Shown here: positions 1-64,000 of the stretch, one piece after another
How positions within the stretch are numbered: the first letter of the stretch is position 1
Layout: the number at the start of each line of letters is the position of its first letter
Origin: Myxococcales bacterium
GTDB lineage: Bacteria; Myxococcota_A; Polyangia; Polyangiales; DASUME01
Direction of reading: 5' to 3'
NCBI GenBank assembly: GCA_047601445.1
Contig: JASGJH010000001.1
Location: 5,632,001 to 5,696,000 of the forward strand
DNA: 64,000 nt
The notes under the pieces: model-generated
The model's input: only the letters and a program-made list of their open reading frames with translations
The model's database searches: none
Told to the model about the DNA's origin: nothing
Position numbers and translations under genes: made by a program

Positions 1-894
1 GCTCTGCCAGAGTCCGGGAGCGGCCAAATTCGCGAGCATGCGCGGCTCCACGTCGCGTAAGTCGAGCACGACAAGGTAATCTGTCACGCCAAACTCGCGA
101 TCGAGCGCCGGTCCTCCGCAGACCTTGGCTCCGAGGCGTAGGTAGCTGTTGAAAAGCGGAGGAAGTTCCGCGTCTTCAGCGCTCGCGGCGGCTTCGCTGC
201 GAGGTGCCCGCAAGGCCGCCAAGACCCCCGCCTGATAGCGCGGATGGAAGTGGTTACCCTCGGCGAGTTGGCGAGAAACGGTTGCGATCTCGGAGGCCTC
301 GAGCGTGGGTACCGAGCAGCAGCCGAACACGTAGCGCTTGTCGTTCCAGTCCAGGTAGCGAGCGATGCCACGCCAGAGCAGCTGAAGGACACGACCGTTC
401 CGGTGCTCCTTGGCCACGCAAGCGCGTCCTACCTCGGCGCCACGCTCGATCACGCTGTCGGGAATGCTGGAAAGGTCGAACTCCGTTGCGGTGTAGAGGT
501 CTTCCCGACCGCCGAGCTCCGAGGTCATCAGGCGATAGGTGCCCACCAGCGAGTTGGTGGCGTGCTCGATGACCATCAGGTGATGGCAGGAGAGATTGAA
601 CTCATCGCTGTCGAGTCCCGTCTCGTAGGAGGCGAGCAGCCCCTCGCTGAGTTCGAGGTTGAAGATGCGGAAGCGCAGGGCCTGCACCGCGCGCAGGTCT
701 TCGAGGTCTTGGGCGAAGCGGACGAGGTAGCGACCCGAGCGGTGGATTCCCGGAGGAACGGCGTGAGCGAGTCGTGGGTAGGCCGTGGGCTCGAAGGAGC
801 CGGCCGGTCGAAACGCGCCCTCGGGCGCGCGAGCGGAGTGAGGAAGGGGAAAGTTCGGATACTCGCGTTGGATCGTGAGATTCGAGAGTGTCAT
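1..894 (-). CDS. GNAT-family N-acyltransferase, OlsB-like (ornithine/aminolipid N-acyltransferase); 3' end runs off the window
   Basis: Not in the ORF track because it has no stop in the window. Hand translation from ATG at 894 gives ...YLVRFAQDLEDLRAVQALRFRIFNLEL...DSDEFNLSCHHLMVIE...VGTYRL...EVGRACVAKEHRNGRVLQLLWRGI...LPPLFNSYLRLGAKVCGGPALDREFGVTDYLVVLD, typical of this family. Confidence 0.85.
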   Translation of the reverse strand, partial: MTLSNLTIQREYPNFPLPHSARAPEGAFRPAGSFEPTAYPRLAHAVPPGIHRSGRYLVRFAQDLEDLRAVQALRFRIFNLELSEGLLASYETGLDSDEFNLSCHHLMVIEHATNSLVGTYRLMTSELGGREDLYTATEFDLSSIPDSVIERGAEVGRACVAKEHRNGRVLQLLWRGIARYLDWNDKRYVFGCCSVPTLEASEIATVSRQLAEGNHFHPRYQAGVLAALRAPRSEAAASAEDAELPPLFNSYLRLGAKVCGGPALDREFGVTDYLVVLDLRDVEPRMLANLAAPGLWQS

Positions 895-974
895 TGATAC
901 AGTTTTGCCCTGCGTGCGCCACGTGACCGCGTCGCAGCTCCAAACCTTTGGTGACAGCTAGGCAAACTCGTTTG

Positions 975-2060
975 TCACGTGCGAGGCCAGGTGCTGAACG
1001 CCTCGTGCTCACGCGCGCTGCGCTCATGCTCATTTGGGGACACCCACGCCTCGGGGCTCGCGATCGCATGCAAGAGCAGATCGAACAACGAGAGATGGCG
1101 ACGCAGGGTGCGCTTCAGACGATGCGGCAACACGGGGTTGAAGGAGCCATCCAACGACCAGAGTTGCCGCGGATTCTTGCGGACCCAAGCCCACGAGCCC
1201 ATCTCGAGCGTGAGCGGCACGAAGGCGCGCTGAGGATGGCGAGCGTGCTGCGTGTCGTAGAGGTGGTCCCAGAGATCGCCCTGAATCGTGTAGGCCTGGG
1301 CCTGCGGCTCCACCTGATACACGTGGTGCGGCAAGGTTCGATCGAGCAAGCGCTTGAGGCCCACGACCTCGGCCAAATGCGGGAATGGCTTGCGCGTGCG
1401 CGCGTAGGGGAACCACAGCCGATCGACCATGCCGAAGCCCGAGTGACAGTCGATGGCCAGCGCGACCTTGGCGTCGAGGAGCTCGCGACTCATCACGTCG
1501 ACCAGCGCCTGACTCTCGATCTCGAGGGCACGCTCGGGATCGCCGGCGTACCAGGGCAACCTGGGTGAGATACGCTGCCCCCCGAGCAAGAAGCTGCCAC
1601 GCCCGTGCGGGTGCCGCGGCCCGTTGCGCATGAGGTCCACACCGCGCGGATTGGAGCGGGTGCCGAGCGCCATGCCTCCCGGGTTCACCAGCGGCACGAA
1701 GACCAGGCGGACGCGCTCCAGGGTGTCGCGCAGAATGCGGTCCCAGGAGAAGCGCACCAGCAGCGTGCGCAGGTAGGCCAAGACCACCTGGGTGCCGATG
1801 CGCTCGAGGCCATGCACCCCGCCGACGTAGGCCAGGCTGGGCGCCTGCGGATCGTCGGTGCCCAGGCTGAGGCTCCAAATGGGCATGCTGCTCGCGCCCA
1901 CGGGGACACGCGCCACTTCGCGGACACGGGCTTGGGCATCACCGGGCTCGAGCAGCGTTTCGAGCAGGCGTTCGAGTTCGACCAACTCAGGCAGAGACAA
2001 GGTGCCAGGCAGCGTGCACGGAGCTGGCGCTCGACGCAAACGAGTCCATCCACAGTCCAC
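975..2060 (-). CDS. M14-family zinc carboxypeptidase (DUF2817-like); true start may be the TTG at 2000
   Basis: GGVHGLE (HxxE), NPRGVDLMRN, IDCHSGFG and TLEMG motifs. Confidence 0.85.
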   Translation of the reverse strand: MDCGWTRLRRAPAPCTLPGTLSLPELVELERLLETLLEPGDAQARVREVARVPVGASSMPIWSLSLGTDDPQAPSLAYVGGVHGLERIGTQVVLAYLRTLLVRFSWDRILRDTLERVRLVFVPLVNPGGMALGTRSNPRGVDLMRNGPRHPHGRGSFLLGGQRISPRLPWYAGDPERALEIESQALVDVMSRELLDAKVALAIDCHSGFGMVDRLWFPYARTRKPFPHLAEVVGLKRLLDRTLPHHVYQVEPQAQAYTIQGDLWDHLYDTQHARHPQRAFVPLTLEMGSWAWVRKNPRQLWSLDGSFNPVLPHRLKRTLRRHLSLFDLLLHAIASPEAWVSPNEHERSAREHEAFSTWPRT

Positions 2061-2808
2061 GCGTAATCGAGCGTCGCGCGGCTTCGGCCACGTCGGCGGC
2101 GTCAGCGACCGTGGGCACCGAGAGGGGCTCCATGAAGCGCACGTTCACGCGCGTGCAGGCACGGGTCATGGAGCGCATGTAGTGCGGCAAGAAGCTCTCA
2201 TCGCCGACCCAGGCGACCTCGGGGCAGTCGTAGCGCAGGGAGACCGGCACCACGGGCACGTTCATGCGAGCGGCGACGCCGAAGATGCCGCGCTTGAAGG
2301 GCAGCACGCTGTCGCCGTGCGTGGTGGTGCCTTCGGGGAACACCAGCACCGATACGCCGGCTTCCAGGGCTCGCATGGCCTCACGCAGACAGCGCGCGCC
2401 GCTGTGGGCGTCCTCGCGCGTCACGTAGAGGGTGCCGAGCTTGCGCGAGACTTCGCCGATCACGGGCCAACCACCGACCTCGCGCTTGGCCACCGCGGTG
2501 AGCGGCACGAAGCTCGAGAGCACGACGGGATCGAAGTAGCTGATGTGGTTGGCGACCAGCACGCAGGGCTGGTTGGGGACCTGGCCGCGCACGCTGGGAC
2601 GCACCCCGTGCAGCGCGCAGGCGTTCTCACTGACCCAGGAGGCCTCGCGCGCCTTCTCACGCGGGCTTACCGCGCCGCGCGCCGCGAGCCTCGACCAAGT
2701 CTCGAACATGAAGGTGGTCACGCGTGCGGCACGGTTGCCGGTGCGAGCGACGGCGGAGAGCTCCCCGCCCGCAAAAGGAGTACGCGCCAAAGTTGGACTC
2801 AGCATCAT
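1987..2808 (-). CDS. Lysophospholipid/lyso-aminolipid acyltransferase (PlsC/OlsA family)
   Basis: NHISYFD (HX4D), VFPEGTT, LPFKRG and VPVVPV motifs; start placed at MMLSPT. Confidence 0.9.
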   Translation of the reverse strand: MMLSPTLARTPFAGGELSAVARTGNRAARVTTFMFETWSRLAARGAVSPREKAREASWVSENACALHGVRPSVRGQVPNQPCVLVANHISYFDPVVLSSFVPLTAVAKREVGGWPVIGEVSRKLGTLYVTREDAHSGARCLREAMRALEAGVSVLVFPEGTTTHGDSVLPFKRGIFGVAARMNVPVVPVSLRYDCPEVAWVGDESFLPHYMRSMTRACTRVNVRFMEPLSVPTVADAADVAEAARRSITRGLWMDSFASSASSVHAAWHLVSA

Positions 2809-3077
2809 GGAATCGTCCCGGGGATCGGTGACACCCGCGCGACGGACGCCCAACATGTGAGCGACGAGTGGGGGCCACGAAGCCCGAAATATTCCCGCGT
2901 GAAACCAGGACCCATTTGTCAGGGTCCCGCGATTGAATAAGTCAGAACACGCCAGATTCGCGGGCATTCTCGCAGATTCACGGCGCCGGCACGTCCGTTG
3001 CACAGCACCCGATCGGAACGCATCCGCACGGGGAGACATCGAAGCCTCGCTGCGCGCTCACACAAGGACGACGAATC

Positions 3078-5036
3078 GTGAAGAGCACTCCTGTTGGGTA
3101 TGGGCGAACCCGCACACAAGCAGCCTGGCTGCTCGGCGTGCTGGCGCTCGGCTCCTTCTCGGACACCGCGCGGGCCGACTCCATCTTCTCGCTCAGCGGC
3201 AAGGTGGCACTCGGCGATGGTGGCTCGGCCGCGGGCACGCGCGTGCAGTTTCAGGTGGATTCGGATCGCAACGGCAAGCTCGAGAGTTGGGAGACGCTGA
3301 GCGCAAAGGTTGGGGCCGACGGCAAGTACGTGCTCGCCTACGAACTCAATCCCACCAAGGTAGACTTCCAGTTCATCAAGATCGCGACTCAGGTGGTGGC
3401 CGAGTACGAGAAAGGCGGCTTCGACGGGCTGCTGTCGCGAGGACCGCTCCCGGTGGTGATGAGCTTCGAGCGCGAAGGCTACACCACGGTGGTGCGTCGC
3501 TTCGGCTCCATGTCGGACGCCTTCGACCTGGATGCCGTGCTTGCGCCGCTACCCGGCGTGCACTGCGACGAGGCCAGCTGCTTCTCCGAGCACGGTGACG
3601 TGCGCCTGGCTGACTTTCCCGGCGGTACCGGCATCGCGCGCGCCTACGCCAGCGCTTACGACCCGGACAAGGACCTGGCGCAGTTCCCCGGCACCTTCAG
3701 CGACGACGCCGACAACCTCTTGATCTCGAGCGGATTCGCCGAAATCAACCTGTACGACTCCGCGGGCCAAGCCATCCACGAGGTCTCCTCGCCCGTGGCG
3801 GTGCGCTTCGAGGCCAAGCGTGCGCAGTGGAAGACCATGCCGGACCTGGCGCCGAACAGCGGGAAAATCGAGCTCCCGATGTACTCCTTCGACCGCAACA
3901 AGGCGGACTGGGTGCGCGAAGCAGACGGTGTGTTGGAGCTGGCCGATGGAACCCCGGTGCCCGAAGAGAGCTTGCCCGCCATCCGCATGGGTACGTTCGC
4001 GGAGCCCGTGTTCGTGGCCTTCGATACCCTGCATTTCTCGAGCTTCAACTGCGATGCTCCCATCTCCGAGCGCGCCTGCGTGCGCGGACGTCTGGTGGAC
4101 GACGCCACCGGCGAAGCTCTGATCGGCGCGGACGTGAGCGTGCTCGGTGTCTCCTACACGGGCTCGGCAGGCCGCATGTTCACGGGACAGGATGGCCGCT
4201 TCGCAGTGGACGTCATGAAGTCGGAAAACCCGGGCGAAGACACCGATCGCAACGGCACCGCTGGCGAGACCTTCAACGCGCGGCTGTCGGTGCGCACGGC
4301 GGCTGGCGTGTTCCTGGGCGCGGCCTTCGACACCCCGATCCTGCGCGGATCCGCCCAGCTCAACGAGTGCCGGCCCGGCGCCTGCGCCTGCTTGGACCTG
4401 GGAGATATCCCGGTGAAGTTCGAGGTTCCTCGCCTGTGCAATGTGACCGTGCGCGCCACGGCCTCGGGCAAGAATCTATTCGGAGGCGCGGGGCCGCTGG
4501 AGACGGGCGCTGCGGTCGTGGGAGCCGAGGTGCGCGGCGAGTTGAGCGGCGAGTTCGCGCTGCCGCAGGCGGCGGTGTCCGCAGTGTGCGAAGGCGTCAG
4601 CTGTGGCGCCGGCACGGTGGGCGCCGATGGAGCGGTGAGCTTCGCGGTGCCCATGGTGGGCGACGCTGGCCAGCTGCAATTTCACGCGGATTTCAGCGTG
4701 GTGCAGGACGGGACCACCCACGTGTACTCGGGGTCGGTGGCGGTCGCGGGCTGCGCGGCGGGCCAAGAAGTGCTCGCGGCGCCCGTCTCCATCGAGCTCG
4801 ATCACGGCAGCGCCGGATCTCTGGATGCTTTCATCCGCGGACTCGGCGACGAAGCGGCCTCGGAGCGCGACCCGGGAGGCAGCGAGGTCCTCGATTCCCT
4901 GGGCTGCGGCTGCCGAATCCCGGCTTCCCCCACGCGCTCGAGGCTGGGCGCCCTGGCTGGCCTGGCCCTCGCCAGTACGCTGCTGTGGCGGCGTCACGGC
5001 AAGCGGCGCGCAAAGGCTTCGCGCGATCAGGGTTGA
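3078..5036 (+). CDS. Secreted surface protein with MYXO-CTERM-type sorting tail
   Basis: N-terminal signal peptide; C-terminal GCGC, hydrophobic helix and RRHGKRR; carboxypeptidase-regulatory-like beta domain (VRGRLVDDATGEALIGADVSV). Confidence 0.75.
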   Translation: MKSTPVGYGRTRTQAAWLLGVLALGSFSDTARADSIFSLSGKVALGDGGSAAGTRVQFQVDSDRNGKLESWETLSAKVGADGKYVLAYELNPTKVDFQFIKIATQVVAEYEKGGFDGLLSRGPLPVVMSFEREGYTTVVRRFGSMSDAFDLDAVLAPLPGVHCDEASCFSEHGDVRLADFPGGTGIARAYASAYDPDKDLAQFPGTFSDDADNLLISSGFAEINLYDSAGQAIHEVSSPVAVRFEAKRAQWKTMPDLAPNSGKIELPMYSFDRNKADWVREADGVLELADGTPVPEESLPAIRMGTFAEPVFVAFDTLHFSSFNCDAPISERACVRGRLVDDATGEALIGADVSVLGVSYTGSAGRMFTGQDGRFAVDVMKSENPGEDTDRNGTAGETFNARLSVRTAAGVFLGAAFDTPILRGSAQLNECRPGACACLDLGDIPVKFEVPRLCNVTVRATASGKNLFGGAGPLETGAAVVGAEVRGELSGEFALPQAAVSAVCEGVSCGAGTVGADGAVSFAVPMVGDAGQLQFHADFSVVQDGTTHVYSGSVAVAGCAAGQEVLAAPVSIELDHGSAGSLDAFIRGLGDEAASERDPGGSEVLDSLGCGCRIPASPTRSRLGALAGLALASTLLWRRHGKRRAKASRDQG

Positions 5037-5052
5037 GCGAGGGCCGGTCGCG

Positions 5053-6261
5053 TCAGCGCAGAGCGCGTTCGAGCAGCGATGCGAGCGCGCACAGCGAGCG
5101 ATCGGAGCCCCAGGGGCCGATGAAAGAGAGGCCGATCGGCGCCCCCTGCAGCTCCACGGCGGGCACCACGAGCTGCGGCACACCCGTGAGCGAGGCCGCG
5201 CAGGTGAGCTCGAGCGTGCGCGCCCGGAAGGCCTCCAGCGCCGAGTCCGAGTCCGCGATGCGCGGGGCGATGCCAGGCGTGGCGGGCATGAACAACAGGG
5301 TGCCAGGTGAGAGCAGGGCCTCCAGACGCTCGGAGATCGAGTTCATGGTGGCCTCGTCCTCGTCCCTACCCTCCTGGCTCCGCGAGAGCGCACGGGCTCG
5401 CTCGAAGCGCTGGGTGATGGCTGGGCTGAACTGCGGGTGCTCCGCATCGAGCCAAGCGCCGTGGGTGGCGAACGCGTCGCGTCCCTGGGTGCGCTGGAAG
5501 GCCACGCGCAGGGACTCGAAGCCCATGGTCGCCAGCTTGACCCGCTCCGAAGGCACCTGGAGCTTGCCCAACACCTGCGCCAACAGATGCTCGAGGAGCT
5601 CAGCCACCCCCGCATCACAGAGCGCGAGCGCGTCGTCGGCGATCAACACGCGCTCGAGGGCCGGCTCGTCGGCGGCCGCGCCCGCGAGGTCCGCATCGCT
5701 GGCCAGGAGCACGCTCGCCACCGCCTCGAAGGTGCGCGCATCGCGCGCCAGAAAACCCACCGTGTCGAAGCTCGGGGCCAGCGGCACGACGCCGCGGCTA
5801 TCGATGCGCCCGTGGGTGGGCCGCAGCCCGAAAAGACCGCAAAAGGACGCGGGTACGCGGATGGAACCGCCCGTGTCGGTGCCCAGCGCGAAGTCGCAGA
5901 GACAGCTCGCAACAGCGGCCGCGGAGCCGCAGGACGAGCCTCCGCACAGCCGGCCCGGCGCGCGCGGGTTGGATGGGGTGCCGTAGAACTGATTCTGGCC
6001 CGAGAGGCTGTAGGCGAGTTCGTCGAGGATGGTGACGCCCACCAAGTCTGCGCCGGCTTCGAGCAGCTTCGAGATGACAGGAGCGTCGTGATCCGCGGCG
6101 GCGTGCGTGCGAGCCCAATCCGGATGGCCTGCGGTCGACGCGTGACCACGCAGCGCGAACACGTCCTTGGCGGCGAACGTCAGCCCCGAGAGCGCGCCCT
6201 CGGCGCGACGCGCGCGTGTGACCTGCGCTCCGGGGACAAACGCCAGAGGTGTGCTCGACAT
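5053..6261 (-). CDS. Amidase signature family enzyme
   Basis: AAKD lysine, GGSSCGSAAAV and GTDTGGSIRVPASFCG motifs. Confidence 0.93.
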   Translation of the reverse strand: MSSTPLAFVPGAQVTRARRAEGALSGLTFAAKDVFALRGHASTAGHPDWARTHAAADHDAPVISKLLEAGADLVGVTILDELAYSLSGQNQFYGTPSNPRAPGRLCGGSSCGSAAAVASCLCDFALGTDTGGSIRVPASFCGLFGLRPTHGRIDSRGVVPLAPSFDTVGFLARDARTFEAVASVLLASDADLAGAAADEPALERVLIADDALALCDAGVAELLEHLLAQVLGKLQVPSERVKLATMGFESLRVAFQRTQGRDAFATHGAWLDAEHPQFSPAITQRFERARALSRSQEGRDEDEATMNSISERLEALLSPGTLLFMPATPGIAPRIADSDSALEAFRARTLELTCAASLTGVPQLVVPAVELQGAPIGLSFIGPWGSDRSLCALASLLERALR

Positions 6262-6393
6262 GGGATCACCTCATGCGGGACGCCCGCCGCGCCCCCATCC
6301 AGTGCACTAGTACAGCATGTAATACATGCGCCACAAGCTCGGTGGTGCTCGCGCGTCTCGGGCGACCGGTGCGCATCACTGGCTAGAAATGCG

Positions 6394-6426
6394 AAAAACC
6401 CAGGGGGCTACTGCTCCCCCTGGGCT
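6394..6426 (-). terminator. Rho-independent terminator (minus strand)
   Basis: Minus strand reads CCCAGGGGG-agcagtag-CCCCCTGGG-TTTTT: a 9-bp stem followed by a U tract, about 30 nt after the small ORF 6455-6616. Confidence 0.75.
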
Positions 6427-6454
6427 TCCCCCCCTTACTATCGCAAAACCGGAA

Positions 6455-6616
6455 TCAGGCCGGCAGGCGCCGAAACTCGCGCGACATACGGAACGCGCGT
6501 TGATACGCAGCGGCCACCGTGATCGCGGTTAGCACCTGTGTCCCTGCCCGATGAAGCAGGCGCGAAGCCTTGGCTGCACTGCGCTCCAACCGGATTTGAA
6601 AGCCCCCGAACTCCAT
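6455..6616 (-). CDS. Putative 53-aa small protein
   Basis: AAGGGGGG RBS-like run just before ATG 6616; MEFGGFQIRLERSAAKASRLLHRAGTQVLTAITVAAAYQRAFRMSREFRRLPA; followed by an intrinsic terminator. Confidence 0.5.
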   Translation of the reverse strand: MEFGGFQIRLERSAAKASRLLHRAGTQVLTAITVAAAYQRAFRMSREFRRLPA

Positions 6617-6939
6617 GTCGTCCCCCCTTGTGCGTGTGGTGCGAACTTTTGTTCGCTCCAACGCAAACGAGTCATGTTCCCCCGAACAGGTCGGTAAGTG
6701 TCATTGAGTCAGGGGTCGCGCAAGGCCGAATTCATCAATTTGTTTGTGTCGCGACTAAATTTCTCGCGTGTCGACGTGCGTACGAATGACCAGGAGCAAA
6801 GTTGAAGCGACCATCATGAGCTAGCCGTTTCCAATTCTTTTCGCCCCCGTTCCACCGCTGACACAGACGCACTTGAGTCGGATGCCGACGTCACCGAACG
6901 CCACGTGTGATCAACAGTGCTCCGCCGGCTACCCACGAT

Positions 6940-7250
6940 GACTGTCACGGCGGCGGTCGCCGTGGCCGTGGCGGGTCGCGGTCGCGGTGGCCGGGGACTG
7001 TGGCTGTGGCCGCGGCCGGAGACTGTGGCTGTGGCCGATGACCGGTGCCGAGGCGGGGCAATGACGGGAGCAGACCCCGTGATGCTCACGGCGTTGCCGC
7101 GTCGCGTGGCTCATCTCGGTGCGCTCGATTCGAGTAGTGGGGCCCCAAGGGCTCGCGGCGCCAAGGCCGCTTGGGTTCCGGCAACGGCCGCAGCCACCGG
7201 CACGTCCCCGCCACACCGCGACCGCCACGGCCACCGCCTCGACAGCTACG
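6940..7250. repeat. Long imperfect palindrome of GTGGC-rich (left) and GCCAC-rich (right) microsatellite-like arms
   Basis: Left arm ggcggtcgccgtggccgtggcgggtcgcgg...gactgtggctgtggccg resembles the reverse complement of right arm ...cggccgcagccac...ccgcgaccgccacggccaccgcc. Confidence 0.65.
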
Positions 7251-7259
7251 GTGGCCGGT

Positions 7260-7760
7260 TTATCCGACCCAGCTCTCCCACTTTTCGTGCACCTGCTTCA
7301 GTCCGATGCGTTCGCTCATGGATGGCAGGAAGCGGGGCTCGTGGGGGGTTCGGAGGAGCTGCATGCGCGCCTCCTCCGGGGTGCGGCTGCCCTTCTCGTG
7401 ATTGCAGGTACGGCACGCTGCGACCACGTTGGTCCAGCGTGTAGGTCCGCCCTTGGCGCGCGGCATGACGTGGTCGACGGTGAGCTCGCGGGCATGCGGC
7501 TTGAGCCCGCAGTACTGGCACATGAAGTTGTCGCGAAGCAGCACGTTGAAGCGCGAAAAACGTACGACCCTGGGCCTACGCCGGGTGCTGGTGAGGAGCC
7601 GAATCACGGCCGGCATGCGCATCGCCAGAGAGGGCGAGCGAATGACCTCGTCGTACTCCTCCAGCACCTCGACCTTGCCCCCGAAAACGAGGCAGATGGC
7701 GCGTTGCCAATTGACCACTCGGTGGGGCGAATAGCCCTGGTCGAGGACGAGGACGTGCAT
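7260..7760 (-). CDS. HNH endonuclease (McrA-like)
   Basis: RDNFMCQYCG...TVDHVMPRAKGG...WTNVVAACRTCNHEKG; N-terminal VLVLDQGYSP. Confidence 0.92.
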   Translation of the reverse strand: MHVLVLDQGYSPHRVVNWQRAICLVFGGKVEVLEEYDEVIRSPSLAMRMPAVIRLLTSTRRRPRVVRFSRFNVLLRDNFMCQYCGLKPHARELTVDHVMPRAKGGPTRWTNVVAACRTCNHEKGSRTPEEARMQLLRTPHEPRFLPSMSERIGLKQVHEKWESWVG

Positions 7761-7935
7761 GAACCTCAATCCCAACATAACGCGATTCGAGCCGTAAAAG
7801 AAGGCCCTGTGCGAGCCCGCACGCCGAGGCCTCACGCCTCCGCGGAGTAAGCGGACGTCATGGCCGTCTCTCTTTTCGGGGTGGCCAGGGCGGGGATGCT
7901 TCGCTGGCTGAGGCGGTTGTCCCCACAGCGGTGTT

Positions 7936-9762
<1,827 letters not shown>

Positions 9763-9917
9763 GTCGTCCCATCGTGTGAAAAAGTTTCTCCCACCCCGCC
9801 AAAGGCGCAGGGTGAAGGCACTGAGAGTCGCGTGATGTTGCACCAAGGGCCCCATTCGGCATGAGCGCTGCGCCTTCGTCTGGCCCGTGCGCCACGAGTT
9901 CGTGCGGCTCGACGCCG

Positions 9918-10487
9918 ATGATGGCGCGTGGCCCGACTCCACGCCGGCGGCGGGCCCTCGTGCCCGTGGTCGCGCTGGGGCTGCTGAGTGGGAGCGGCTG
10001 CTTGGTCACCGACAGGGTCGAATTCCAGGAGCAGAACTACGCGCCTCGGATCGTCTCGCAGCCGTCGCCGTGGAGTCAGTGGCCAGCGGTGCCGCAGTGC
10101 GATCCGGACCCCGACTGGGACGCGGGTGAGCCGCACGGCAACTGGGTCCAGTTCAGCGTGGTGGTCTCCGATCCGAACGTCGACCAGGTGTTGAATCAAC
10201 GCATTCTGATCAACGGGGATGCGCGGCGGACCAACCTGCCGGTGAAAATCCCCACCACCGGCGAGCGTGAGCGCACTTCGCTCGATTACTGCCTGCCAGT
10301 GGAATACTTCGACCAGCCTTGTAACCACGTCGTGGTTCTGATCGCTGACGACTTCCCCCTCTCGGGCGACATCGGCCTGGAGCCTCAGGAGACCGAGACC
10401 TACGCGCGGGGTGACTGGTACATTCTTGGCCCGTCCGGGCAATCGCCAGCGTCCTGCGCCTTCTTCGACGCCGGGACGCTGCCATGA
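9918..10487 (+). CDS. Hypothetical lipoprotein
   Basis: Lipobox LSGSGC after a basic then hydrophobic leader; stop overlaps the next ATG (ATGA). Confidence 0.7.
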   Translation: MMARGPTPRRRRALVPVVALGLLSGSGCLVTDRVEFQEQNYAPRIVSQPSPWSQWPAVPQCDPDPDWDAGEPHGNWVQFSVVVSDPNVDQVLNQRILINGDARRTNLPVKIPTTGERERTSLDYCLPVEYFDQPCNHVVVLIADDFPLSGDIGLEPQETETYARGDWYILGPSGQSPASCAFFDAGTLP

Positions 10488-12326
10488 GGTCCCGGCTCGC
10501 TCCACTCGTGCTGGGGCTGGCAATGGCCTGCAAACCCGAGCCGGTCGAACCCGAGTTTCCCGCCAACCACTGCGTCGTGAACGCCGACTGTTGGGCTGGT
10601 ACCGAGTGTGTCTCCGAGCTCGGGGTATGCGCGATCATGGGCTTGGAGAGGCCCTACAGCGTGGTGCTGCAGGTCTCGCCGCAGGCCACGGGAGGGGCGG
10701 GCGGGGTGACCTTCCCGGCCGTCAGGCTCGATGAGATTCGACGCAACGCCTTCGACCTCCCCATGCCGCCGTTCGTGGAGGTTCAGGGCCTGCTCAGCTG
10801 TCAGGGCGTGCCCATGATCGCCGAGGTCGCGCTGTTCGCCCGCGCCCAGGCGCCCGGTTACCCCACCGCGAGCATCGCCACGCGTAGCTTCGGCATTCCC
10901 CCCGACGCCAAAACCAACCTGCGTTTCCGGGTGCAGCCCAACACCACCTTCGACGTGAACGTGCAGCCGCTGGGTGCGGAGTGTCCCCCTTTTCGCGGCG
11001 TGCTCACGGTCGGCACCGAGCCCGTCACCTTTCCCCCTGCGGATCAGCCTCCGCCCGCGCTTCAGACCATCACGCTGGCTCTGGCCGAAGACATCCCGGA
11101 GTCCGCCACCACGCCGAACGCCAGCACGGCGCAGGGCAATGGTGTCCAGCGCGTGCGGATGTCGAGTAAGCGCACAGGGAGCGTGGTCTCGGCCACCGTG
11201 AACGCCAACCCCAAGTCGTTCACGCTCAACGTGCTCGACAGTGAACTCAAGGAAGGCGCCCTGAAGGATGCGTACGTGCAGGTCGACCTGAACCCACAGC
11301 ATCCCTGGAGCGAAGTCATCGAGGTGCCGCTCGCAGCGCCCGACGGTCCTCAGGGAAAGCTGCAGGTCCAGAGCAAGCTGAGGGTTCCGGTGTTGCCCAA
11401 GCGGGTGCTCTTGGTGGGGCAGATGAAGCTGGCCGACAACACGCCAGTTCCGAACGGACGGCTCGTGTTCACGTCCAAGTTCCCGCTCTCCAGCACCGGC
11501 ACGAGCGGCGGCAGCAAAGACTGGTGCCAGCTGCGCAAGCTGGGCGGTGTCGCGAGTAGCGTGAGCTGCAGCGCACAGCGGTCGGTGAACACGGATGAGC
11601 TCGGCAATTTCCAGGTCGAGCTCTTGCCGGGGGACTACGAGAATCCTGCTGCAACCGAACTCCGAGGTCGGAGAATCCCGCGCCACCGACGTCGCCACCA
11701 GCATAGAGAAGCTGGCCGTTGAAGTGCAGAGCGGAGGGCGTGCGCAAGGCCAGGCCTGGGATCAGGGCCCGTGGGCGCCTCCGCTGCGGCCCGCCGCGCT
11801 CTACTCGGGCGAACTGCGGGATCAAGATGGCAACTTGCTGCCCAACGTCGTCGTGACATCGCGCGCGCTCGCGGTGCTAGCCGCTCCGGCGGACATCGCT
11901 GGCTACAATCGGACCACCGCCGTGATCACCAGCTCCGAAGGCAGGTTCGATCTCTCCCTGGACAATGGGTACTACGACGTGATCGCCGAGCCGCCGCCCG
12001 GGACCGGCTACGCGCGCATCTACTCGGCCAATCGTGAATTCAGGGCGGCGGTGGCTACCGCGCCTGGAGCTCCGCCGCCGCCTAAGCAACCCGATCTGCC
12101 CACCATTCGCCTGAGCCCACCGGTGGTCCTCCAGGGCTCGCTGACGTCGGCCTCAGGGAAGTTGTCAGAGCTCGAGGGTTACACCGTGCGGGCCTTCGGA
12201 CTCGTCGAAGACAAGCGCACGACGCCCAGCAAGTCGAGGCCAGTGCTGCTCGGCACCGCCGAGACCGATGCGGATGGCAACTACGTGCTGCTCCTGCCTC
12301 CGCACCTCGATCAAGCGCTGCAGTAG
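10484..12326 (+). pseudogene. Large lipoprotein with carboxypeptidase-regulatory-like repeats, split by a +1 frameshift at ~11629-11643 (real or sequencing error)
   Basis: ORFs 10484-11722 and 11595-12326 join as ...VELLPGDYE/ILLQPNSEVG... when one base is removed from GAG-A-ATC. Confidence 0.7.
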
Positions 12327-12375
12327 CGCGCGGCTTGGCCGCGAAGGGCGAGCAGGTGGTGTGCCCCTCCTGCCG

Positions 12376-12900
12376 CTAGCTCGGATCTCTGTAGTTCACT
12401 GCGAGTACCTCGTAGGTGACCTCGCCCTTGGGTCGGAACACGCTCACGTTGGCGCCCACGACCTTGCCCATGAGCGCGCGCGCGACTGGCGATTCGATGC
12501 TGATGTAGCCGCGCTGGGCGTCGCTCTCGTCCGCGCCGACGATGCGGTAGCGCACCTGCTTGTCCTCTTCCTCGTCGTATAGATCGACCCAGGCTCCGAA
12601 GAAGATCTTCGTGGTGCCCTGGGGCGGGTACTCGGTGACCACCGTCAGCACGTCCACGCGCTTGGTGAGGAACTCGATCCGCTTGTCGATCTCGCGCAGC
12701 TTCTTCTTGCCGTAGATGTACTCCGCGTTTTCGGAGCGGTCGCCCTCGGCGGCCGCGTCGGCCACCCCCTTCACGACCTTGGGCCGCTCCACGCGAAACA
12801 GGTGGTCGAGCTCCTCCCGTAGCTTTCGGTAGCCTTCGTCGGTGATGTACTCGCGCTTTTCCACGTCCCGCCCCGTCAACGCTTGAGTAGACACGGTCAT
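12376..12900 (-). CDS. greB: Transcription elongation factor GreB (start may be GTG 12864)
   Basis: YITDEGYRKLREEL...AAAEGDRSENAEYIYGKKKLREIDKRIEFL...IFFGAWV...YRIVGADE...ISIESPVARAL. Confidence 0.93.
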   Translation of the reverse strand: MTVSTQALTGRDVEKREYITDEGYRKLREELDHLFRVERPKVVKGVADAAAEGDRSENAEYIYGKKKLREIDKRIEFLTKRVDVLTVVTEYPPQGTTKIFFGAWVDLYDEEEDKQVRYRIVGADESDAQRGYISIESPVARALMGKVVGANVSVFRPKGEVTYEVLAVNYRDPS

Positions 12901-12934
12901 AGCCTCGATGCCGCTCCGTGCCAGGCTCGAGCCC

Positions 12935-13858
12935 ATGGACCTGACCAACAAGACCATCGCAGTCACCGGCGCGAGCGGCATGCTCGGTGCCTACCTGTGT
13001 CGCGCCCTGCTGAACGCAGGCGCACGCGTCGTGGGTGTCGTGGAATCCCCCCAGAAGGCCCGCTTCCTCGAGGCCGAGGGGGTGGAGTTCCGCAAGGCCG
13101 ACCTGACGGACCGAGCCGCGCTCACCGAAGCCTTCAAGGGCACGCACGCCGTGGTGTCGAACGCCGCGCTGTACGACGTGATGAACCACCGTTGGTCGGA
13201 CAACTACCGAGCCAACAAGGAGGGCACGGAGAACGTCTACGAGGCGGTGGCGGCGGCCGGCGTGAAGCGCGTGGTCCACATCAGCACCTTCGGGGTCTAC
13301 CGTTGGCGTCTCGGCGGGGCTCCCTTCGACGACGACTCGGCGGTGCTCGACGGCGCACGCAAGCAAGGTGGGGCCTACCGCGCCACCAAGCAGTTGAGCG
13401 AAGCGCTGGCCTTCGAGCTCTCCAAAAAGCACGGCATTGCGACCACGGCGGTAAGGCCCGCGGGCATTTACGGCGCGCGCGACAGCAACACGGTGCCCTA
13501 TCTACGTGTGTGGTTCGGCCTGCCCATCACCCTGGTGCCGACCTTCCGCTTCCCGTGGGTGTACGCGGGCGACGTCGCGAACGCGGTGGTCGGTGCGCTC
13601 AAGAACGACGACTCGAGCGGCAAGGCCTACATCACGGCCGGAGCCAACACCACGGTGTACGAGTTTGCACGGGCTTGGCGAGAAGCGGCCGGCTCGCGCA
13701 ACCTGATGATCCCCATCCCGGTCGGCTTCGGTGTGCAGGTCGACTGCAGCAAGGCGGAGCGCGAGATCGGCTTCAAGAACACGCCCTTCGTGCAGGGACT
13801 GCGAGAGACGTTCGAAGCCGACGCGCAACACAAGCGACTCACCGCGGGTGCGAGCTGA
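12935..13858 (+). CDS. NAD-dependent epimerase/dehydratase (extended SDR)
   Basis: VTGASGMLG, HIST, YRATK and RPAGIYG motifs. Confidence 0.9.
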   Translation: MDLTNKTIAVTGASGMLGAYLCRALLNAGARVVGVVESPQKARFLEAEGVEFRKADLTDRAALTEAFKGTHAVVSNAALYDVMNHRWSDNYRANKEGTENVYEAVAAAGVKRVVHISTFGVYRWRLGGAPFDDDSAVLDGARKQGGAYRATKQLSEALAFELSKKHGIATTAVRPAGIYGARDSNTVPYLRVWFGLPITLVPTFRFPWVYAGDVANAVVGALKNDDSSGKAYITAGANTTVYEFARAWREAAGSRNLMIPIPVGFGVQVDCSKAEREIGFKNTPFVQGLRETFEADAQHKRLTAGAS

Positions 13859-14313
13859 CACACGCTTCGCGCGCCACGTGGATCTCCCCGATCTTCTGCG
13901 TGGGCAGGTGTAGGCGAATGGACCTTACGGTGGCACATCGACGCGCGGATCTCGCGTAGAACGCAGCGCGTGAGATCGCCGACGCGCGGCCGCCGAAGCG
14001 CACGAACGAGCGTGAGCAGACCCGTCTTCCTCCCTTGCCGGACTGCCGGATCGATTGACAGCACGGACGCGCTCCTGCGATACACGAACGCGGGAACACC
14101 ATCTCGGTCGTCTCGGCGCGTCGGCTTCGCCTCGCGATCAAGACGATGCTCTCTGTGGGATGTCGCGCGCCGCGCGTGCTTTCCGACCGGGGTCAGTCCA
14201 TGGGCGCTACGCAACCGAAACAAATACCGGAGCTCAGCGCCGGTACGACCGGCGAAGTAGATGTCGTCAGCAGGATTGTGGCGCGCGGTCGGAGCCCAGA
14301 TCAAGGTCGAACC

Positions 14314-15690
14314 ATGCAAGCCCGGCTAACGGCCGTACAACGGGCTCTCGTGTTGCTCCCGATCGCTTCGCTGGCGTTTGCGGTACTCGCACGACCCCAA
14401 TTCGAAAACCGCGCCTTCACCAAGTCCTTGGATGAAGTGACTGCATTCCAGGCCGGTTTCGATCGACCCGCAGTGGAGCAGCTGCTGCGCGACTACGCGC
14501 AGGGTCAGGGCATGTTGCCGCTCGACACGGTGAGCGCGAAGGCCGCCTTCGACGGCAAGAGCTTGGGGGTTGCAGCGGGCACCCAGCCGATTCGTCCGCT
14601 CACCGTCGTGAGCATCGCGACCCTGTCCGACGCTCAGCTGCACGGGCGACCCGAGAGCTCCTTGCGCATCGGAGTACCCGACGTGAGTGCACTCGGGGCC
14701 GCCCTGAGCTGGCGCCTTAACGAGCACAAGCCCGAGGCCGTGCCGAGCCTCAAGGCCGTCACCTTGAGCACCGCCGCCGTGAGCGAGAGCGATGTGGCGC
14801 TGGAGCTCGAGGTGGCTGCTCTTCAGAAGGAGCGCGCCGCCGCCGAGGCCGCGGTGGCCGCAGCCGCCCAGCGCCTGCAGGCCGAAACGGACTTGTTCGA
14901 CGCGCGACGCAAGCGCGGTCTGGCCTGGAAGATCATCGTGAAGTCCATCGAGGCCCGCGACGCGGCCAAGGTGGTGCTCGACGAGAAGACCGCTGCCCTG
15001 GCCGATGTGGCCGGTCGCTACGAGGCAGCCGTGAAGCGGGCGCTCGCGCCCCGCGAGAAGACGCCGCTCACCGAGGTACCCCAAGTGGCGCTGGCGCGCG
15101 TGGACCTCGAGGGCAGCGCAGGGTCCTTCGAGATCCCGGTGCGCCTCGAGATCCGGACCGTCCCGGTGCCTCCACTGCGTCAGGCCGACTTCGCCGAGAC
15201 CACGCAGGCGGGGTTGTGGGACAAGGTGAAAGGTCTCGACCCGCAGCAGGCCGTGTCGGCCGTGCGCGACGAGTTCAACTGGCACAACCGCTACGTGGAG
15301 GTGGCCGGTATTCGTCTCGGGGGCATGACGCTGCTGCAGATCCTGCCCTGCCTGTTGCCCGTGTTGATGCTGCTCTTGCGACGTCGCCTGCGGGCGGCGG
15401 CCGCCAGCTACAGCTTGTTCGGCACCCGTGTCTACGGCTCGATGCCCACGGTGGGTTTCAAGAGCCGCAGCTTGGAGGGCCTGGCGCTCATCCTGTTGCC
15501 GCTCGTGGCCTGCGCCAGCGCGGCCTTGGCCCTGGTGCTCATCGGTCAGCCGCCGGTGCTACCCGTCCTCTCGGCCCTGGTGAGCCTGATGTTGGGCACG
15601 GGGGCCTTCGTGAAGGTCGGCGAGCTTCAGGGTCTGGTGGCCTCGGTGGTGCAGTCGCACAGCTACCCGCCGCCGGATCCCCACAACTAG
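14314..15690 (+). CDS. Hypothetical membrane protein with a central coiled coil
   Basis: N-terminal hydrophobic helix, Ala/Glu-rich coiled coil and about three C-terminal TM helices; host-like codon use. Confidence 0.65.
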   Translation: MQARLTAVQRALVLLPIASLAFAVLARPQFENRAFTKSLDEVTAFQAGFDRPAVEQLLRDYAQGQGMLPLDTVSAKAAFDGKSLGVAAGTQPIRPLTVVSIATLSDAQLHGRPESSLRIGVPDVSALGAALSWRLNEHKPEAVPSLKAVTLSTAAVSESDVALELEVAALQKERAAAEAAVAAAAQRLQAETDLFDARRKRGLAWKIIVKSIEARDAAKVVLDEKTAALADVAGRYEAAVKRALAPREKTPLTEVPQVALARVDLEGSAGSFEIPVRLEIRTVPVPPLRQADFAETTQAGLWDKVKGLDPQQAVSAVRDEFNWHNRYVEVAGIRLGGMTLLQILPCLLPVLMLLLRRRLRAAAASYSLFGTRVYGSMPTVGFKSRSLEGLALILLPLVACASAALALVLIGQPPVLPVLSALVSLMLGTGAFVKVGELQGLVASVVQSHSYPPPDPHN

Positions 15691-15696
15691 CAGCAG

Positions 15697-16446
15697 CTAG
15701 CGGCCGGAGAGGGCCCCCACGCGCTGGAAGACGGCCTCAGGCATGTTCCTCACGGCGAACATGATGAGCCGCCAATAGCCGGGCACGAAGGCCTCGAAGC
15801 GCCCCTGTTCCACGGCGGCCACGATCTCCCGAGCCACCGCGGGCGAGCGCGCGAAGAGGAGGTTCTTCTTGTGGGTCTCGGTCATCGGCGTGTCCACCGG
15901 CCCCAGCTTGATCAGATGGATGCCGACGCCCCGCTGGTAGAGGCGGCTGCGCAGGCCCTGCAGGTACACGTTGAGGGCCGCCTTGGCGGAGGCATAGGTG
16001 TAGTTGCGGGGCCGGCCGCGCTCGGCTGCCACGGACGACAGCACGGCGAGGTGACCTTGGCCCCGGGACTCGAGGTGGTTGGCGAGCGGGATCAAGAGCG
16101 CCATCACGCCGAGATAGTTGGTGCGCACGATCTGCTCGGCGACCTCCCGGGAGCGCTCGCTCTCCAGCTGGTCGCCGAGCAGCCCGTGGGCCACCAGCGC
16201 CAGGTCGACGCGCCCCGACAGGCCTTCGATGGCTCCCGTCACGCACGTGGCCGCGGACTCCGTGTGGTCGAAGTCCTGCACCGCGGACCCCGCCACGGCG
16301 GTGCCGAGCTCCGCGACGAGTTCGGCGAGCTTCTGGGGATTGCGTCCGACCAGGTAGAGGCGCGCGCCGCGCCCGGCGAGCAGGCGAGCCACGTCGGCCG
16401 CGATGGCAGAGGTGGCGCCGAAGATGGCTACGTGTTGCATGACCAC
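15697..16446 (-). CDS. Short-chain dehydrogenase/reductase
   Basis: IFGATSAIA, LSSVAAERGRPRNYTYASAKAA (YxxxK) and GPVDTPMT motifs. Confidence 0.92.
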   Translation of the reverse strand: MVMQHVAIFGATSAIAADVARLLAGRGARLYLVGRNPQKLAELVAELGTAVAGSAVQDFDHTESAATCVTGAIEGLSGRVDLALVAHGLLGDQLESERSREVAEQIVRTNYLGVMALLIPLANHLESRGQGHLAVLSSVAAERGRPRNYTYASAKAALNVYLQGLRSRLYQRGVGIHLIKLGPVDTPMTETHKKNLLFARSPAVAREIVAAVEQGRFEAFVPGYWRLIMFAVRNMPEAVFQRVGALSGR

Positions 16447-16526
16447 CCCGATCTAGCAGACACACGCTATGGCGGGACGGACCGGACTGGCCGCGCGGCT
16501 GGGTGCGGCTGCTAGATTGTGAGCCC

Positions 16527-17402
16527 ATGAGCCGATCCGAATCGATGACGGCGTACCGGTTGTGGCTGGCGTTCACGCTCTGTCTGCTCGGTGTGGTCGC
16601 GGGGTGCACGGGGACCACGACACGGATCGCGGGCTGGTACGTCACACGACAGATCGATGGCTACGTCGACCTTACTGGCGAGCAGAAAGAGCTGGTCCGG
16701 GCGCGCGTGGACGTGCTGATCGAGGAGATCCGGCGCGACGAGCTGCCCAAGGCGCTCTACCTCATGCGGCTAGTCCGAGACGCCATTGCACAGAACCAGG
16801 TCCAAGACCGCATCGACGGCCTCCAGGAGCGTTCAGACGCCTTTCTGGAGCGCGCGGCGGGGCGCCTGATCCCGGAGCTCGGCTGGCTCTTGAGTCAGCT
16901 CGACGACGCTCAGATCACCTATTTCGAGGGCAAACTCAAAGAGAACGTCGACAAGATCTACGAGGACCAGCAGCTTCCCCAGGGCGAACGTCGCAAGAAG
17001 ATGGACGAGCAGCTGGTCGAAGGTCTGGAGAAGGCGGTGGGGGATCTGTCGGCCGCACAACAGCAGACTATCTTGCAGGCCGCCCACGCCCTGCCCGACG
17101 ACCGCGCCCAGCGCTACCGAAACGACCTCGCGCGCATCCAGAGCACCGGCAAGCTCCTGCGCGCCCACCCCGGTCAGGCCGCCGTCGAAGCGGAGCTTCG
17201 CCGGCTGTGGGCCACACGCTACGAGGTGACAGCGGGCCGCGACAAGCTGACCCGGCGCGCCGAGCAGAGGGAATTTTTGCTGAGCGTCGACCGCACGATG
17301 ACCGAGCAACAGCGCGCGCACGCGGTCGAGAGCTTGAACGAGCGGATCCGGAGTCTGGCCCGCTTCGAGTTGCACGCCGAAGCAACGAGCGCGCCCAACT
17401 GA
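16527..17402 (+). CDS. Lipoprotein, DUF6279-like
   Basis: Lipobox VVAGC; WYVTRQIDGYVDLTGEQK...RRDELP pattern; all-helical. Confidence 0.7.
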   Translation: MSRSESMTAYRLWLAFTLCLLGVVAGCTGTTTRIAGWYVTRQIDGYVDLTGEQKELVRARVDVLIEEIRRDELPKALYLMRLVRDAIAQNQVQDRIDGLQERSDAFLERAAGRLIPELGWLLSQLDDAQITYFEGKLKENVDKIYEDQQLPQGERRKKMDEQLVEGLEKAVGDLSAAQQQTILQAAHALPDDRAQRYRNDLARIQSTGKLLRAHPGQAAVEAELRRLWATRYEVTAGRDKLTRRAEQREFLLSVDRTMTEQQRAHAVESLNERIRSLARFELHAEATSAPN

Positions 17403-17614
17403 CCGCATCCGAGCCGGCGCGTTCGCGCAGCAGAGGGCTCGCTGGAGCGGCGCTCGCAGTGGAGAGCACGCATCACCCTCGCTGTGGCGAGGCGCTGGAG
17501 TCGCGCGTTGCGGGGACCTCTAGGCACGCCAGAACCTCGCCGGATTTACGCGTTGTTTCAAACTGTTACATGCAGCTATCAGAGCCCGCCGCGAGCCGCT
17601 GAGACGACCTGACG

Positions 17615-17821
17615 TCAATCGCCAGGAGCCTCTCCGCGCCGACCTCCACCCACGAACCACAACGTGACGTGGAAGCTGTCAGGCCCCTCGCTGTCCGATA
17701 CGTCCTCTGCCTCGCTGCGGACGACTTGCTGGTCGGGACGCAGGGCTTCGGCCGCGATCTCGATCGCTTCTTCGCGCGATCTCGCGCTGACCAACGCCTC
17801 GTACTTGTGCTCGTGGGGCAT
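17615..17821 (-). CDS. Small hypothetical protein (68 aa)
   Basis: Protein-like composition (YEALVSARSREEAIEIA...FHVTLWF) in an otherwise empty interval. Confidence 0.55.
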   Translation of the reverse strand: MPHEHKYEALVSARSREEAIEIAAEALRPDQQVVRSEAEDVSDSEGPDSFHVTLWFVGGGRRGEAPGD

Positions 17822-18035
17822 GCGAATCGATATAGCTTGTTGACAGCGCGCGCGAGCAGGTCGACATTACAACACGTTGATGATCTCCGCGTCGTACACG
17901 CTGATGTCGATTGTTGGTGGCGCGACCCCACACTTAGCGGGCATCATCTACCCAACTAGAAAGGCTCTACTCGAGCGCTGAGGGCTCACGCTCCGAAGCA
18001 CTCGAAGTGAAGGCATACGCCTGCCGGAGGAAAAC

Positions 18036-18347
18036 ATGGCTGCGAAGAAGAAGAAAGCTGCGAAGAAGGCCGCTGCCCCCAAGAAGGCTGCCAAGAAGAA
18101 GGCTGCCCCCAAGAAGGCCGCCAAGAAGAGCGTGAAGAAGGCTGGCAAGAAGGCCGCCAAGAAGGCTGGCAAGAAGGCCGCCAAGAAGGCCGCCGCCCCC
18201 AAGAAGGCTGCCAAGAAGAAGGCCGCCAAGAAGAAGGCTTCCAAGAAGAAGGCTTCCCCCGTGGTGGAGACCATCTCCACCGGCTCCTCCGAAGGCGGCG
18301 GCGAGATGCTGCTTGCCCCCGGCGACGCGGGCGAAGCCAGCTTCTGA
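18036..18347 (+). CDS. Histone H1-like Lys/Ala-rich basic protein
   Basis: Strong RBS (GGAGGA); KKAAKK and AAPKK repeats over ~75 aa, then an acidic tail. Confidence 0.8.
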   Translation: MAAKKKKAAKKAAAPKKAAKKKAAPKKAAKKSVKKAGKKAAKKAGKKAAKKAAAPKKAAKKKAAKKKASKKKASPVVETISTGSSEGGGEMLLAPGDAGEASF

Positions 18348-18412
18348 TTCGACGCGCGGCCAACCCAGTCAGCTGGGGGCCGCGCTCCAGAGAAGTCCCA
18401 TGGCAGCCGGCC

Positions 18413-19249
18413 TTAGCCGGCTGCCTCTTCGGCAATACAGGCCTCGAACCCCTCTCGGTAGGTCGGATAACGAAGGCCCATGGCCAGGCACCGCATGATG
18501 CCCGAGGCGTCCACGCGTCGATCATGGCGCAAGGTCTCCGGCGCTTCCGCGATCGGCACGGCAGGTGGTACCGGTAGGCCCAGGCGGGCCGCCAGGTAGC
18601 GCACCACGTCGCCCTGCGGGGCCGGCTCGTCGTCGGCCACCACGAAGCTCTTGCCGCGCACGCGCTGCGTCATGCAGGCCAGGGAAATTGCCGCCAAATC
18701 GTCCACATGGATGCGGCAGACGTAGCCTGATCCGTCCCCTACGATGCGTGCGCTGCCGGCTCGCAGACGGGTGTGCATGCCGCTACCAGGTCCATAGATA
18801 GCGGCCGCCCGCAGCACGCTGGCCCCCGCGGCCCGCCATGGTTCCTCGGCGCTCAAGCGTCCGCGGGCGCGCGGAGAGTCGGGGTGCGGCGGGGTAGCGT
18901 CGTCGATCCGACCAGTCAGACTCCCGTACACGCCGGTGCTCGAGATGTAGACGGAGCTGTGGGCTCGTGTTGCCAACGGCGCGCACTGGGCATCGCTGAC
19001 TCCATCCGGTGGAAAGCTCACCAGGATGCCGGTGCGCTCGTCCACTTCGGACCGCAAGCTGGACTCGGAGAGTTGGGGCAGCACCAGGACCTTGGCCCCG
19101 AGCCGCTCGAGCTCCTCGGCACGCGCGGGGTTGCGCGTGGTGGCCACACAGGCGAGGCCTCGCGCACGCGCGTGACGAAGTACACGCAGACCCAGGAAGC
19201 CGCAGCCGAGCAGGAGCACCCGCTCGAGGGGAGGTTGCACGACGGTCAT
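18413..19249 (-). CDS. Atypical SDR / NAD-dependent epimerase (YeeZ-like)
   Basis: LLGCGFLG, YISSTGVYG and RIHVDDLA motifs; ATGA overlap with the upstream MBL gene. Confidence 0.88.
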   Translation of the reverse strand: MTVVQPPLERVLLLGCGFLGLRVLRHARARGLACVATTRNPARAEELERLGAKVLVLPQLSESSLRSEVDERTGILVSFPPDGVSDAQCAPLATRAHSSVYISSTGVYGSLTGRIDDATPPHPDSPRARGRLSAEEPWRAAGASVLRAAAIYGPGSGMHTRLRAGSARIVGDGSGYVCRIHVDDLAAISLACMTQRVRGKSFVVADDEPAPQGDVVRYLAARLGLPVPPAVPIAEAPETLRHDRRVDASGIMRCLAMGLRYPTYREGFEACIAEEAAG

Positions 19250-20331
19250 GGCGCGCCCTCTCCCGTGAACGCGTGTAACTCGGTCGCCACGCCTTGCCCG
19301 CGCGGGCCGGACAGTCCGAGGCTGCCCCCGGGCGTGAGCACGTGGAAGCGCTGTGCGGGAAGCCCGCGCTCCACCACCGCCTGGCGCAGCCACTGTGGGC
19401 CCGCCTCGATGGGCTCATCACTGAGGTCGTAGGCTCCCCAGTGCATGCCCACGAAGTGAGTCGCGACGAGGTCGTGGTAGGCCTGCAGCGACTGCTCGGG
19501 GTTCATGTGCTGCGAAGACATGAACCACGTCGGCTCGTACGCACCGAGCGGCAGGCACGCCACGTCGATGCCCCCGAAGACCTCCCCAATCGCGCGAAAG
19601 CCCCCGAAATAGCCGGTATCTCCGGAGTGGAACACGCGGTGAGTGCCCTCCACCACGAAGCCTCCCCACAGGCTCTTGTTGGTATCGAACATGCCGCGTC
19701 TGTGCCAGTGCTGGGCCGGCACGAGATGAACGCGCACCTGGCCCAGACTCACGTACTGCCACCAATCGAGCTCCACCAGCGGACGACACACCGAGGGCAG
19801 CAGCGCCCCGAGGCCCGTCGGCACGATGAACACCGGTGCGTCACCGCGCGCCTGGTTTTCGAGCGCTAGCTGCTTGAGGGCACTCGGGTCGAGGTGGTCG
19901 TGGTGACCGTGCGTCACCAGCACCGCGTGGAGGCCGGTGAGCTCCGCGGGCTGCGCCGCGGGCGGCGTGACCCGAGACACCACTCCCCCGGCGCGCCCGA
20001 AGATGGGATCGACCACCATGCGCATTCCATCGAGCTCGAACAAGAAGGAGGCGTGGCCGATCCAGAAGAGCTTGGTGGGCAGAGCACCGAGGGCTTCGAA
20101 GTCCGAACGTGCCGCCGCCGGGATGGGCAGGGGGCGCGCGCGATAGCCCTTGGGACGCGCGAGGTTGGTCTGCGTTTTCCAGCGCAGCACGCCGGCAAAA
20201 TCGGGCAGCGGCTCGTGCTCCCATGGATTGGAGAAAACGCCGGCTGCTCCGGGGGAAGCAACGAAGGGGCCGAAGTGGTCGCGCTGTGCGGCGGAAATCG
20301 GTGTGGGTTCGGGCGTCAGACGGGGCTTCAC
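19246..20331 (-). CDS. MBL-fold metallo-hydrolase (NAPE-PLD-like)
   Basis: WIGHASF, THGHHDHLD, PAQHWHRR, HSGDTGY and MHWG motifs; start approximate. Confidence 0.9.
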   Translation of the reverse strand: MKPRLTPEPTPISAAQRDHFGPFVASPGAAGVFSNPWEHEPLPDFAGVLRWKTQTNLARPKGYRARPLPIPAAARSDFEALGALPTKLFWIGHASFLFELDGMRMVVDPIFGRAGGVVSRVTPPAAQPAELTGLHAVLVTHGHHDHLDPSALKQLALENQARGDAPVFIVPTGLGALLPSVCRPLVELDWWQYVSLGQVRVHLVPAQHWHRRGMFDTNKSLWGGFVVEGTHRVFHSGDTGYFGGFRAIGEVFGGIDVACLPLGAYEPTWFMSSQHMNPEQSLQAYHDLVATHFVGMHWGAYDLSDEPIEAGPQWLRQAVVERGLPAQRFHVLTPGGSLGLSGPRGQGVATELHAFTGEGAP

Positions 20332-20640
20332 GCTCCAAGCGTGAGGACGAACGCGAAGCCTGTAAAGGGACACCGCATGAGGTCCGCCGACAAGCTCGGT
20401 GGCGTCCGCGAGGCCGACCAGAAAACCTGCCAAAAAGCCGCTCTAAGCGGGGAATCGTGCCGGAGCTCGCTTTGGCCGAGCGCGATCACGCGTGGTAGCG
20501 TGCGCTAAAGGCGTTCGAGGTGAGTCGTGCCGGGGGGCACGCGTGAACGCTGTCGTGTCCGTCATTCGCCGTGCGACCACAGGGGGGCGTGCGTCGAACC
20601 GTTCCATCGTGCGATCCGCGGGTCGCGCGGAGGTGTCGTC

Positions 20641-22377
20641 ATGTCCGTCGTCTCGATTGTCCGCCACCCGTTGAGCAAGCTCTTCACGTCCGCGGGGTTG
20701 TTCGCCATTGCCTTCGGCCTGCCCGCCCACGCCGAGCCCGCGCCTACGCCGGTGGCGATCCCGCTGCAGGCCGCGCCCGTGCCGGTGCAAGTGGTGCCCG
20801 TGGCCCCGAGCGCCCCCGTGGTGCCCGTGCAGGTGGCGGACGCAACGCCGCGACCCATCGTGCCGGCAGCGGCCCTCGCGCCAGCAGCGGCGGCTCCCGT
20901 GCCTCAGCCTCAGCCTGCGATGCCCGCGCCGGCGCCCGTACAGATCACGCCGCCGCCGATGCCTGCTCCGGCGCCCGTGCAGATGACGCCACCGTCCATG
21001 CAGCCGAGCGCCGCCCAGTACGCGCCGCAACCCGCGCAGGCCGTACCCGCCAGCTACACGCTCTCGCCCTCGCCCTCTGCGCCGGCGGAACAGCTGCCTT
21101 TCTCGACCACGGTCACGTCCACCGTGGCCGGCACGGTCATCACGCCCACGCCGAATCCGCTGCGACCCGAAGAGATCACGCGTCGCCAGGCCGAGTATCT
21201 GCAGCAGCGCTTCGATCTGGCGGGTCGCACCCATCCCACGGTCAAGATGTCGGGCGGTCGCAAATCGATCCCGGTCGGGCCCACGGCGCGCCTGGCAGCG
21301 GGCGTGACCTGGGACCGCCTGGGTCGCATGTCGCCCGAGGAGATCAAGAAGCGTGGGGCCTTCCCCTATGCGCCTCTGTGGCATCCGGCGCAGGAGAAGG
21401 GCGGCATGGTGTTCCCGCCCGTGCAGACGGGCGTGATGGTGGGGCTCGATCGCAGCGACATGCTGTTCGATCTGCCCGATGCCTACTTGCCGGAATTCCC
21501 CGCGCCCATCTACCTCACCAGCCGGCCTGATCTCGGCGACGTGAGCCAGGGCCAGCTGCTCACGCAGCACAACGTCGATACGCTGCTGGGCGAGGTGCTC
21601 ACGCCCGAGCAGCTCGAGGGCGCCAAGCTGATGCTCGAGCGCACGCCAGCCAAGCACCACAACATGAGCCAGGTCCGCGCCACGGCGCACCCGGTGCCCG
21701 GCGTCGCCTGCATGGACTGCCACGTCAACGGCCACACCACGGGTCAGTTCACGCTCACGCCCGACATGCGCCCGCAGAGCGAGCGCTTTCGCGTGGACAC
21801 GGCGTCGCTGCGCGGCGTGTACGTGCAGTCGTGGTTCGGCGTGAAGCGCTCCCTGCGCAGCCTCGAGCAGTTCATTCCGAGCGAGCAGGCCGCCTATTTC
21901 GATGGCGATGCCCAGGCCGTCCGCAGCCATGACGGGCGCATGTTGACAGCCGAGGAAGTGGACGCGATCGCGCAGTTCATCCGGCTCGTGGACTTCGCAC
22001 CGGCACCCAAGCTCACGGCCAGCGGCGCGCTCGACAAGAAGCTCGCCAGCGAGGCCGAGCTGCGGGGCGAGAAGGTCTTCGCGCAACACTGCGCGAGTTG
22101 CCACGCCAGCCAGACGTTCACCGACAACCTGGCCCATGACCTCAAAGTGGAGCGTTTCTACGATCACGTCGGCTCGACGCGCCCGGGGGTGGCCGGACGC
22201 GCCGAAGGAGCCGTGAAGACGCCCAGTTTGCGCGGCCTCAAGGATTCGCCCCCCTATCTGCACGACGGACGCTTGCTAACCCTCGAGGACACCGTGGAGT
22301 TCTTCAACATCGTGCTCCAGGCCAAGCTCGACAAGAAGCAGCGCAACGATCTAGTCGAGTATCTTCGGGCTCTTTAA
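20641..22377 (+). CDS. Exported di-heme cytochrome c of the bCcP/MauG superfamily with a long Pro/Ala-rich N-terminal linker
   Basis: Signal peptide; CMDCH and CASCH heme motifs; KTPSLRG...SPPYLHDGRLLTLEDTVEFF. Confidence 0.85.
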   Translation: MSVVSIVRHPLSKLFTSAGLFAIAFGLPAHAEPAPTPVAIPLQAAPVPVQVVPVAPSAPVVPVQVADATPRPIVPAAALAPAAAAPVPQPQPAMPAPAPVQITPPPMPAPAPVQMTPPSMQPSAAQYAPQPAQAVPASYTLSPSPSAPAEQLPFSTTVTSTVAGTVITPTPNPLRPEEITRRQAEYLQQRFDLAGRTHPTVKMSGGRKSIPVGPTARLAAGVTWDRLGRMSPEEIKKRGAFPYAPLWHPAQEKGGMVFPPVQTGVMVGLDRSDMLFDLPDAYLPEFPAPIYLTSRPDLGDVSQGQLLTQHNVDTLLGEVLTPEQLEGAKLMLERTPAKHHNMSQVRATAHPVPGVACMDCHVNGHTTGQFTLTPDMRPQSERFRVDTASLRGVYVQSWFGVKRSLRSLEQFIPSEQAAYFDGDAQAVRSHDGRMLTAEEVDAIAQFIRLVDFAPAPKLTASGALDKKLASEAELRGEKVFAQHCASCHASQTFTDNLAHDLKVERFYDHVGSTRPGVAGRAEGAVKTPSLRGLKDSPPYLHDGRLLTLEDTVEFFNIVLQAKLDKKQRNDLVEYLRAL

Positions 22378-22380
22378 GAA

Positions 22381-22460
22381 CGGGGAGGGCACGCGCCCTC
22401 CCCGCCCCGCGCGGCAAAGCCGCGTCGGGCCCACCCCGCCGCGTGGTTCGCTGCGCTTAC
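22381..22460 (+). repeat. REP-like multi-hairpin intergenic element, copy 1
   Basis: cggggagggc-acgc-gccctccccg, then cgcggc-aaa-gccgcg, then ggttcgctgcgct; near-identical copy at 31156-31237; begins 4 nt after a stop codon. Confidence 0.8.
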
Positions 22461-22941
22461 GGTGGACCCCTCCATCACTACGAGGGCACGCGCCCTCTGC
22501 GCGTTCGGGCAAGATTGGCGCACTCGATTGCGACAGCTGTAGCGCGCTGCGACATCCCACGTTGGCAGCGCCATCATTCTGGCGTCGAAGTCGAAATCGA
22601 TCTGACATCCAATGCTCACCGAAATGCGTTAGGAATGGTGAATCGGGGTGGGGACCCCGTGAGTTCGTGAACGCACGCGCGGCTGCGCGGGCGTCTCGTG
22701 CTCTGCTCTGCCAAGCCGTGAACCTCAGCATGGATCTTGCTCTCTGCCCGTGACGTCGTGAGTTTGACGACTCGTGACGCCGTGACGATTGCCTCCGTAG
22801 ATTGACCGCTTTGGGCGCCTGCACCGCGCGTCCACTCACCCCGCCGTATCCAGCTGATTTCCCGCGCGCTCCAACCTGGTGCGCGGTGTTTCGGCTCAGG
22901 CTTTTGCCCGCGCGCAGGCGCGCATGAGGACGAGGAACAAC

Positions 22942-24045
22942 GTGCGTATCGCCCAGATTGCACCGCTGACCGAGAGCATCCCGCCCCGCCTCCACGGCGG
23001 GAAGGCCCGCGCCATCTCCTATCTCACGGAGGAGCTGTGCGACTTGGGACACCAAGTCACCCTGTTCGCCAGCGGCGACTCGCTGACACGGGCGAAGCTT
23101 CATGCCGGCTCGAGCGTGGCGCTCGGGCCCGTGCTCGCCGGAGCGCGTGAGGTAGAAGTCGCCGAGGCGCACCGCGAGATGCTCCACGCGTTGTACGCGC
23201 AGCGCGAGCGCTTCGATGTAATCCACTTCCACCTGGATGATTGGCACCTCCTGTATCCGCCTCTACTCGAGACCTGCCACCTGACCAGCGTGCACGCTCC
23301 CTTGCACGGATCCGACGTGGCCCTGCGCACGCGCTTGAACCACCGGGGGCTGCGTCTGATGAGCGTGTCTGAGCACCAGCGCGAGGCGCTGCCCCGAGCG
23401 CACTGGCTCGGCAGCGTGCACCACGGCCTGCCCGATGGTTTCTGCCGGCCCTGCTTCGAGCCGGGGCGCTACCTGGTGTTCGTGGGTCGCGTTGGCCCCG
23501 AACGTGGGGTCGAGCAGGCGGTGACGATCGCGCGGGCCTTCGGTCTACCACTCAAGATTGCTGGCCGCGTCGAGCGCGCGGATCACGCGTTCTTTCGCGC
23601 GCTGCAAGCGAGCTTTCGGGCGAACGGAGTCGAGTACCTGGGAGAGTTGGACGAGCTGCGCAAGGACGAGCTGCTCGCGGGGGCCTACGCACTGCTCCAG
23701 CCCGGTCAAATCCCGGAGTCCTTCGCGCTCCCGGTCATCGAGGCCATGCAGTGCGGCACGCCGGTGGTGGGTCTTCGCTCGAGCGGGGTGGCAGAGCTCA
23801 TCGAAGAGGCCGTCACCGGGTTCGTGGTGAACGATGTGAGCGCGGCCACGGCCGCCCTGCATCGGGTGCCTCAGCTCGATCGCAACTACGTGGCCTGCTC
23901 GGCGCGACATCGCTTCTCCGCGCGACGCATGGCCCGGGACTACCTGCGCTGGTACGCCCGCAGCATCGCCCGGGAGCCGAGCGTTTCCTCGTCGATCGCC
24001 CACGAGACCAACGACGGGCACGCCTTCGCAGAGCCCGGCGAATAG
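22942..24045 (+). CDS. Glycosyltransferase family 4
   Basis: VRIAQIAPLTESIPP, LFASGDS, FVGRVGPERG and ESFALPVIEAMQCGTPVV motifs; GAGGA RBS before GTG. Confidence 0.9.
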   Translation: MRIAQIAPLTESIPPRLHGGKARAISYLTEELCDLGHQVTLFASGDSLTRAKLHAGSSVALGPVLAGAREVEVAEAHREMLHALYAQRERFDVIHFHLDDWHLLYPPLLETCHLTSVHAPLHGSDVALRTRLNHRGLRLMSVSEHQREALPRAHWLGSVHHGLPDGFCRPCFEPGRYLVFVGRVGPERGVEQAVTIARAFGLPLKIAGRVERADHAFFRALQASFRANGVEYLGELDELRKDELLAGAYALLQPGQIPESFALPVIEAMQCGTPVVGLRSSGVAELIEEAVTGFVVNDVSAATAALHRVPQLDRNYVACSARHRFSARRMARDYLRWYARSIAREPSVSSSIAHETNDGHAFAEPGE

Positions 24046-24055
24046 GACCGCAGCC

Positions 24056-24640
24056 TCAGCGCGGCAGCTTGCTGAAGTGGTGATAGTCCTGCATGTCGCG
24101 AAAGTGACCTCCCCAGTACCAGCCGTGGGCCGCGAAGGTTTCGATCACCGGCCCCGGATCCACGATCATGCCCGCCCGCGCTAGGTCCCGCGCCAGGTAC
24201 GCACGGCCGGCCTCCGGATCGACCCGCTCGCCCCGTACCCAGGGGTTCTGAATCGGGTTCAAATCGATGGCCTTTCCGAGCGCATGGTGGGAGAGCAGCG
24301 CGCTGCCCTGAATGCGACGAAAGTTGAACGCCGAGCTGTTGTTGGCGGTCATGGAGGCATCGTCGTTGCCGCCGTAGGCGTCGATGCGCTGCATCCGCTC
24401 GATGGCGAAGCCGAGCTCGAACAGGCGCGCGAAGATCTGCTCCACCTCCTGGGACACGTCGCGGTGAACGACCAACTCGCCCTGATGGATCGCGCCGTCG
24501 AAGCCGTGATGGGACAGCGTGAGGAGGCGGAGCTCGTCGAACGCAGGGCATTGCGGATCCGGGTGCCAGGAGCGCCCGCTCATCTCCAGACGGACGTGCT
24601 CCGGGATCTCTGCGCTGACGAACGTGAAGGCTTGGTTCAT
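24056..24640 (-). CDS. M15-family metallopeptidase (cell-wall carboxypeptidase-like)
   Basis: NNSSAFNFR...LSHHALGKAIDLNP...WGG...DYHHF. Confidence 0.9.
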   Translation of the reverse strand: MNQAFTFVSAEIPEHVRLEMSGRSWHPDPQCPAFDELRLLTLSHHGFDGAIHQGELVVHRDVSQEVEQIFARLFELGFAIERMQRIDAYGGNDDASMTANNSSAFNFRRIQGSALLSHHALGKAIDLNPIQNPWVRGERVDPEAGRAYLARDLARAGMIVDPGPVIETFAAHGWYWGGHFRDMQDYHHFSKLPR

Positions 24641-25038
24641 GGGGTCGACTCGAAGTTCACAAGCTTACTTGCTCCAGGATAGGGACGCCTCCAGGACACA
24701 ACGCGAAAATCGGGCATCGATCGCGCTGGCAGTGCTCGCGCGATGTGCGTCACGCAAATGCTCCAGGTCTGAGGCTCACGCGACAGAGAACGAGCGCAAC
24801 GTTCTTGAGTAAGCGCCACTGAGAGCGCGCGCAATGGCCGTTGACTTTCTCTCGACGGTCGACTCAAGTCTGCTGAATAATTGATCGTGACCGCGCGCTA
24901 CTCGGCGCGCTTCGACACTCATGCATTACGTCCCGGCAGCGTTCCCATCGAGGAACACGCGAGCCGGGGCGCTAGCTTGTTTTCACGGAGAAGTTACGGT
25001 TCTTGTGGGGCGCGGGGGCGCCGAAGAAGGGGCGGGAA

Positions 25039-26331
25039 ATGACGATTGCGAGACAGACTTTGCATGCTGCTTTGGTTTCGCTGCTACAGGCCGAGCGCCG
25101 TGTCTCACCGCTCGTGAGGCCGCGCTGGAATAGCTTGTTTCGCGCCCCCTCTGCTGCCGCGATCCAGTTCCTCATCTCCCAGCGCCGCACCATTCGCGAA
25201 AGCCTCGGCTTGGCCCAGGAGCGCGCCATCCTCGGCGAGGAAGCCTTCCTGGACTCGATCCTCCACGACATGGGCGAGCTCCTCACGCGTGGCCCCGGAC
25301 CCGACTCCGAGCGGCCTGGCGATCTCGAGGGTTCAGGCCACATCAAGTCCCACGGCGCCGTGCGCGCCGAACTCAGCGTGCGACACGACGTACCCGCCGC
25401 CATGCAGCGCGGCTTGTTCGCGCGTCCGCGCACGTACCGCGCCTGGGTTCAGTTCAGCACCCACGGCGGCGCTCAGGCCCGCGACCTGGACCTGCTCGGC
25501 CCGCTGGGCATGAACATCAAGCTGCTCGGCGTGCCTGGACCCAAGCTGCTCGACGACGAGCGCCAGACCCACGATCTCATCGCCAGCAGCGTACCCACCG
25601 GCGCCACCCCCGACGTGCGCGCCGACGCCGAGCTCCAGGGTGAGCTCCTGCGGGGCACCCCGCTCTTCTACTTCTTCAACCGCAAGGAGCCGCGCATCCT
25701 CGAGTTCCTGATGCAGCTCCTGTGGAACCACACCCAGACCAGCCCGCTCGAGTGCGACTACTTCAGCGGCGCGCCCTACCTGCTCGGCGAAGGTCAGGCC
25801 ATGAAGTTCACCTTGCGCAGCCGCCTGCAGACGCGGAGCCGCATCCCGCGCCTCTTGCGTGGCCCGTCGCCTCACTATCTGCGCGAGAACATGGCGCGCA
25901 CCCTGTCCAACGAGGCGGTGGAGTTCGACTTGCTGCTGCAGGTACAGACCGATCCCCACCGGATGCCCATCGAGGACTCCACCGTGATGTGGCCCGAGCA
26001 CATGTCTCCCCACGTCCCCGTGGCCGTGCTGCGCATTCCCCAGCAGACCTTCGACTCACCCGGTCAGCTCGCTTTCGCCGAGTCACTCCAGTTCAATCCG
26101 TGGCACGCCATCCCGGCGCACCGCCCGCTCGGCAATCAAAACCGGGCCCGTCGCCGTACGTACTGGGAGCTGCTGCGGCTGCGCCAGAGCCAGAACGCCG
26201 AGCCTCCCTGCGAGCCCACCGGCGACGAGGTGTTCGACATCTCCATGCCCAGCGGCCCGGGTGGGCGCGCAGCGTGGGCTCGCCCGCACAAGAACGGCGG
26301 GGCCGGCGAGCTGCGACCTCGGTTGCACTGA
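25039..26331 (+). CDS. Catalase-like heme-binding protein
   Basis: HIKSHGAVRAE, IKLLGVPG, PIED and FNPWHAIPAHRPLGNQNRARRRTY motifs. Confidence 0.85.
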   Translation: MTIARQTLHAALVSLLQAERRVSPLVRPRWNSLFRAPSAAAIQFLISQRRTIRESLGLAQERAILGEEAFLDSILHDMGELLTRGPGPDSERPGDLEGSGHIKSHGAVRAELSVRHDVPAAMQRGLFARPRTYRAWVQFSTHGGAQARDLDLLGPLGMNIKLLGVPGPKLLDDERQTHDLIASSVPTGATPDVRADAELQGELLRGTPLFYFFNRKEPRILEFLMQLLWNHTQTSPLECDYFSGAPYLLGEGQAMKFTLRSRLQTRSRIPRLLRGPSPHYLRENMARTLSNEAVEFDLLLQVQTDPHRMPIEDSTVMWPEHMSPHVPVAVLRIPQQTFDSPGQLAFAESLQFNPWHAIPAHRPLGNQNRARRRTYWELLRLRQSQNAEPPCEPTGDEVFDISMPSGPGGRAAWARPHKNGGAGELRPRLH

Positions 26332-26419
26332 GCGGGCGACCGCAGCGAACCGACCTGGGTTCCGGGCACCTAGTAGCGATCGCAGCGAGCTTCCAGCTTC
26401 TTGTATCCCATGAGAGCCC

Positions 26420-28585
26420 ATGCCATACGGGGGTATGCGGCGGACTTGGCTGGGCTTCATGGCCCTGGTGCTGCTCTTCGCGATCGGCTGCAAGGACAAG
26501 AGCGGAAACAGCCACGCGGGGAGCGCGAACGACTCCGGCCCGCTGGTGATCGGCGCGTTCTTCTCCATGACTGGTTCGATGGCCACTTTCGGCATCACCA
26601 GCATTCGCGGCGCGCAGATGGCGGTGGACGAGATCAACGCGGCCGGCGGCATCAAGGGCCGCAAGCTCGAGCTCGCGGTCTTGGATGATCAGGGCAAGAC
26701 CGACGAGGCCACCAGCGCGGTAACGCGCCTGATCGACGTGAGTCACGCGACCGCCATCATCGGCGAGGTCGCCTCCACGCTTTCCCTGGCAGGCGGACGC
26801 ATCGCCCAGCGCCGGCAGATCCCGATGGTCTCGCCCTCGAGCACCAACCCCAAGGTCACCCAGATCGGCGACTACGTGTTCCGGGTGTGTTTCCTGGATC
26901 CGTTCCAGGGCTTCGCCATGGCGAAGTTCGCGCGCGAGCATCTGAAGCTCCACAAGGTCGCGGTGCTGAAGGACGTGCGCAACGACTACTCCATCGGCCT
27001 CAGCCACGCGTTCATCGAGGCGTTCCAGAAGATGGGCGGTGAGATCGTGGCGGTGGAGAGCTACAGCGCGGGCGACACCGAGTACAGCGCTCAGCTCACC
27101 AAGCTCAAGGACACAGGCCTGCAAGGACTCTACGTACCCGGTTACTACACCGAGGTGGGTGCCATCGCGCGCCAGGCGCGTCGCCTGGGCATCACGGTGC
27201 CCATGATGGGCGGCGACGGCTGGGAGAGCCCCGAGCTGCGCAGCATCGGCGGCAAGGACATCGTGGGCTCCTACTTCTCGAACCACTTCGCCCACGACCA
27301 GCCGTCCCCCACGGCCAAGAAGTTCACCAGCGCCTACGAGGCCAAGTTCCACGAACCCACCCCGGCTCTGGCCTCGCTCGGGTACGACGCAGTGATGGTG
27401 ATCGCGGGCGCCATGCAGCGGGCCCCGCAGCTCACGCCCAAGGCCATCCGAGACGCCCTCGCCGAAACCAACGAATTCGCGGCGGTCACCGGCAAGCTCA
27501 CGCTGGACGAGAACCGCAACCCCGTGAAGCCCGCCGTGGTGGTGCGCGTGACCGATGAAGGAGAGGTCTTCGAAGCGGAGATCGCCCCGGGCGGTGCGGC
27601 GCGCAAGGTGGCCGTGGTGAACGCAGGGCCCCAGCTCGGACCGCAGCTGGGAAACAGCGCCCAGGGCAACCGCCTGGCCACCTTCTTTCAGCAGCTGGTC
27701 AACGGCCTCTCGATCGGCTCCATCTACGCGCTGATCGCGCTCGGCTACACCATGGTTTATGGCGTGCTCAAGCTGATCAACTTTGCTCACTCCGAAGTGT
27801 TCATGGTGGGCGGCTTCGCCGGCCTGTTCAGCGCCCTGGGTCTCGGATTCGATCCCGCCAAGCCCGAGTCCTTTGGCGCCGGGCGCGCCCTGCTCGTTCT
27901 GCTTTTGGCCATGATTGCCTGCGCTTTGCTCGGCGTGATCATCGAGCGTTTCGCCTATCGCCCGCTGCGCCATGCCCAGCGGCTAGCACCCTTGATCACT
28001 GCGATCGGTGTCTCGATCTTGCTCCAGAACCTGGGCATCCTGCTGTTCGGCGCCAACCCGCGCTCTTTCCCGATGATCGTGAGTGAGACCCGCTACCAGC
28101 TCGGCGGCGTGGTGCTCACCAACATCAAGCTCATGATCTTCGTGCTCAGCGCGCTCCTGATGCTGGCCCTGCAGTACCTCATCCAGCACACCTGGACCGG
28201 CAAGGCCATGCGGGCGCTGTCGGTGAACCTGGCCGCCGCCAAGCTGATGGGCATCTCGGTGAACCGCGTGATCGCCTTCACCTTCATCGTGGGCTCCGCG
28301 CTGGCCGCGGCGGGCGGCATCCTGTTCGGACTGGACCAGGCCAAGATCGAGCCCCTGATGGGCGTGATGGTGGGCCTGAAGGCCTTCGTGGCGGCCGTGC
28401 TCGGGGGCATCGGCAGCATTCCGGGCGCCGCCGTCGGAGGGGTGTTGATCGGCGTCGCAGAGCAGCTCACGGCGGGTTATCTGTCGGCGGACTACCGCGA
28501 CGCGATCACCTTCGCGATCTTGATCGGGGTGCTCTTGGTGCGGCCACAGGGGTTGTTCGGCAGCGTGAAGATCGAGAAGGTCTGA
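26420..28585 (+). CDS. Branched-chain amino acid ABC transporter: substrate-binding (LivK/LivJ) domain fused to LivH permease
   Basis: Lipobox IGC; AVDEINAAGGIKGRKLEL binding-protein motif; in-frame QQLVNGLSIGSIYALIALGYTMVYGVLKLINFAH (LivH signature). Confidence 0.9.
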   Translation: MPYGGMRRTWLGFMALVLLFAIGCKDKSGNSHAGSANDSGPLVIGAFFSMTGSMATFGITSIRGAQMAVDEINAAGGIKGRKLELAVLDDQGKTDEATSAVTRLIDVSHATAIIGEVASTLSLAGGRIAQRRQIPMVSPSSTNPKVTQIGDYVFRVCFLDPFQGFAMAKFAREHLKLHKVAVLKDVRNDYSIGLSHAFIEAFQKMGGEIVAVESYSAGDTEYSAQLTKLKDTGLQGLYVPGYYTEVGAIARQARRLGITVPMMGGDGWESPELRSIGGKDIVGSYFSNHFAHDQPSPTAKKFTSAYEAKFHEPTPALASLGYDAVMVIAGAMQRAPQLTPKAIRDALAETNEFAAVTGKLTLDENRNPVKPAVVVRVTDEGEVFEAEIAPGGAARKVAVVNAGPQLGPQLGNSAQGNRLATFFQQLVNGLSIGSIYALIALGYTMVYGVLKLINFAHSEVFMVGGFAGLFSALGLGFDPAKPESFGAGRALLVLLLAMIACALLGVIIERFAYRPLRHAQRLAPLITAIGVSILLQNLGILLFGANPRSFPMIVSETRYQLGGVVLTNIKLMIFVLSALLMLALQYLIQHTWTGKAMRALSVNLAAAKLMGISVNRVIAFTFIVGSALAAAGGILFGLDQAKIEPLMGVMVGLKAFVAAVLGGIGSIPGAAVGGVLIGVAEQLTAGYLSADYRDAITFAILIGVLLVRPQGLFGSVKIEKV

Positions 28586-29596
28586 ATGGGGATGTGGCTC
28601 AAACGGGCGCTGTTCGCCTCGGTGCTCCTGGCCGCTGCCTACCTGGTGGGAGGGCTGCTCGAAGACAACGTCATCGAGTACGTGGTCCGCATCATCCTGT
28701 TCTGCGGCATCAACAGCATCCTCGCGGTGGGACTCAACCTGATCAACGGCACCACGGGACAGTTCTCCATCGGCCACGCGGGCTTCATGGCGGTGGGGGC
28801 CTACACCACGGCCTTCACGGCCATCCACCTGGAGAACACCCTCTTCCCCTCGCAAGCTGGGCACTTGCCGCTCGGCGACGTGGCCATCGTGTTCACGCTC
28901 TCGCTGCTGGCCGGGGCGCTGCTCTCGAGCTTGAGCGGGCTCGTGGTGGGCGTGCCGAGCTTGCGCCTGCGGGGCGACTATCTGGCCATCGTGACGCTGG
29001 GTTTCGGGGAGATCTTGCGGCTCTTGTTCAACAACGCGAGCTTCCTCGGCGGCGCCACCGGCTACTCGGGCGAGCGCTCGCTCGGGCTGCCCATCTACAC
29101 GAATTTCTTCTGGGTCTTCAGCTGGGCCCTGCTGGTGATCAGCCTGCTCGGGAACCTCACGCACTCGAGCTACGGGCGGGCCCTCAGAGCCATTCGCGAC
29201 GACGAGATCGCGGCCGAGGCCTGCGGCATCCCCACCACCCGCTTCAAGGTGTTGGCCTTCGTGATCAGCGCGGCGGCGGCGGGCATCGCGGGCGGGCTGT
29301 TCGCGCACCTGCAGAGCACCATCCGCCCGGACGACTTCAAGTTCGATCGCTCCATCGACATGATCGTGATGATCATCGTAGGGGGCCTCGGCAGCGTCAC
29401 TGGAGCCATCGTGGGCGCCGTCTTCGTGGGCATCACGCTCGAGCTCACGCGTGACCTGCAGCAGTATCGCCTGGTGATCTACGCGCTGCTGTTGATCCTG
29501 TTGATGGTTTTCCGTCCCCAGGGTTTGCTCGGACATCACGAACTCCACGTGGTGCGCTACGTGAAGCGCCTGGTGCGCGGGGGGCAGGCGGCCTGA
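28586..29596 (+). CDS. livM: Branched-chain amino acid ABC permease
   Basis: GQFSIGHAGFMAVGAY and LRLRGDYLAIVTLGFGEI motifs. Confidence 0.93.
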   Translation: MGMWLKRALFASVLLAAAYLVGGLLEDNVIEYVVRIILFCGINSILAVGLNLINGTTGQFSIGHAGFMAVGAYTTAFTAIHLENTLFPSQAGHLPLGDVAIVFTLSLLAGALLSSLSGLVVGVPSLRLRGDYLAIVTLGFGEILRLLFNNASFLGGATGYSGERSLGLPIYTNFFWVFSWALLVISLLGNLTHSSYGRALRAIRDDEIAAEACGIPTTRFKVLAFVISAAAAGIAGGLFAHLQSTIRPDDFKFDRSIDMIVMIIVGGLGSVTGAIVGAVFVGITLELTRDLQQYRLVIYALLLILLMVFRPQGLLGHHELHVVRYVKRLVRGGQAA

Positions 29597-30396
29597 TGCT
29601 GCTTTCCCTGCACGACGTGACCAAGTCCTTCGGCGGCCTGAAGGCCATCGGCGGTGTGAGCTTCGAGGTGGAAGCGAAGCAGATCTTCGGCCTGATCGGG
29701 CCGAACGGGGCGGGCAAGACCACGCTCTTCAACTGCATCACCGGACACTATCGGCCCGACACGGGCGACGTGCGCTTCCAGGGGCAGTCCCTGGTGGGCA
29801 AGAAGCCCTTCCAGATCGCGCTGGCCGGGGTGGCGCGGACCTTCCAGAATGTGCGTTTGTTCGGCGAGATGAGCGTGCGGGAGAACGTGCTGGTGGCCGC
29901 CCATCATCAGACGCGCTCGGGCGTGTTCGGCGCCATGGTGCGTAGCAACGTGTACCGCGCGGACGAAGCTGCTCTCCGGGCGCGCGCCGACGAATTGCTC
30001 GAGATTTTCAGCCTGCGTGAGCTGTGCGAGGAACGCGCGAACTCCCTGCCCTACGGCTCCCAGCGCCGACTCGAGATCGCTCGCGCGCTGATGCTGGAGC
30101 CCAAGCTGCTCTTGCTCGACGAGCCGGCCGCGGGGCTGAACTCGAGCGAAGCCGACAAGCTCAAGGAGCAGATCAAGTGGCTGCGCGAGCGCTTCGCGCT
30201 GACGATCGTGCTGGTGGAGCACAACATGCAGGTGGTGATGGGTGCCTGCGAGCGTGTGCACTGCGTGGATCACGGCGAGACCATCGCCGCCGGCACACCA
30301 GCCGAGATCCAGAGTCATCCCGCCGTGCTCTCGGCGTACCTGGGAGAAGACCCATTGGCAGCGCGCGCCGTGCGCCCAGGAGGCGCCGATGGCTGA
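29596..30396 (+). CDS. livG: Branched-chain amino acid ABC ATPase
   Basis: GPNGAGKTT, ARTFQNVRLF, LPYGSQRRLEIARAL and LLDEPAAG motifs. Confidence 0.93.
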   Translation: MLLSLHDVTKSFGGLKAIGGVSFEVEAKQIFGLIGPNGAGKTTLFNCITGHYRPDTGDVRFQGQSLVGKKPFQIALAGVARTFQNVRLFGEMSVRENVLVAAHHQTRSGVFGAMVRSNVYRADEAALRARADELLEIFSLRELCEERANSLPYGSQRRLEIARALMLEPKLLLLDEPAAGLNSSEADKLKEQIKWLRERFALTIVLVEHNMQVVMGACERVHCVDHGETIAAGTPAEIQSHPAVLSAYLGEDPLAARAVRPGGADG

Positions 30397-31111
30397 GCTG
30401 GCCCTCGAAGTGAAGGATTTGGTGGTGTCCTACGGCGGCATTCGCGCCGTGAAGGGCATCTCCTTGAGCGTGCAGGCCGGGGAGATTGTGGCGCTGCTCG
30501 GGTCCAACGGTGCGGGCAAGACCAGCACGCTGCGCGGGATCGTGCAGCTGGTGAAGGGCCAGGGCCAGGTGCGCGTGTTCGGCAAGGACGTGGGCGCGCT
30601 GGAGACCAACCAGGTGGCCGCGCTCGGGGTGGCTCTGGTGCCCGAAGGGCGCGGGGTGTTCACGGGCATGTCGGTGCGCGAGAACCTGGAGCTCGGGGCT
30701 TACGTGAAGCGTGAGCCGCGCGGCATGGCCGAGCGCATGGGCCGCGTGATGAAGCTGTTCCCACGGCTCGGCGAGCGCCTGCAGCAGGATGCCGGCACGC
30801 TGAGCGGCGGCGAGCAGCAAATGCTGGCCATCGGGCGCGCGTTGATGGCGGACCCGCGCATCATCTTGCTGGACGAGCCGTCGCTCGGTCTGGCACCCAA
30901 GCTGGTAGGGGAGATCTTCGCCGCCATCCGCGAGATCGCCGCCTCGGGCCTCACCATCATGTTGGTGGAACAGAACACGCGGCTCGCGCTGGAGACCGCC
31001 GCGCGGGCCTACGTGCTGGTCACGGGCGAGATGGTCTTGAGCGGCGACGCCAAGCAGTTGCGGGACGACCCACGCATCAAGGCAGCGTACCTGGGTGGCG
31101 CCATTGAATAG
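30389..31111 (+). CDS. livF: Branched-chain amino acid ABC ATPase
   Basis: GSNGAGKT, VPEGRGVF, LSGGEQQMLAIGRAL and LDEPSLGLAP motifs; AGGAGG RBS. Confidence 0.93.
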   Translation: MAELALEVKDLVVSYGGIRAVKGISLSVQAGEIVALLGSNGAGKTSTLRGIVQLVKGQGQVRVFGKDVGALETNQVAALGVALVPEGRGVFTGMSVRENLELGAYVKREPRGMAERMGRVMKLFPRLGERLQQDAGTLSGGEQQMLAIGRALMADPRIILLDEPSLGLAPKLVGEIFAAIREIAASGLTIMLVEQNTRLALETAARAYVLVTGEMVLSGDAKQLRDDPRIKAAYLGGAIE

Positions 31112-31155
31112 TGTGCAGCCAAAGCTGCCGCCGACGGCCACGTGAGCCTGGTTCA

Positions 31156-31237
31156 CGGGGAGGGCACGCGCCCTCCCCGCCCATCGCGGCAAAGCCGCGC
31201 TGGGACCCATCCCTCCGCGAGGTTCGCTGCGCTCACG
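31156..31237 (+). repeat. REP-like multi-hairpin intergenic element, copy 2
   Basis: Same hairpins as 22381-22460; lies downstream of livF. Confidence 0.8.
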
Positions 31238-31407
31238 AAGTGACGACTCGGCGTTCCGCGGTCCGCCCAGTCGCGGAGGGTCAAAAATGGTTGGGTAGCT
31301 TGCAGAGACACGGAAGAACCGCGAACGAGGCGGTTCCCGTGCGCTCAGTCACCCCGGTAGAATGGCTCCCCGAGGGCCACCGGGCTAAGCCTTGGGCCTG
31401 CGCCAGC

Positions 31408-33654
31408 ATGCAGAACCATCCTTCAGCCAAACGCGATCGAACCGAGGAGGACGAAGACGCCACCTCGATCTTTCGTGGTGAAGAGGGAGACGACGCCACC
31501 TCGATCTTTCGCGGCGACGAAGGAGACGACGCCGAACCGGCGACGGTGATCGTACCGGAGGACATGCTGACCTCCATCCTCGCCGAGACCGATCGCAGGC
31601 TCGCGGAAGAGGCCAACGACAAGACGTTGGTGCGCGACGAGCGGACCTGGATCTCGAGCGAGAGCGACCTGCGGGTCACGCAGCCTCCGCCCTGGGGAGC
31701 GAAGCCTCCGGACGAGCTCACCTCGGTGCTCACCGAGGGCGACATCGAGCTCACGGTCGGGCCCGCCGAGGGCACGTCGATCTTGGCGGACGATGACCTC
31801 GAATTCGCCGAACAGACGCGGGCACCCAGCGCCAGCTACTCCTCGTTCGATCCGCGCTCGCTGCTGTTGGGTCGGACCTTCGGTGGCTTCCGGATCGTGC
31901 GCGAGATGGCCTCGGGCGGCATGGCCTCGGTGTTCCTGGCGCGCAAGGACGGTCCCGGGCGTGTGAGCCAACACGCCGCCATCAAGGTGGTGCACCCGCA
32001 CCTCGCCTGTCAGAGCGGCTTCGTGGACATGTTCCTGGACGAGGCGCGCATCGTGTCGTGTGTGCACCATCCGAACGTGTGCCGAGTGCTCGATTTCGGC
32101 ACCGCCGAGGGCACCTACTACCTCGCGATGGAGTACGTATTCGGTGAGACCTGGGCCGCGCTCCAGGGGGCGCTGGCGGCGGACGACGCTGGACGCCAGG
32201 CATTGCCGGCCATCAGCGCCTACGTGATCGCCCAGGCGGCCGAGGGGCTGCACGCGGCGCACGAAGCGGCGGACGATCAGGGCGAGTCGCTGCACATCGT
32301 GCACCGCGACGTCTCCCCGCAGAACATCTTCGTGGCCTACGACGGCACCGTGCGCGTGCTCGACTTCGGCATCGCGCGCGCGGCCGACCGCATCACGACC
32401 ACCCAGGCCGGCACCGTCAAAGGTCGCCTCGCGTACATGGCGCCCGAGCAAATGGAGGGCAAGCCCCTCGACCGGCGCGCCGACATCTGGTCGCTCGGCG
32501 TGGTCTTGCGCGAGGCTCTGGAGAATCGCCGGCTTTTCCGCAAGATCTCCGACGCCGAGACCATGATGGCCGTGACCACCGATCCGATGCCCGCCTGGGT
32601 CGGCTCATGCGCACCGAGGCTGCGTGAGATCGTGGATAAGACGCTCGAGCGGGAGATCGGTCAGCGCTACCTGACGGCTCACCACCTCAACGTGGACTTG
32701 ATGCGCTTCGGTCGGGCTCAGGCGTCGCCGGTGGCGATGCCCGAGGTGTCCGCGTGGATGCACCGACTCTTCAAGGAGCGACTCGAGGAGAAGCGGGCGA
32801 TGCTCCAGGAGCAGGCGCCCGAACCGCGCACCGGCAACACGGGCCCCGTCGCGCTGCCGTGGCGTGCGGCGCCTTCGAGCCAAGGCTTCACACCTTCGGG
32901 CGGCACGGGCGAGCCACAGTCGCAGCCCTACTCTGCGTCATCCTCCACTCAGGCAGGCCCGCTCGACGAGGCCGAGCCCGCGGACGAACGCAAACGCAAC
33001 AACCTGGCCGCGGGCGCGTTGTTGTTCGCGCTGGTGGCAGGCGGCGCGGGCGCGGGCGTGTGGTACGCGCGGCGCTCGAGCGAAGGAGGATTCTCCGAAG
33101 CGCGCCTGGCCGTGACTCCCTCAGCTCAGGCCGCTAACCCGAGCGCCAACACGGGGGTCACCGCGCCGAGTGAAGCGCACCCGCTGCCATCGGCACCCGT
33201 GGTTACCGCACTGCCACCCCGTGAGGAAGTGCGAGAGGCGCCCAGCGAGGTGCCCATCGTGGCGCCGACCGCGAGCGCCCAGGCCGCCGAGGAACCGAGC
33301 GATGCGCTCGCCGAGGAGGCCAAGCCGCGGCAACGTCGTCGTGAGAAGACGGGCGAGGGCAAAGAGGGCGTCACCACGGCCCCGGTGCCTGCAGCGACCC
33401 CCACGCCCCCGCGCGTGGAAGCGAGCGCGCCCGTTGCCCCGGGAGCGACCGGCACCGTGGTAGTGGCCTACGTCGGCGGTTGGGCCGAGGTGTATCTCGG
33501 GAACAAGTTGCTCGGCACGACGCCCGGTCGCTTCACCGTGCCCGCCGGCAAACAGGTGCTGACCATCAAGCCGTTCGGCGCGGGGGATCCCGATCAGCGC
33601 ACGGTCGAGGTCCCCGCGGGCGGCACGTTCAAGCTCGCTATCTCACCGCACTGA
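31408..33654 (+). CDS. Membrane Ser/Thr protein kinase with C-terminal PEGA-like domain
   Basis: GGMASV, AIK, HRDVSPQN, DFG, YMAPE and DIWSLG motifs; TM helix; GWAEVYLGNKLLGTTP. Confidence 0.93.
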   Translation: MQNHPSAKRDRTEEDEDATSIFRGEEGDDATSIFRGDEGDDAEPATVIVPEDMLTSILAETDRRLAEEANDKTLVRDERTWISSESDLRVTQPPPWGAKPPDELTSVLTEGDIELTVGPAEGTSILADDDLEFAEQTRAPSASYSSFDPRSLLLGRTFGGFRIVREMASGGMASVFLARKDGPGRVSQHAAIKVVHPHLACQSGFVDMFLDEARIVSCVHHPNVCRVLDFGTAEGTYYLAMEYVFGETWAALQGALAADDAGRQALPAISAYVIAQAAEGLHAAHEAADDQGESLHIVHRDVSPQNIFVAYDGTVRVLDFGIARAADRITTTQAGTVKGRLAYMAPEQMEGKPLDRRADIWSLGVVLREALENRRLFRKISDAETMMAVTTDPMPAWVGSCAPRLREIVDKTLEREIGQRYLTAHHLNVDLMRFGRAQASPVAMPEVSAWMHRLFKERLEEKRAMLQEQAPEPRTGNTGPVALPWRAAPSSQGFTPSGGTGEPQSQPYSASSSTQAGPLDEAEPADERKRNNLAAGALLFALVAGGAGAGVWYARRSSEGGFSEARLAVTPSAQAANPSANTGVTAPSEAHPLPSAPVVTALPPREEVREAPSEVPIVAPTASAQAAEEPSDALAEEAKPRQRRREKTGEGKEGVTTAPVPAATPTPPRVEASAPVAPGATGTVVVAYVGGWAEVYLGNKLLGTTPGRFTVPAGKQVLTIKPFGAGDPDQRTVEVPAGGTFKLAISPH

Positions 33655-33739
33655 CGCGCCCGTTCGACGCTTACGGTTAAGCCCGTGGACAAGGGTTTCG
33701 ACAGGGGTAAGAGCCCTGCCGAAACAGGATGGTCCCCGG

Positions 33740-35746
33740 ATGACGCTGCGGTCGACACATGTGCTTCGTTCCTGTCTGCTCGGCCTGATCCTCCTGGCGG
33801 TGGGTGGTTGCGGAGATTCCACTCCCCAGGACGGCGACGACCTCGGGCCGGACGCGGGCGGTAATCCTCCCGCGTCCGACGCCGGCGCGAACCCCAGGGG
33901 CGATGCGACCGTCGACCCATCCGGCGATGCGTCTCTCGCCAACGATGGGGCGACCCCGGCCCATGATGCTGCGGCCCAGCCAGCCGATGGCAGCAACGCC
34001 GCAACCACTCCGTCGACCTACGAGCTCCGCGTCGCAAAGTCCGGAACGGGCGCCAGGTACGGAAGCGTGAGCTCCAACATCACGGGCATCGATTGCGGCC
34101 CGGATTGCAGCGGGCTTTACCCGCCGGATAGCAAGGTCGTGCTGAGCGCGGCGATCGACCCCGTGGCGGGCACGTTCGTGGGGTGGAGCGGCGCGGACTG
34201 CGCGGGCACGGGGCCCTGCGAGGTGACCATCGCCCAGGCCATGGAAGTCACGGCCGAATTCCACCTCGTCTCGTATTCGCTGACGGTCTCGCGATCGGGC
34301 CTCGGCTCGGGCAGCGTCAGCGCCACGGGGATCGACTGCGGGAACGACTGCAGCGAGACGTTTCCTTACGGGTCCGTGGTCAGTTTGACCGCAAAACCGG
34401 GCACCTATTCGGCGCTGAAGCAGTGGTCGGGTGGTGGCTGCTCCGGGCATGCGGCTTGTCAGGTCACCATCACAGAAGCGACCCAGATCCACGCCGAGTT
34501 CGAGATCCCCAAGTACACGCTCACCGTGTCGAAGAGCGGCACGGGTTACGGAAGCGTGAGCGGCCCGGGCGGACTGAGCTGCGGCGCCACCTGCGCGCGC
34601 GACTACACCGCGGGGGAGAACATCGTCCTCACAGCTCAAGCGTCGACCAACCCAGCCAGCGACGACTCGACGTTCATCGGCTGGTCTGGCGCGGGTTGCT
34701 CGGGTACGGGCACGTGCTCGGTGAAGTTGAGCGCCGCGACCACGGTGTCGGCCATCTTCGCGCTCAAGCCGAACATCGCCTTCGTGACCTCCACCACCCA
34801 GAACGGCAAGCTCGGCGGGCTCGATGGTGCCGACGCCCTATGTCAGCAGCGCGCCAAAGAGGGCAACCTGGCGGGCACCTACAAGGCCTGGCTGTCGAGC
34901 TCCACGACGAATGCCATCGACCGCATCGGCAACGCGAGCGGCTGGGTGCGGCCGGATGGTCGACCGGTGGCGAGCACGCAGCAAAGCCTGGTCTACGGCA
35001 AGCTCTACTACCCGATCCGGCTCGACGAACAGGGCGTCGACCGCGGAGGCGTCGGTGTGTTTACCGCGACCACGATGGGCGGCGAAAACTGGGGCAACAC
35101 CTGCACCGACTGGACCGCCAATGGCAGCAGCCAGGTAACCATGGGCCGCAGCGATTCTGCGGGCATCATGTTCACCGACTTTGGGATTGGGCCCTGCAGC
35201 TTGCTGCAGGGGTTGATTTGCCTGGGCGTCGACCGCGCGGCCGAGGTGGTGGCACCCGCCGCCCAGGCCGGCATGCGCAAGGCATTCGTCACCGCCCAAC
35301 ACTGGACTCCTGCAGGCGGATTGAGCGCAGCGGATGCTTTCTGCAACGAGCAGGCCGCCCCGCTGGAAGGGAACTTCAAGGCTTTGCTGGCCACCACCAC
35401 CAGCAGCGCAGCATCGCGCTTCACCGGAAGCAGTGGCTGGAGTCGCGCGGACAACGTTCCACTCGCGGCGACCGCCGAGGAGTTCATGAGTGCGGACTAC
35501 TGGGACGCGCCGCTCAACCTCCCACCCGAGCAGGCCTACCAGATGGGCAACAACGGCGTGTGGAGCGGAGCCGCCACGCTCGACGCCGTCGGCACCACCG
35601 CCACCACGTGCAACAACTGGACGAGCAGTGCGGGCACCGGGAGCACCGGTATGGCCGGGAGCAGCGAGGTCGACCTCGCGCGCAACTTCCCCGGCACGTC
35701 GAACTGCAACGTAACCTACATCTACCTGTTCTGCCTCGAAGACTGA
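33740..35746 (+). CDS. Lipoprotein with three divergent InlB B-type repeats and two DUF1554/endostatin-like domains
   Basis: Lipobox VGGC; repeated LTVSKSGTGxGSV...FxGWSG.C units; AFVTS...GGLDGADALC...AWLSS occurs twice. Confidence 0.75.
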   Translation: MTLRSTHVLRSCLLGLILLAVGGCGDSTPQDGDDLGPDAGGNPPASDAGANPRGDATVDPSGDASLANDGATPAHDAAAQPADGSNAATTPSTYELRVAKSGTGARYGSVSSNITGIDCGPDCSGLYPPDSKVVLSAAIDPVAGTFVGWSGADCAGTGPCEVTIAQAMEVTAEFHLVSYSLTVSRSGLGSGSVSATGIDCGNDCSETFPYGSVVSLTAKPGTYSALKQWSGGGCSGHAACQVTITEATQIHAEFEIPKYTLTVSKSGTGYGSVSGPGGLSCGATCARDYTAGENIVLTAQASTNPASDDSTFIGWSGAGCSGTGTCSVKLSAATTVSAIFALKPNIAFVTSTTQNGKLGGLDGADALCQQRAKEGNLAGTYKAWLSSSTTNAIDRIGNASGWVRPDGRPVASTQQSLVYGKLYYPIRLDEQGVDRGGVGVFTATTMGGENWGNTCTDWTANGSSQVTMGRSDSAGIMFTDFGIGPCSLLQGLICLGVDRAAEVVAPAAQAGMRKAFVTAQHWTPAGGLSAADAFCNEQAAPLEGNFKALLATTTSSAASRFTGSSGWSRADNVPLAATAEEFMSADYWDAPLNLPPEQAYQMGNNGVWSGAATLDAVGTTATTCNNWTSSAGTGSTGMAGSSEVDLARNFPGTSNCNVTYIYLFCLED

Positions 35747-35851
35747 CCTGAGTCGCTCCCCGAGCAGACTTTCTGCCCACGGCTTCACCCGGCACTCCAC
35801 TTGAGGTGACGTCGCTGGCCCGCGGGTCGGGCGCGAAATAAATCAGCGCCC

Positions 35852-37723
35852 ATGCAACGCATCGGTACGCGCGCACTTTGGGTGGTGGTCCTTACGGGCT
35901 GTGTCAACGACTGGAGCATGCCGCTAGAGGGCGATAGCGGCGCTCCGCACGAGCCCAGGCAGGATGGCTCATCCGACATGCAGCCGAACCCGGTCTCTGG
36001 AGACTCCGGCACAGTCTGCGACGCGAACTGCGGCGGGGGGCCGCGTTGCGGCGACGGGATTGTGCAGGATGGGGAAGCCTGTGACGGCGCGGGAGAGCGT
36101 GCCGAGTGCAACTTCAACTGCACGATCGCTTCCTGCGGCGACGGCGTCGCCAACCATGCGGCAGGCGAAGACTGCGACAGCGCCGGCCAGACCGCGCAGT
36201 GCGAGAGCAACTGCAAGAGCGCCGTGTGCGGCGACGGAGTCCTCAACCTCGCGGCAGGCGAAGAATGTGACGACGGCAAAGACGGCGACGATCTCGATGG
36301 CTGCACCGACACGTGCAAGGTGTCGTGCTCCGCGCAGCGAGAGTGCCCGGCCGGCTCGGAGTGCGTGGCGCCCGTCTGCCGCCCGTTCGTGCTCGACACG
36401 CCTCAGGAGATCTCGGCGCAAATCCCCATCACGCAAACGCGCAATGAGCGACCGGCGCTCGCGATGGACGGCCTCGGGAATGCGCTCGTTATCTACTCAC
36501 CGGAGGAGGCAGGAAAACCTCCGGCGCTCGAGCAGATTTGGTACAAGTCTGGGACCGGATGGGCGAGTCACACCCCGTTCCTGCCCAACGAAAATGGCGC
36601 GAACGTCGACTATGGCCTGCTGACACGCCTCGCCAGCGACGGAAAGGGCGGGATGATGGCGGTCTGGCACCAAGGCTCCCAGACTCTCCCGGCGACCCTG
36701 ATGGGACGACGCGGCACGGTGGCGGGCTTTGCCGATGCCTTCGACATCCTCGCGCAGCAGCCCGATCGCCTGCCGTACGGCTATCGCTCAGCCCAGGTGG
36801 CGCTCGACGGCGACGGCAATGCCTGCCTTGCCTGGCCCGTCGATGAGGCCAACTCGAAGTACTACTACTCCGCGTCGTGCCCTGCGGGATCCACGAGCTG
36901 CTGGGGCCAGGTCGGCGCCACGGTGAACAGTCTCTGGTCTTCGATGCAGGTCGCCTGTCATGGCAACAACCGCACGATGCTCGCGTACCTGGACAACAAT
37001 GCCGACGATACGCGGCAGGAATTTCACGTCGCCTACGATCACGACGCGAGCTGGTCGAACGACCTGCTCCTCGACGACGTCGGAATGGGGATGGGATCGC
37101 TCAACGGCGACGTACCGAGCGCCGTGGTGGTGGATGCGCTCGGACGTACGACCGTGATCAGCGTGTCGGGTGACTACCCGAACACGGCCATCAAGCTCAC
37201 TGCAAACACCTGCACGGACGGCTTCGGAACGTGTACCTGGACGGCGAAAAACGACTTCCCCGTGAGCCGCAAGGATGGGACCTTCATCGCGTCGCTGACC
37301 GGTCAGCCGAATGGCCGGCTATTCCTGGTGTACGCGGACAGCGAGTTGCAGGGGCAAACCTTGCTCAGCGACTACCGCGTGGCGACGCGTGGACCCAACG
37401 CTGCGGACTGGGAGATCGTCGACGAGCTCGCCGCCAAGGACATCGTCATCACGGGTGATGACGCGATGGTGAGCGGCAGCGATGCGTCCGGCAACGCGCT
37501 GATCGCGTGGACGGAGAAGGACGGAACCATGAACCGGCTCTTCTACAGCCACTACGTCGCGGGCCAGGGCTTCAAGGCCAAGCGCGAACAACTCGCCGTG
37601 TCGGCCGCAGGCCACGTCCTCAAACAACTCGCCCTGTCGATGCAAAACGACGGACACGCCGTCCTCACCTGGGTCGACGAGAGCGCCGACGCCTTCAAGA
37701 TTTGGGCGGCAGTCCTGCACTAG
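35852..37723 (+). CDS. Lipoprotein with myxobacterial Cys-rich repeats and a probable beta-propeller
   Basis: Lipobox LTGC; CGDGIVQDGEACD, CGDGVANHAAGEDCD and CGDGVLNLAAGEECDDG repeats; later DxxGNAxxxW blades. Confidence 0.75.
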   Translation: MQRIGTRALWVVVLTGCVNDWSMPLEGDSGAPHEPRQDGSSDMQPNPVSGDSGTVCDANCGGGPRCGDGIVQDGEACDGAGERAECNFNCTIASCGDGVANHAAGEDCDSAGQTAQCESNCKSAVCGDGVLNLAAGEECDDGKDGDDLDGCTDTCKVSCSAQRECPAGSECVAPVCRPFVLDTPQEISAQIPITQTRNERPALAMDGLGNALVIYSPEEAGKPPALEQIWYKSGTGWASHTPFLPNENGANVDYGLLTRLASDGKGGMMAVWHQGSQTLPATLMGRRGTVAGFADAFDILAQQPDRLPYGYRSAQVALDGDGNACLAWPVDEANSKYYYSASCPAGSTSCWGQVGATVNSLWSSMQVACHGNNRTMLAYLDNNADDTRQEFHVAYDHDASWSNDLLLDDVGMGMGSLNGDVPSAVVVDALGRTTVISVSGDYPNTAIKLTANTCTDGFGTCTWTAKNDFPVSRKDGTFIASLTGQPNGRLFLVYADSELQGQTLLSDYRVATRGPNAADWEIVDELAAKDIVITGDDAMVSGSDASGNALIAWTEKDGTMNRLFYSHYVAGQGFKAKREQLAVSAAGHVLKQLALSMQNDGHAVLTWVDESADAFKIWAAVLH

Positions 37724-37744
37724 GCGGGACGAACCGGAGGCGGT

Positions 37745-38240
37745 TCCGTGGCGGAGACTTCGCGGTGGCGGAGGCCGTGGCGGAGACTGTCGCAGTGACC
37801 GTGGCGATGACTGTCGCCGTGGCAGTCCGCACTGGCCGTGGCAGTCACCGGAAGCCGTGGCCGTCGCCGTCGCCGTGGCAGTCCGCACTGGTGGCAGCGG
37901 GGACCGGTGCTGGTCGGTCCCGCCTTTCATTGAGAAGGAGGGCTCCGCGGCGTGTCTGCACGCGGACTGTGCTGGCGAACGAGCTCGCCGCGAGGGGCAT
38001 TTGATCGCCGCGCGGCTATCCGTACCTCATGTCTTCCTCGCGCCCACAGGGTCCATGAGCAACCGGGGACATGGGTAACGTTTTAGACCGAGCACATAGG
38101 TGACACTTTCAGCAGGAGGCTCGGACTAGTTCCCGCCACGGCACTCCGCCACGGCCACAGTTTCCGCCACGGCCACAGGCTCCGCCTCCGTCACAGCCTC
38201 CGCCACGGCCACGGCCACAGCCTCCGCCACAGCCGCTGGC
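37745..38240. repeat. Second GTGGC/GCCAC long imperfect palindrome
   Basis: Left arm 37745-37895 is GTGGC-rich and has gtcgccgtggcagtccgcactgg twice; right arm 38130-38240 is GCCAC-rich (ccgccacggccacag units); lies between convergent genes. Confidence 0.7.
38056..38109. mobile_element. Orphan IS481-like terminal sequence (no transposase)
   Basis: tgagcaaccggggACATGGGTAACgttttagaccgagcACATAGGTGACacttt: tandem ACAT(G/A)GGT(A/G)AC boxes, which I recall from IS481-family ends. Confidence 0.55.
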
Positions 38241-38260
38241 CTTCGTCTCCGCGCGCGTTC

Positions 38261-40645
38261 TTATTGCTGCAGGCAGAAGAGGGGCATGGCCCATGCTGGG
38301 TCGCAGGATCCCGCTCCGTCCTTGAACACGTACGTGCTCTTGTACGTGGCGGTGCCGTGCTCGCCGTTGAACGCCGAGGTGGCGGTCGTCCAGTTGTTGC
38401 AGTTGTCGGTCGCGGTGCCGACCCAGGGCATCGAGTCGGCCAGCCACTGCTTGGCCGCGCCGATGTTCAAGCCGGTCTTCAAGACGAGCTGGTTGTCGGC
38501 CGTCACGGTGCCGAGCTGGGCAGCCTCCATCCAGAGCACGCCGTCGGTTCTGTAGTAGTTGCTACCGGTCGCGCTGAAACGCGAGGCAGCAGTGTTGGTG
38601 CTGGTCGCCAGGAATGCCTTGAAGATGCGGCTCGTGCCCGGGTTGGAGGCGCAGTTGGCCGAGCCCGTGAGGCCCGCAGAGCAGGCTTCGTTCTGGCAGA
38701 TCTTGTCGGCCGCCGCGAGTCCCCCGCCCGCCGTCCAGAGGGTGGTCGTGGTGAACGCCAAACGTCCGGTGGGTGCGGCAATCGCCGGCAGAGCTGCGTT
38801 CTCACCGATGCTGAAGCAGTAGTAGGGCCACGGGTCATTGCAGGGGTGGGTGAACACGTACTCGGCCGAATCGCCCACGGACTCCGGCGAGCCCCACGTG
38901 GCGTTACCGCTGCTGGAGGTCCAATCCACGCAGGTGCTGCCCGCCTTGACCTCGCCGCCAGCGCAACCGGTGATCGCCACCGTCGTGTGCCAGTCGGTGT
39001 CGTTGTAATAGACCGGGTGCAGCCAGCGGCGATTCTTGAGGTCAGCCTGCGTGTCCGCAATGGGCTCGCCCTGCAGATTCACCCAACCGCGCGATGAGCC
39101 CATGCGCTGCGTCGGATGACATGAGCCCGAGGCTTGCCCTGGACACGGTGCTTCCGTTCCGAGGTAGGCAATCCACTGAGTCGGGTGCAGCCCCGCCACG
39201 CCCGCGAGGCGCTTGCACTCGTTGTCCGCCGCGGTGATGCCACCTGCCGGTACCTCCGTGGAGGCGACGAAGGCCAGGTTGTGGGCAAAGTTGATGTTCG
39301 CAGTGAGGCTGACGTCCGAGGTCACCGTGAAGGAGCAGCTGTTGCCCGTGCAACCAGCGCGCGACCAACTCGCGACCTTCGAATACGGCTTCGCCTGCCC
39401 GGTTACGGTGAGCGAGGTACCGCTGAACACCTTGCGCACGCAGCTGACGTCACAAGCCGCCAGCCCATTATTGAAGGAGACCCCGCCCTGGCCGTCTCCC
39501 TGCAAGGTGATGGTCACCGTGTACTGCCGTGCGCACGCGCCGCTGCCGTTGAGCGCGTAGCCGGTGTCGCACGCTGTGCAGTCGGAGCCCGCGTAGCCAG
39601 GCGCACAAGCGCAGCGGTTGCCCGTACGCGAGCAGGTTCCGCCGTTCTTGCAGGGATTGGGGTTACACACGTCGTTGACGCAGTCCTGTCCGGAGAAACC
39701 GGGCGCACAGTTGCAGCTGTAGTTGTTGATGCCGTCCACGCAGGTTCCCCCGGGCGGCAAGCAGCTGGCCGCGGGGCAATCGTTGTGATTGGCGCAGGCC
39801 TGGGTACCCGTGCCGTCGTAACCGTTTCCGCACTGGCAGTACCAGTTGGCTTGGTCGACGCAGACACCGCCGGGCGCACAGGCGTCTTCCGGGCAATACA
39901 CCACCGGCGTGCACGCGTGGGTCCCAGTCCCCGTGTACCCATCGGGACAGTCGCAGGCGTAGTCGCCGACCTGATCCACGCAGGTCCCGTGTTCGCACGC
40001 GTTCGCAGGACAATCGTCGGGGTTGATGCAGACGCCCTGTCCGTCGTTCATGTAGCCCGCGTCGCAGAAGCAGGATGAGCCCTTGGCGCTCTCGCAGTGA
40101 GCGTGCTCCGGACAACTAGCCACTTCCACGGTCACCAGGTCGATGCCGCAACCAGCCCGCGACAGGCCGTCGCAGACGGGCCCGGGGTTGCGCCCCAGGC
40201 ACAACTTGGGCACGTCGACGCAGCTACCCTGACTCGTGCCGCGGCGTGCGTCGCAGCGCTGCTCCTCGGGACACATCTCGGCAGGCTGCCAAGTTCCGCC
40301 CTGACAGATCAGGGGCTGACGCGAAGCGTGGCCATCGCACGAGCGGCTGAGCTCGGGTTCCCCGTCGCAACCGTCTCCCACGACGGCCAGGATGAAGAGC
40401 GCCGGATCGGGCGCCGCTCCGCCATCGGGGTCTACCGTGAGTGGGTCGCCCCCGTCGTCGGTGGGACCGCCGTCCGTGTTGGCCGGATGCATGGAGCCCG
40501 AATCGAGAACATGCCCATGGTCCCCGGCATCCGCTCCTGTCGCGTCGTGCGCGGGCGGCTTCGACCAGTCCAACGAACACCCGGAAAGCACCAGCAAAAG
40601 GAGCCCAAGACGAGTCAGCGCCACACTTCTCACGTCGACGAACAT
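38261..40645 (-). CDS. Lipoprotein with EGF-like repeats, an InlB B-type repeat and two DUF1554/endostatin-like domains
   Basis: Lipobox LSGC; CxDGINNYSCNCAPGFSG and CNPNPCKNGGTC EGF patterns; AF...GG.AAAD..C occurs twice. Confidence 0.78.
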   Translation of the reverse strand: MFVDVRSVALTRLGLLLLVLSGCSLDWSKPPAHDATGADAGDHGHVLDSGSMHPANTDGGPTDDGGDPLTVDPDGGAAPDPALFILAVVGDGCDGEPELSRSCDGHASRQPLICQGGTWQPAEMCPEEQRCDARRGTSQGSCVDVPKLCLGRNPGPVCDGLSRAGCGIDLVTVEVASCPEHAHCESAKGSSCFCDAGYMNDGQGVCINPDDCPANACEHGTCVDQVGDYACDCPDGYTGTGTHACTPVVYCPEDACAPGGVCVDQANWYCQCGNGYDGTGTQACANHNDCPAASCLPPGGTCVDGINNYSCNCAPGFSGQDCVNDVCNPNPCKNGGTCSRTGNRCACAPGYAGSDCTACDTGYALNGSGACARQYTVTITLQGDGQGGVSFNNGLAACDVSCVRKVFSGTSLTVTGQAKPYSKVASWSRAGCTGNSCSFTVTSDVSLTANINFAHNLAFVASTEVPAGGITAADNECKRLAGVAGLHPTQWIAYLGTEAPCPGQASGSCHPTQRMGSSRGWVNLQGEPIADTQADLKNRRWLHPVYYNDTDWHTTVAITGCAGGEVKAGSTCVDWTSSSGNATWGSPESVGDSAEYVFTHPCNDPWPYYCFSIGENAALPAIAAPTGRLAFTTTTLWTAGGGLAAADKICQNEACSAGLTGSANCASNPGTSRIFKAFLATSTNTAASRFSATGSNYYRTDGVLWMEAAQLGTVTADNQLVLKTGLNIGAAKQWLADSMPWVGTATDNCNNWTTATSAFNGEHGTATYKSTYVFKDGAGSCDPAWAMPLFCLQQ

Positions 40646-40793
40646 GCGCTGCCTCTGTCCGTGCCGAGAGATCGGGTCAAGTTGGCATCCCCCCAACTCA
40701 CCCCTAGATGGGCTGAGCGTGGAGGGCGTCCGACGGCCCGCGGTGTGAAAGCTCACACAAGGTCGCGACCCGAGCGCACCACCCGCGACGAGA

Positions 40794-40811
40794 GGAGGTC
40801 TCGTGACCTCC
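40794..40811. repeat. Short palindrome of the REP-like family
   Basis: ggaggtc-tcgt-gacctcc just past the stop of the C-type lectin gene; matches the 60529 and 60571 hairpins. Confidence 0.55.
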
Positions 40812-40822
40812 CGTCAATCCCC

Positions 40823-43531
40823 TCAGTAGCTCTCGCAGATGTAGCGCTTGCCCAGCGTGCAGTCCGCGTCGTTCCACTTGCCGCCCTGCAAGAACGCGCC
40901 GCAGTCCTCGGCGTCCTTGCAGCTGCCACCGGTCAGCGGGCTGCCGGAGCAGGAGCAACCCGAGTTGTTGGGCTCGCCGTCGTTCCAGCTCAGGTAGGCG
41001 CTGTTCTTCACGCCGCACTTGTCGCCCGGGTTGGGCTGCTGGCAGAACAGCAGGCCTTCCTCACTGTCGGCGCCAGGGCTAATCCAGTACCAGCTGCCTT
41101 CACCGGAAGACGGATGGTTGCTGTCGCAGCCGTTGCTCGCGAAGGGCCAGCCCGGACCACCGTTGTCGCCCCGGTCGTTGGCGCCGAACCAGGCCTCGGT
41201 GCCACCCACGATCTGATTGAGGAAGCCGTTCTCGCCCACGTTGTTGACCACGGCCAGGTCGAAACCTCCGTAGGCCTTGCAGCGCGCGCGAGCATCGCTC
41301 CACTTGAGCGGGCCGTTGCAAGTCAGGTAGTCGTGGGTGCCGTTCTTGGAGAGCACACACTCTCCGATGGCGTTCGTGGGCATGCAGGCGCCGCTGACGC
41401 AGGTCCGATTCGCGCCGCACGGGTTGTTGCAACCGCCACAGTTTTGGTTCGAGGTTTGTACGTCCACGCAGCTGCTGCCGCAGCGTTGTTCGCCCGCGAC
41501 CGTGCACTGACAGGTGCCCGTGTCGTCGCAAATCGCGTTGGCCCCGCAGGTGCTGCTGTTCGCGTCGGGCAGGCAGTTGCCCTGGTTGCACGTGCTGCTG
41601 GACGTGCACGCCTTGCCGTCGTCGCAGCTATTGGTGTTGAACGCGCTCACGCAGCCCTTGCCACCCGAGCCGGGCACGCAGGTGTCAGTGGTGCAGTCGG
41701 GCTCGCTGCCGTCGCCGCAGAAGTCGTTGTCCGCATCGGCGATACACACACCGTTCTGGCAGCGGTCGTTCTTGGAGCACTCGGTGTTGTCGTTGCAGCC
41801 GCCAGGGCCCGTGGTGAGCGGCGTGTTGACGCAGGCGCCATTGGTGCACTCGTCCTTGGTGCACGGCTTCTTGTCGTCACAATCGAGGGCCTTCTGACAG
41901 GTGGCGCAGATCTTCAGCACCGGATCGCACACGGGGTCGCCGGGGCAGGCGTCGGGACCGATGCACTTGCCTCCCGAGCAAACGTCCGGTCCAGTGCACC
42001 CGATGCCGTCATCGCAGGTGAGTCCGTCCTTGAACTGATGCGTGCAGCCATCGGCGCTGGGCGGATTGCAGAGGTCCTCCGTGCAGGCGACGGTGTCTTT
42101 GCACTGGTTGTGATCGCGCCCTGGGCCCGTCAAGCAGGCGCCGTCTTGGCAGAAGTCCCCGGTGGTGCACTTGTAGGGATCCTGGCAGCTCGCGCCGTTG
42201 TTGAACTTGCTGACGCACATGCCTTCGACGCAGGTCTGGGTCACGCAGACGTTGGAGTTGTCGCAGTCGCTGTTCTCGACGCACTCCACGCAGCGCCCGG
42301 TGGGACCGCAGAATTCTTGGCCGTCGCAGTTCTCGCTGCCCACGCAGGTGCCGTTCGCGCAGTGATCACCGCTCGTGCAATCTTGCAAGTCGGTGCAGGC
42401 CAGCTCGGGATCGCTCGACTTGGTGAACACGCAGCCCTTGCCCTGCTGACAGGTATCGAGCGTGCAGTCATTGTTGTCGGTGCAGGATCCGTCCTGCGGC
42501 GCGCCCGCGCACACGCCCGCCATGCACACGTCTTCCGAGGTGCACATGATGCCGTCGTCACAGCTCGCGCCCTCCTCGGCCGGCGTGTGCGTGCACAGAC
42601 CGCCCTGACAGTCCGGGGTGTCGCAGCTGCAGTCGTCGAGCGTGCACGGGTCGTTGTCGTCGCACTGCCCGTCCTTGGTGCAGCTCACACACTGGTTGAG
42701 CTCGCGATCGCAGACCTGGTCCGCTCCGCAGGTGCTTTGGCCCCAGCAGCGACCGTACTGGCACTTCTCTCCGCTGATGCAGGGGGCGGGGTCGTCGCAG
42801 TCGCCTTCGACGGGCATGCTGGTGCAACCCACACCGACCAGGCAGACCTCCTGGGTACACACCTCTTCGTCCTTGCAGAACGAGTCATTGGCGTCGCCCG
42901 AGATGCAGCGGCCCTTCTCGCATACGTCGCCCAACGTGCACAGCACCCGGTCGCACTCGAGCGTGGCGGAGAAGGCGAACGAGACGCACTTGTTGTCGAT
43001 GCACTGATCGCTGGTGCAGGCATTGCCGTCGTCGCAGCCGTGGGAGCAATCGAGTACGAAGTCTCCGCCGTCGGGGCCCGCGTCACCCGCCGTGCCCCCG
43101 TCGCTGCCCCCGTCGCTGTCCAAATCGGAACCCGAATCGAGCAGCATGCCTTCCTGGTCGCAGGCGTCGGAGGTGAGCAGCGTGACGATCGGTGCCTTCG
43201 CGGGCAGGTTGCCGACGACGCAGCCACGGGCCACCTCGCCGCCGCCAACGCTGGCCACCGCCTCGAAGCCGTAGCGACCCGCTGCCAGTTCCTTGATGCC
43301 GGGCGCGCTCTCCCCGCGCATGAGCATGGCGCTGTAGACCTGTTTCCCCGAGCAACTCCCGCGCATCACCCGCAGGGCAACCTGGTCGGCGCGTGCCCGG
43401 TCGGACTCGCAGGCGAAGCTGACGCTCCAGCCGAGGTCAGTGGGTTTGAGACCGTCCGAACAACCGGCGAGGAAGGAGAGCAGCAGGCAGGTCCAGACGC
43501 GGAACGCGAGGCGGGTGTGGACGGGTGGCAC
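40823..43531 (-). CDS. Cys-rich lipoprotein with Dictyostelium-type repeats and a C-terminal C-type lectin domain
   Basis: Lipobox LAGC; many CDDGNACTxDxC units; WSDARARC...LAVVNNVGEN...WFGAND...WNDGEPNN...WNDADC...YICE. Start approximate. Confidence 0.85.
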   Translation of the reverse strand: MPPVHTRLAFRVWTCLLLSFLAGCSDGLKPTDLGWSVSFACESDRARADQVALRVMRGSCSGKQVYSAMLMRGESAPGIKELAAGRYGFEAVASVGGGEVARGCVVGNLPAKAPIVTLLTSDACDQEGMLLDSGSDLDSDGGSDGGTAGDAGPDGGDFVLDCSHGCDDGNACTSDQCIDNKCVSFAFSATLECDRVLCTLGDVCEKGRCISGDANDSFCKDEEVCTQEVCLVGVGCTSMPVEGDCDDPAPCISGEKCQYGRCWGQSTCGADQVCDRELNQCVSCTKDGQCDDNDPCTLDDCSCDTPDCQGGLCTHTPAEEGASCDDGIMCTSEDVCMAGVCAGAPQDGSCTDNNDCTLDTCQQGKGCVFTKSSDPELACTDLQDCTSGDHCANGTCVGSENCDGQEFCGPTGRCVECVENSDCDNSNVCVTQTCVEGMCVSKFNNGASCQDPYKCTTGDFCQDGACLTGPGRDHNQCKDTVACTEDLCNPPSADGCTHQFKDGLTCDDGIGCTGPDVCSGGKCIGPDACPGDPVCDPVLKICATCQKALDCDDKKPCTKDECTNGACVNTPLTTGPGGCNDNTECSKNDRCQNGVCIADADNDFCGDGSEPDCTTDTCVPGSGGKGCVSAFNTNSCDDGKACTSSSTCNQGNCLPDANSSTCGANAICDDTGTCQCTVAGEQRCGSSCVDVQTSNQNCGGCNNPCGANRTCVSGACMPTNAIGECVLSKNGTHDYLTCNGPLKWSDARARCKAYGGFDLAVVNNVGENGFLNQIVGGTEAWFGANDRGDNGGPGWPFASNGCDSNHPSSGEGSWYWISPGADSEEGLLFCQQPNPGDKCGVKNSAYLSWNDGEPNNSGCSCSGSPLTGGSCKDAEDCGAFLQGGKWNDADCTLGKRYICESY

Positions 43532-43951
43532 GGAAACAGCTCCCCGGGTCGATAAGAAAGTCAGCGCGGTGACTCGGCACGAGCCCAGGCGACTAGGGCG
43601 TGCGGGCCCCCGAGTATCGCAGAGATCGGGTCGAATGGGGTGATGCTTAGCCGAGATTGGCAGCGGGATGCACTGGTTAGGCACCGCCACATGACGAAGC
43701 AGCGCTGACGCGCACCTCGGGCCCGGGGGCTTCGCTCGGCCCCGGGGAAGTTCGGTGGCCTCCTTCACGCCGACGCGTCGAGCCACGCGTGTGCATTCTC
43801 ACAGACCGCGCGGCGCTGGGTTTCGCCAACAAAACCTGGGGGGCCCGGAGTAGTCTTTGGTTGAACAAGTGATTTTCCCTCTGTAGACAGCGGCTGCGCG
43901 CCACGCGCTGCCTCGTCACCTCTGCGCCGGATGGGCGGTTCTTACATTCCA

Positions 43952-44773
43952 ATGCGTTCGAACTTCTACGGCTTCACTTTGAGGTTTGCGGCGTGGTTGA
44001 GCGCGCTCTGGATCGCTCTGCCCTGCGGCGTGGCCTGGGCCAACCCCCAACTCGACGAGGCCAAGCGCCTGGTCACCGAGCTCGAGTTCGACGCTGCCCT
44101 GGCGTCCTTTCAGGCAGCCATCGACAGCGGGGAGCTGACGCGTGACGAGCTGGTGGACCTGCTCTCGGAGCGCACGCTGGTGCTGCATGCGCTGCACCGC
44201 GAGAGCGAGCTGGTCGAGGACTTCATCTGGCTCGCCGCGCTCTCTCCCGAGCACATCCTCGACATGCGGGCGCCACCCGCGATGGTGGCCATGTGGAAGT
44301 CCGTGCGCGATCAGTCGCGCGGTCCGCTCGGCGTGAAGCTCACCCAGGAAGTGTCGGCAGGCGAGCTGCGGCTGCGGGCCGAGCTCACGGGCACGGTGCC
44401 CGAAGGCGCGCGCGCTCGGCTGGCCATCCGCGACCCGAGCGGCAGCTGGGAGATCGCGGAGGGACCGGAGCGCACCCTGGCCCTGAACGAGCGGCTCGAG
44501 CTCGCGGGCTACGCGCAGGCGCTCGGACTCGGTGGCCTGGTGGTGGCGGAAGACGGCAACGCCGAGAGTCCGCGCAGCATCGTGGCGGATCCGAGCCTCG
44601 CGGACGAGGGCGGCGCGGGCGGCCGCGACGGAACCCTGCGGCGACGTCGGGCCTGGATCATCGGCACGTGCGCGGTGGCTGTAGCGGCCGCGGCAGGTGT
44701 GGCGACGTACTTCCTGGTGCATGACGACGGCGAGAAGGCGCCCACCAACCTGAACCCGATGGTGACGTTCTGA
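43952..44773 (+). CDS. Exported TPR-like protein with a C-terminal membrane anchor
   Basis: Signal peptide (VAWA|N), helical N-domain and C-terminal hydrophobic helix; TGATG overlap with the kinase. Confidence 0.65.
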   Translation: MRSNFYGFTLRFAAWLSALWIALPCGVAWANPQLDEAKRLVTELEFDAALASFQAAIDSGELTRDELVDLLSERTLVLHALHRESELVEDFIWLAALSPEHILDMRAPPAMVAMWKSVRDQSRGPLGVKLTQEVSAGELRLRAELTGTVPEGARARLAIRDPSGSWEIAEGPERTLALNERLELAGYAQALGLGGLVVAEDGNAESPRSIVADPSLADEGGAGGRDGTLRRRRAWIIGTCAVAVAAAAGVATYFLVHDDGEKAPTNLNPMVTF

Positions 44774-46656
44774 TGCCGCTGCCAGGGGACGGCTACAGCC
44801 TTGCGCGGGCGTACGAAGGAAAGACCTTTGGCGCCTATCGCATCGCGCGTGCCATCGCCACGGGCGGCATGGCCACCGTGTTCCTGGCGCGCCGCACGGG
44901 TCCTGGTCGCTTTGCGCAGACCGCCGCCCTCAAGGTCATTCATCCGCACCTGGCCCGCGAGAAAGAGTTCGTGGACATGTTCCTGGAGGAGGCACGCATC
45001 GCTTCCTCCATCAACCACCCGAACGTGTGCCGCGTGCTCGACTTCGGGCAGGCCGAGGGCACGTTCTACCTGGCCATGGAGTACGTGCGCGGCGAGACCT
45101 GGGCCACCGCACTCGAGCGGCTCACGAGCCAGCGCGAGAGCCGCATGCGCATGCACGCCCTGAGCACGTACGTGATCCAGCAGGCCTGCGAGGGCTTGCA
45201 CGCGGTCCACGAGGCGGTCGATCCCAACGGCATTCCGCTGCAGATCGTGCATCGCGACATCTCCCCGCAGAACCTGTTCATCGCCTACGACGGCAGCGTG
45301 CGCGTGCTCGACTTCGGCATCGCCACCGGGGCGGGCGGCTCGGTGCAGGGGGCCGGTGGGCAATCCACCACCCAGGTCATCAAGGGGCGCTACGCGTACA
45401 TGGCGCCAGAGCAGGCGCGTGGGGCCGAGGTCGATCGGCGCGCGGATATCTGGTCGTTGGGCGTATGTTTGAGAGAGGCGCTGGGCGGCGAACGGCTGTT
45501 CGAGCGCGACACGCAAGTCGCCACCATCCTGGCGGTCACCAAGGAAGAGCTGCCAGCCTGGCCACGCCAGGTTCCGCTGCTCTTGCGCGAGGTGTGCGAT
45601 CGCGCCCTCGAGCGCGATCCGGAGCTGCGCTTCCAAACGGCACGTGAGCTCGGTAGTGCGCTGGCGCGCTTCAGCGCCAGCGAAGCCGAGCCCGCGGGCG
45701 GGGCCGAGGTGGGCCGCTGGATGCGCACGTTGTTCCCCGAGCAGATTGCCCAGAAACGCGCCGAGCTGCGCGAGCTCGCAGGGGAAGACACCAACACCGG
45801 CTCGTTTACCTCCATCATGCCGCTCTCCGGCACCACGCGCTCCGCGGCATTCGAAGCACAACCCACGCCGGCCACCGGAAGTCCGCGCCTGCGTCGCATG
45901 AGAAGGCAGGTCGGTAGCTGGGCCAGCGCCGCAGCCCTCGCCGTCGGAGCGGCCTACGTCGCGTTTCGTCTCACGCCGCAACTCATGCACTCGCAGGCCA
46001 GCCCCGCCCCGACGGCCGTGAATGCGGAAGTTCGCCCGGGCTCTTCCGCGGGCATCCCCGAAGTGCCGCTGGCCAAGCCAGCGTTGGCCCAGGCACCTGG
46101 GATCGAGCCGCCCATCGCTGTCGCGCCTGGCGTACAGGTTACGGTGACGTCTGACATAGTCGCGGTCGCGCCTGGCGCGGACGAGCCCACGACTCCCGAA
46201 GCGTCGCCAGCCGACCTGCAGGCCGCTCAAGTCGCGCCCAGCGCTGCGAGCGATTCCGTGCTCGCTGCGTTCGCCAAGAGCGACAGCCCGAGCGACGAAG
46301 AAGGGCACCACCATCATCGCCACCACCGTCATCGCAAGGAGGGCACGGGCGAGGGCACGCCAAGCCAAACAGGCGCCCCTGCGAGCGACACCAAGAACGC
46401 TCCGACGACGGCAACCATTGCCACACCGACCAAGTCCAGCGAGAGCGCAGCACCCGGCACGCTGCTGGTGGCCGCCGCCAGCGGTTGGGCCGAAGTCTCC
46501 TTGAACGGCAAGGCGCTGGGCACCACGCCCTTTCGCGTGGAGCTTCCCGCAGGCAGCCATCGACTCGAAGTTCGGTTCTTCGGCACCGGCAGCCCGCAAC
46601 CCATGGGCGTCGAGATCCAGCCTGGCAGCGTGACCAAGCTGCGCCTCACGCAGTAA
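44773..46656 (+). CDS. Membrane Ser/Thr protein kinase with PEGA-like domain (paralog of 31408-33654)
   Basis: GGMATV, ALK, HRDISPQN, DFG and YMAPE motifs; TM helix; GWAEVSLNGKALGTTP. Confidence 0.93.
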   Translation: MPLPGDGYSLARAYEGKTFGAYRIARAIATGGMATVFLARRTGPGRFAQTAALKVIHPHLAREKEFVDMFLEEARIASSINHPNVCRVLDFGQAEGTFYLAMEYVRGETWATALERLTSQRESRMRMHALSTYVIQQACEGLHAVHEAVDPNGIPLQIVHRDISPQNLFIAYDGSVRVLDFGIATGAGGSVQGAGGQSTTQVIKGRYAYMAPEQARGAEVDRRADIWSLGVCLREALGGERLFERDTQVATILAVTKEELPAWPRQVPLLLREVCDRALERDPELRFQTARELGSALARFSASEAEPAGGAEVGRWMRTLFPEQIAQKRAELRELAGEDTNTGSFTSIMPLSGTTRSAAFEAQPTPATGSPRLRRMRRQVGSWASAAALAVGAAYVAFRLTPQLMHSQASPAPTAVNAEVRPGSSAGIPEVPLAKPALAQAPGIEPPIAVAPGVQVTVTSDIVAVAPGADEPTTPEASPADLQAAQVAPSAASDSVLAAFAKSDSPSDEEGHHHHRHHRHRKEGTGEGTPSQTGAPASDTKNAPTTATIATPTKSSESAAPGTLLVAAASGWAEVSLNGKALGTTPFRVELPAGSHRLEVRFFGTGSPQPMGVEIQPGSVTKLRLTQ

Positions 46657-46698
46657 CGGCGCACCGAGCGCCCACTCCGACGCCAGGCTTCGCCGCGC

Positions 46699-48276
46699 TC
46701 AGTCGCCGCAGGTGGGGCTGCGATAGATCGTGGCGACGTCACTGGCCGACAACGTCGCGCCGAACAGCACCACATCGTCGAGCAGCCCATGGAAAGGAAA
46801 GCTCGGACTCTCCGAGGTTACGTTGCCGAGCTGCAGCTGACTCACGTCGATGGCCTGGGCGCTCGTCACTACCACGTGATTCCAATCGCTCCCCAGCGTG
46901 GCGCCAGGTACGCCGTTCACGTACGTGATGGCGCCGGGCCAGTTGCTTGCAGCCATGCCGAGCTGGGTATCCACGAACTCGACCTTCGCGCTGGCGTTAA
47001 GGTTGAGGATGTTGCGGGGATTCTGGTAGTCCGAGTACTTGATCTGCACCGTCAGATAATCCACCGAGGCCGCCAGACCCAAGAGGCCGCTCAAGCGCAC
47101 GCGTACGCGGAAATTCGCGTCGCTGAAGTCCGAACGTTGCCAGCTGCGTCCCCACAGCTGAGCGACTCCTCCATAGGTGCTCAAGTTGTTGGAGCCCACG
47201 ATGGCCGTGCCGCCGTAGCCCGCGCTCGTGTGGCTCGAGCCGCCGTCCCACGAGAGCTCCACGCCGAGCCCCTGGATCACGCCGAAGGTCGACGACTTGA
47301 TGATCACCGTGACGCCGAGGATGGACACGCCCTGCGGGATCGCACTGTCCAGGTGGAAGCCACCCCAGTGCTCATTCTTGCTGCCAAGCAGCGTGAGGTT
47401 GGCGGTCGCGCTGCCGCCGCCATCTGCATAGGCATTTTGGGGCGACGACCAGTCATTGTTGGGACCGTAGGAGCTCGGAAACACCGCGGGTGTGAGGTTC
47501 GTGATCGCCGTGCCCGAGCTCGGCTTGGCCCAGAATGAGAGGCCCTTGATGGCGCTGCCGGCCGCTCCAACCTGCACGTAGTCATCGACTCCGTCGAAGC
47601 TGAGCGCGCCGTCGACGTGTCCCTGCGTCCAGGGCGTGCCCGTGACGTTGGTCAGGGTTCCATTGGGCGCCTGCCCGGTCGCCTCACTCGCTACGTTGCC
47701 GGAGGTCTCATCGAGCATCCAGTGCGCGGCACGCACGGGCGGTGGCGTCACGTTGCAGCCGCAGGCATCCGCCACGGCGCGCAGCGGATCGAGCGGGCAA
47801 GCATCGACATCATCGGCGCTTCCGTCGCCATCGTCGTCGTCGTCGCACACGTCGCCAAAGCCATCGCCGTCGAAGTCCTTTTGATCGACGTTGGCCAGGG
47901 CGAGGCAGTTGTCTGCCGAATCACAGAGACCATCGCCGTCCATGTCGCTGCAGCCCACGGCCGCGTCCGACCCGGGATTCGCGATAGGTCCCGCATCGCC
48001 GCCGCCACCCGTCCCGGGATTCGCAGCGGGCCCTGCGTCTCCATCGCCACCGAGCATGTCGTCGGGAAGCGCGCCGGCGTCGCTACCCGGCAGTGAGCCC
48101 GGCGTTGCGGCATCTTGCCCACCGTCTGCCACCTGAACGGGCAAGTCGAGCAACTTGAGACCGAGCCGGCCGCAGCCTGCCGTGGGCAGGGCGACCAGAG
48201 CTAACGATAGCCCCAAGATCGACCGCAAACTCCGTGACACCAACTCAGATCGTAAGTGGCTTCCTGTCGGCCCCAC
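46699..48276 (-). CDS. LamG-like jellyroll lipoprotein with thrombospondin type-3 repeats (likely start GTG 48240)
   Basis: AGCGRLGL lipobox; DMDGDGLCDSADNC...DGDGFGDVCD; HWMLDETSG...GALSFDGVDDYV...FHGLLDDVVLF. Confidence 0.8.
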   Translation of the reverse strand: MGPTGSHLRSELVSRSLRSILGLSLALVALPTAGCGRLGLKLLDLPVQVADGGQDAATPGSLPGSDAGALPDDMLGGDGDAGPAANPGTGGGGDAGPIANPGSDAAVGCSDMDGDGLCDSADNCLALANVDQKDFDGDGFGDVCDDDDDGDGSADDVDACPLDPLRAVADACGCNVTPPPVRAAHWMLDETSGNVASEATGQAPNGTLTNVTGTPWTQGHVDGALSFDGVDDYVQVGAAGSAIKGLSFWAKPSSGTAITNLTPAVFPSSYGPNNDWSSPQNAYADGGGSATANLTLLGSKNEHWGGFHLDSAIPQGVSILGVTVIIKSSTFGVIQGLGVELSWDGGSSHTSAGYGGTAIVGSNNLSTYGGVAQLWGRSWQRSDFSDANFRVRVRLSGLLGLAASVDYLTVQIKYSDYQNPRNILNLNASAKVEFVDTQLGMAASNWPGAITYVNGVPGATLGSDWNHVVVTSAQAIDVSQLQLGNVTSESPSFPFHGLLDDVVLFGATLSASDVATIYRSPTCGD

Positions 48277-48308
48277 TCCACGAATCGGCTAATACCAACC
48301 ACATTTGG

Positions 48309-48341
48309 GGGAGCAGGTAGGTTTGCACGCAAGATCGCGCA
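48309..48341 (-). promoter_or_regulatory. Conserved upstream box of LamG paralog 1
   Basis: gggagcaggtaggtttgcacgcaagatcgcgca, 31/33 identical to 49736-49768. Confidence 0.65.
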
Positions 48342-48387
48342 GCAAGGATCGCCCTCCTGCCTACAGCCAAATGCAACCGCACGTGGT

Positions 48388-49701
48388 TCAGAGGCCGCAC
48401 TCCGGACTCTGTGCGAGCACTTGAGCCTGGGTCGCCGTAAGCGTCTCCGCGAAGAACATCACATCGTCCAGGGTGCCCTGAAAGGCCGTCCCGGCCGCCT
48501 CGCTCTTCACGTCACCGAGCTGCAGCTGGGTCACGCCGAGCGCCTGACTGCTCGTGATGAGCACGTGGTTCCAGTCCGCGCCGAGCCGCGCGCCCGCCAC
48601 ACCGTTCACGTAGGTCATGGCACCCGGCCAGTTGGTGGCCGAGATCGCCCCTGCCGCGTCGGCGAACTCCACCTTCGCGCCATCGCTGAGGTTGAGGACG
48701 TTGCGCGGATTCTGCGCGTTCGTGTACGCGAGCTGCACGGTGATGTAGTCGATGGATGCCGCCAGACTCACCAGGCCCCCGAGCACGACGCGCACGCGAA
48801 AGTTCGCGTCGGTGAAGTCCTGGGCCTGCCAACTACGACCCCACAGTTGATCCGGCCCACCATAGCTACTCAGGTTGTTCGAACCGACCAGTGCCGCACC
48901 ACCGTAGCGCGCGTCCGTCTGCGTGTTCCCCGCGTCCCAGGAGAGCTCCACGCCGAGCCCCTGAACCACGCCGAAAGTGGCCGATTTGATGGTGACCGTG
49001 ATGCCCACGACCACCGCCCCCGCCGGCAGCTGCGCCGGCAGATGAAAGCCGCCCCAGTGCTGCTCGCGGCTGCCGATCAAGTTCAGGTTGGCCGTGGCGT
49101 TGCCGTTGCCCTCGGTGAACGCCTTCTCGGGCGTGTCCCAGTCCTCCTTCGGGCCGGTGCTGCTCGGAAAGACCGCACCGGTCGCGCCCTCGCTGGCCAC
49201 CAGGCTCCCGGGCCTGGCCCAGAAGGCCAGGGTCTTCACGGGCGCCGCCAGGGCCCCAACCTGCACATAGTCATCGACGCCGTCGAAGCTCAACGCGCCA
49301 CCCACTTGTCCGCCTACCCAGGCAGGCATGGCCGCAAAGTTGGTGAGCACGCCAGCCGGCGCGCTGCCGGTCGCTTCCGCCGCGCTGGTGCCCGCGGTCT
49401 CGTCGAGCTTCCAGTGAGCCGCGGGTAGCGGGGGCGGCACCACGTCCGGCTGGTCCAACAGACAAGAACCTGCGTCGGTGTCGACCCCTGCGTCCCCGTT
49501 GCTTCCGGCTCCCCCGTCCGGCTGGAGCAGCCAGCCCGCGTCTGCGTCCGCCGACGCACCGGCCCCCTTGTTCAACAGCTTGAGGCCGACGCGACCGCAC
49601 CCCTGGAGCGCTGGCAGCGACACGCAAAGCCACGCGACGAAACCGAAACGACCCCAAGAAAACACTGCAGGAACGATCGTAAGTCGGCGCCTCCCCGACA
49701 C
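48388..49701 (-). CDS. LamG-like lipoprotein, tandem paralog without the TSP3 repeats (likely start GTG 49665)
   Basis: QGCGRVGL lipobox; HWKLDETAG...GALSFDGVDDYV...FQGTLDDVMFF; aligns along most of its length with 46699-48276. Confidence 0.8.
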   Translation of the reverse strand: MSGRRRLTIVPAVFSWGRFGFVAWLCVSLPALQGCGRVGLKLLNKGAGASADADAGWLLQPDGGAGSNGDAGVDTDAGSCLLDQPDVVPPPLPAAHWKLDETAGTSAAEATGSAPAGVLTNFAAMPAWVGGQVGGALSFDGVDDYVQVGALAAPVKTLAFWARPGSLVASEGATGAVFPSSTGPKEDWDTPEKAFTEGNGNATANLNLIGSREQHWGGFHLPAQLPAGAVVVGITVTIKSATFGVVQGLGVELSWDAGNTQTDARYGGAALVGSNNLSSYGGPDQLWGRSWQAQDFTDANFRVRVVLGGLVSLAASIDYITVQLAYTNAQNPRNVLNLSDGAKVEFADAAGAISATNWPGAMTYVNGVAGARLGADWNHVLITSSQALGVTQLQLGDVKSEAAGTAFQGTLDDVMFFAETLTATQAQVLAQSPECGL

Positions 49702-49735
49702 GCGCCAACAATCCGATCACGACTGCCACAATTGA

Positions 49736-49768
49736 GGGAGCAGGTAGGATTGCACGCAAGATCACGCA
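49736..49768 (-). promoter_or_regulatory. Conserved upstream box of LamG paralog 2
   Basis: gggagcaggtaggattgcacgcaagatcacgca; matches 48309-48341. Confidence 0.65.
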
Positions 49769-49829
49769 TCGGCGTGCCGCTCTCCTTTCTCCCACATCCG
49801 AAGGCTGGCGGGCTTCGCTCGAACAGCAC

Positions 49830-50141
49830 TCAAGAGATGACTTGGGCGAGCACCCACGGCTGGACGATCACGCACTGAAAGCGCGTGCTCCCTCCCGCTT
49901 CGGAGAGCTCTCGCGCGTCGTCGTCGCTGGCCCTCCGCAGCCCGCCCTCGCTCAGCCAGCGCTCCACGCGCGCGCGGTCGTCGCTGGCGATGGCCTCGGC
50001 CACCTCGAGCAGGTCGAGGGAACCCGCGAGCAGGAGCAGGGCACCCCGCGCGAACTGCGGCACCAGATCCGACCAACTCACTGCCATCACTTCGCCACGT
50101 AGCTTGGCGCGGGCGGGACTGTCGCTGCGGGACTCCGTCAT
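49830..50141 (-). CDS. DUF2288-family small protein
   Basis: VSWSDLVPQFARGALLLL...LDLLEVAEAIASDD...VERWL...IVQPWVLAQ. Confidence 0.8.
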   Translation of the reverse strand: MTESRSDSPARAKLRGEVMAVSWSDLVPQFARGALLLLAGSLDLLEVAEAIASDDRARVERWLSEGGLRRASDDDARELSEAGGSTRFQCVIVQPWVLAQVIS

Positions 50142-50209
50142 CGGGCTGCCTTTTGGCCTTTTGTGGGCCTTTTCGCAAGCTCCGTTGCCTGTGCAGACCC
50201 GGACGAGAG

Positions 50210-50224
50210 TGGCACAAAGCGTGC
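50210..50224 (+). promoter_or_regulatory. Candidate sigma-54 (-24/-12) promoter
   Basis: TGGCAC-aaagc-GTGC with GG-N10-GC spacing, 14 nt before the kinase ATG. Confidence 0.4.
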
Positions 50225-50237
50225 GTCATAGGGCCCA

Positions 50238-51367
50238 ATGGCTGCGTGTTTTGAAACCGAATGCGAGGACGTACGACCCGAAGTCGTGCGGACCTTTTCG
50301 CCTGGAACCAGGCTTGGCCCCGATCTCACGATCATCGGAATCCTTGGCGAAGGAGGCACGGCCATCGTCTACAGCGCTCACCATCGAGTGCTCGAACGGG
50401 AAGTGGCCGTCAAGGTCTCCGTGGGGGACGAGTGCGGGCCGCAAAGTCGCCTCGTGCGTGAGGCAAAAATGTGCGCATCCGTTCGCGATGCCCACATTCC
50501 TCGCGTGTACGGGCTCGACTACCTGGAAGACGGCAGCCCCTACATGATCATGGAGAAGGTCGAAGGCGAGATGCTCACCAAGCTCCTCCAGCATCGACGC
50601 CTCGCGGTGCGCGAAGCCTGCGAGTTCGCCTGTGAACTGCTCGAGACCTTGGACGCCATCCACTTTGCGGGGCTGCTCCACCGCGACGTCAAGCCCAGCA
50701 ACCTGATGGTCGATCCCAACCCCGAAGCGCTCGTGCGCCTGCGCCTGCTCGACTTCGGCGTGGGAAGATCCTGCGCACCGAAGAGAGCCAGCTCCCGCAG
50801 CTGACCCGCAAAGGCGAGCTGCTCGGCACGCCCCTCTACATGGCGCCCGAGCAAGTCCTCACCATGCCCGTGGACGAACGCGCCGACATCTACGCAGCCG
50901 GCGTGGTGCTCTACGAGATGCTCGCCGGTCGCACGCCCTTCCACGGTGAAAGCATCGGCGAAGTCTTCGCGGCGGTCCTGCGCGACGAGGTCCCACCCTT
51001 GCGCAGCATTCGCCCCGAACTCCCGGCGTCACTCGAGCACCTGGTGCACCGCGCCATGGCTCGCCAACCCGAGGCGCGCTTCCAGACCGCATACACCATG
51101 CGCGCAGCCCTCTTGAGCGCGATCCAGGAACTCGTCGCGCTGGGGCCCGTGCCCGCCCTCGAAGCCCTCGAGACGCCAAGGGAAGGCGTGTACGAAGCTC
51201 ACCTCGAGACCGTGGAGACCCATTTCGAGGTGCTCACCGCCGAACTCGAGGAGGTCGACCTCGACCTCGAGGCCGAGGAGTGGTTCGCCCTGGAGTACAC
51301 CGAACGCTCGAGCGGTGAGCGCGTCAAGGGCACGCCTGCTCGCGCGCTCGCTGCGCGCTCCAAATGA
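50238..51367 (+). pseudogene. Cytoplasmic Ser/Thr kinase split by a one-base deletion at ~50762-50766 (real or sequencing error)
   Basis: GEGGTAIV, AVK, HRDVKPSN and DFG in one frame; KILRTEESQLPQLTRKGELLGTPLYMAPE and DIYAAGVVLYEML continue in the shifted frame. Confidence 0.8.
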
Positions 51368-51385
51368 GCGCTCTGGCGACGGCAA

Positions 51386-51742
51386 GCCTCCGCGCCCATA
51401 CGAAGCCCGTGCGCACACGGGTTCTCCCTTCTGCGCGCGGTCGCCTCCGCGCCCATACGAAGCCCGTGCGCACACGGGTTCTCCCTTCTGCGCGCGGTCG
51501 CCATCGGCTGCGATCCACGGTTGTACGTCATGGGGTCGCTTAGGGCGGTGGGGCCGCGAACTCGCTCCTTGAGTGCACCCGAGTTTCGCTCAGACAGCGC
51601 GGCTCATGGGGCGGCTGACTTGGTGGTACTTCTGTTCTGCGATTTACCCCGGGGGCGTGCCATGCGCGCAGAAGGGAGAACCCGTGTGCGCACAGGCTTC
51701 CCCTGGGTGCTCGGTGTGCTCTAGCTCGGGTGAACTCGAGTG
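51386..51742 (-). repeat. Hairpin element copy A (core 51459-51700, 37-bp inverted arms) with a 57-bp tandem duplication at its left edge
   Basis: Arms 51459-51495 and 51664-51700 pair 36/37; the whole ~356-bp block is a near-identical direct repeat of 52565-52919. Confidence 0.9.
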
Positions 51743-51841
51743 GGCCCTTTGGGTGCACTCGGGTGCTCGGTGTGCTCTAGCTCGGATGCTCTCGAGTGTG
51801 ACCCATCCGAATCGCTCGAGTGTGCTCTGGGTTTCCCGGAT

Positions 51842-52480
51842 TCACTCGAGGGGGCTCGGGGCGCTCGCGTGGGCTTGTTTGAGGTCTTGCTCGAGTTCAC
51901 TCGACCGGTGGGCATTTTCGGTGGAGTCAGGGTCCGTGCTCCTCGGATCGGCGCTGACCGCCATGAAGACGATCGCGAAGAACAGCGAGAAGACCAGGAG
52001 CAACCGCGTCCACCAGATCGCTTCGTTGATGGAGCGAAACTTCGCGACCGCGATGCTGCTCAGTGTGTGGGTATGCTTCGCGTAGTGACCGACGATCTCG
52101 GACTCGCCCAGGCCCTGCAGGTCGCGCATCAATGCTTCTTCGCTCATCAAGGCCGTGTCAGGGAACGACGCGAGCGATTTGGAGGCGAGCGTGGCGCGCG
52201 CGGTCAGGGCGACCAGCGCGAGATGTGCGATCCACACGAAGCTCAAGATGGCGGGCGTGGCGGCGGCCGTGAGCAAGACCTTGTAGGACGTGCCGATCGA
52301 AGTCGTAAGCGCCGCGTTGGCAGCTGCGACGATGACTCCGACCACCGTCGTTGCGAAGGCGAGCACAGCAGCGGCCTTGGTATCTGCAAACTTGATGTAG
52401 TCGCTCGCATAGTCGCGATTGCTTCGAGCAAACTCAATGCGGAGATCAGACAAGGTGTCCTCGCATGCTGGCTTGGCCAT
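51842..52480 (-). CDS. Pycsar-effector-like transmembrane protein (PycTM/DUF5706-like)
   Basis: YIKFADTKAAAVL signature, two N-terminal TM helices, a soluble loop, then LSSIAVAKFRSINEA and a third TM helix. Confidence 0.75.
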   Translation of the reverse strand: MAKPACEDTLSDLRIEFARSNRDYASDYIKFADTKAAAVLAFATTVVGVIVAAANAALTTSIGTSYKVLLTAAATPAILSFVWIAHLALVALTARATLASKSLASFPDTALMSEEALMRDLQGLGESEIVGHYAKHTHTLSSIAVAKFRSINEAIWWTRLLLVFSLFFAIVFMAVSADPRSTDPDSTENAHRSSELEQDLKQAHASAPSPLE

Positions 52481-52564
52481 GTTCTAGCCCACTTGACGCT
52501 GCGATCCGAGCTTTCGACCGGCGGACCGAGAGTGTTGGCAAAATGCCACTAAAACGCCTCCTCC

Positions 52565-52919
52565 GCCTCCGCGCCCATGCGAAGCCCGTGCGCACACGGG
52601 TTCTCCCCTCTGCGCGCGGTCGCCTCCGCGCCCATGCGAAGCCCGTGCGCACACGGGTTCTCCCCTCTGCGCGCGGTCGCCATCGGCTGCGATCCACGGT
52701 TGTACGTCATGGGGTCGCTTAGGGCGGTGGGGCCGCGAACTCGCTCCTTGAGTGCACCCGAGTTTCGCTCAGACAGCGCGGCTCATGGGGCGGCTGACTT
52801 GGTGGTACTTCTGTTCTGCGATCTACCCGGGGCGTGCCATGCGCGCAGAAGGGAGAACCCGTGTGCGCACGGGCTTCCCCTGGGTGCTCGGGGTGCTCTA
52901 GCTCGGGTGAACTCGAGTG
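52565..52919 (-). repeat. Hairpin element copy B (core 52638-52877, 37-bp inverted arms) with the same 57-bp tandem duplication
   Basis: Arms 52638-52674 and 52841-52877 pair 36/37; direct repeat of copy A. Confidence 0.9.
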
Positions 52920-53039
52920 AGGGGGTGAGCTCTCAAAGCGCAACCCGTGTGCGCCCACGAGTTCACTCGAGCAGGGGCCCGACTCGAGCACACCAGGCTG
53001 AGTACACGCGTTCCCACATGAGCACGAGAACACACGAGC

Positions 53040-53339
53040 ACGAGGGCTCGCGGCGCGCACTCGGGTAGCCCGCTGGTGAGGGCAAGGGGCTTCCCTCTGC
53101 GCGCATGGCACGCCCCCGGCTGAAGCGCAGAGCAGAAGTACAACGTCCGCAGCGGCCTCATGAGCCGCGCTGTCTGAGCGAAACTCGAGTCCACCCGAGG
53201 AGCGAGTTCGCGGCCCCACTGCCACAAGCGATCTCGTGACGTACAACCGTGGATCGCAGCCCATGGCGACCGCGCGCAGAGGGAAGCCCCTTGCCCTCAC
53301 CGGCGGGCTTTCGGTGTGGGGCGCGCCGCGAGCCCTCGT
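53040..53339 (+). repeat. Hairpin element copy C (opposite orientation, different arm sequence)
   Basis: Arms 53067-53104 and 53272-53309 pair 37/38; an extra perfect 19-bp outer stem joins 53040-53058 and 53321-53339; same core as A and B. Confidence 0.9.
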
Positions 53340-53346
53340 ACGAGTG

Positions 53347-54957
53347 TTACTTGGGCGCCTTGCCCAGGCGCGTGAGACGGGCTTCGTCGGCCAGGTACTG
53401 CTCGTAGTTCATGTTGAGGTCGTAGTACTTCTCGCCCGCGAGCTCGATCACGCGGGTAACCAGCGAGTCGACGAACTGCACGTCGTGGGAGCTCACCATC
53501 ATGCTGCCGGTGAACTTGAGCAGGCCGTTGTTGAGCGAGGTGATCGACTCGAGGTCGAGGTGGTTGGTGGGGCCGTCGAGCAAGAGCACGTTGGGGTCTT
53601 GCAACATCATGCGGGAGACCATGCAGCGCACCTTCTCACCGCCCGAGAGTACGTTCGCGCTCTTCTTGCTTTCCTCGCCCGTGAACAACATGCGGCCCAG
53701 GAACCCGCGCACGAAGGTTTCTTCTTGGTTGGGGCTGTACTGCCGCATCCAGTCGATGAGGTTCGAGCTGGTCTTGAAGAATTCGTTGTAGTCCTTGGGG
53801 AAGTAGCCGAGGTTCACGGAACGGCCCCAGCGCAGCTCGCCCTCATCGGGCTTCACCTCGCCCGCCAGCACCTGGAGCAGCGTGGTGGTAGCGAGGTCAC
53901 TGCCGGCCACCGCCACACGCTCTCCCTTGGAGAGGGAGAAGCGCATGTTCTTGAACAGCGTGACGCCGTCGATGGACTTGCTGATGCCGTCGACGAACAG
54001 CACTTCCTTGCCCAGCTCACGCTGCGTATCGAACACGATGTACGGATACTTGCGCGACGAAGGCTTGATGTCGTCGAGCGTGATCTTGTCGAGCAGAGCC
54101 TTGCGCGAGGTGGCCTGCTTGCTCTTGGAGGCGTTGGCGCTGAAGCGCTGGATGAAGGTCTTGAGCTCCTTCATCTTGTCTTCCTTGCGCTTGTTGGATT
54201 CCTGGCGCTGCCGCAATGCAAGCTGACTGGTTTCGTACCAGAAGCCGTAGTTGCCGGTGAACAGCGTGACCTTCTGGAAGTCCACATCGGCGATGTGCGT
54301 GCAGACCTTGTCCAGGAAGTGGCGGTCGTGAGAGACCACGATCACGGTGTTCTTGAACTCGAGCAGGAAGTTCTCGAGCCACAGGATGGAGTCGACGTCC
54401 AAGTGGTTGGTAGGCTCGTCGAGCAGGAGGATGTCGGGCTCTCCGAACAGCGCCTGCGCCAGTAGCACGCGCACCTTCTCGCTGTCCTCGAGGTCCTTCA
54501 TCAGGCGCTTGTGCTTGTCCTCGTGGATGCCAAGGCCGCTCAGCAGGCTCGCCGCGTTGGACTCCGCGTTCCAACCGTCGAGCTCGCCGAACTCCCCCTC
54601 GAGCTCCGCAGCGCGCGCGCCGTCCTCGTCGCTGAAGTCGGCCTTGGCGTAGAGCGCGTCCTTTTCGGCCATCACCTTGTGCAGCTGGGAGTGGCCCATG
54701 ATCACGGTGGTGAGCGCGTCCGCCTCGTCGTACGCGAAGTGGTCCTGCTTGAGCACGCTCAGGCGCATGTTCTTGGGGATGACCACCCTTCCCTGGGAGG
54801 GATCTTGGTCGCCCGACAGGCACTTGAGGAACGTGGACTTGCCCGCTCCGTTGGCCCCGATCAACCCGTAGCAGTTGCCGGGGGTGAACTTGATGTCGAC
54901 GTTCTCGAACAGCGCACGGCTGCCGAACGACAGCGACAAACCTTCTGTGGAAATCAT
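53347..54957 (-). CDS. ABC-F family ATPase (YbiT/YkpA-like)
   Basis: GANGAGKST, LLLDEPTNHLD, VSHDRHFL, SANASKSKQATSR linker and a second NBD with LSGGE; no TM segments. Confidence 0.93.
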   Translation of the reverse strand: MISTEGLSLSFGSRALFENVDIKFTPGNCYGLIGANGAGKSTFLKCLSGDQDPSQGRVVIPKNMRLSVLKQDHFAYDEADALTTVIMGHSQLHKVMAEKDALYAKADFSDEDGARAAELEGEFGELDGWNAESNAASLLSGLGIHEDKHKRLMKDLEDSEKVRVLLAQALFGEPDILLLDEPTNHLDVDSILWLENFLLEFKNTVIVVSHDRHFLDKVCTHIADVDFQKVTLFTGNYGFWYETSQLALRQRQESNKRKEDKMKELKTFIQRFSANASKSKQATSRKALLDKITLDDIKPSSRKYPYIVFDTQRELGKEVLFVDGISKSIDGVTLFKNMRFSLSKGERVAVAGSDLATTTLLQVLAGEVKPDEGELRWGRSVNLGYFPKDYNEFFKTSSNLIDWMRQYSPNQEETFVRGFLGRMLFTGEESKKSANVLSGGEKVRCMVSRMMLQDPNVLLLDGPTNHLDLESITSLNNGLLKFTGSMMVSSHDVQFVDSLVTRVIELAGEKYYDLNMNYEQYLADEARLTRLGKAPK

Positions 54958-55200
54958 GGCTTCGATGGCTCCAGGCGTGCCTCCCGTACTGGCTCTCGTG
55001 CATCAAGGCAAACCGAACTTGAGCCTCCCGTGCTTTCTCGCGCGCTGACGGGCCTTTTTCGGCGCGCTCGCGCGGGCACTTTCGCGCGCTGGGATGCGCT
55101 CCGTGCCCTGAATGGGCTGAGTTTCTAGCGTCCCGAGACTCGTGGCTACCTCGGTGATCCTGGGTGCCCCAAGGGCCCCGCAAAACGCAGGGGGAACGCC

Positions 55201-56085
55201 ATGGCTCGTACGATCGCTGCCTCGCAGCACCCGTCGCATCGCCCAGTGCGTGCGGCCACCACCACACTCTCGCTGCTCACGCTATTCGGCGCCGGCTGCG
55301 CCAAGAATACGCCCCAGCATCAACAGCCCATCACCGAGAACCTGGCGCCCGCCGTGGCCAGCCCCGCTACCGAAGCCATCTCGATGCCGGACCGCGACTC
55401 CACCGGGTACTACTCCAACGTGGCCGACGCCAAGGAGATGGGGGTGACGGCCCCAATGGAAGAGCCGGGGACGCCGGAATACGACGAGAACGAGGCTGCA
55501 CAGCCCAAGCCCCGCGTGATCGTCCACGAGTTCGTGCCGAAGGTCACCCGCGTGATGGTGCCCACCATCACCACCATGCCTGCAACGGTCACGGAGACGC
55601 CCGTGGCGGCGACGGGGCTCACCGATGGCCAAATCGTGCGCGTCGCACAGACCATGCAAGACGCGGAACTCGCCCAGGCCAGCATCGTGGCCGAACGCGC
55701 GCAGAGCGACCGCGTGAAGAAGTTCGCGGCCCAGCTGCAGTCCGAGAACAAGAACTTGAAGGATCGGACCCAGGCGCTGGCCAAGAGCGACAAGCTGACG
55801 CCCGTCGAGAGCACGCTCTCGGCCGACATGCGTGTCAAGGCCAGCCAGGAGCTCACCAGCGTGGAGCTGGCCAAGCCCGAAGAATTCGACAGGGCCTTCA
55901 TCGACGCGCAGGTGGAGCAGAACCAGCAGCTGTTGGAACTCCTGGACAACCGCCTGATCCCGGACGCCAGTGAACCGAAGCTGAAGGCCACACTGAGCAA
56001 GTCGCGCTCGGTGCTCGAGCGTCAGGGGGAAGAGGCCAAGGAGATCCAGCGCGTGATGCAGAACGCGCCCGAGAGTACCCCCTGA
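55201..56085 (+). CDS. Lipoprotein with a C-terminal DUF4142-like domain
   Basis: Lipobox GAGC; LTDGQIVRVA...ELAQA...VKKFAAQL...FDRAFIDAQV. Confidence 0.75.
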   Translation: MARTIAASQHPSHRPVRAATTTLSLLTLFGAGCAKNTPQHQQPITENLAPAVASPATEAISMPDRDSTGYYSNVADAKEMGVTAPMEEPGTPEYDENEAAQPKPRVIVHEFVPKVTRVMVPTITTMPATVTETPVAATGLTDGQIVRVAQTMQDAELAQASIVAERAQSDRVKKFAAQLQSENKNLKDRTQALAKSDKLTPVESTLSADMRVKASQELTSVELAKPEEFDRAFIDAQVEQNQQLLELLDNRLIPDASEPKLKATLSKSRSVLERQGEEAKEIQRVMQNAPESTP

Positions 56086-56144
56086 GGCGGCGCACCTGAC
56101 CACGCCCCGATCACGGTAGATCGCAACAAGGAGCGACCGAACGC

Positions 56145-57425
56145 ATGGACTTCTCCGGCGCTGCCCACAGTTCGCTGACGCCGCTCGCGATCATTCTCGC
56201 CCTGATGCTACTGCTGCCGAGGTTGTTCGAGTACCTGAAGTTGCCGGGCATGCTCGGACTGATCGCGGGAGGCGTGCTGCTCGGCCCCCATGGCTCCGGT
56301 TTGCTCGGCGCGGAACATCCCTCGATCGACGTCTTGTCCGAGATCGGCAAGCTCATGATCATGTTCTTCGCCGGTCTCGAGATCGATCTGGCGAAGTTCC
56401 GAGAGGTCAAGTACCGCTCGCTTGCGTTTGGCCTTACGACATTTGCGGTTCCACTGGTGCTCGGCGTGATCATCGGGCGCTACTTCCACTACGGCTGGCC
56501 GGCTAGCTTCTTGATCGGCTCGCTGATGAGCTCGCACACGTTGCTGGCCCTGCCGCTGCTCCAACAGATGGGCCTGATGCGCAACAGCGCCGTGACCATC
56601 ACGGTGGGCGCCACCGTGTTCACGGACGTGCTCTCGCTGGTGGTGCTGGCGATGTGCCTGTCCATCCACACCCAGGGCTTTTCCCCCAGCGTTCTCACGC
56701 GCGACTTGGTCGAGCTCGCCATCTACATTCCGTTGCTGGTGGCGGGCGTGGGGCGTGCGATGCGCTGGGTCCTGCACCGGCTCGGTGACTCCGAACTGAC
56801 CCGCTCCTACGTGTTGCTGCTGACGTTGATCCTGGCCGCGCTGGGAGCGGAGTTGATCGACCTCGAAGGGCTGGTCGGCGCGTTCTTGGCGGGCTTGTCC
56901 GTGAACGCGGCCATGCAGGGGCGCTCGGTGCACACGCACCTGGAGTCGGTGGGGCACCTGCTGTTCATCCCGGCCTTCTTTCTCACCACGGGCCTGTTGA
57001 TCGACTTCGGAGCCTTCGGTCGCGTGCTGAGCGAGAGTCCGTTGCTGGTGGTCGGCATCGTGGCGGGCTTGGTGTTCTCCAAGTGGCTCGCCGCCGAGAT
57101 CGCGGGCCGCGCGATGCGCTTCGACGGCTCGACGGTTCGACTGATGTGGTCCCTCACTTTGCCCCAGGTCGCAGCCACGCTTGCTGCCACCATCGCCGGC
57201 TATCAGGCGCTCGATGCCAGGGGTGAGCGCTTGTTGGACGCGTCGGTCCTCAACAGCGTGCTGGTCCTGATGGCCGTGACCGCGGGGCTTGGCCCCGTCC
57301 TGACGGCTCGCTTCGGCCGGGAGGTCCTCGCCAACGGAGGGGGCGTCGCACCGAGCCCGGTGGGCGCGCCGGCGCTGCCGGAGCCGTCGAGCGCGCCGGG
57401 AGGCTTGCGCCCGCTGCCACGGTGA
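56145..57425 (+). CDS. Cation:proton antiporter (CPA2 family)
   Basis: LPGMLGLIAGGVLLGP, FFAGLEID, TDVLSL and GAFLAGL motifs; about 12 TM helices. Confidence 0.9.
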   Translation: MDFSGAAHSSLTPLAIILALMLLLPRLFEYLKLPGMLGLIAGGVLLGPHGSGLLGAEHPSIDVLSEIGKLMIMFFAGLEIDLAKFREVKYRSLAFGLTTFAVPLVLGVIIGRYFHYGWPASFLIGSLMSSHTLLALPLLQQMGLMRNSAVTITVGATVFTDVLSLVVLAMCLSIHTQGFSPSVLTRDLVELAIYIPLLVAGVGRAMRWVLHRLGDSELTRSYVLLLTLILAALGAELIDLEGLVGAFLAGLSVNAAMQGRSVHTHLESVGHLLFIPAFFLTTGLLIDFGAFGRVLSESPLLVVGIVAGLVFSKWLAAEIAGRAMRFDGSTVRLMWSLTLPQVAATLAATIAGYQALDARGERLLDASVLNSVLVLMAVTAGLGPVLTARFGREVLANGGGVAPSPVGAPALPEPSSAPGGLRPLPR

Positions 57426-57531
57426 CGCTTGTAACGGGCCGTTAACAGGTTCCGACAGGGGCTGGGTTAGCTGCGCGCAGGCGCACACCTGGCTCCTGCT
57501 TACCCAAGGCCTTCGGCACCGCGAGGAATCC

Positions 57532-58041
57532 ATGTCTCTCCATCTCGTTACCGCGCCCCAGTTCTCGAACATGCTCGGCAACCTCGACCGCTGGCTCGAC
57601 AAAGCCGTCGAGTACGCGGCCTCGCGCTCCTTCGACGCAAACGTGCTCCTCCAGGCACGCCTGGCTCCGGACCAGTTTCCGCTGCTGAGGCAAATTCAGG
57701 TCGCCTGCGACACCGCCAAGATCTCCGCTTCCCTGGCCACGGGAAAGACGCCGCCCAAGCACCCTGACACCGAGCAGACCGTCGCCGAGCTCAAGGCCCG
57801 CATCGCGTCGGTGCGCGCTTACCTCGACGAGTTCACGGCCGCCGACTTCGAGGGCGCCGAAGGACGCGTGCTGAGCCCGCCTGCGCTCCAAGGCCGCTCC
57901 GCCAAGGCCGTAGACTACGTGGCTGCCTTCTCGCTGCCCAACTTCTACTTCCACGTATCCATGGCCTACGCGATCCTGCGCCACAACGGCGTGCCGCTCG
58001 GCAAGAAGGACTACATCGGCCGCGTGAAGTTGATCGACTAA
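57532..58041 (+). CDS. DUF1993-family (DinB-like) protein
   Basis: LLQARLAPDQFPLLRQIQVACDTAK and LPNFYFHVSMAYAILRHNGVPLGKKDY motifs; GAGGA RBS. Confidence 0.9.
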   Translation: MSLHLVTAPQFSNMLGNLDRWLDKAVEYAASRSFDANVLLQARLAPDQFPLLRQIQVACDTAKISASLATGKTPPKHPDTEQTVAELKARIASVRAYLDEFTAADFEGAEGRVLSPPALQGRSAKAVDYVAAFSLPNFYFHVSMAYAILRHNGVPLGKKDYIGRVKLID

Positions 58042-58123
58042 CTCTCTCCCTGGCTCGCGTGCGCCCGAAGGAGCCCTAGCGGGAGCAATCTCGACTAAAG
58101 TTTCTTTCGCGGGTGCAGGCTCC

Positions 58124-58648
58124 CTAGGAGCCATCCGAAGCGCTTCCCATTTGCTCTGCGAGCCACCTCAGCTCTTCCACCATCTCAGGGTGGTCAGCGA
58201 TGACGCGTTCATTTTCGTGGCGATGGTTCAAGCCATAGCGCTCGTGAAGCTCGGTATCCTTGATGCCAATGAGCGCCTCGGCGACTCGGGGAACTGCGTC
58301 CCGCCGGAGCTCTCTTAGCGCCGAAACCAAGGCCGCAGCGGCCGTACTGGTCTCGGAAACGACCATTTCTTCGAATGCCTCTAGAGAACCGTCGGCGGCG
58401 GGTGCGATGAGGACATCGTAGACATCATCAGCGCTGCACGCGATGACCTGCGGATCGCCTTCAAGTGCAACCTTCGCCTTGGCCAGTAGCTCGTGAAGAA
58501 ATGCTGCAGGTTCTCCGCCAACCGCTCGTGTGTAGATCGAGCAAACGCGTTCTGCACAACGAAGTGCAAACCCAAGCACGGCGGGCAGGGGTGCGCGCTT
58601 CGCCCACGCATCAATTACCCTAAGTTGCTCTAGCGGTTGCACGAACAA
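58124..58648 (-). CDS. Hypothetical helical protein, DUF416/immunity-protein-like
   Basis: FALRCAERV near the N-terminus and HPEMVEELRWL near the C-terminus; visibly more A/T-rich than its neighbours. Confidence 0.55.
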   Translation of the reverse strand: MFVQPLEQLRVIDAWAKRAPLPAVLGFALRCAERVCSIYTRAVGGEPAAFLHELLAKAKVALEGDPQVIACSADDVYDVLIAPAADGSLEAFEEMVVSETSTAAAALVSALRELRRDAVPRVAEALIGIKDTELHERYGLNHRHENERVIADHPEMVEELRWLAEQMGSASDGS

Positions 58649-58704
58649 TCTCCGATCTACGGCGTTCTCGCGCGGCGCCGGGGCGCTCGAATGGGCTCGG
58701 GCAG

Positions 58705-59286
58705 TCAGGGGCTCTGGAGGGTTAGTGTGTCTGCGTCGAGTGCGTCATCCGTGAACGAGGCGCTCGCGTACTCGGTCGTGAGGCTCGAGAGGTAGGCCTG
58801 ATTCTTTTCGTTTTCTCCGTAGGCGAGGCGGATCTCGTCGTACGAGGAGACGCGACCTTTCACCTTCACATCGACGAGCACGACACGGTCTGCGTCCACG
58901 TCGCGCAACGAGAGCGTGCCCAGGACGGCCATTTCGTATTCGGTGGCGCACGCTGAGGCGCCCTTGAAGAAGGTACGGGTGCCACAGGCGGAGGCGCGGT
59001 TGCCCGTCCAGCCGCGCATCCAGCTCGCGCGCGCGTCCTGCTCTTCCGTCGCGGCCTCCAGCATCAGGCTCACCTCGTAATGGTGGCGATCGTTCGTCAC
59101 GAACGACCAGGTACCCCGCTCGTTCACCTCGGCGATCTTCGACAGCAGCTCCATCTCGACCTTGCGCGTGTCCACGTCGTTGTCTTCGCTCGTGGCCTCG
59201 CAGCCAGTGAGGTAGCCGGGATTCACGACGAACATCACGGAGAACACCGTGACGCGAAACAGCCACTTCAAGGATTGCTGGAGCAT
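58705..59286 (-). CDS. Hypothetical lipoprotein
   Basis: Hydrophobic leader with LTGC; host-like codon use. Confidence 0.65.
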   Translation of the reverse strand: MLQQSLKWLFRVTVFSVMFVVNPGYLTGCEATSEDNDVDTRKVEMELLSKIAEVNERGTWSFVTNDRHHYEVSLMLEAATEEQDARASWMRGWTGNRASACGTRTFFKGASACATEYEMAVLGTLSLRDVDADRVVLVDVKVKGRVSSYDEIRLAYGENEKNQAYLSSLTTEYASASFTDDALDADTLTLQSP

Positions 59287-59525
59287 GACTTCTCGCAGGT
59301 AAGGGGAGACCCGGATTGTACACGGAGCGCCCTTTCAACGAGGGAACGAAAAGATCCCCGCCCAGGGTGATCCCCGCAAGCCTCACACCACCCGAGGGCA
59401 CGAGATTCCCGGGCAAAAGCGAAGCGAACACGAGGGCTACTCCGGGTCCGCCAAGAAACCACTCGAGAAACCTCGAGCAAACACCGAGCGAACACATGGC
59501 TCTCGTGAATTCCCACGTGTGAACC

Positions 59526-59752
59526 CCAGCGGGAGCAAGAACTCCCCTTCAGCGCGCATGGCACGCCCCGCGTAAAGCAAAGAACGGACGTGCGACCAAG
59601 TCAGCCCCCATGAGCCGCGTTGTCTGAGCGAAACTCAAGTGCGCTCAAGGAGCGAGTTCGCGGCCCACCGGGACAAGCGATCGATCGACGTACGACGGTG
59701 GATCAAAGCCCATGGCGACCGCGCGCTGAAGGGGAGTTCTTGCTCCCGCTGG
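59526..59752 (+). repeat. Hairpin element copy D (third arm variant)
   Basis: Arms 59526-59557 and 59721-59752 are a perfect 32-bp inverted repeat; core catgagccgcgttgtctgagcgaaactc...aggagcgagttcgcggccc. Confidence 0.9.
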
Positions 59753-59988
59753 AGCTCCTTCGAGTACACGAGGGCCCAACAGAGAGCCCTTCGAAAAGCC
59801 GACGCGGAAGCGTGCGCTAGCCGTCGAACGCTCATGATTGCGGCGAAGTCACGAGCTCGCACGCGTACCGCAACGTGGGTCGCTGGCTTTGCAAAAAGTT
59901 GCTTGCGGGCTGAACTCCGCAAGACTGTCTGGCAACCATTCGTACAGAGGCGCGACAACCTGCGCGCTTGAAACGAGGAGGATGCTCC

Positions 59989-60522
59989 ATGCGAGCTCAC
60001 TATCTGCGCTCTTGTTTGGTCGTAGCTCTCGGGGTCGGCGTCGGCGCTGTAGCGGCCTGCGGTAGCGACAACAACGAAACCTACAACGATGCTGGCGCTG
60101 GTGACGGCGATGGCGATGGTGACGGTGATGGTGATGGCGACGCCGGGGGCGGCGATGGCGACGCCGGGGGCGGCGTCATCCCGACCCTCAACGGCTGCGC
60201 GCCCAGTGACTACAAGGATGAGACTGCATCCTCGTCCGATCGCGTGGTCACGATCGCACCCGGGGGCAAGCTCGAGTACTCGCCCAAGTGCATGACCATC
60301 AAGGTCGGCCAGAAGGTGAAGTGGGAGGGCGATCTCTCGAAGCATCCGCTCGACCACGGAAGCCCCACCAACGAGGACCTCGGCAGCCCCAATTCGCCAA
60401 TCAAGGAAACCAAGAGCGGCGACAGCGTGGAGTTCACCTTCTCGGCGCCCGGCACCTATCCCTACTACTGCGAGGTGCACGGCACGCTCGGCATGGTGGG
60501 TAGCATTCACGTCGAAGAGTAA
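59989..60522 (+). CDS. Plastocyanin/azurin-like blue copper lipoprotein
   Basis: Lipobox VAAC; GD-repeat linker; H...YYCEVH...M type-1 copper ligands; GAGGAGG RBS. Confidence 0.88.
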   Translation: MRAHYLRSCLVVALGVGVGAVAACGSDNNETYNDAGAGDGDGDGDGDGDGDAGGGDGDAGGGVIPTLNGCAPSDYKDETASSSDRVVTIAPGGKLEYSPKCMTIKVGQKVKWEGDLSKHPLDHGSPTNEDLGSPNSPIKETKSGDSVEFTFSAPGTYPYYCEVHGTLGMVGSIHVEE

Positions 60523-60528
60523 GAGCTT

Positions 60529-60606
60529 CGGGGAGGTCGCGTGACCTCCCAGCTAAAACACCGCGACGGGCGGGGAGGTCGCGTGACCTCCCCGCTAAAC
60601 ACCGCG
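60529..60606. repeat. Tandem pair of REP-like palindromes (42-bp period)
   Basis: cggggaggtc-gcgt-gacctccc(a/c)gctaaa(a)caccgcg twice, between convergent stop codons. Confidence 0.8.
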
Positions 60607-61197
60607 CATTTGGAACGTGTAGCGCGTGACCAGGCGCGCGTCGGAGTGCCGCTGCAGGAGCTCCGATCGCACATCGCAGTCGATGCCGAGCTCATCCCGG
60701 ATTCCCTCGAAGAAGGGGTGCAGCGTGGGCCACGTCAGCTGGTCCACCAGTCCAAGGCTTTCCGCCGCGCGATAGTAACGGTCCACGCCGCTCAAGCGCA
60801 CGCTGCATAGCCGTTCGTCGTAGTGCTCCACGTGGAACACGTATTCGGGGCTCGCGTTGTAGATGGCTGAGATGAGCAAGGCCACCAGGTCGCGCACGTC
60901 GCCATGGAAGATGGGCGTGCTCGCGTGCTGCGCGCGTGTGGCGCGTGTCTTGGCTCGGCCCAAGCGATAGAACAGCGCGCGCGAGGCGCGGTCCACGGCA
61001 TGGGCACCCATTTGCTCGGACATCACTTGCAGCAGCAGTCCGTAGAACAACGAGGTCACCTTGGAGAGGTCCGTGGCGAGCTCTCCAGGATCGGCCGGGA
61101 AGAATGCGCCCATCAGCAAGCGTGCGTCTTGCCCTGGATGAAAGTGGTCCTCGGAGCGCATGGACTGGGCGAACGCGAGATCGGCACTCATACGCAT
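60595..61197 (-). CDS. Hypothetical protein, possibly V4R/ATC-hydrolase-like fold
   Basis: 200-aa ORF overlapping the S66 peptidase stop; the fold guess rests on a helix/strand pattern only. Confidence 0.6.
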   Translation of the reverse strand: MRMSADLAFAQSMRSEDHFHPGQDARLLMGAFFPADPGELATDLSKVTSLFYGLLLQVMSEQMGAHAVDRASRALFYRLGRAKTRATRAQHASTPIFHGDVRDLVALLISAIYNASPEYVFHVEHYDERLCSVRLSGVDRYYRAAESLGLVDQLTWPTLHPFFEGIRDELGIDCDVRSELLQRHSDARLVTRYTFQMRGV

Positions 61198-62372
61198 ACC
61201 TCGAGCTGGTTTTCGAGGGTGTAGCTGCCGTCGCTGGCGGGTTCGATGCGCGCCATGCCGCCCATGCCGAGCGGATAGTTCATGGCGCCGTGTCCGCAGA
61301 TCTCGGGCTGACGATAGACGGGGATCCGCGTGCGACTCGCCACTTCACTCACGATGGCGTCGAGCTCGGCGCGGTCCAGTTGCGCGGCTTGCTTGCGAGC
61401 CTCGGGTTCGAGCTGCGCGTGAGCGACGCGCTTCATGGGCAGCATGGCGCCGACCAGCAGGGCGGCAGCACCCGTGCGCTCGAGCTGGCGGGCCAGGGAC
61501 GAGAACGTGCGATGGAAGTCGTGGGCGTGCCGGTCGTAGTCCTCGCACAGCACGATGCGGCCGCGCAGGTCGGGCATCCACTCCTTGTCCCGATTCAGCA
61601 GGATCGCGCTCAAGTTGCCACCGGACAGCGGACCCACCACGCCCTGTTCGTGGGCCGCGGCGGCGTCGTTCAGGCGCAGCACACCCGTGTAGCGCACGCT
61701 CGACGCGCCGCGCACCAGCGCCCGCAAGTTGTGCACGTTGGCGCTCGGCAATATCTCCCAGTACGCGCACTGGGTGGTGCTGATGGCGTGAGAGAAGAAG
61801 CCCTGGCCGCGCTGGCTCTGGGCGAACAGAGCCCAGTCGGAGTGATGGCTGAAGCCCCCGAGCAGCACCACGGGCCGCCTGGGACGAAAGCTGCTTTCGG
61901 CGAGCGCGTCGACGACACCGTGGCAGCCGCCCTTGCCGAAGAGCGGGAACACGGCGTCCACTCGGTAGTCATCGAGCAAGCGCACCACGTGACGCACCCG
62001 CTCCTCCGGACTGCCCGCCCAACGCTCGAAGTAGGGTGCCACCGCGGCCTGGGTGCGGTCGATCACGGGTTCGAAGCCGAGCTCGCGAATCAGCGCGGCG
62101 CCGGCGGCGAGGCCGGCCTGATAGTCGAGGGCGATCTCGCGGTCACCGTGCAGGGTGTCGCACAGGATGCCGACGCGTGAGCCCGGCGCGAGCAGGGCGG
62201 GCCCTTTGTGGTAGCCGAAGTCGACGCTGCCCTTGAGCCCGACGAAGGGCACGGGCTCGGGTGCGACCGAGGGCCACGCGAGGCGCGCCCTGGCGAGCGC
62301 GGGCGAGGAGCGTCGCTCGGGCAGAGAATGACGGGGAATTGCGGGAAGTTGGCGGGTCGAATGGATGGCCAT
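61188..62372 (-). CDS. S66-family LD-carboxypeptidase/MccF-like peptidase, divergent
   Basis: WAGSPEERV, LGGFSHHS, GPLSGGNLS, LCEDYD and CGHGAMNYPL motifs, consistent with a Ser-Glu-His triad. Confidence 0.8.
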   Translation of the reverse strand: MAIHSTRQLPAIPRHSLPERRSSPALARARLAWPSVAPEPVPFVGLKGSVDFGYHKGPALLAPGSRVGILCDTLHGDREIALDYQAGLAAGAALIRELGFEPVIDRTQAAVAPYFERWAGSPEERVRHVVRLLDDYRVDAVFPLFGKGGCHGVVDALAESSFRPRRPVVLLGGFSHHSDWALFAQSQRGQGFFSHAISTTQCAYWEILPSANVHNLRALVRGASSVRYTGVLRLNDAAAAHEQGVVGPLSGGNLSAILLNRDKEWMPDLRGRIVLCEDYDRHAHDFHRTFSSLARQLERTGAAALLVGAMLPMKRVAHAQLEPEARKQAAQLDRAELDAIVSEVASRTRIPVYRQPEICGHGAMNYPLGMGGMARIEPASDGSYTLENQLEVCV

Positions 62373-62540
62373 GGCAGGTTCTCTCCGGGGCCGGAGCGAA
62401 CTGCTCCAAGGCCATGAGGAGATGCTGGGCAGACGGCGTGTGAACGGGCGTGAGAGTCAGCGTGGAAATTTCGCGCGCGCGAGGCCGTATGTGGGGATTC
62501 GCATCGCACCCGTGTTGCCACGAGAAGGAACGTCCGCGCC

Positions 62541-64000
62541 ATGTCGGCTCCCGGAGACACCCTGCAGATCCGTATGCTCGGCGAATTGCGCATGTTGCGC
62601 AACGGCGTGCCCCAATCGTTACCTCCCTCCAAGAAGACGCGGGCGCTGCTCGGGTATCTTCTGCTGAGCGGTCGCGAGCAACGGCGCGAGCGTTTGTGCA
62701 GCATGTTCTGGGACGTGGCCGACGACCCGCGAGGCGCGCTGCGCTGGAGTCTGAGCCGATTGCGCAGTCTGCTCGACGATCCACAGGCTGCACGGCTCAA
62801 GCCCGGGCGTGAGACGGTGGGGGTCGAGCTGTTGGGGGCGGAAGTCGACGCGCTCGCCTTGCGGCGAGCCGTGTTCGCGGCCGGCGGCGTCGAGCGCATG
62901 GAGACGGCGGCCCTGGAGCATTGGGCGGAATCATTCTCGGGCGAGCTACTCGAGGGGCTCGATCTGCCGGACTTCGAGGAGTATCAGGCCTTCCTGGTGG
63001 GCCAGCGCGAGGAGCTGCGCGGACTGCGCATCGGCGTGCTCCGTAGTCTGTCGTCGCGCCTGGCCGCGAGCCCAGAGCGCGCGCTTTCGTACGGCCGTTG
63101 CCTGGCGAAGCTCGATCCCGGGAGTTTGAGCGCGCGTGTGGAGCTGTTGCGCCTCGCTCATCTCACGGGTCGAGTCGACGAAGCTACCCAGCACTACACG
63201 GCGGCACGGCGACATTTTCAAGAGATCGGCTCGCGCGACCTGGCGGCGCTCGAACGGGCTTGGCACCAGCTGCGCCAAAGCCCGGCATCTTCGACCGCCA
63301 GCTCCCAGCCGGCGGCGCCCGTGCTGGACGAGTCGGCCCCACGTGTCTCCCGTCTCTCGTGGTCGCTCGGCGCCAACGACAGCGAGGTCATCGGTCGCGG
63401 CGAAGAGCTCGCGTTCTTGCGCACGTGCCTCAAGGGCGTGGTCAGCGAACAGCGCCCCAAGGTCGTCCTGCTGAGCGGTGAGCCTGGTATCGGCAAGTCC
63501 CACGTGTTGCGCTTCTTCAGCGACTGGGCGCGCGCGCGCAACTTGCAAGTGGTGGCCGGCACGGCCTACGAGGGCGAGCGAAGCCGGCCCTACGGTCCCC
63601 TGCTCGACTGCGTACGCGCCACGGGAGAGCTAGCGCCAATCGCGCGCATGGACTCGTCGCACGCCATGCCGGTGTTGGAGGACGAGCGTGCACGTCAGCG
63701 CTCGCGCGAGGAGTTGTTTGCAGGCACGGCCCAGTTCATCGAGCGCTGCGCCGGCAAGGCGGCGGCGCTGTGCTTGATTCTAGAGGACGCGCAGTGGCTC
63801 GATCGTGCGAGCGCGGAGCTCTTGCACTACGCGGCCCGCAGCATGAAGGCGCCCGCCTTGATTCTACTCTCGGTACGCAGCGAGGAGGCCGCCGACAATC
63901 CTGCGCTCGTGCAGCTCTTGCGTGGTTTGCGGCGCGACCGCTTGCTGGAGGAGCGCAGCCTGGCCCCGCTCGACGCCGCCGCCATGGAGGCGCTGCTGGG
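62541..64000 (+). CDS. SARP/BTAD-type transcriptional regulator with AAA (STAND-like) ATPase; runs off the window
   Basis: Hand translation: MSAPGDTLQIRMLGELRML...PPSKKTRALLGYL...RRERLCSMFW...ALRWSLSRLR...GELLEGLD...LSGEPGIGKS...LILEDAQWLD; AGAAGGA RBS. Confidence 0.88.
   Translation, partial: MSAPGDTLQIRMLGELRMLRNGVPQSLPPSKKTRALLGYLLLSGREQRRERLCSMFWDVADDPRGALRWSLSRLRSLLDDPQAARLKPGRETVGVELLGAEVDALALRRAVFAAGGVERMETAALEHWAESFSGELLEGLDLPDFEEYQAFLVGQREELRGLRIGVLRSLSSRLAASPERALSYGRCLAKLDPGSLSARVELLRLAHLTGRVDEATQHYTAARRHFQEIGSRDLAALERAWHQLRQSPASSTASSQPAAPVLDESAPRVSRLSWSLGANDSEVIGRGEELAFLRTCLKGVVSEQRPKVVLLSGEPGIGKSHVLRFFSDWARARNLQVVAGTAYEGERSRPYGPLLDCVRATGELAPIARMDSSHAMPVLEDERARQRSREELFAGTAQFIERCAGKAAALCLILEDAQWLDRASAELLHYAARSMKAPALILLSVRSEEAADNPALVQLLRGLRRDRLLEERSLAPLDAAAMEALL

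Follow-up and report, generated by a model that had tools for sequence, protein, structure and literature searches.

The window analysed here, a 64,000-nt stretch of a Myxococcales genome, carries four copies of a ~240-bp element whose two closing arms are complementary to each other in every copy. What holds such arms together while their sequence changes, and what kind of element would be built in this way? A sequence-only reading of the locus had proposed that pairing, not arm sequence, is under selection, and that the copies are either a folded ssDNA substrate of an attC-like or REPIN-like system or a multi-copy structured RNA. We followed these proposals through the genome, its congeners and known repeat systems.

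Architecture of the four copies

Copies A to D lie exactly at the coordinates first given for them, and the counts of paired arm positions were reproduced. The features are as follows (window positions, strand in brackets).

51387–51443 (−): extra 57-nt tandem copy of the 3′ end of A's core, outer arm and tail
51459–51700 (−): unit A, subfamily F1, L-type arms paired at 36/37, 98% identical to B
51701–51900 (−): leader of A, degenerate repeats with a period of ~10 nt; far end approximate
51842–52480 (−): PycTM-like (Pycsar-effector-like) ORF, 212 aa, between the direct copies A and B
52566–52622 (−): extra 57-nt tandem copy of B's outer arm and tail
52638–52877 (−): unit B, F1, L-type arms 36/37, left partner of a head-to-head pair
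52878–53066 (no strand): spacer between B and C, 189 nt, two back-to-back leaders
53040–53058 (+): 5′ half of C's second, outer 19-bp stem, pairing with 53321–53339
53067–53309 (+): unit C, F1, R-type arms 37/38; core 53105–53271; inner stem 53162–53169 with 53209–53216
53321–53339 (+): 3′ half of C's outer stem, its end 7 nt short of the ABC-F stop codon at 53347
58042–58088 (−): inverted remnant of D's outer arm and tail, 77% complementary over 47 nt
58124–59286 (−): two ORFs without known family (174 and 193 aa), between the remnant and D
59380–59525 (+): leader of D; start approximate
59526–59752 (+): unit D, F1, third arm type, 32/32

B and C are arranged head to head as one pair, across a spacer of ~190 nt whose length and ends resemble those at the two other F1 pairs. 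The leaders of A and B have their first ~60 nt in common. The inverted remnant, which lies directly 3′ of the DUF1993 stop codon, is likely the lost partner of D.

Arm divergence and probable re-matching

The contrast between a conserved core and copy-specific arms holds beyond the window: among 11 F1 copies, the mean identity is 82% in the core (minimum 71%) and 47% in the arms. The arms thus change fast among copies but stay matched within each. Where isolated mismatches occur in the arms of 30 copies, G·T outnumbers A·C by 20 to 2 (p = 1.2e-4), a statistic in which related copies are not fully independent. The G·T mismatches are found in both orientations relative to the fork, and core substitutions show no strand asymmetry (C>T 24/175, G>A 13/135, p = 0.29). 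The favoured wobble strand is the A/C-rich strand, opposite to read-through from most neighbouring genes. The bias is weaker in two extra sets, with ratios of 1:1 in G005 and 6:2 in family F4.

A second pattern appears among 12 copies with near-identical arm types, in which 11 differences are mirrored in the opposite arm, three of them 1-nt indels, and 8 are one-sided (counted by eye, with two more diverged F3 copies left out). In addition, a pair at genome position 6.135 Mb has hybrid arms. Because of the mirrored 1-nt indels and the hybrid arms, templated copying is indicated as a second cause, and matched arms are likely kept by two processes: copying of one arm from the other, and retention of pairing on one strand. 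The proposal of selection on pairing therefore survives in part; the arms are free to vary in sequence and yet remain paired, with a strand-specific wobble bias, but selection is not the only cause. One study describes inverted-repeat arms homogenized by template switching (PMC5941160), with spacers of up to 70 bp there compared with ~170 nt in the repeats here.

Hairpins can mislead assemblers, and one congener copy with unmatched arms (L184) may be a mis-join. We nevertheless find it scarcely credible that the arms match by chance or through an error of assembly, because the genome is a single contig and the same architecture recurs with other arm sequences in congeners, in four other, independent assemblies; the strand bias of the isolated mismatches argues in the same direction.

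Folding of arms and core

With its arms in place, copy C is far more stable than 200 shuffled sequences (z about −9), whether folded as RNA of either strand or as DNA. Once the arms are removed, the core does not go beyond shuffles (z of −0.70 and −0.99), so the arms supply all of the excess stability. The inner stem described earlier (gagccgcg/cgcggccc) is present and invariant in F1, but covariation does not support it: two-sided change occurs in 0 of 23 core pairs among the 11 F1 copies, a count to which invariant pairs contribute no information. Its sole conserved mismatch in F1 would form a wobble on the strand opposite to that of the arm bias. The unpaired core is conserved in both sequence and length across subfamilies, with an invariant AGC ahead of an apical hairpin of variable sequence.

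Could the copies be genes for a multi-copy RNA, or a SINE-like element carried by RNA, with transcription running outward from the spacer that a pair shares and the arms acting as an rRNA-like processing stalk that frees the conserved 170-nt core? The conserved unpaired core would fit, as would a wobble bias on the A/C-rich strand rather than on that of most read-through, the 10-nt period of the leaders and a length near that of the Mx162 retron transcript (241 nt; PMC6868368). The core that folds no better than shuffles and the 0/23 covarying pairs speak against it. So does Rfam, where the window and six loci gave no match at the gathering score and the hits by E value were chance only. Taken with the genomic evidence below, we regard transcribed RNA genes as rather unlikely, with the wobble bias as the one positive sign of a structured RNA. 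A sigma-70 promoter scan returned 0 sites, which carries little weight in this organism. A small-peptide reading was rejected; the ATG at the core start is disrupted by 1-nt indels among copies.

Distribution in the genome and the genus

A search of the genome and its relatives for the core returned 24 full units here, in three related subfamilies (F1–F3), and homologues in four of nine congeneric genomes (G004, G005, G007 and G008); a match in congener G003 was dropped, since it has no arms. The units are intergenic, and 18 of the 24 form nine head-to-head pairs. In 16 of 24, a facing stop codon lies within 100 nt of the unit end, compared with 12% at random. Most partial copies in this genome retain the 3′ half, as would be expected of an RNA-borne element; some partial copies retain the 5′ half (L182, L187), which counts against that origin and weakens a strict rule of 3′ truncation.

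Outside the genus, no homologues were found. An order-wide model search of 142 non-genus genomes gave two weak matches, apparently intragenic and without the element, and BLAST with the F3 core against 400 class genomes gave 0 matches, at a low sensitivity (at most two candidates scored per genome) that also missed congener copies. A pattern scan of GTDB returned seven loci, of which three are Polyangiales copies and four chance. Three patterns scanned against viral contigs gave 0 matches, the metagenome scan gave one match in which the element is absent, and phage and plasmid BLAST gave nothing better than E = 0.7. We found no description of this repeat family in the literature searched, a search whose coverage excludes most subscription journals.

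Occupancy is patchy between species, which also tells against RNA genes. Congener G004 has an empty site for the whole block of A, cargo, B and C. Twelve genes that flank a congener's copy have a homologue here; nine of these lack the element at the 3′ end, and the remaining three carry one of another subfamily, compared with 38 of 5457 gene ends genome-wide. No target duplication was seen in copy flanks. The empty sites of congeners are too diverged to align, and for this reason neither a sharp boundary nor a target duplication can be defined. Element sites common to several species are also compatible with old vertical inheritance.

These data bear on a reading without any dedicated enzyme, in which template switching, gene conversion and recombination of the ordinary kind spread and turn over the repeats, and the hairpin is kept at gene 3′ ends because the host uses it in termination, in mRNA stability or to bind proteins near the origin. 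Several observations would fit: every one of the 12 loci is within 2.0 Mb of the origin; some copies are chimeric or have internal deletions; the ends of argJ, ERG24 and a TetR gene carry different subfamilies by species; and no mobilizer was found. However, sites without prior homology must have been colonized, as the nine empty gene ends and the empty G004 site show; wobbles are favoured on the strand that most read-through mRNAs would not carry; and a terminator needs no conserved core of 170 nt, nor were terminator-like sites found at the copies. We therefore consider spread without a dedicated enzyme unlikely.

Bracketed genes

Single genes are bracketed between copies at A/B and, as two ORFs, ahead of D. 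The PycTM-like ORF between A and B matches Pfam below the cut-off (E = 7e-4), with an Atlas feature score of 0.92 and a TM of 0.73. It is missing at the corresponding site in G004, and is likely the cargo of A/B; the two ORFs between the remnant and D are possibly cargo as well. At genome position 5.033–5.037 Mb, a run of three genes is found, each delimited by an F3 unit or remnant.

Such arrangements recall attC sites of a gene-cassette system, with a tyrosine recombinase acting in trans. Yet the core and inverse-core sites of the attC consensus occur at the ends of 0 of 24 units, none of the nine tyrosine-recombinase (PF00589) matches lies near a full F1–F3 unit, two of the three arrayed genes are paralogues (60% identical) as local duplication would produce, and most head-to-head pairs have no gene inside. 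An attC-like system is thus very improbable.

Search for an enzyme

No cognate enzyme had been noticed in the window, and none was found nearby: in a chosen subset of the called genes, the neighbours of copies include no RAYT, retron RT, IS110, IS91 or Ssn-type gene. For RAYT, the genome has nothing above the cut-off, only an IS200-type TnpA. Long Y1-like genes of congeners G001, G008 and G009 have no homologue here and the element is absent from their loci; several of these loci carry unrelated 22–29-bp inverted repeats. PF02371 (IS110) has 0 matches in the genome. Y2 transposases (IS91/ISCR) number 0 in this genome, G004 and G008, and the sole one in G007 shares only 10–15-nt matches with the element. 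The genome has no small GIY-YIG genes: its matches belong to open frames of 611 and 719 aa, away from copies, and those of five congeners in frames of 289–1243 aa. Both RT matches of the genome (1.21 and 4.49 Mb) are distant from copies, and 20 RT loci of the genus lack the element (best element-model score 9.8 bits), which weighs further against an RNA-borne origin. A link of DUF559 to the repeats was rejected.

The proposed folded-ssDNA substrate thus fares unevenly. Its REPIN-like side is borne out by the pairs, the gene-end sites and the presence or absence between species; its attC-like side is not, and the searches gave no RAYT/HUH, integron-like or RT link.

Proposed mechanism

The explanation that we prefer, with about even confidence, is that the repeats are non-autonomous mobile elements, restricted to the genus, and that the enzyme moving them is probably encoded at another locus or has disappeared. 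First, the A/C-rich strand is predicted to fold into a long clamp around the conserved core. Recognition would involve the core and the irregular junction at the arm base, and the arm need only be a duplex of ~35 bp. The arms may be re-matched by template switching or gene conversion, both between arms and between pair partners. A single strand would adopt the fold, and the simplest candidate is ssDNA on which an HUH-type enzyme acts, as in REPINs; this step is the weakest, because no enzyme was identified. Finally, recombination between copies could let genes accumulate or duplicate at repeat sites.

A bolder version seems unlikely to us. In it, the repeats would form a new class, either of non-autonomous elements or of multi-copy RNAs. 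A clamp of ~35 bp, free in its sequence, would present a conserved two-loop core of 170 nt on one strand to an enzyme that uses one arm as the template for rewriting its partner, returns to the same gene ends in different species and enables head-to-head pairs to take up genes, an orphan Pycsar effector among them.

If non-autonomous movement is correct, REPIN-like repeats would extend to a form with free arms and a conserved interior. The hybrid and half-corrected arms offer a natural system for inverted-repeat re-matching over 170 nt, and the repeat sites serve as places where genes are gained and duplicated locally. An enzyme or RNA product, if found, would establish a new system for the recognition of ssDNA or RNA; failing that, it is a lineage-specific repeat family of moderate interest.

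Comparison with known systems

The msr-msd of retron Mx162 (PMC6868368), compared together with the reportedly msDNA-like repeats of Nannocystis, is similar in its ~240 nt, a stem formed from the two ends and a myxobacterial host. Unlike it, the repeats here have no adjacent RT and no long msd-like hairpin, and form head-to-head pairs; a priming G in a constant context at the end of the 5′ arm is lacking, since on either strand the nucleotide that follows the arm changes from one subfamily to another. The NTS-SRM repeats of Ssn nucleases (PMC11893778) are likewise hairpin repeats thought to act as ssDNA, but SRMs are ~30 nt with a conserved palindrome, whereas our repeats are longer and GIY-YIG genes do not adjoin them. 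Bacterial MITEs, including bcr1 and the integron mobilization unit (PMC3184786), resemble the units in size and in their long stem-loop; they also lie at the 3′ ends of genes and can enclose genes between two copies. However, MITEs have conserved terminal inverted repeats that are shared with an IS; the units here have neither, and no target duplication was found.

The closest likeness is to REPINs, inverted doublets in extragenic space that are moved in trans (PMC3116915). In REPIN/BIME systems with RAYT (TnpA-REP, a Y1 HUH enzyme; PMC3116915, PMC3733652), as here, non-coding extragenic hairpin repeats occur with inverted doublets as the likely unit, in tandem clusters and lineage-restricted subfamilies, and with no enzyme inside. 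The differences are also clear. REPIN units are 20–40 nt, whereas those here are 240 nt and number only tens of copies. A RAYT gene is flanked by its own repeats in REPIN systems, and this genome has no RAYT. The terminal GTAG/CGTC tag of REPINs has no equivalent constant at either end, and 3 of the 24 units have GTAG close to their 5′ end. Lastly, REPIN arms are conserved around a variable spacer, and here this is reversed. In summary, the family is best read as genus-restricted, REPIN/BIME-like non-autonomous hairpin repeats in which the arms vary and the interior is conserved.

Architecture and folding of the units

The sequence-only reading had described four copies with a common core and self-matching arms, and both features are found in each copy:
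51459-51700, copy A, unit of about 240 nt
52638-52877, copy B, unit of about 240 nt
53067-53309, copy C, unit of about 240 nt
59526-59752, copy D, unit of about 240 nt

Arm pairing is 36/37, 36/37, 37/38 and 32/32 in A, B, C and D, respectively. Copy C, including its arms, gives a folding z of about -9 against 200 shuffles, and the 179-nt core stretch without arms gives -0.70 and -0.99. Across 11 aligned copies of subfamily F1, mean identity is 82% in the core and 47% in the arms. The inner stem that had also been reported is present; however, it is uninformative on pairing because it is invariant (two-sided changes in 0 of 23 pairs).

On the A/C-rich strand, the unit opens with degenerate leader repeats, most often spaced 10 nt apart, followed by an arm of about 32-44 nt and an irregular, conserved junction. 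Next come about 60 unpaired nucleotides, an apical hairpin that varies in sequence but has an invariant AGC in front of it, and a further stretch of about 60 nucleotides; the partner arm and then a short tail close the unit. Tandem duplication of the outer arm is seen in A and B and in five or more other loci. Nine head-to-head pairs with leaders in common comprise 18 of the 24 full units in the genome; three F1 pairs have the identical two arm types, with spacers of about 190-197 nt, and internally deleted pairs retain both outer ends at two further loci.

Family size and genomic position

The window corresponds to 5.632-5.696 Mb in the genome, a 9.5-Mb sequence assembled as one contig, where F1 has nine full copies and one 3' half. 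A genome scan for long inverted repeats yielded two related subfamilies, F2 (nine full copies) and F3 (six), and the F3 profile matches F1 copies with E down to 7e-7. A shorter family of about 150 nt, F4 (20 profile hits in the genome, for example L133:4307-4942), shows the same variable arms, conserved core and head-to-head layout, and only short motifs suggest that it is homologous to F1-F3. Models built on sequence alone detected homologues, with arms of new sequence, in four of nine congeneric genomes (G004, G005, G007 and G008), and 30 further genomes from the order gave none; the matching loci from a pattern search bear Polyangiales titles. The family is real, an artefact being very improbable, and it is apparently undescribed: a literature search found no paper describing it. 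Several other hairpin families of 150-200 nt, unrelated and likewise present in multiple copies, occur in the genome (for example, at 2541597, 5029741, 1901939 and 810213).

A facing stop codon lies within 100 nt of the unit end in 16 of the 24 units, compared with 12% of random positions; one of the 16, where a gene start is annotated, is doubtful. A host role at gene ends, with enzyme-free turnover, would be one explanation of the units, although we regard it as unlikely. None of the 12 loci is more than 1.98 Mb from the origin, as located by dnaA and the minimum of GC skew at 5.77 Mb, a pattern from which F4 and the half copy at 310 kb depart. At one F1 unit, the dnaK reading frame enters the 3' end before stopping (L023:5335-5461).

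Matching of the arms

The matching had been attributed to selection on pairing; the comparisons point to two signals, copying between arms and strand-specific pairing. Regarding copying, 11 differences are mirrored in both arms (three are single-base indels) versus eight one-sided, as counted by eye in 12 copies with near-identical arm types, leaving out two diverged F3 copies. The left unit of the F2 pair at 6.135 Mb carries two outer arms, of which one fits its own inner arm and the other that of the right unit, whose outer arm is a hybrid. One copy in G005 combines two different arm types, possibly through a mis-join. Template switching is known to homogenise inverted-repeat arms, although PMC5941160 dealt with spacers of up to 70 bp.

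Regarding pairing, isolated arm mismatches on the A/C-rich strand comprise 20 G·T, two A·C and 11 others (p 1.2e-4; 30 related copies), and the G·T:A·C bias is weaker in later sets (1:1 in G005, 6:2 in F4). A mutational cause of the G·T excess is less likely, because no significant difference between strands is seen for substitutions in the core, with limited power among related copies. A multi-copy RNA or RNA-borne element is a possible but doubtful alternative; the element has no match in Rfam, the two reverse transcriptases of the genome are both distant from the copies and the reverse transcriptase loci of the genus show no link to it. A 515-aa reverse transcriptase of unclear class (genome 4.49 Mb, L018:103-2763) directly follows, after a 480-nt gap, a gene with a match to the anti-phage family DS8 at its end; the two may form a defence locus.

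Occupancy and neighbouring genes

The kinase and ABC-F genes on either side of A-C here are next to each other in G004, about 25 nt apart; thus, the 2-kb block was inserted here or lost there. The Ser/Thr kinase gene itself (50238-51367) is in two frames here and one in G004, which may be a genuine frameshift or an error in sequencing. Seventeen genes flank congener copies, and 12 have a homologue here (three at only 42-53% identity). The 3' end of nine of these homologues is without an element, and at three (argJ, ERG24 and a TetR gene) there is an element from another subfamily, compared with 38 of 5457 gene ends genome-wide. Therefore, the family appears both to colonise new gaps and to persist at, or return to, old ones. 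Neither a target duplication nor an exact boundary could be set from the flank and congener-site comparison.

A and B are direct copies (98% identical) with a Pycsar-effector-like ORF between them; no cyclase was found among ten window ORFs scanned. Two ORFs without a known family lie between D and an inverted remnant of its outer end (58042-58088). In the stretch 5.033-5.037 Mb, an F3 unit or remnant marks off each of three genes, two of which are paralogues with 60% identity. Such arrangements could be read as attC-like cassette sites, which we consider improbable; none of the nine tyrosine-recombinase hits in the genome is near F1-F3 units.

Several other associations were observed. One F4 pair encloses an 800-nt stretch in which there appears to be a hydrolase-like gene, and in a region of lower GC (L140, 168.7-171.1 kb) an F4 unit and a tyrosine-recombinase fragment are about 2 kb apart. 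An IS3-family element (seven copies, three covered) interrupts F4 units twice and adjoins a third (L129:4630-7865, 1.654-1.657 Mb; L132:2868-4386, 9.268-9.270 Mb), resembling IS elements that target REP repeats. A Lys/Ala-rich 15-nt tandem repeat at 18021-18279 of the window probably encodes a histone-like protein.

Candidate enzymes and comparison with known systems

The search by named families in the partly annotated genome identified one IS200-type TnpA and two long GIY-YIG frames, and no RAYT above the cut-off, IS110 C-terminal domain, Y2 transposase or DUF559. No link to the units is seen for the Y1-like genes of three congeners or for an IS91-like element in G007. The long Y1/RAYT-like genes (about 370 aa) of G001, G008 and G009 each lie inside their own 22-29-bp inverted repeat (L145, L149, L150, L151), and 3' of the IS91-like transposase the end region occurs in two inverted copies around about 300 nt of unrelated gene (L162:1883-2384).

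The likeliest reading, to which we give about an even chance, is a non-autonomous element that would fold as one strand; recognition would fall on the conserved core, and the clamp would be of free sequence, with arms that stay matched through templated copying plus selection. By analogy, an ssDNA/HUH step may be involved. The units differ from REPINs (PMC3116915) in three of the four membership features tested; nevertheless, their working mode would be alike.
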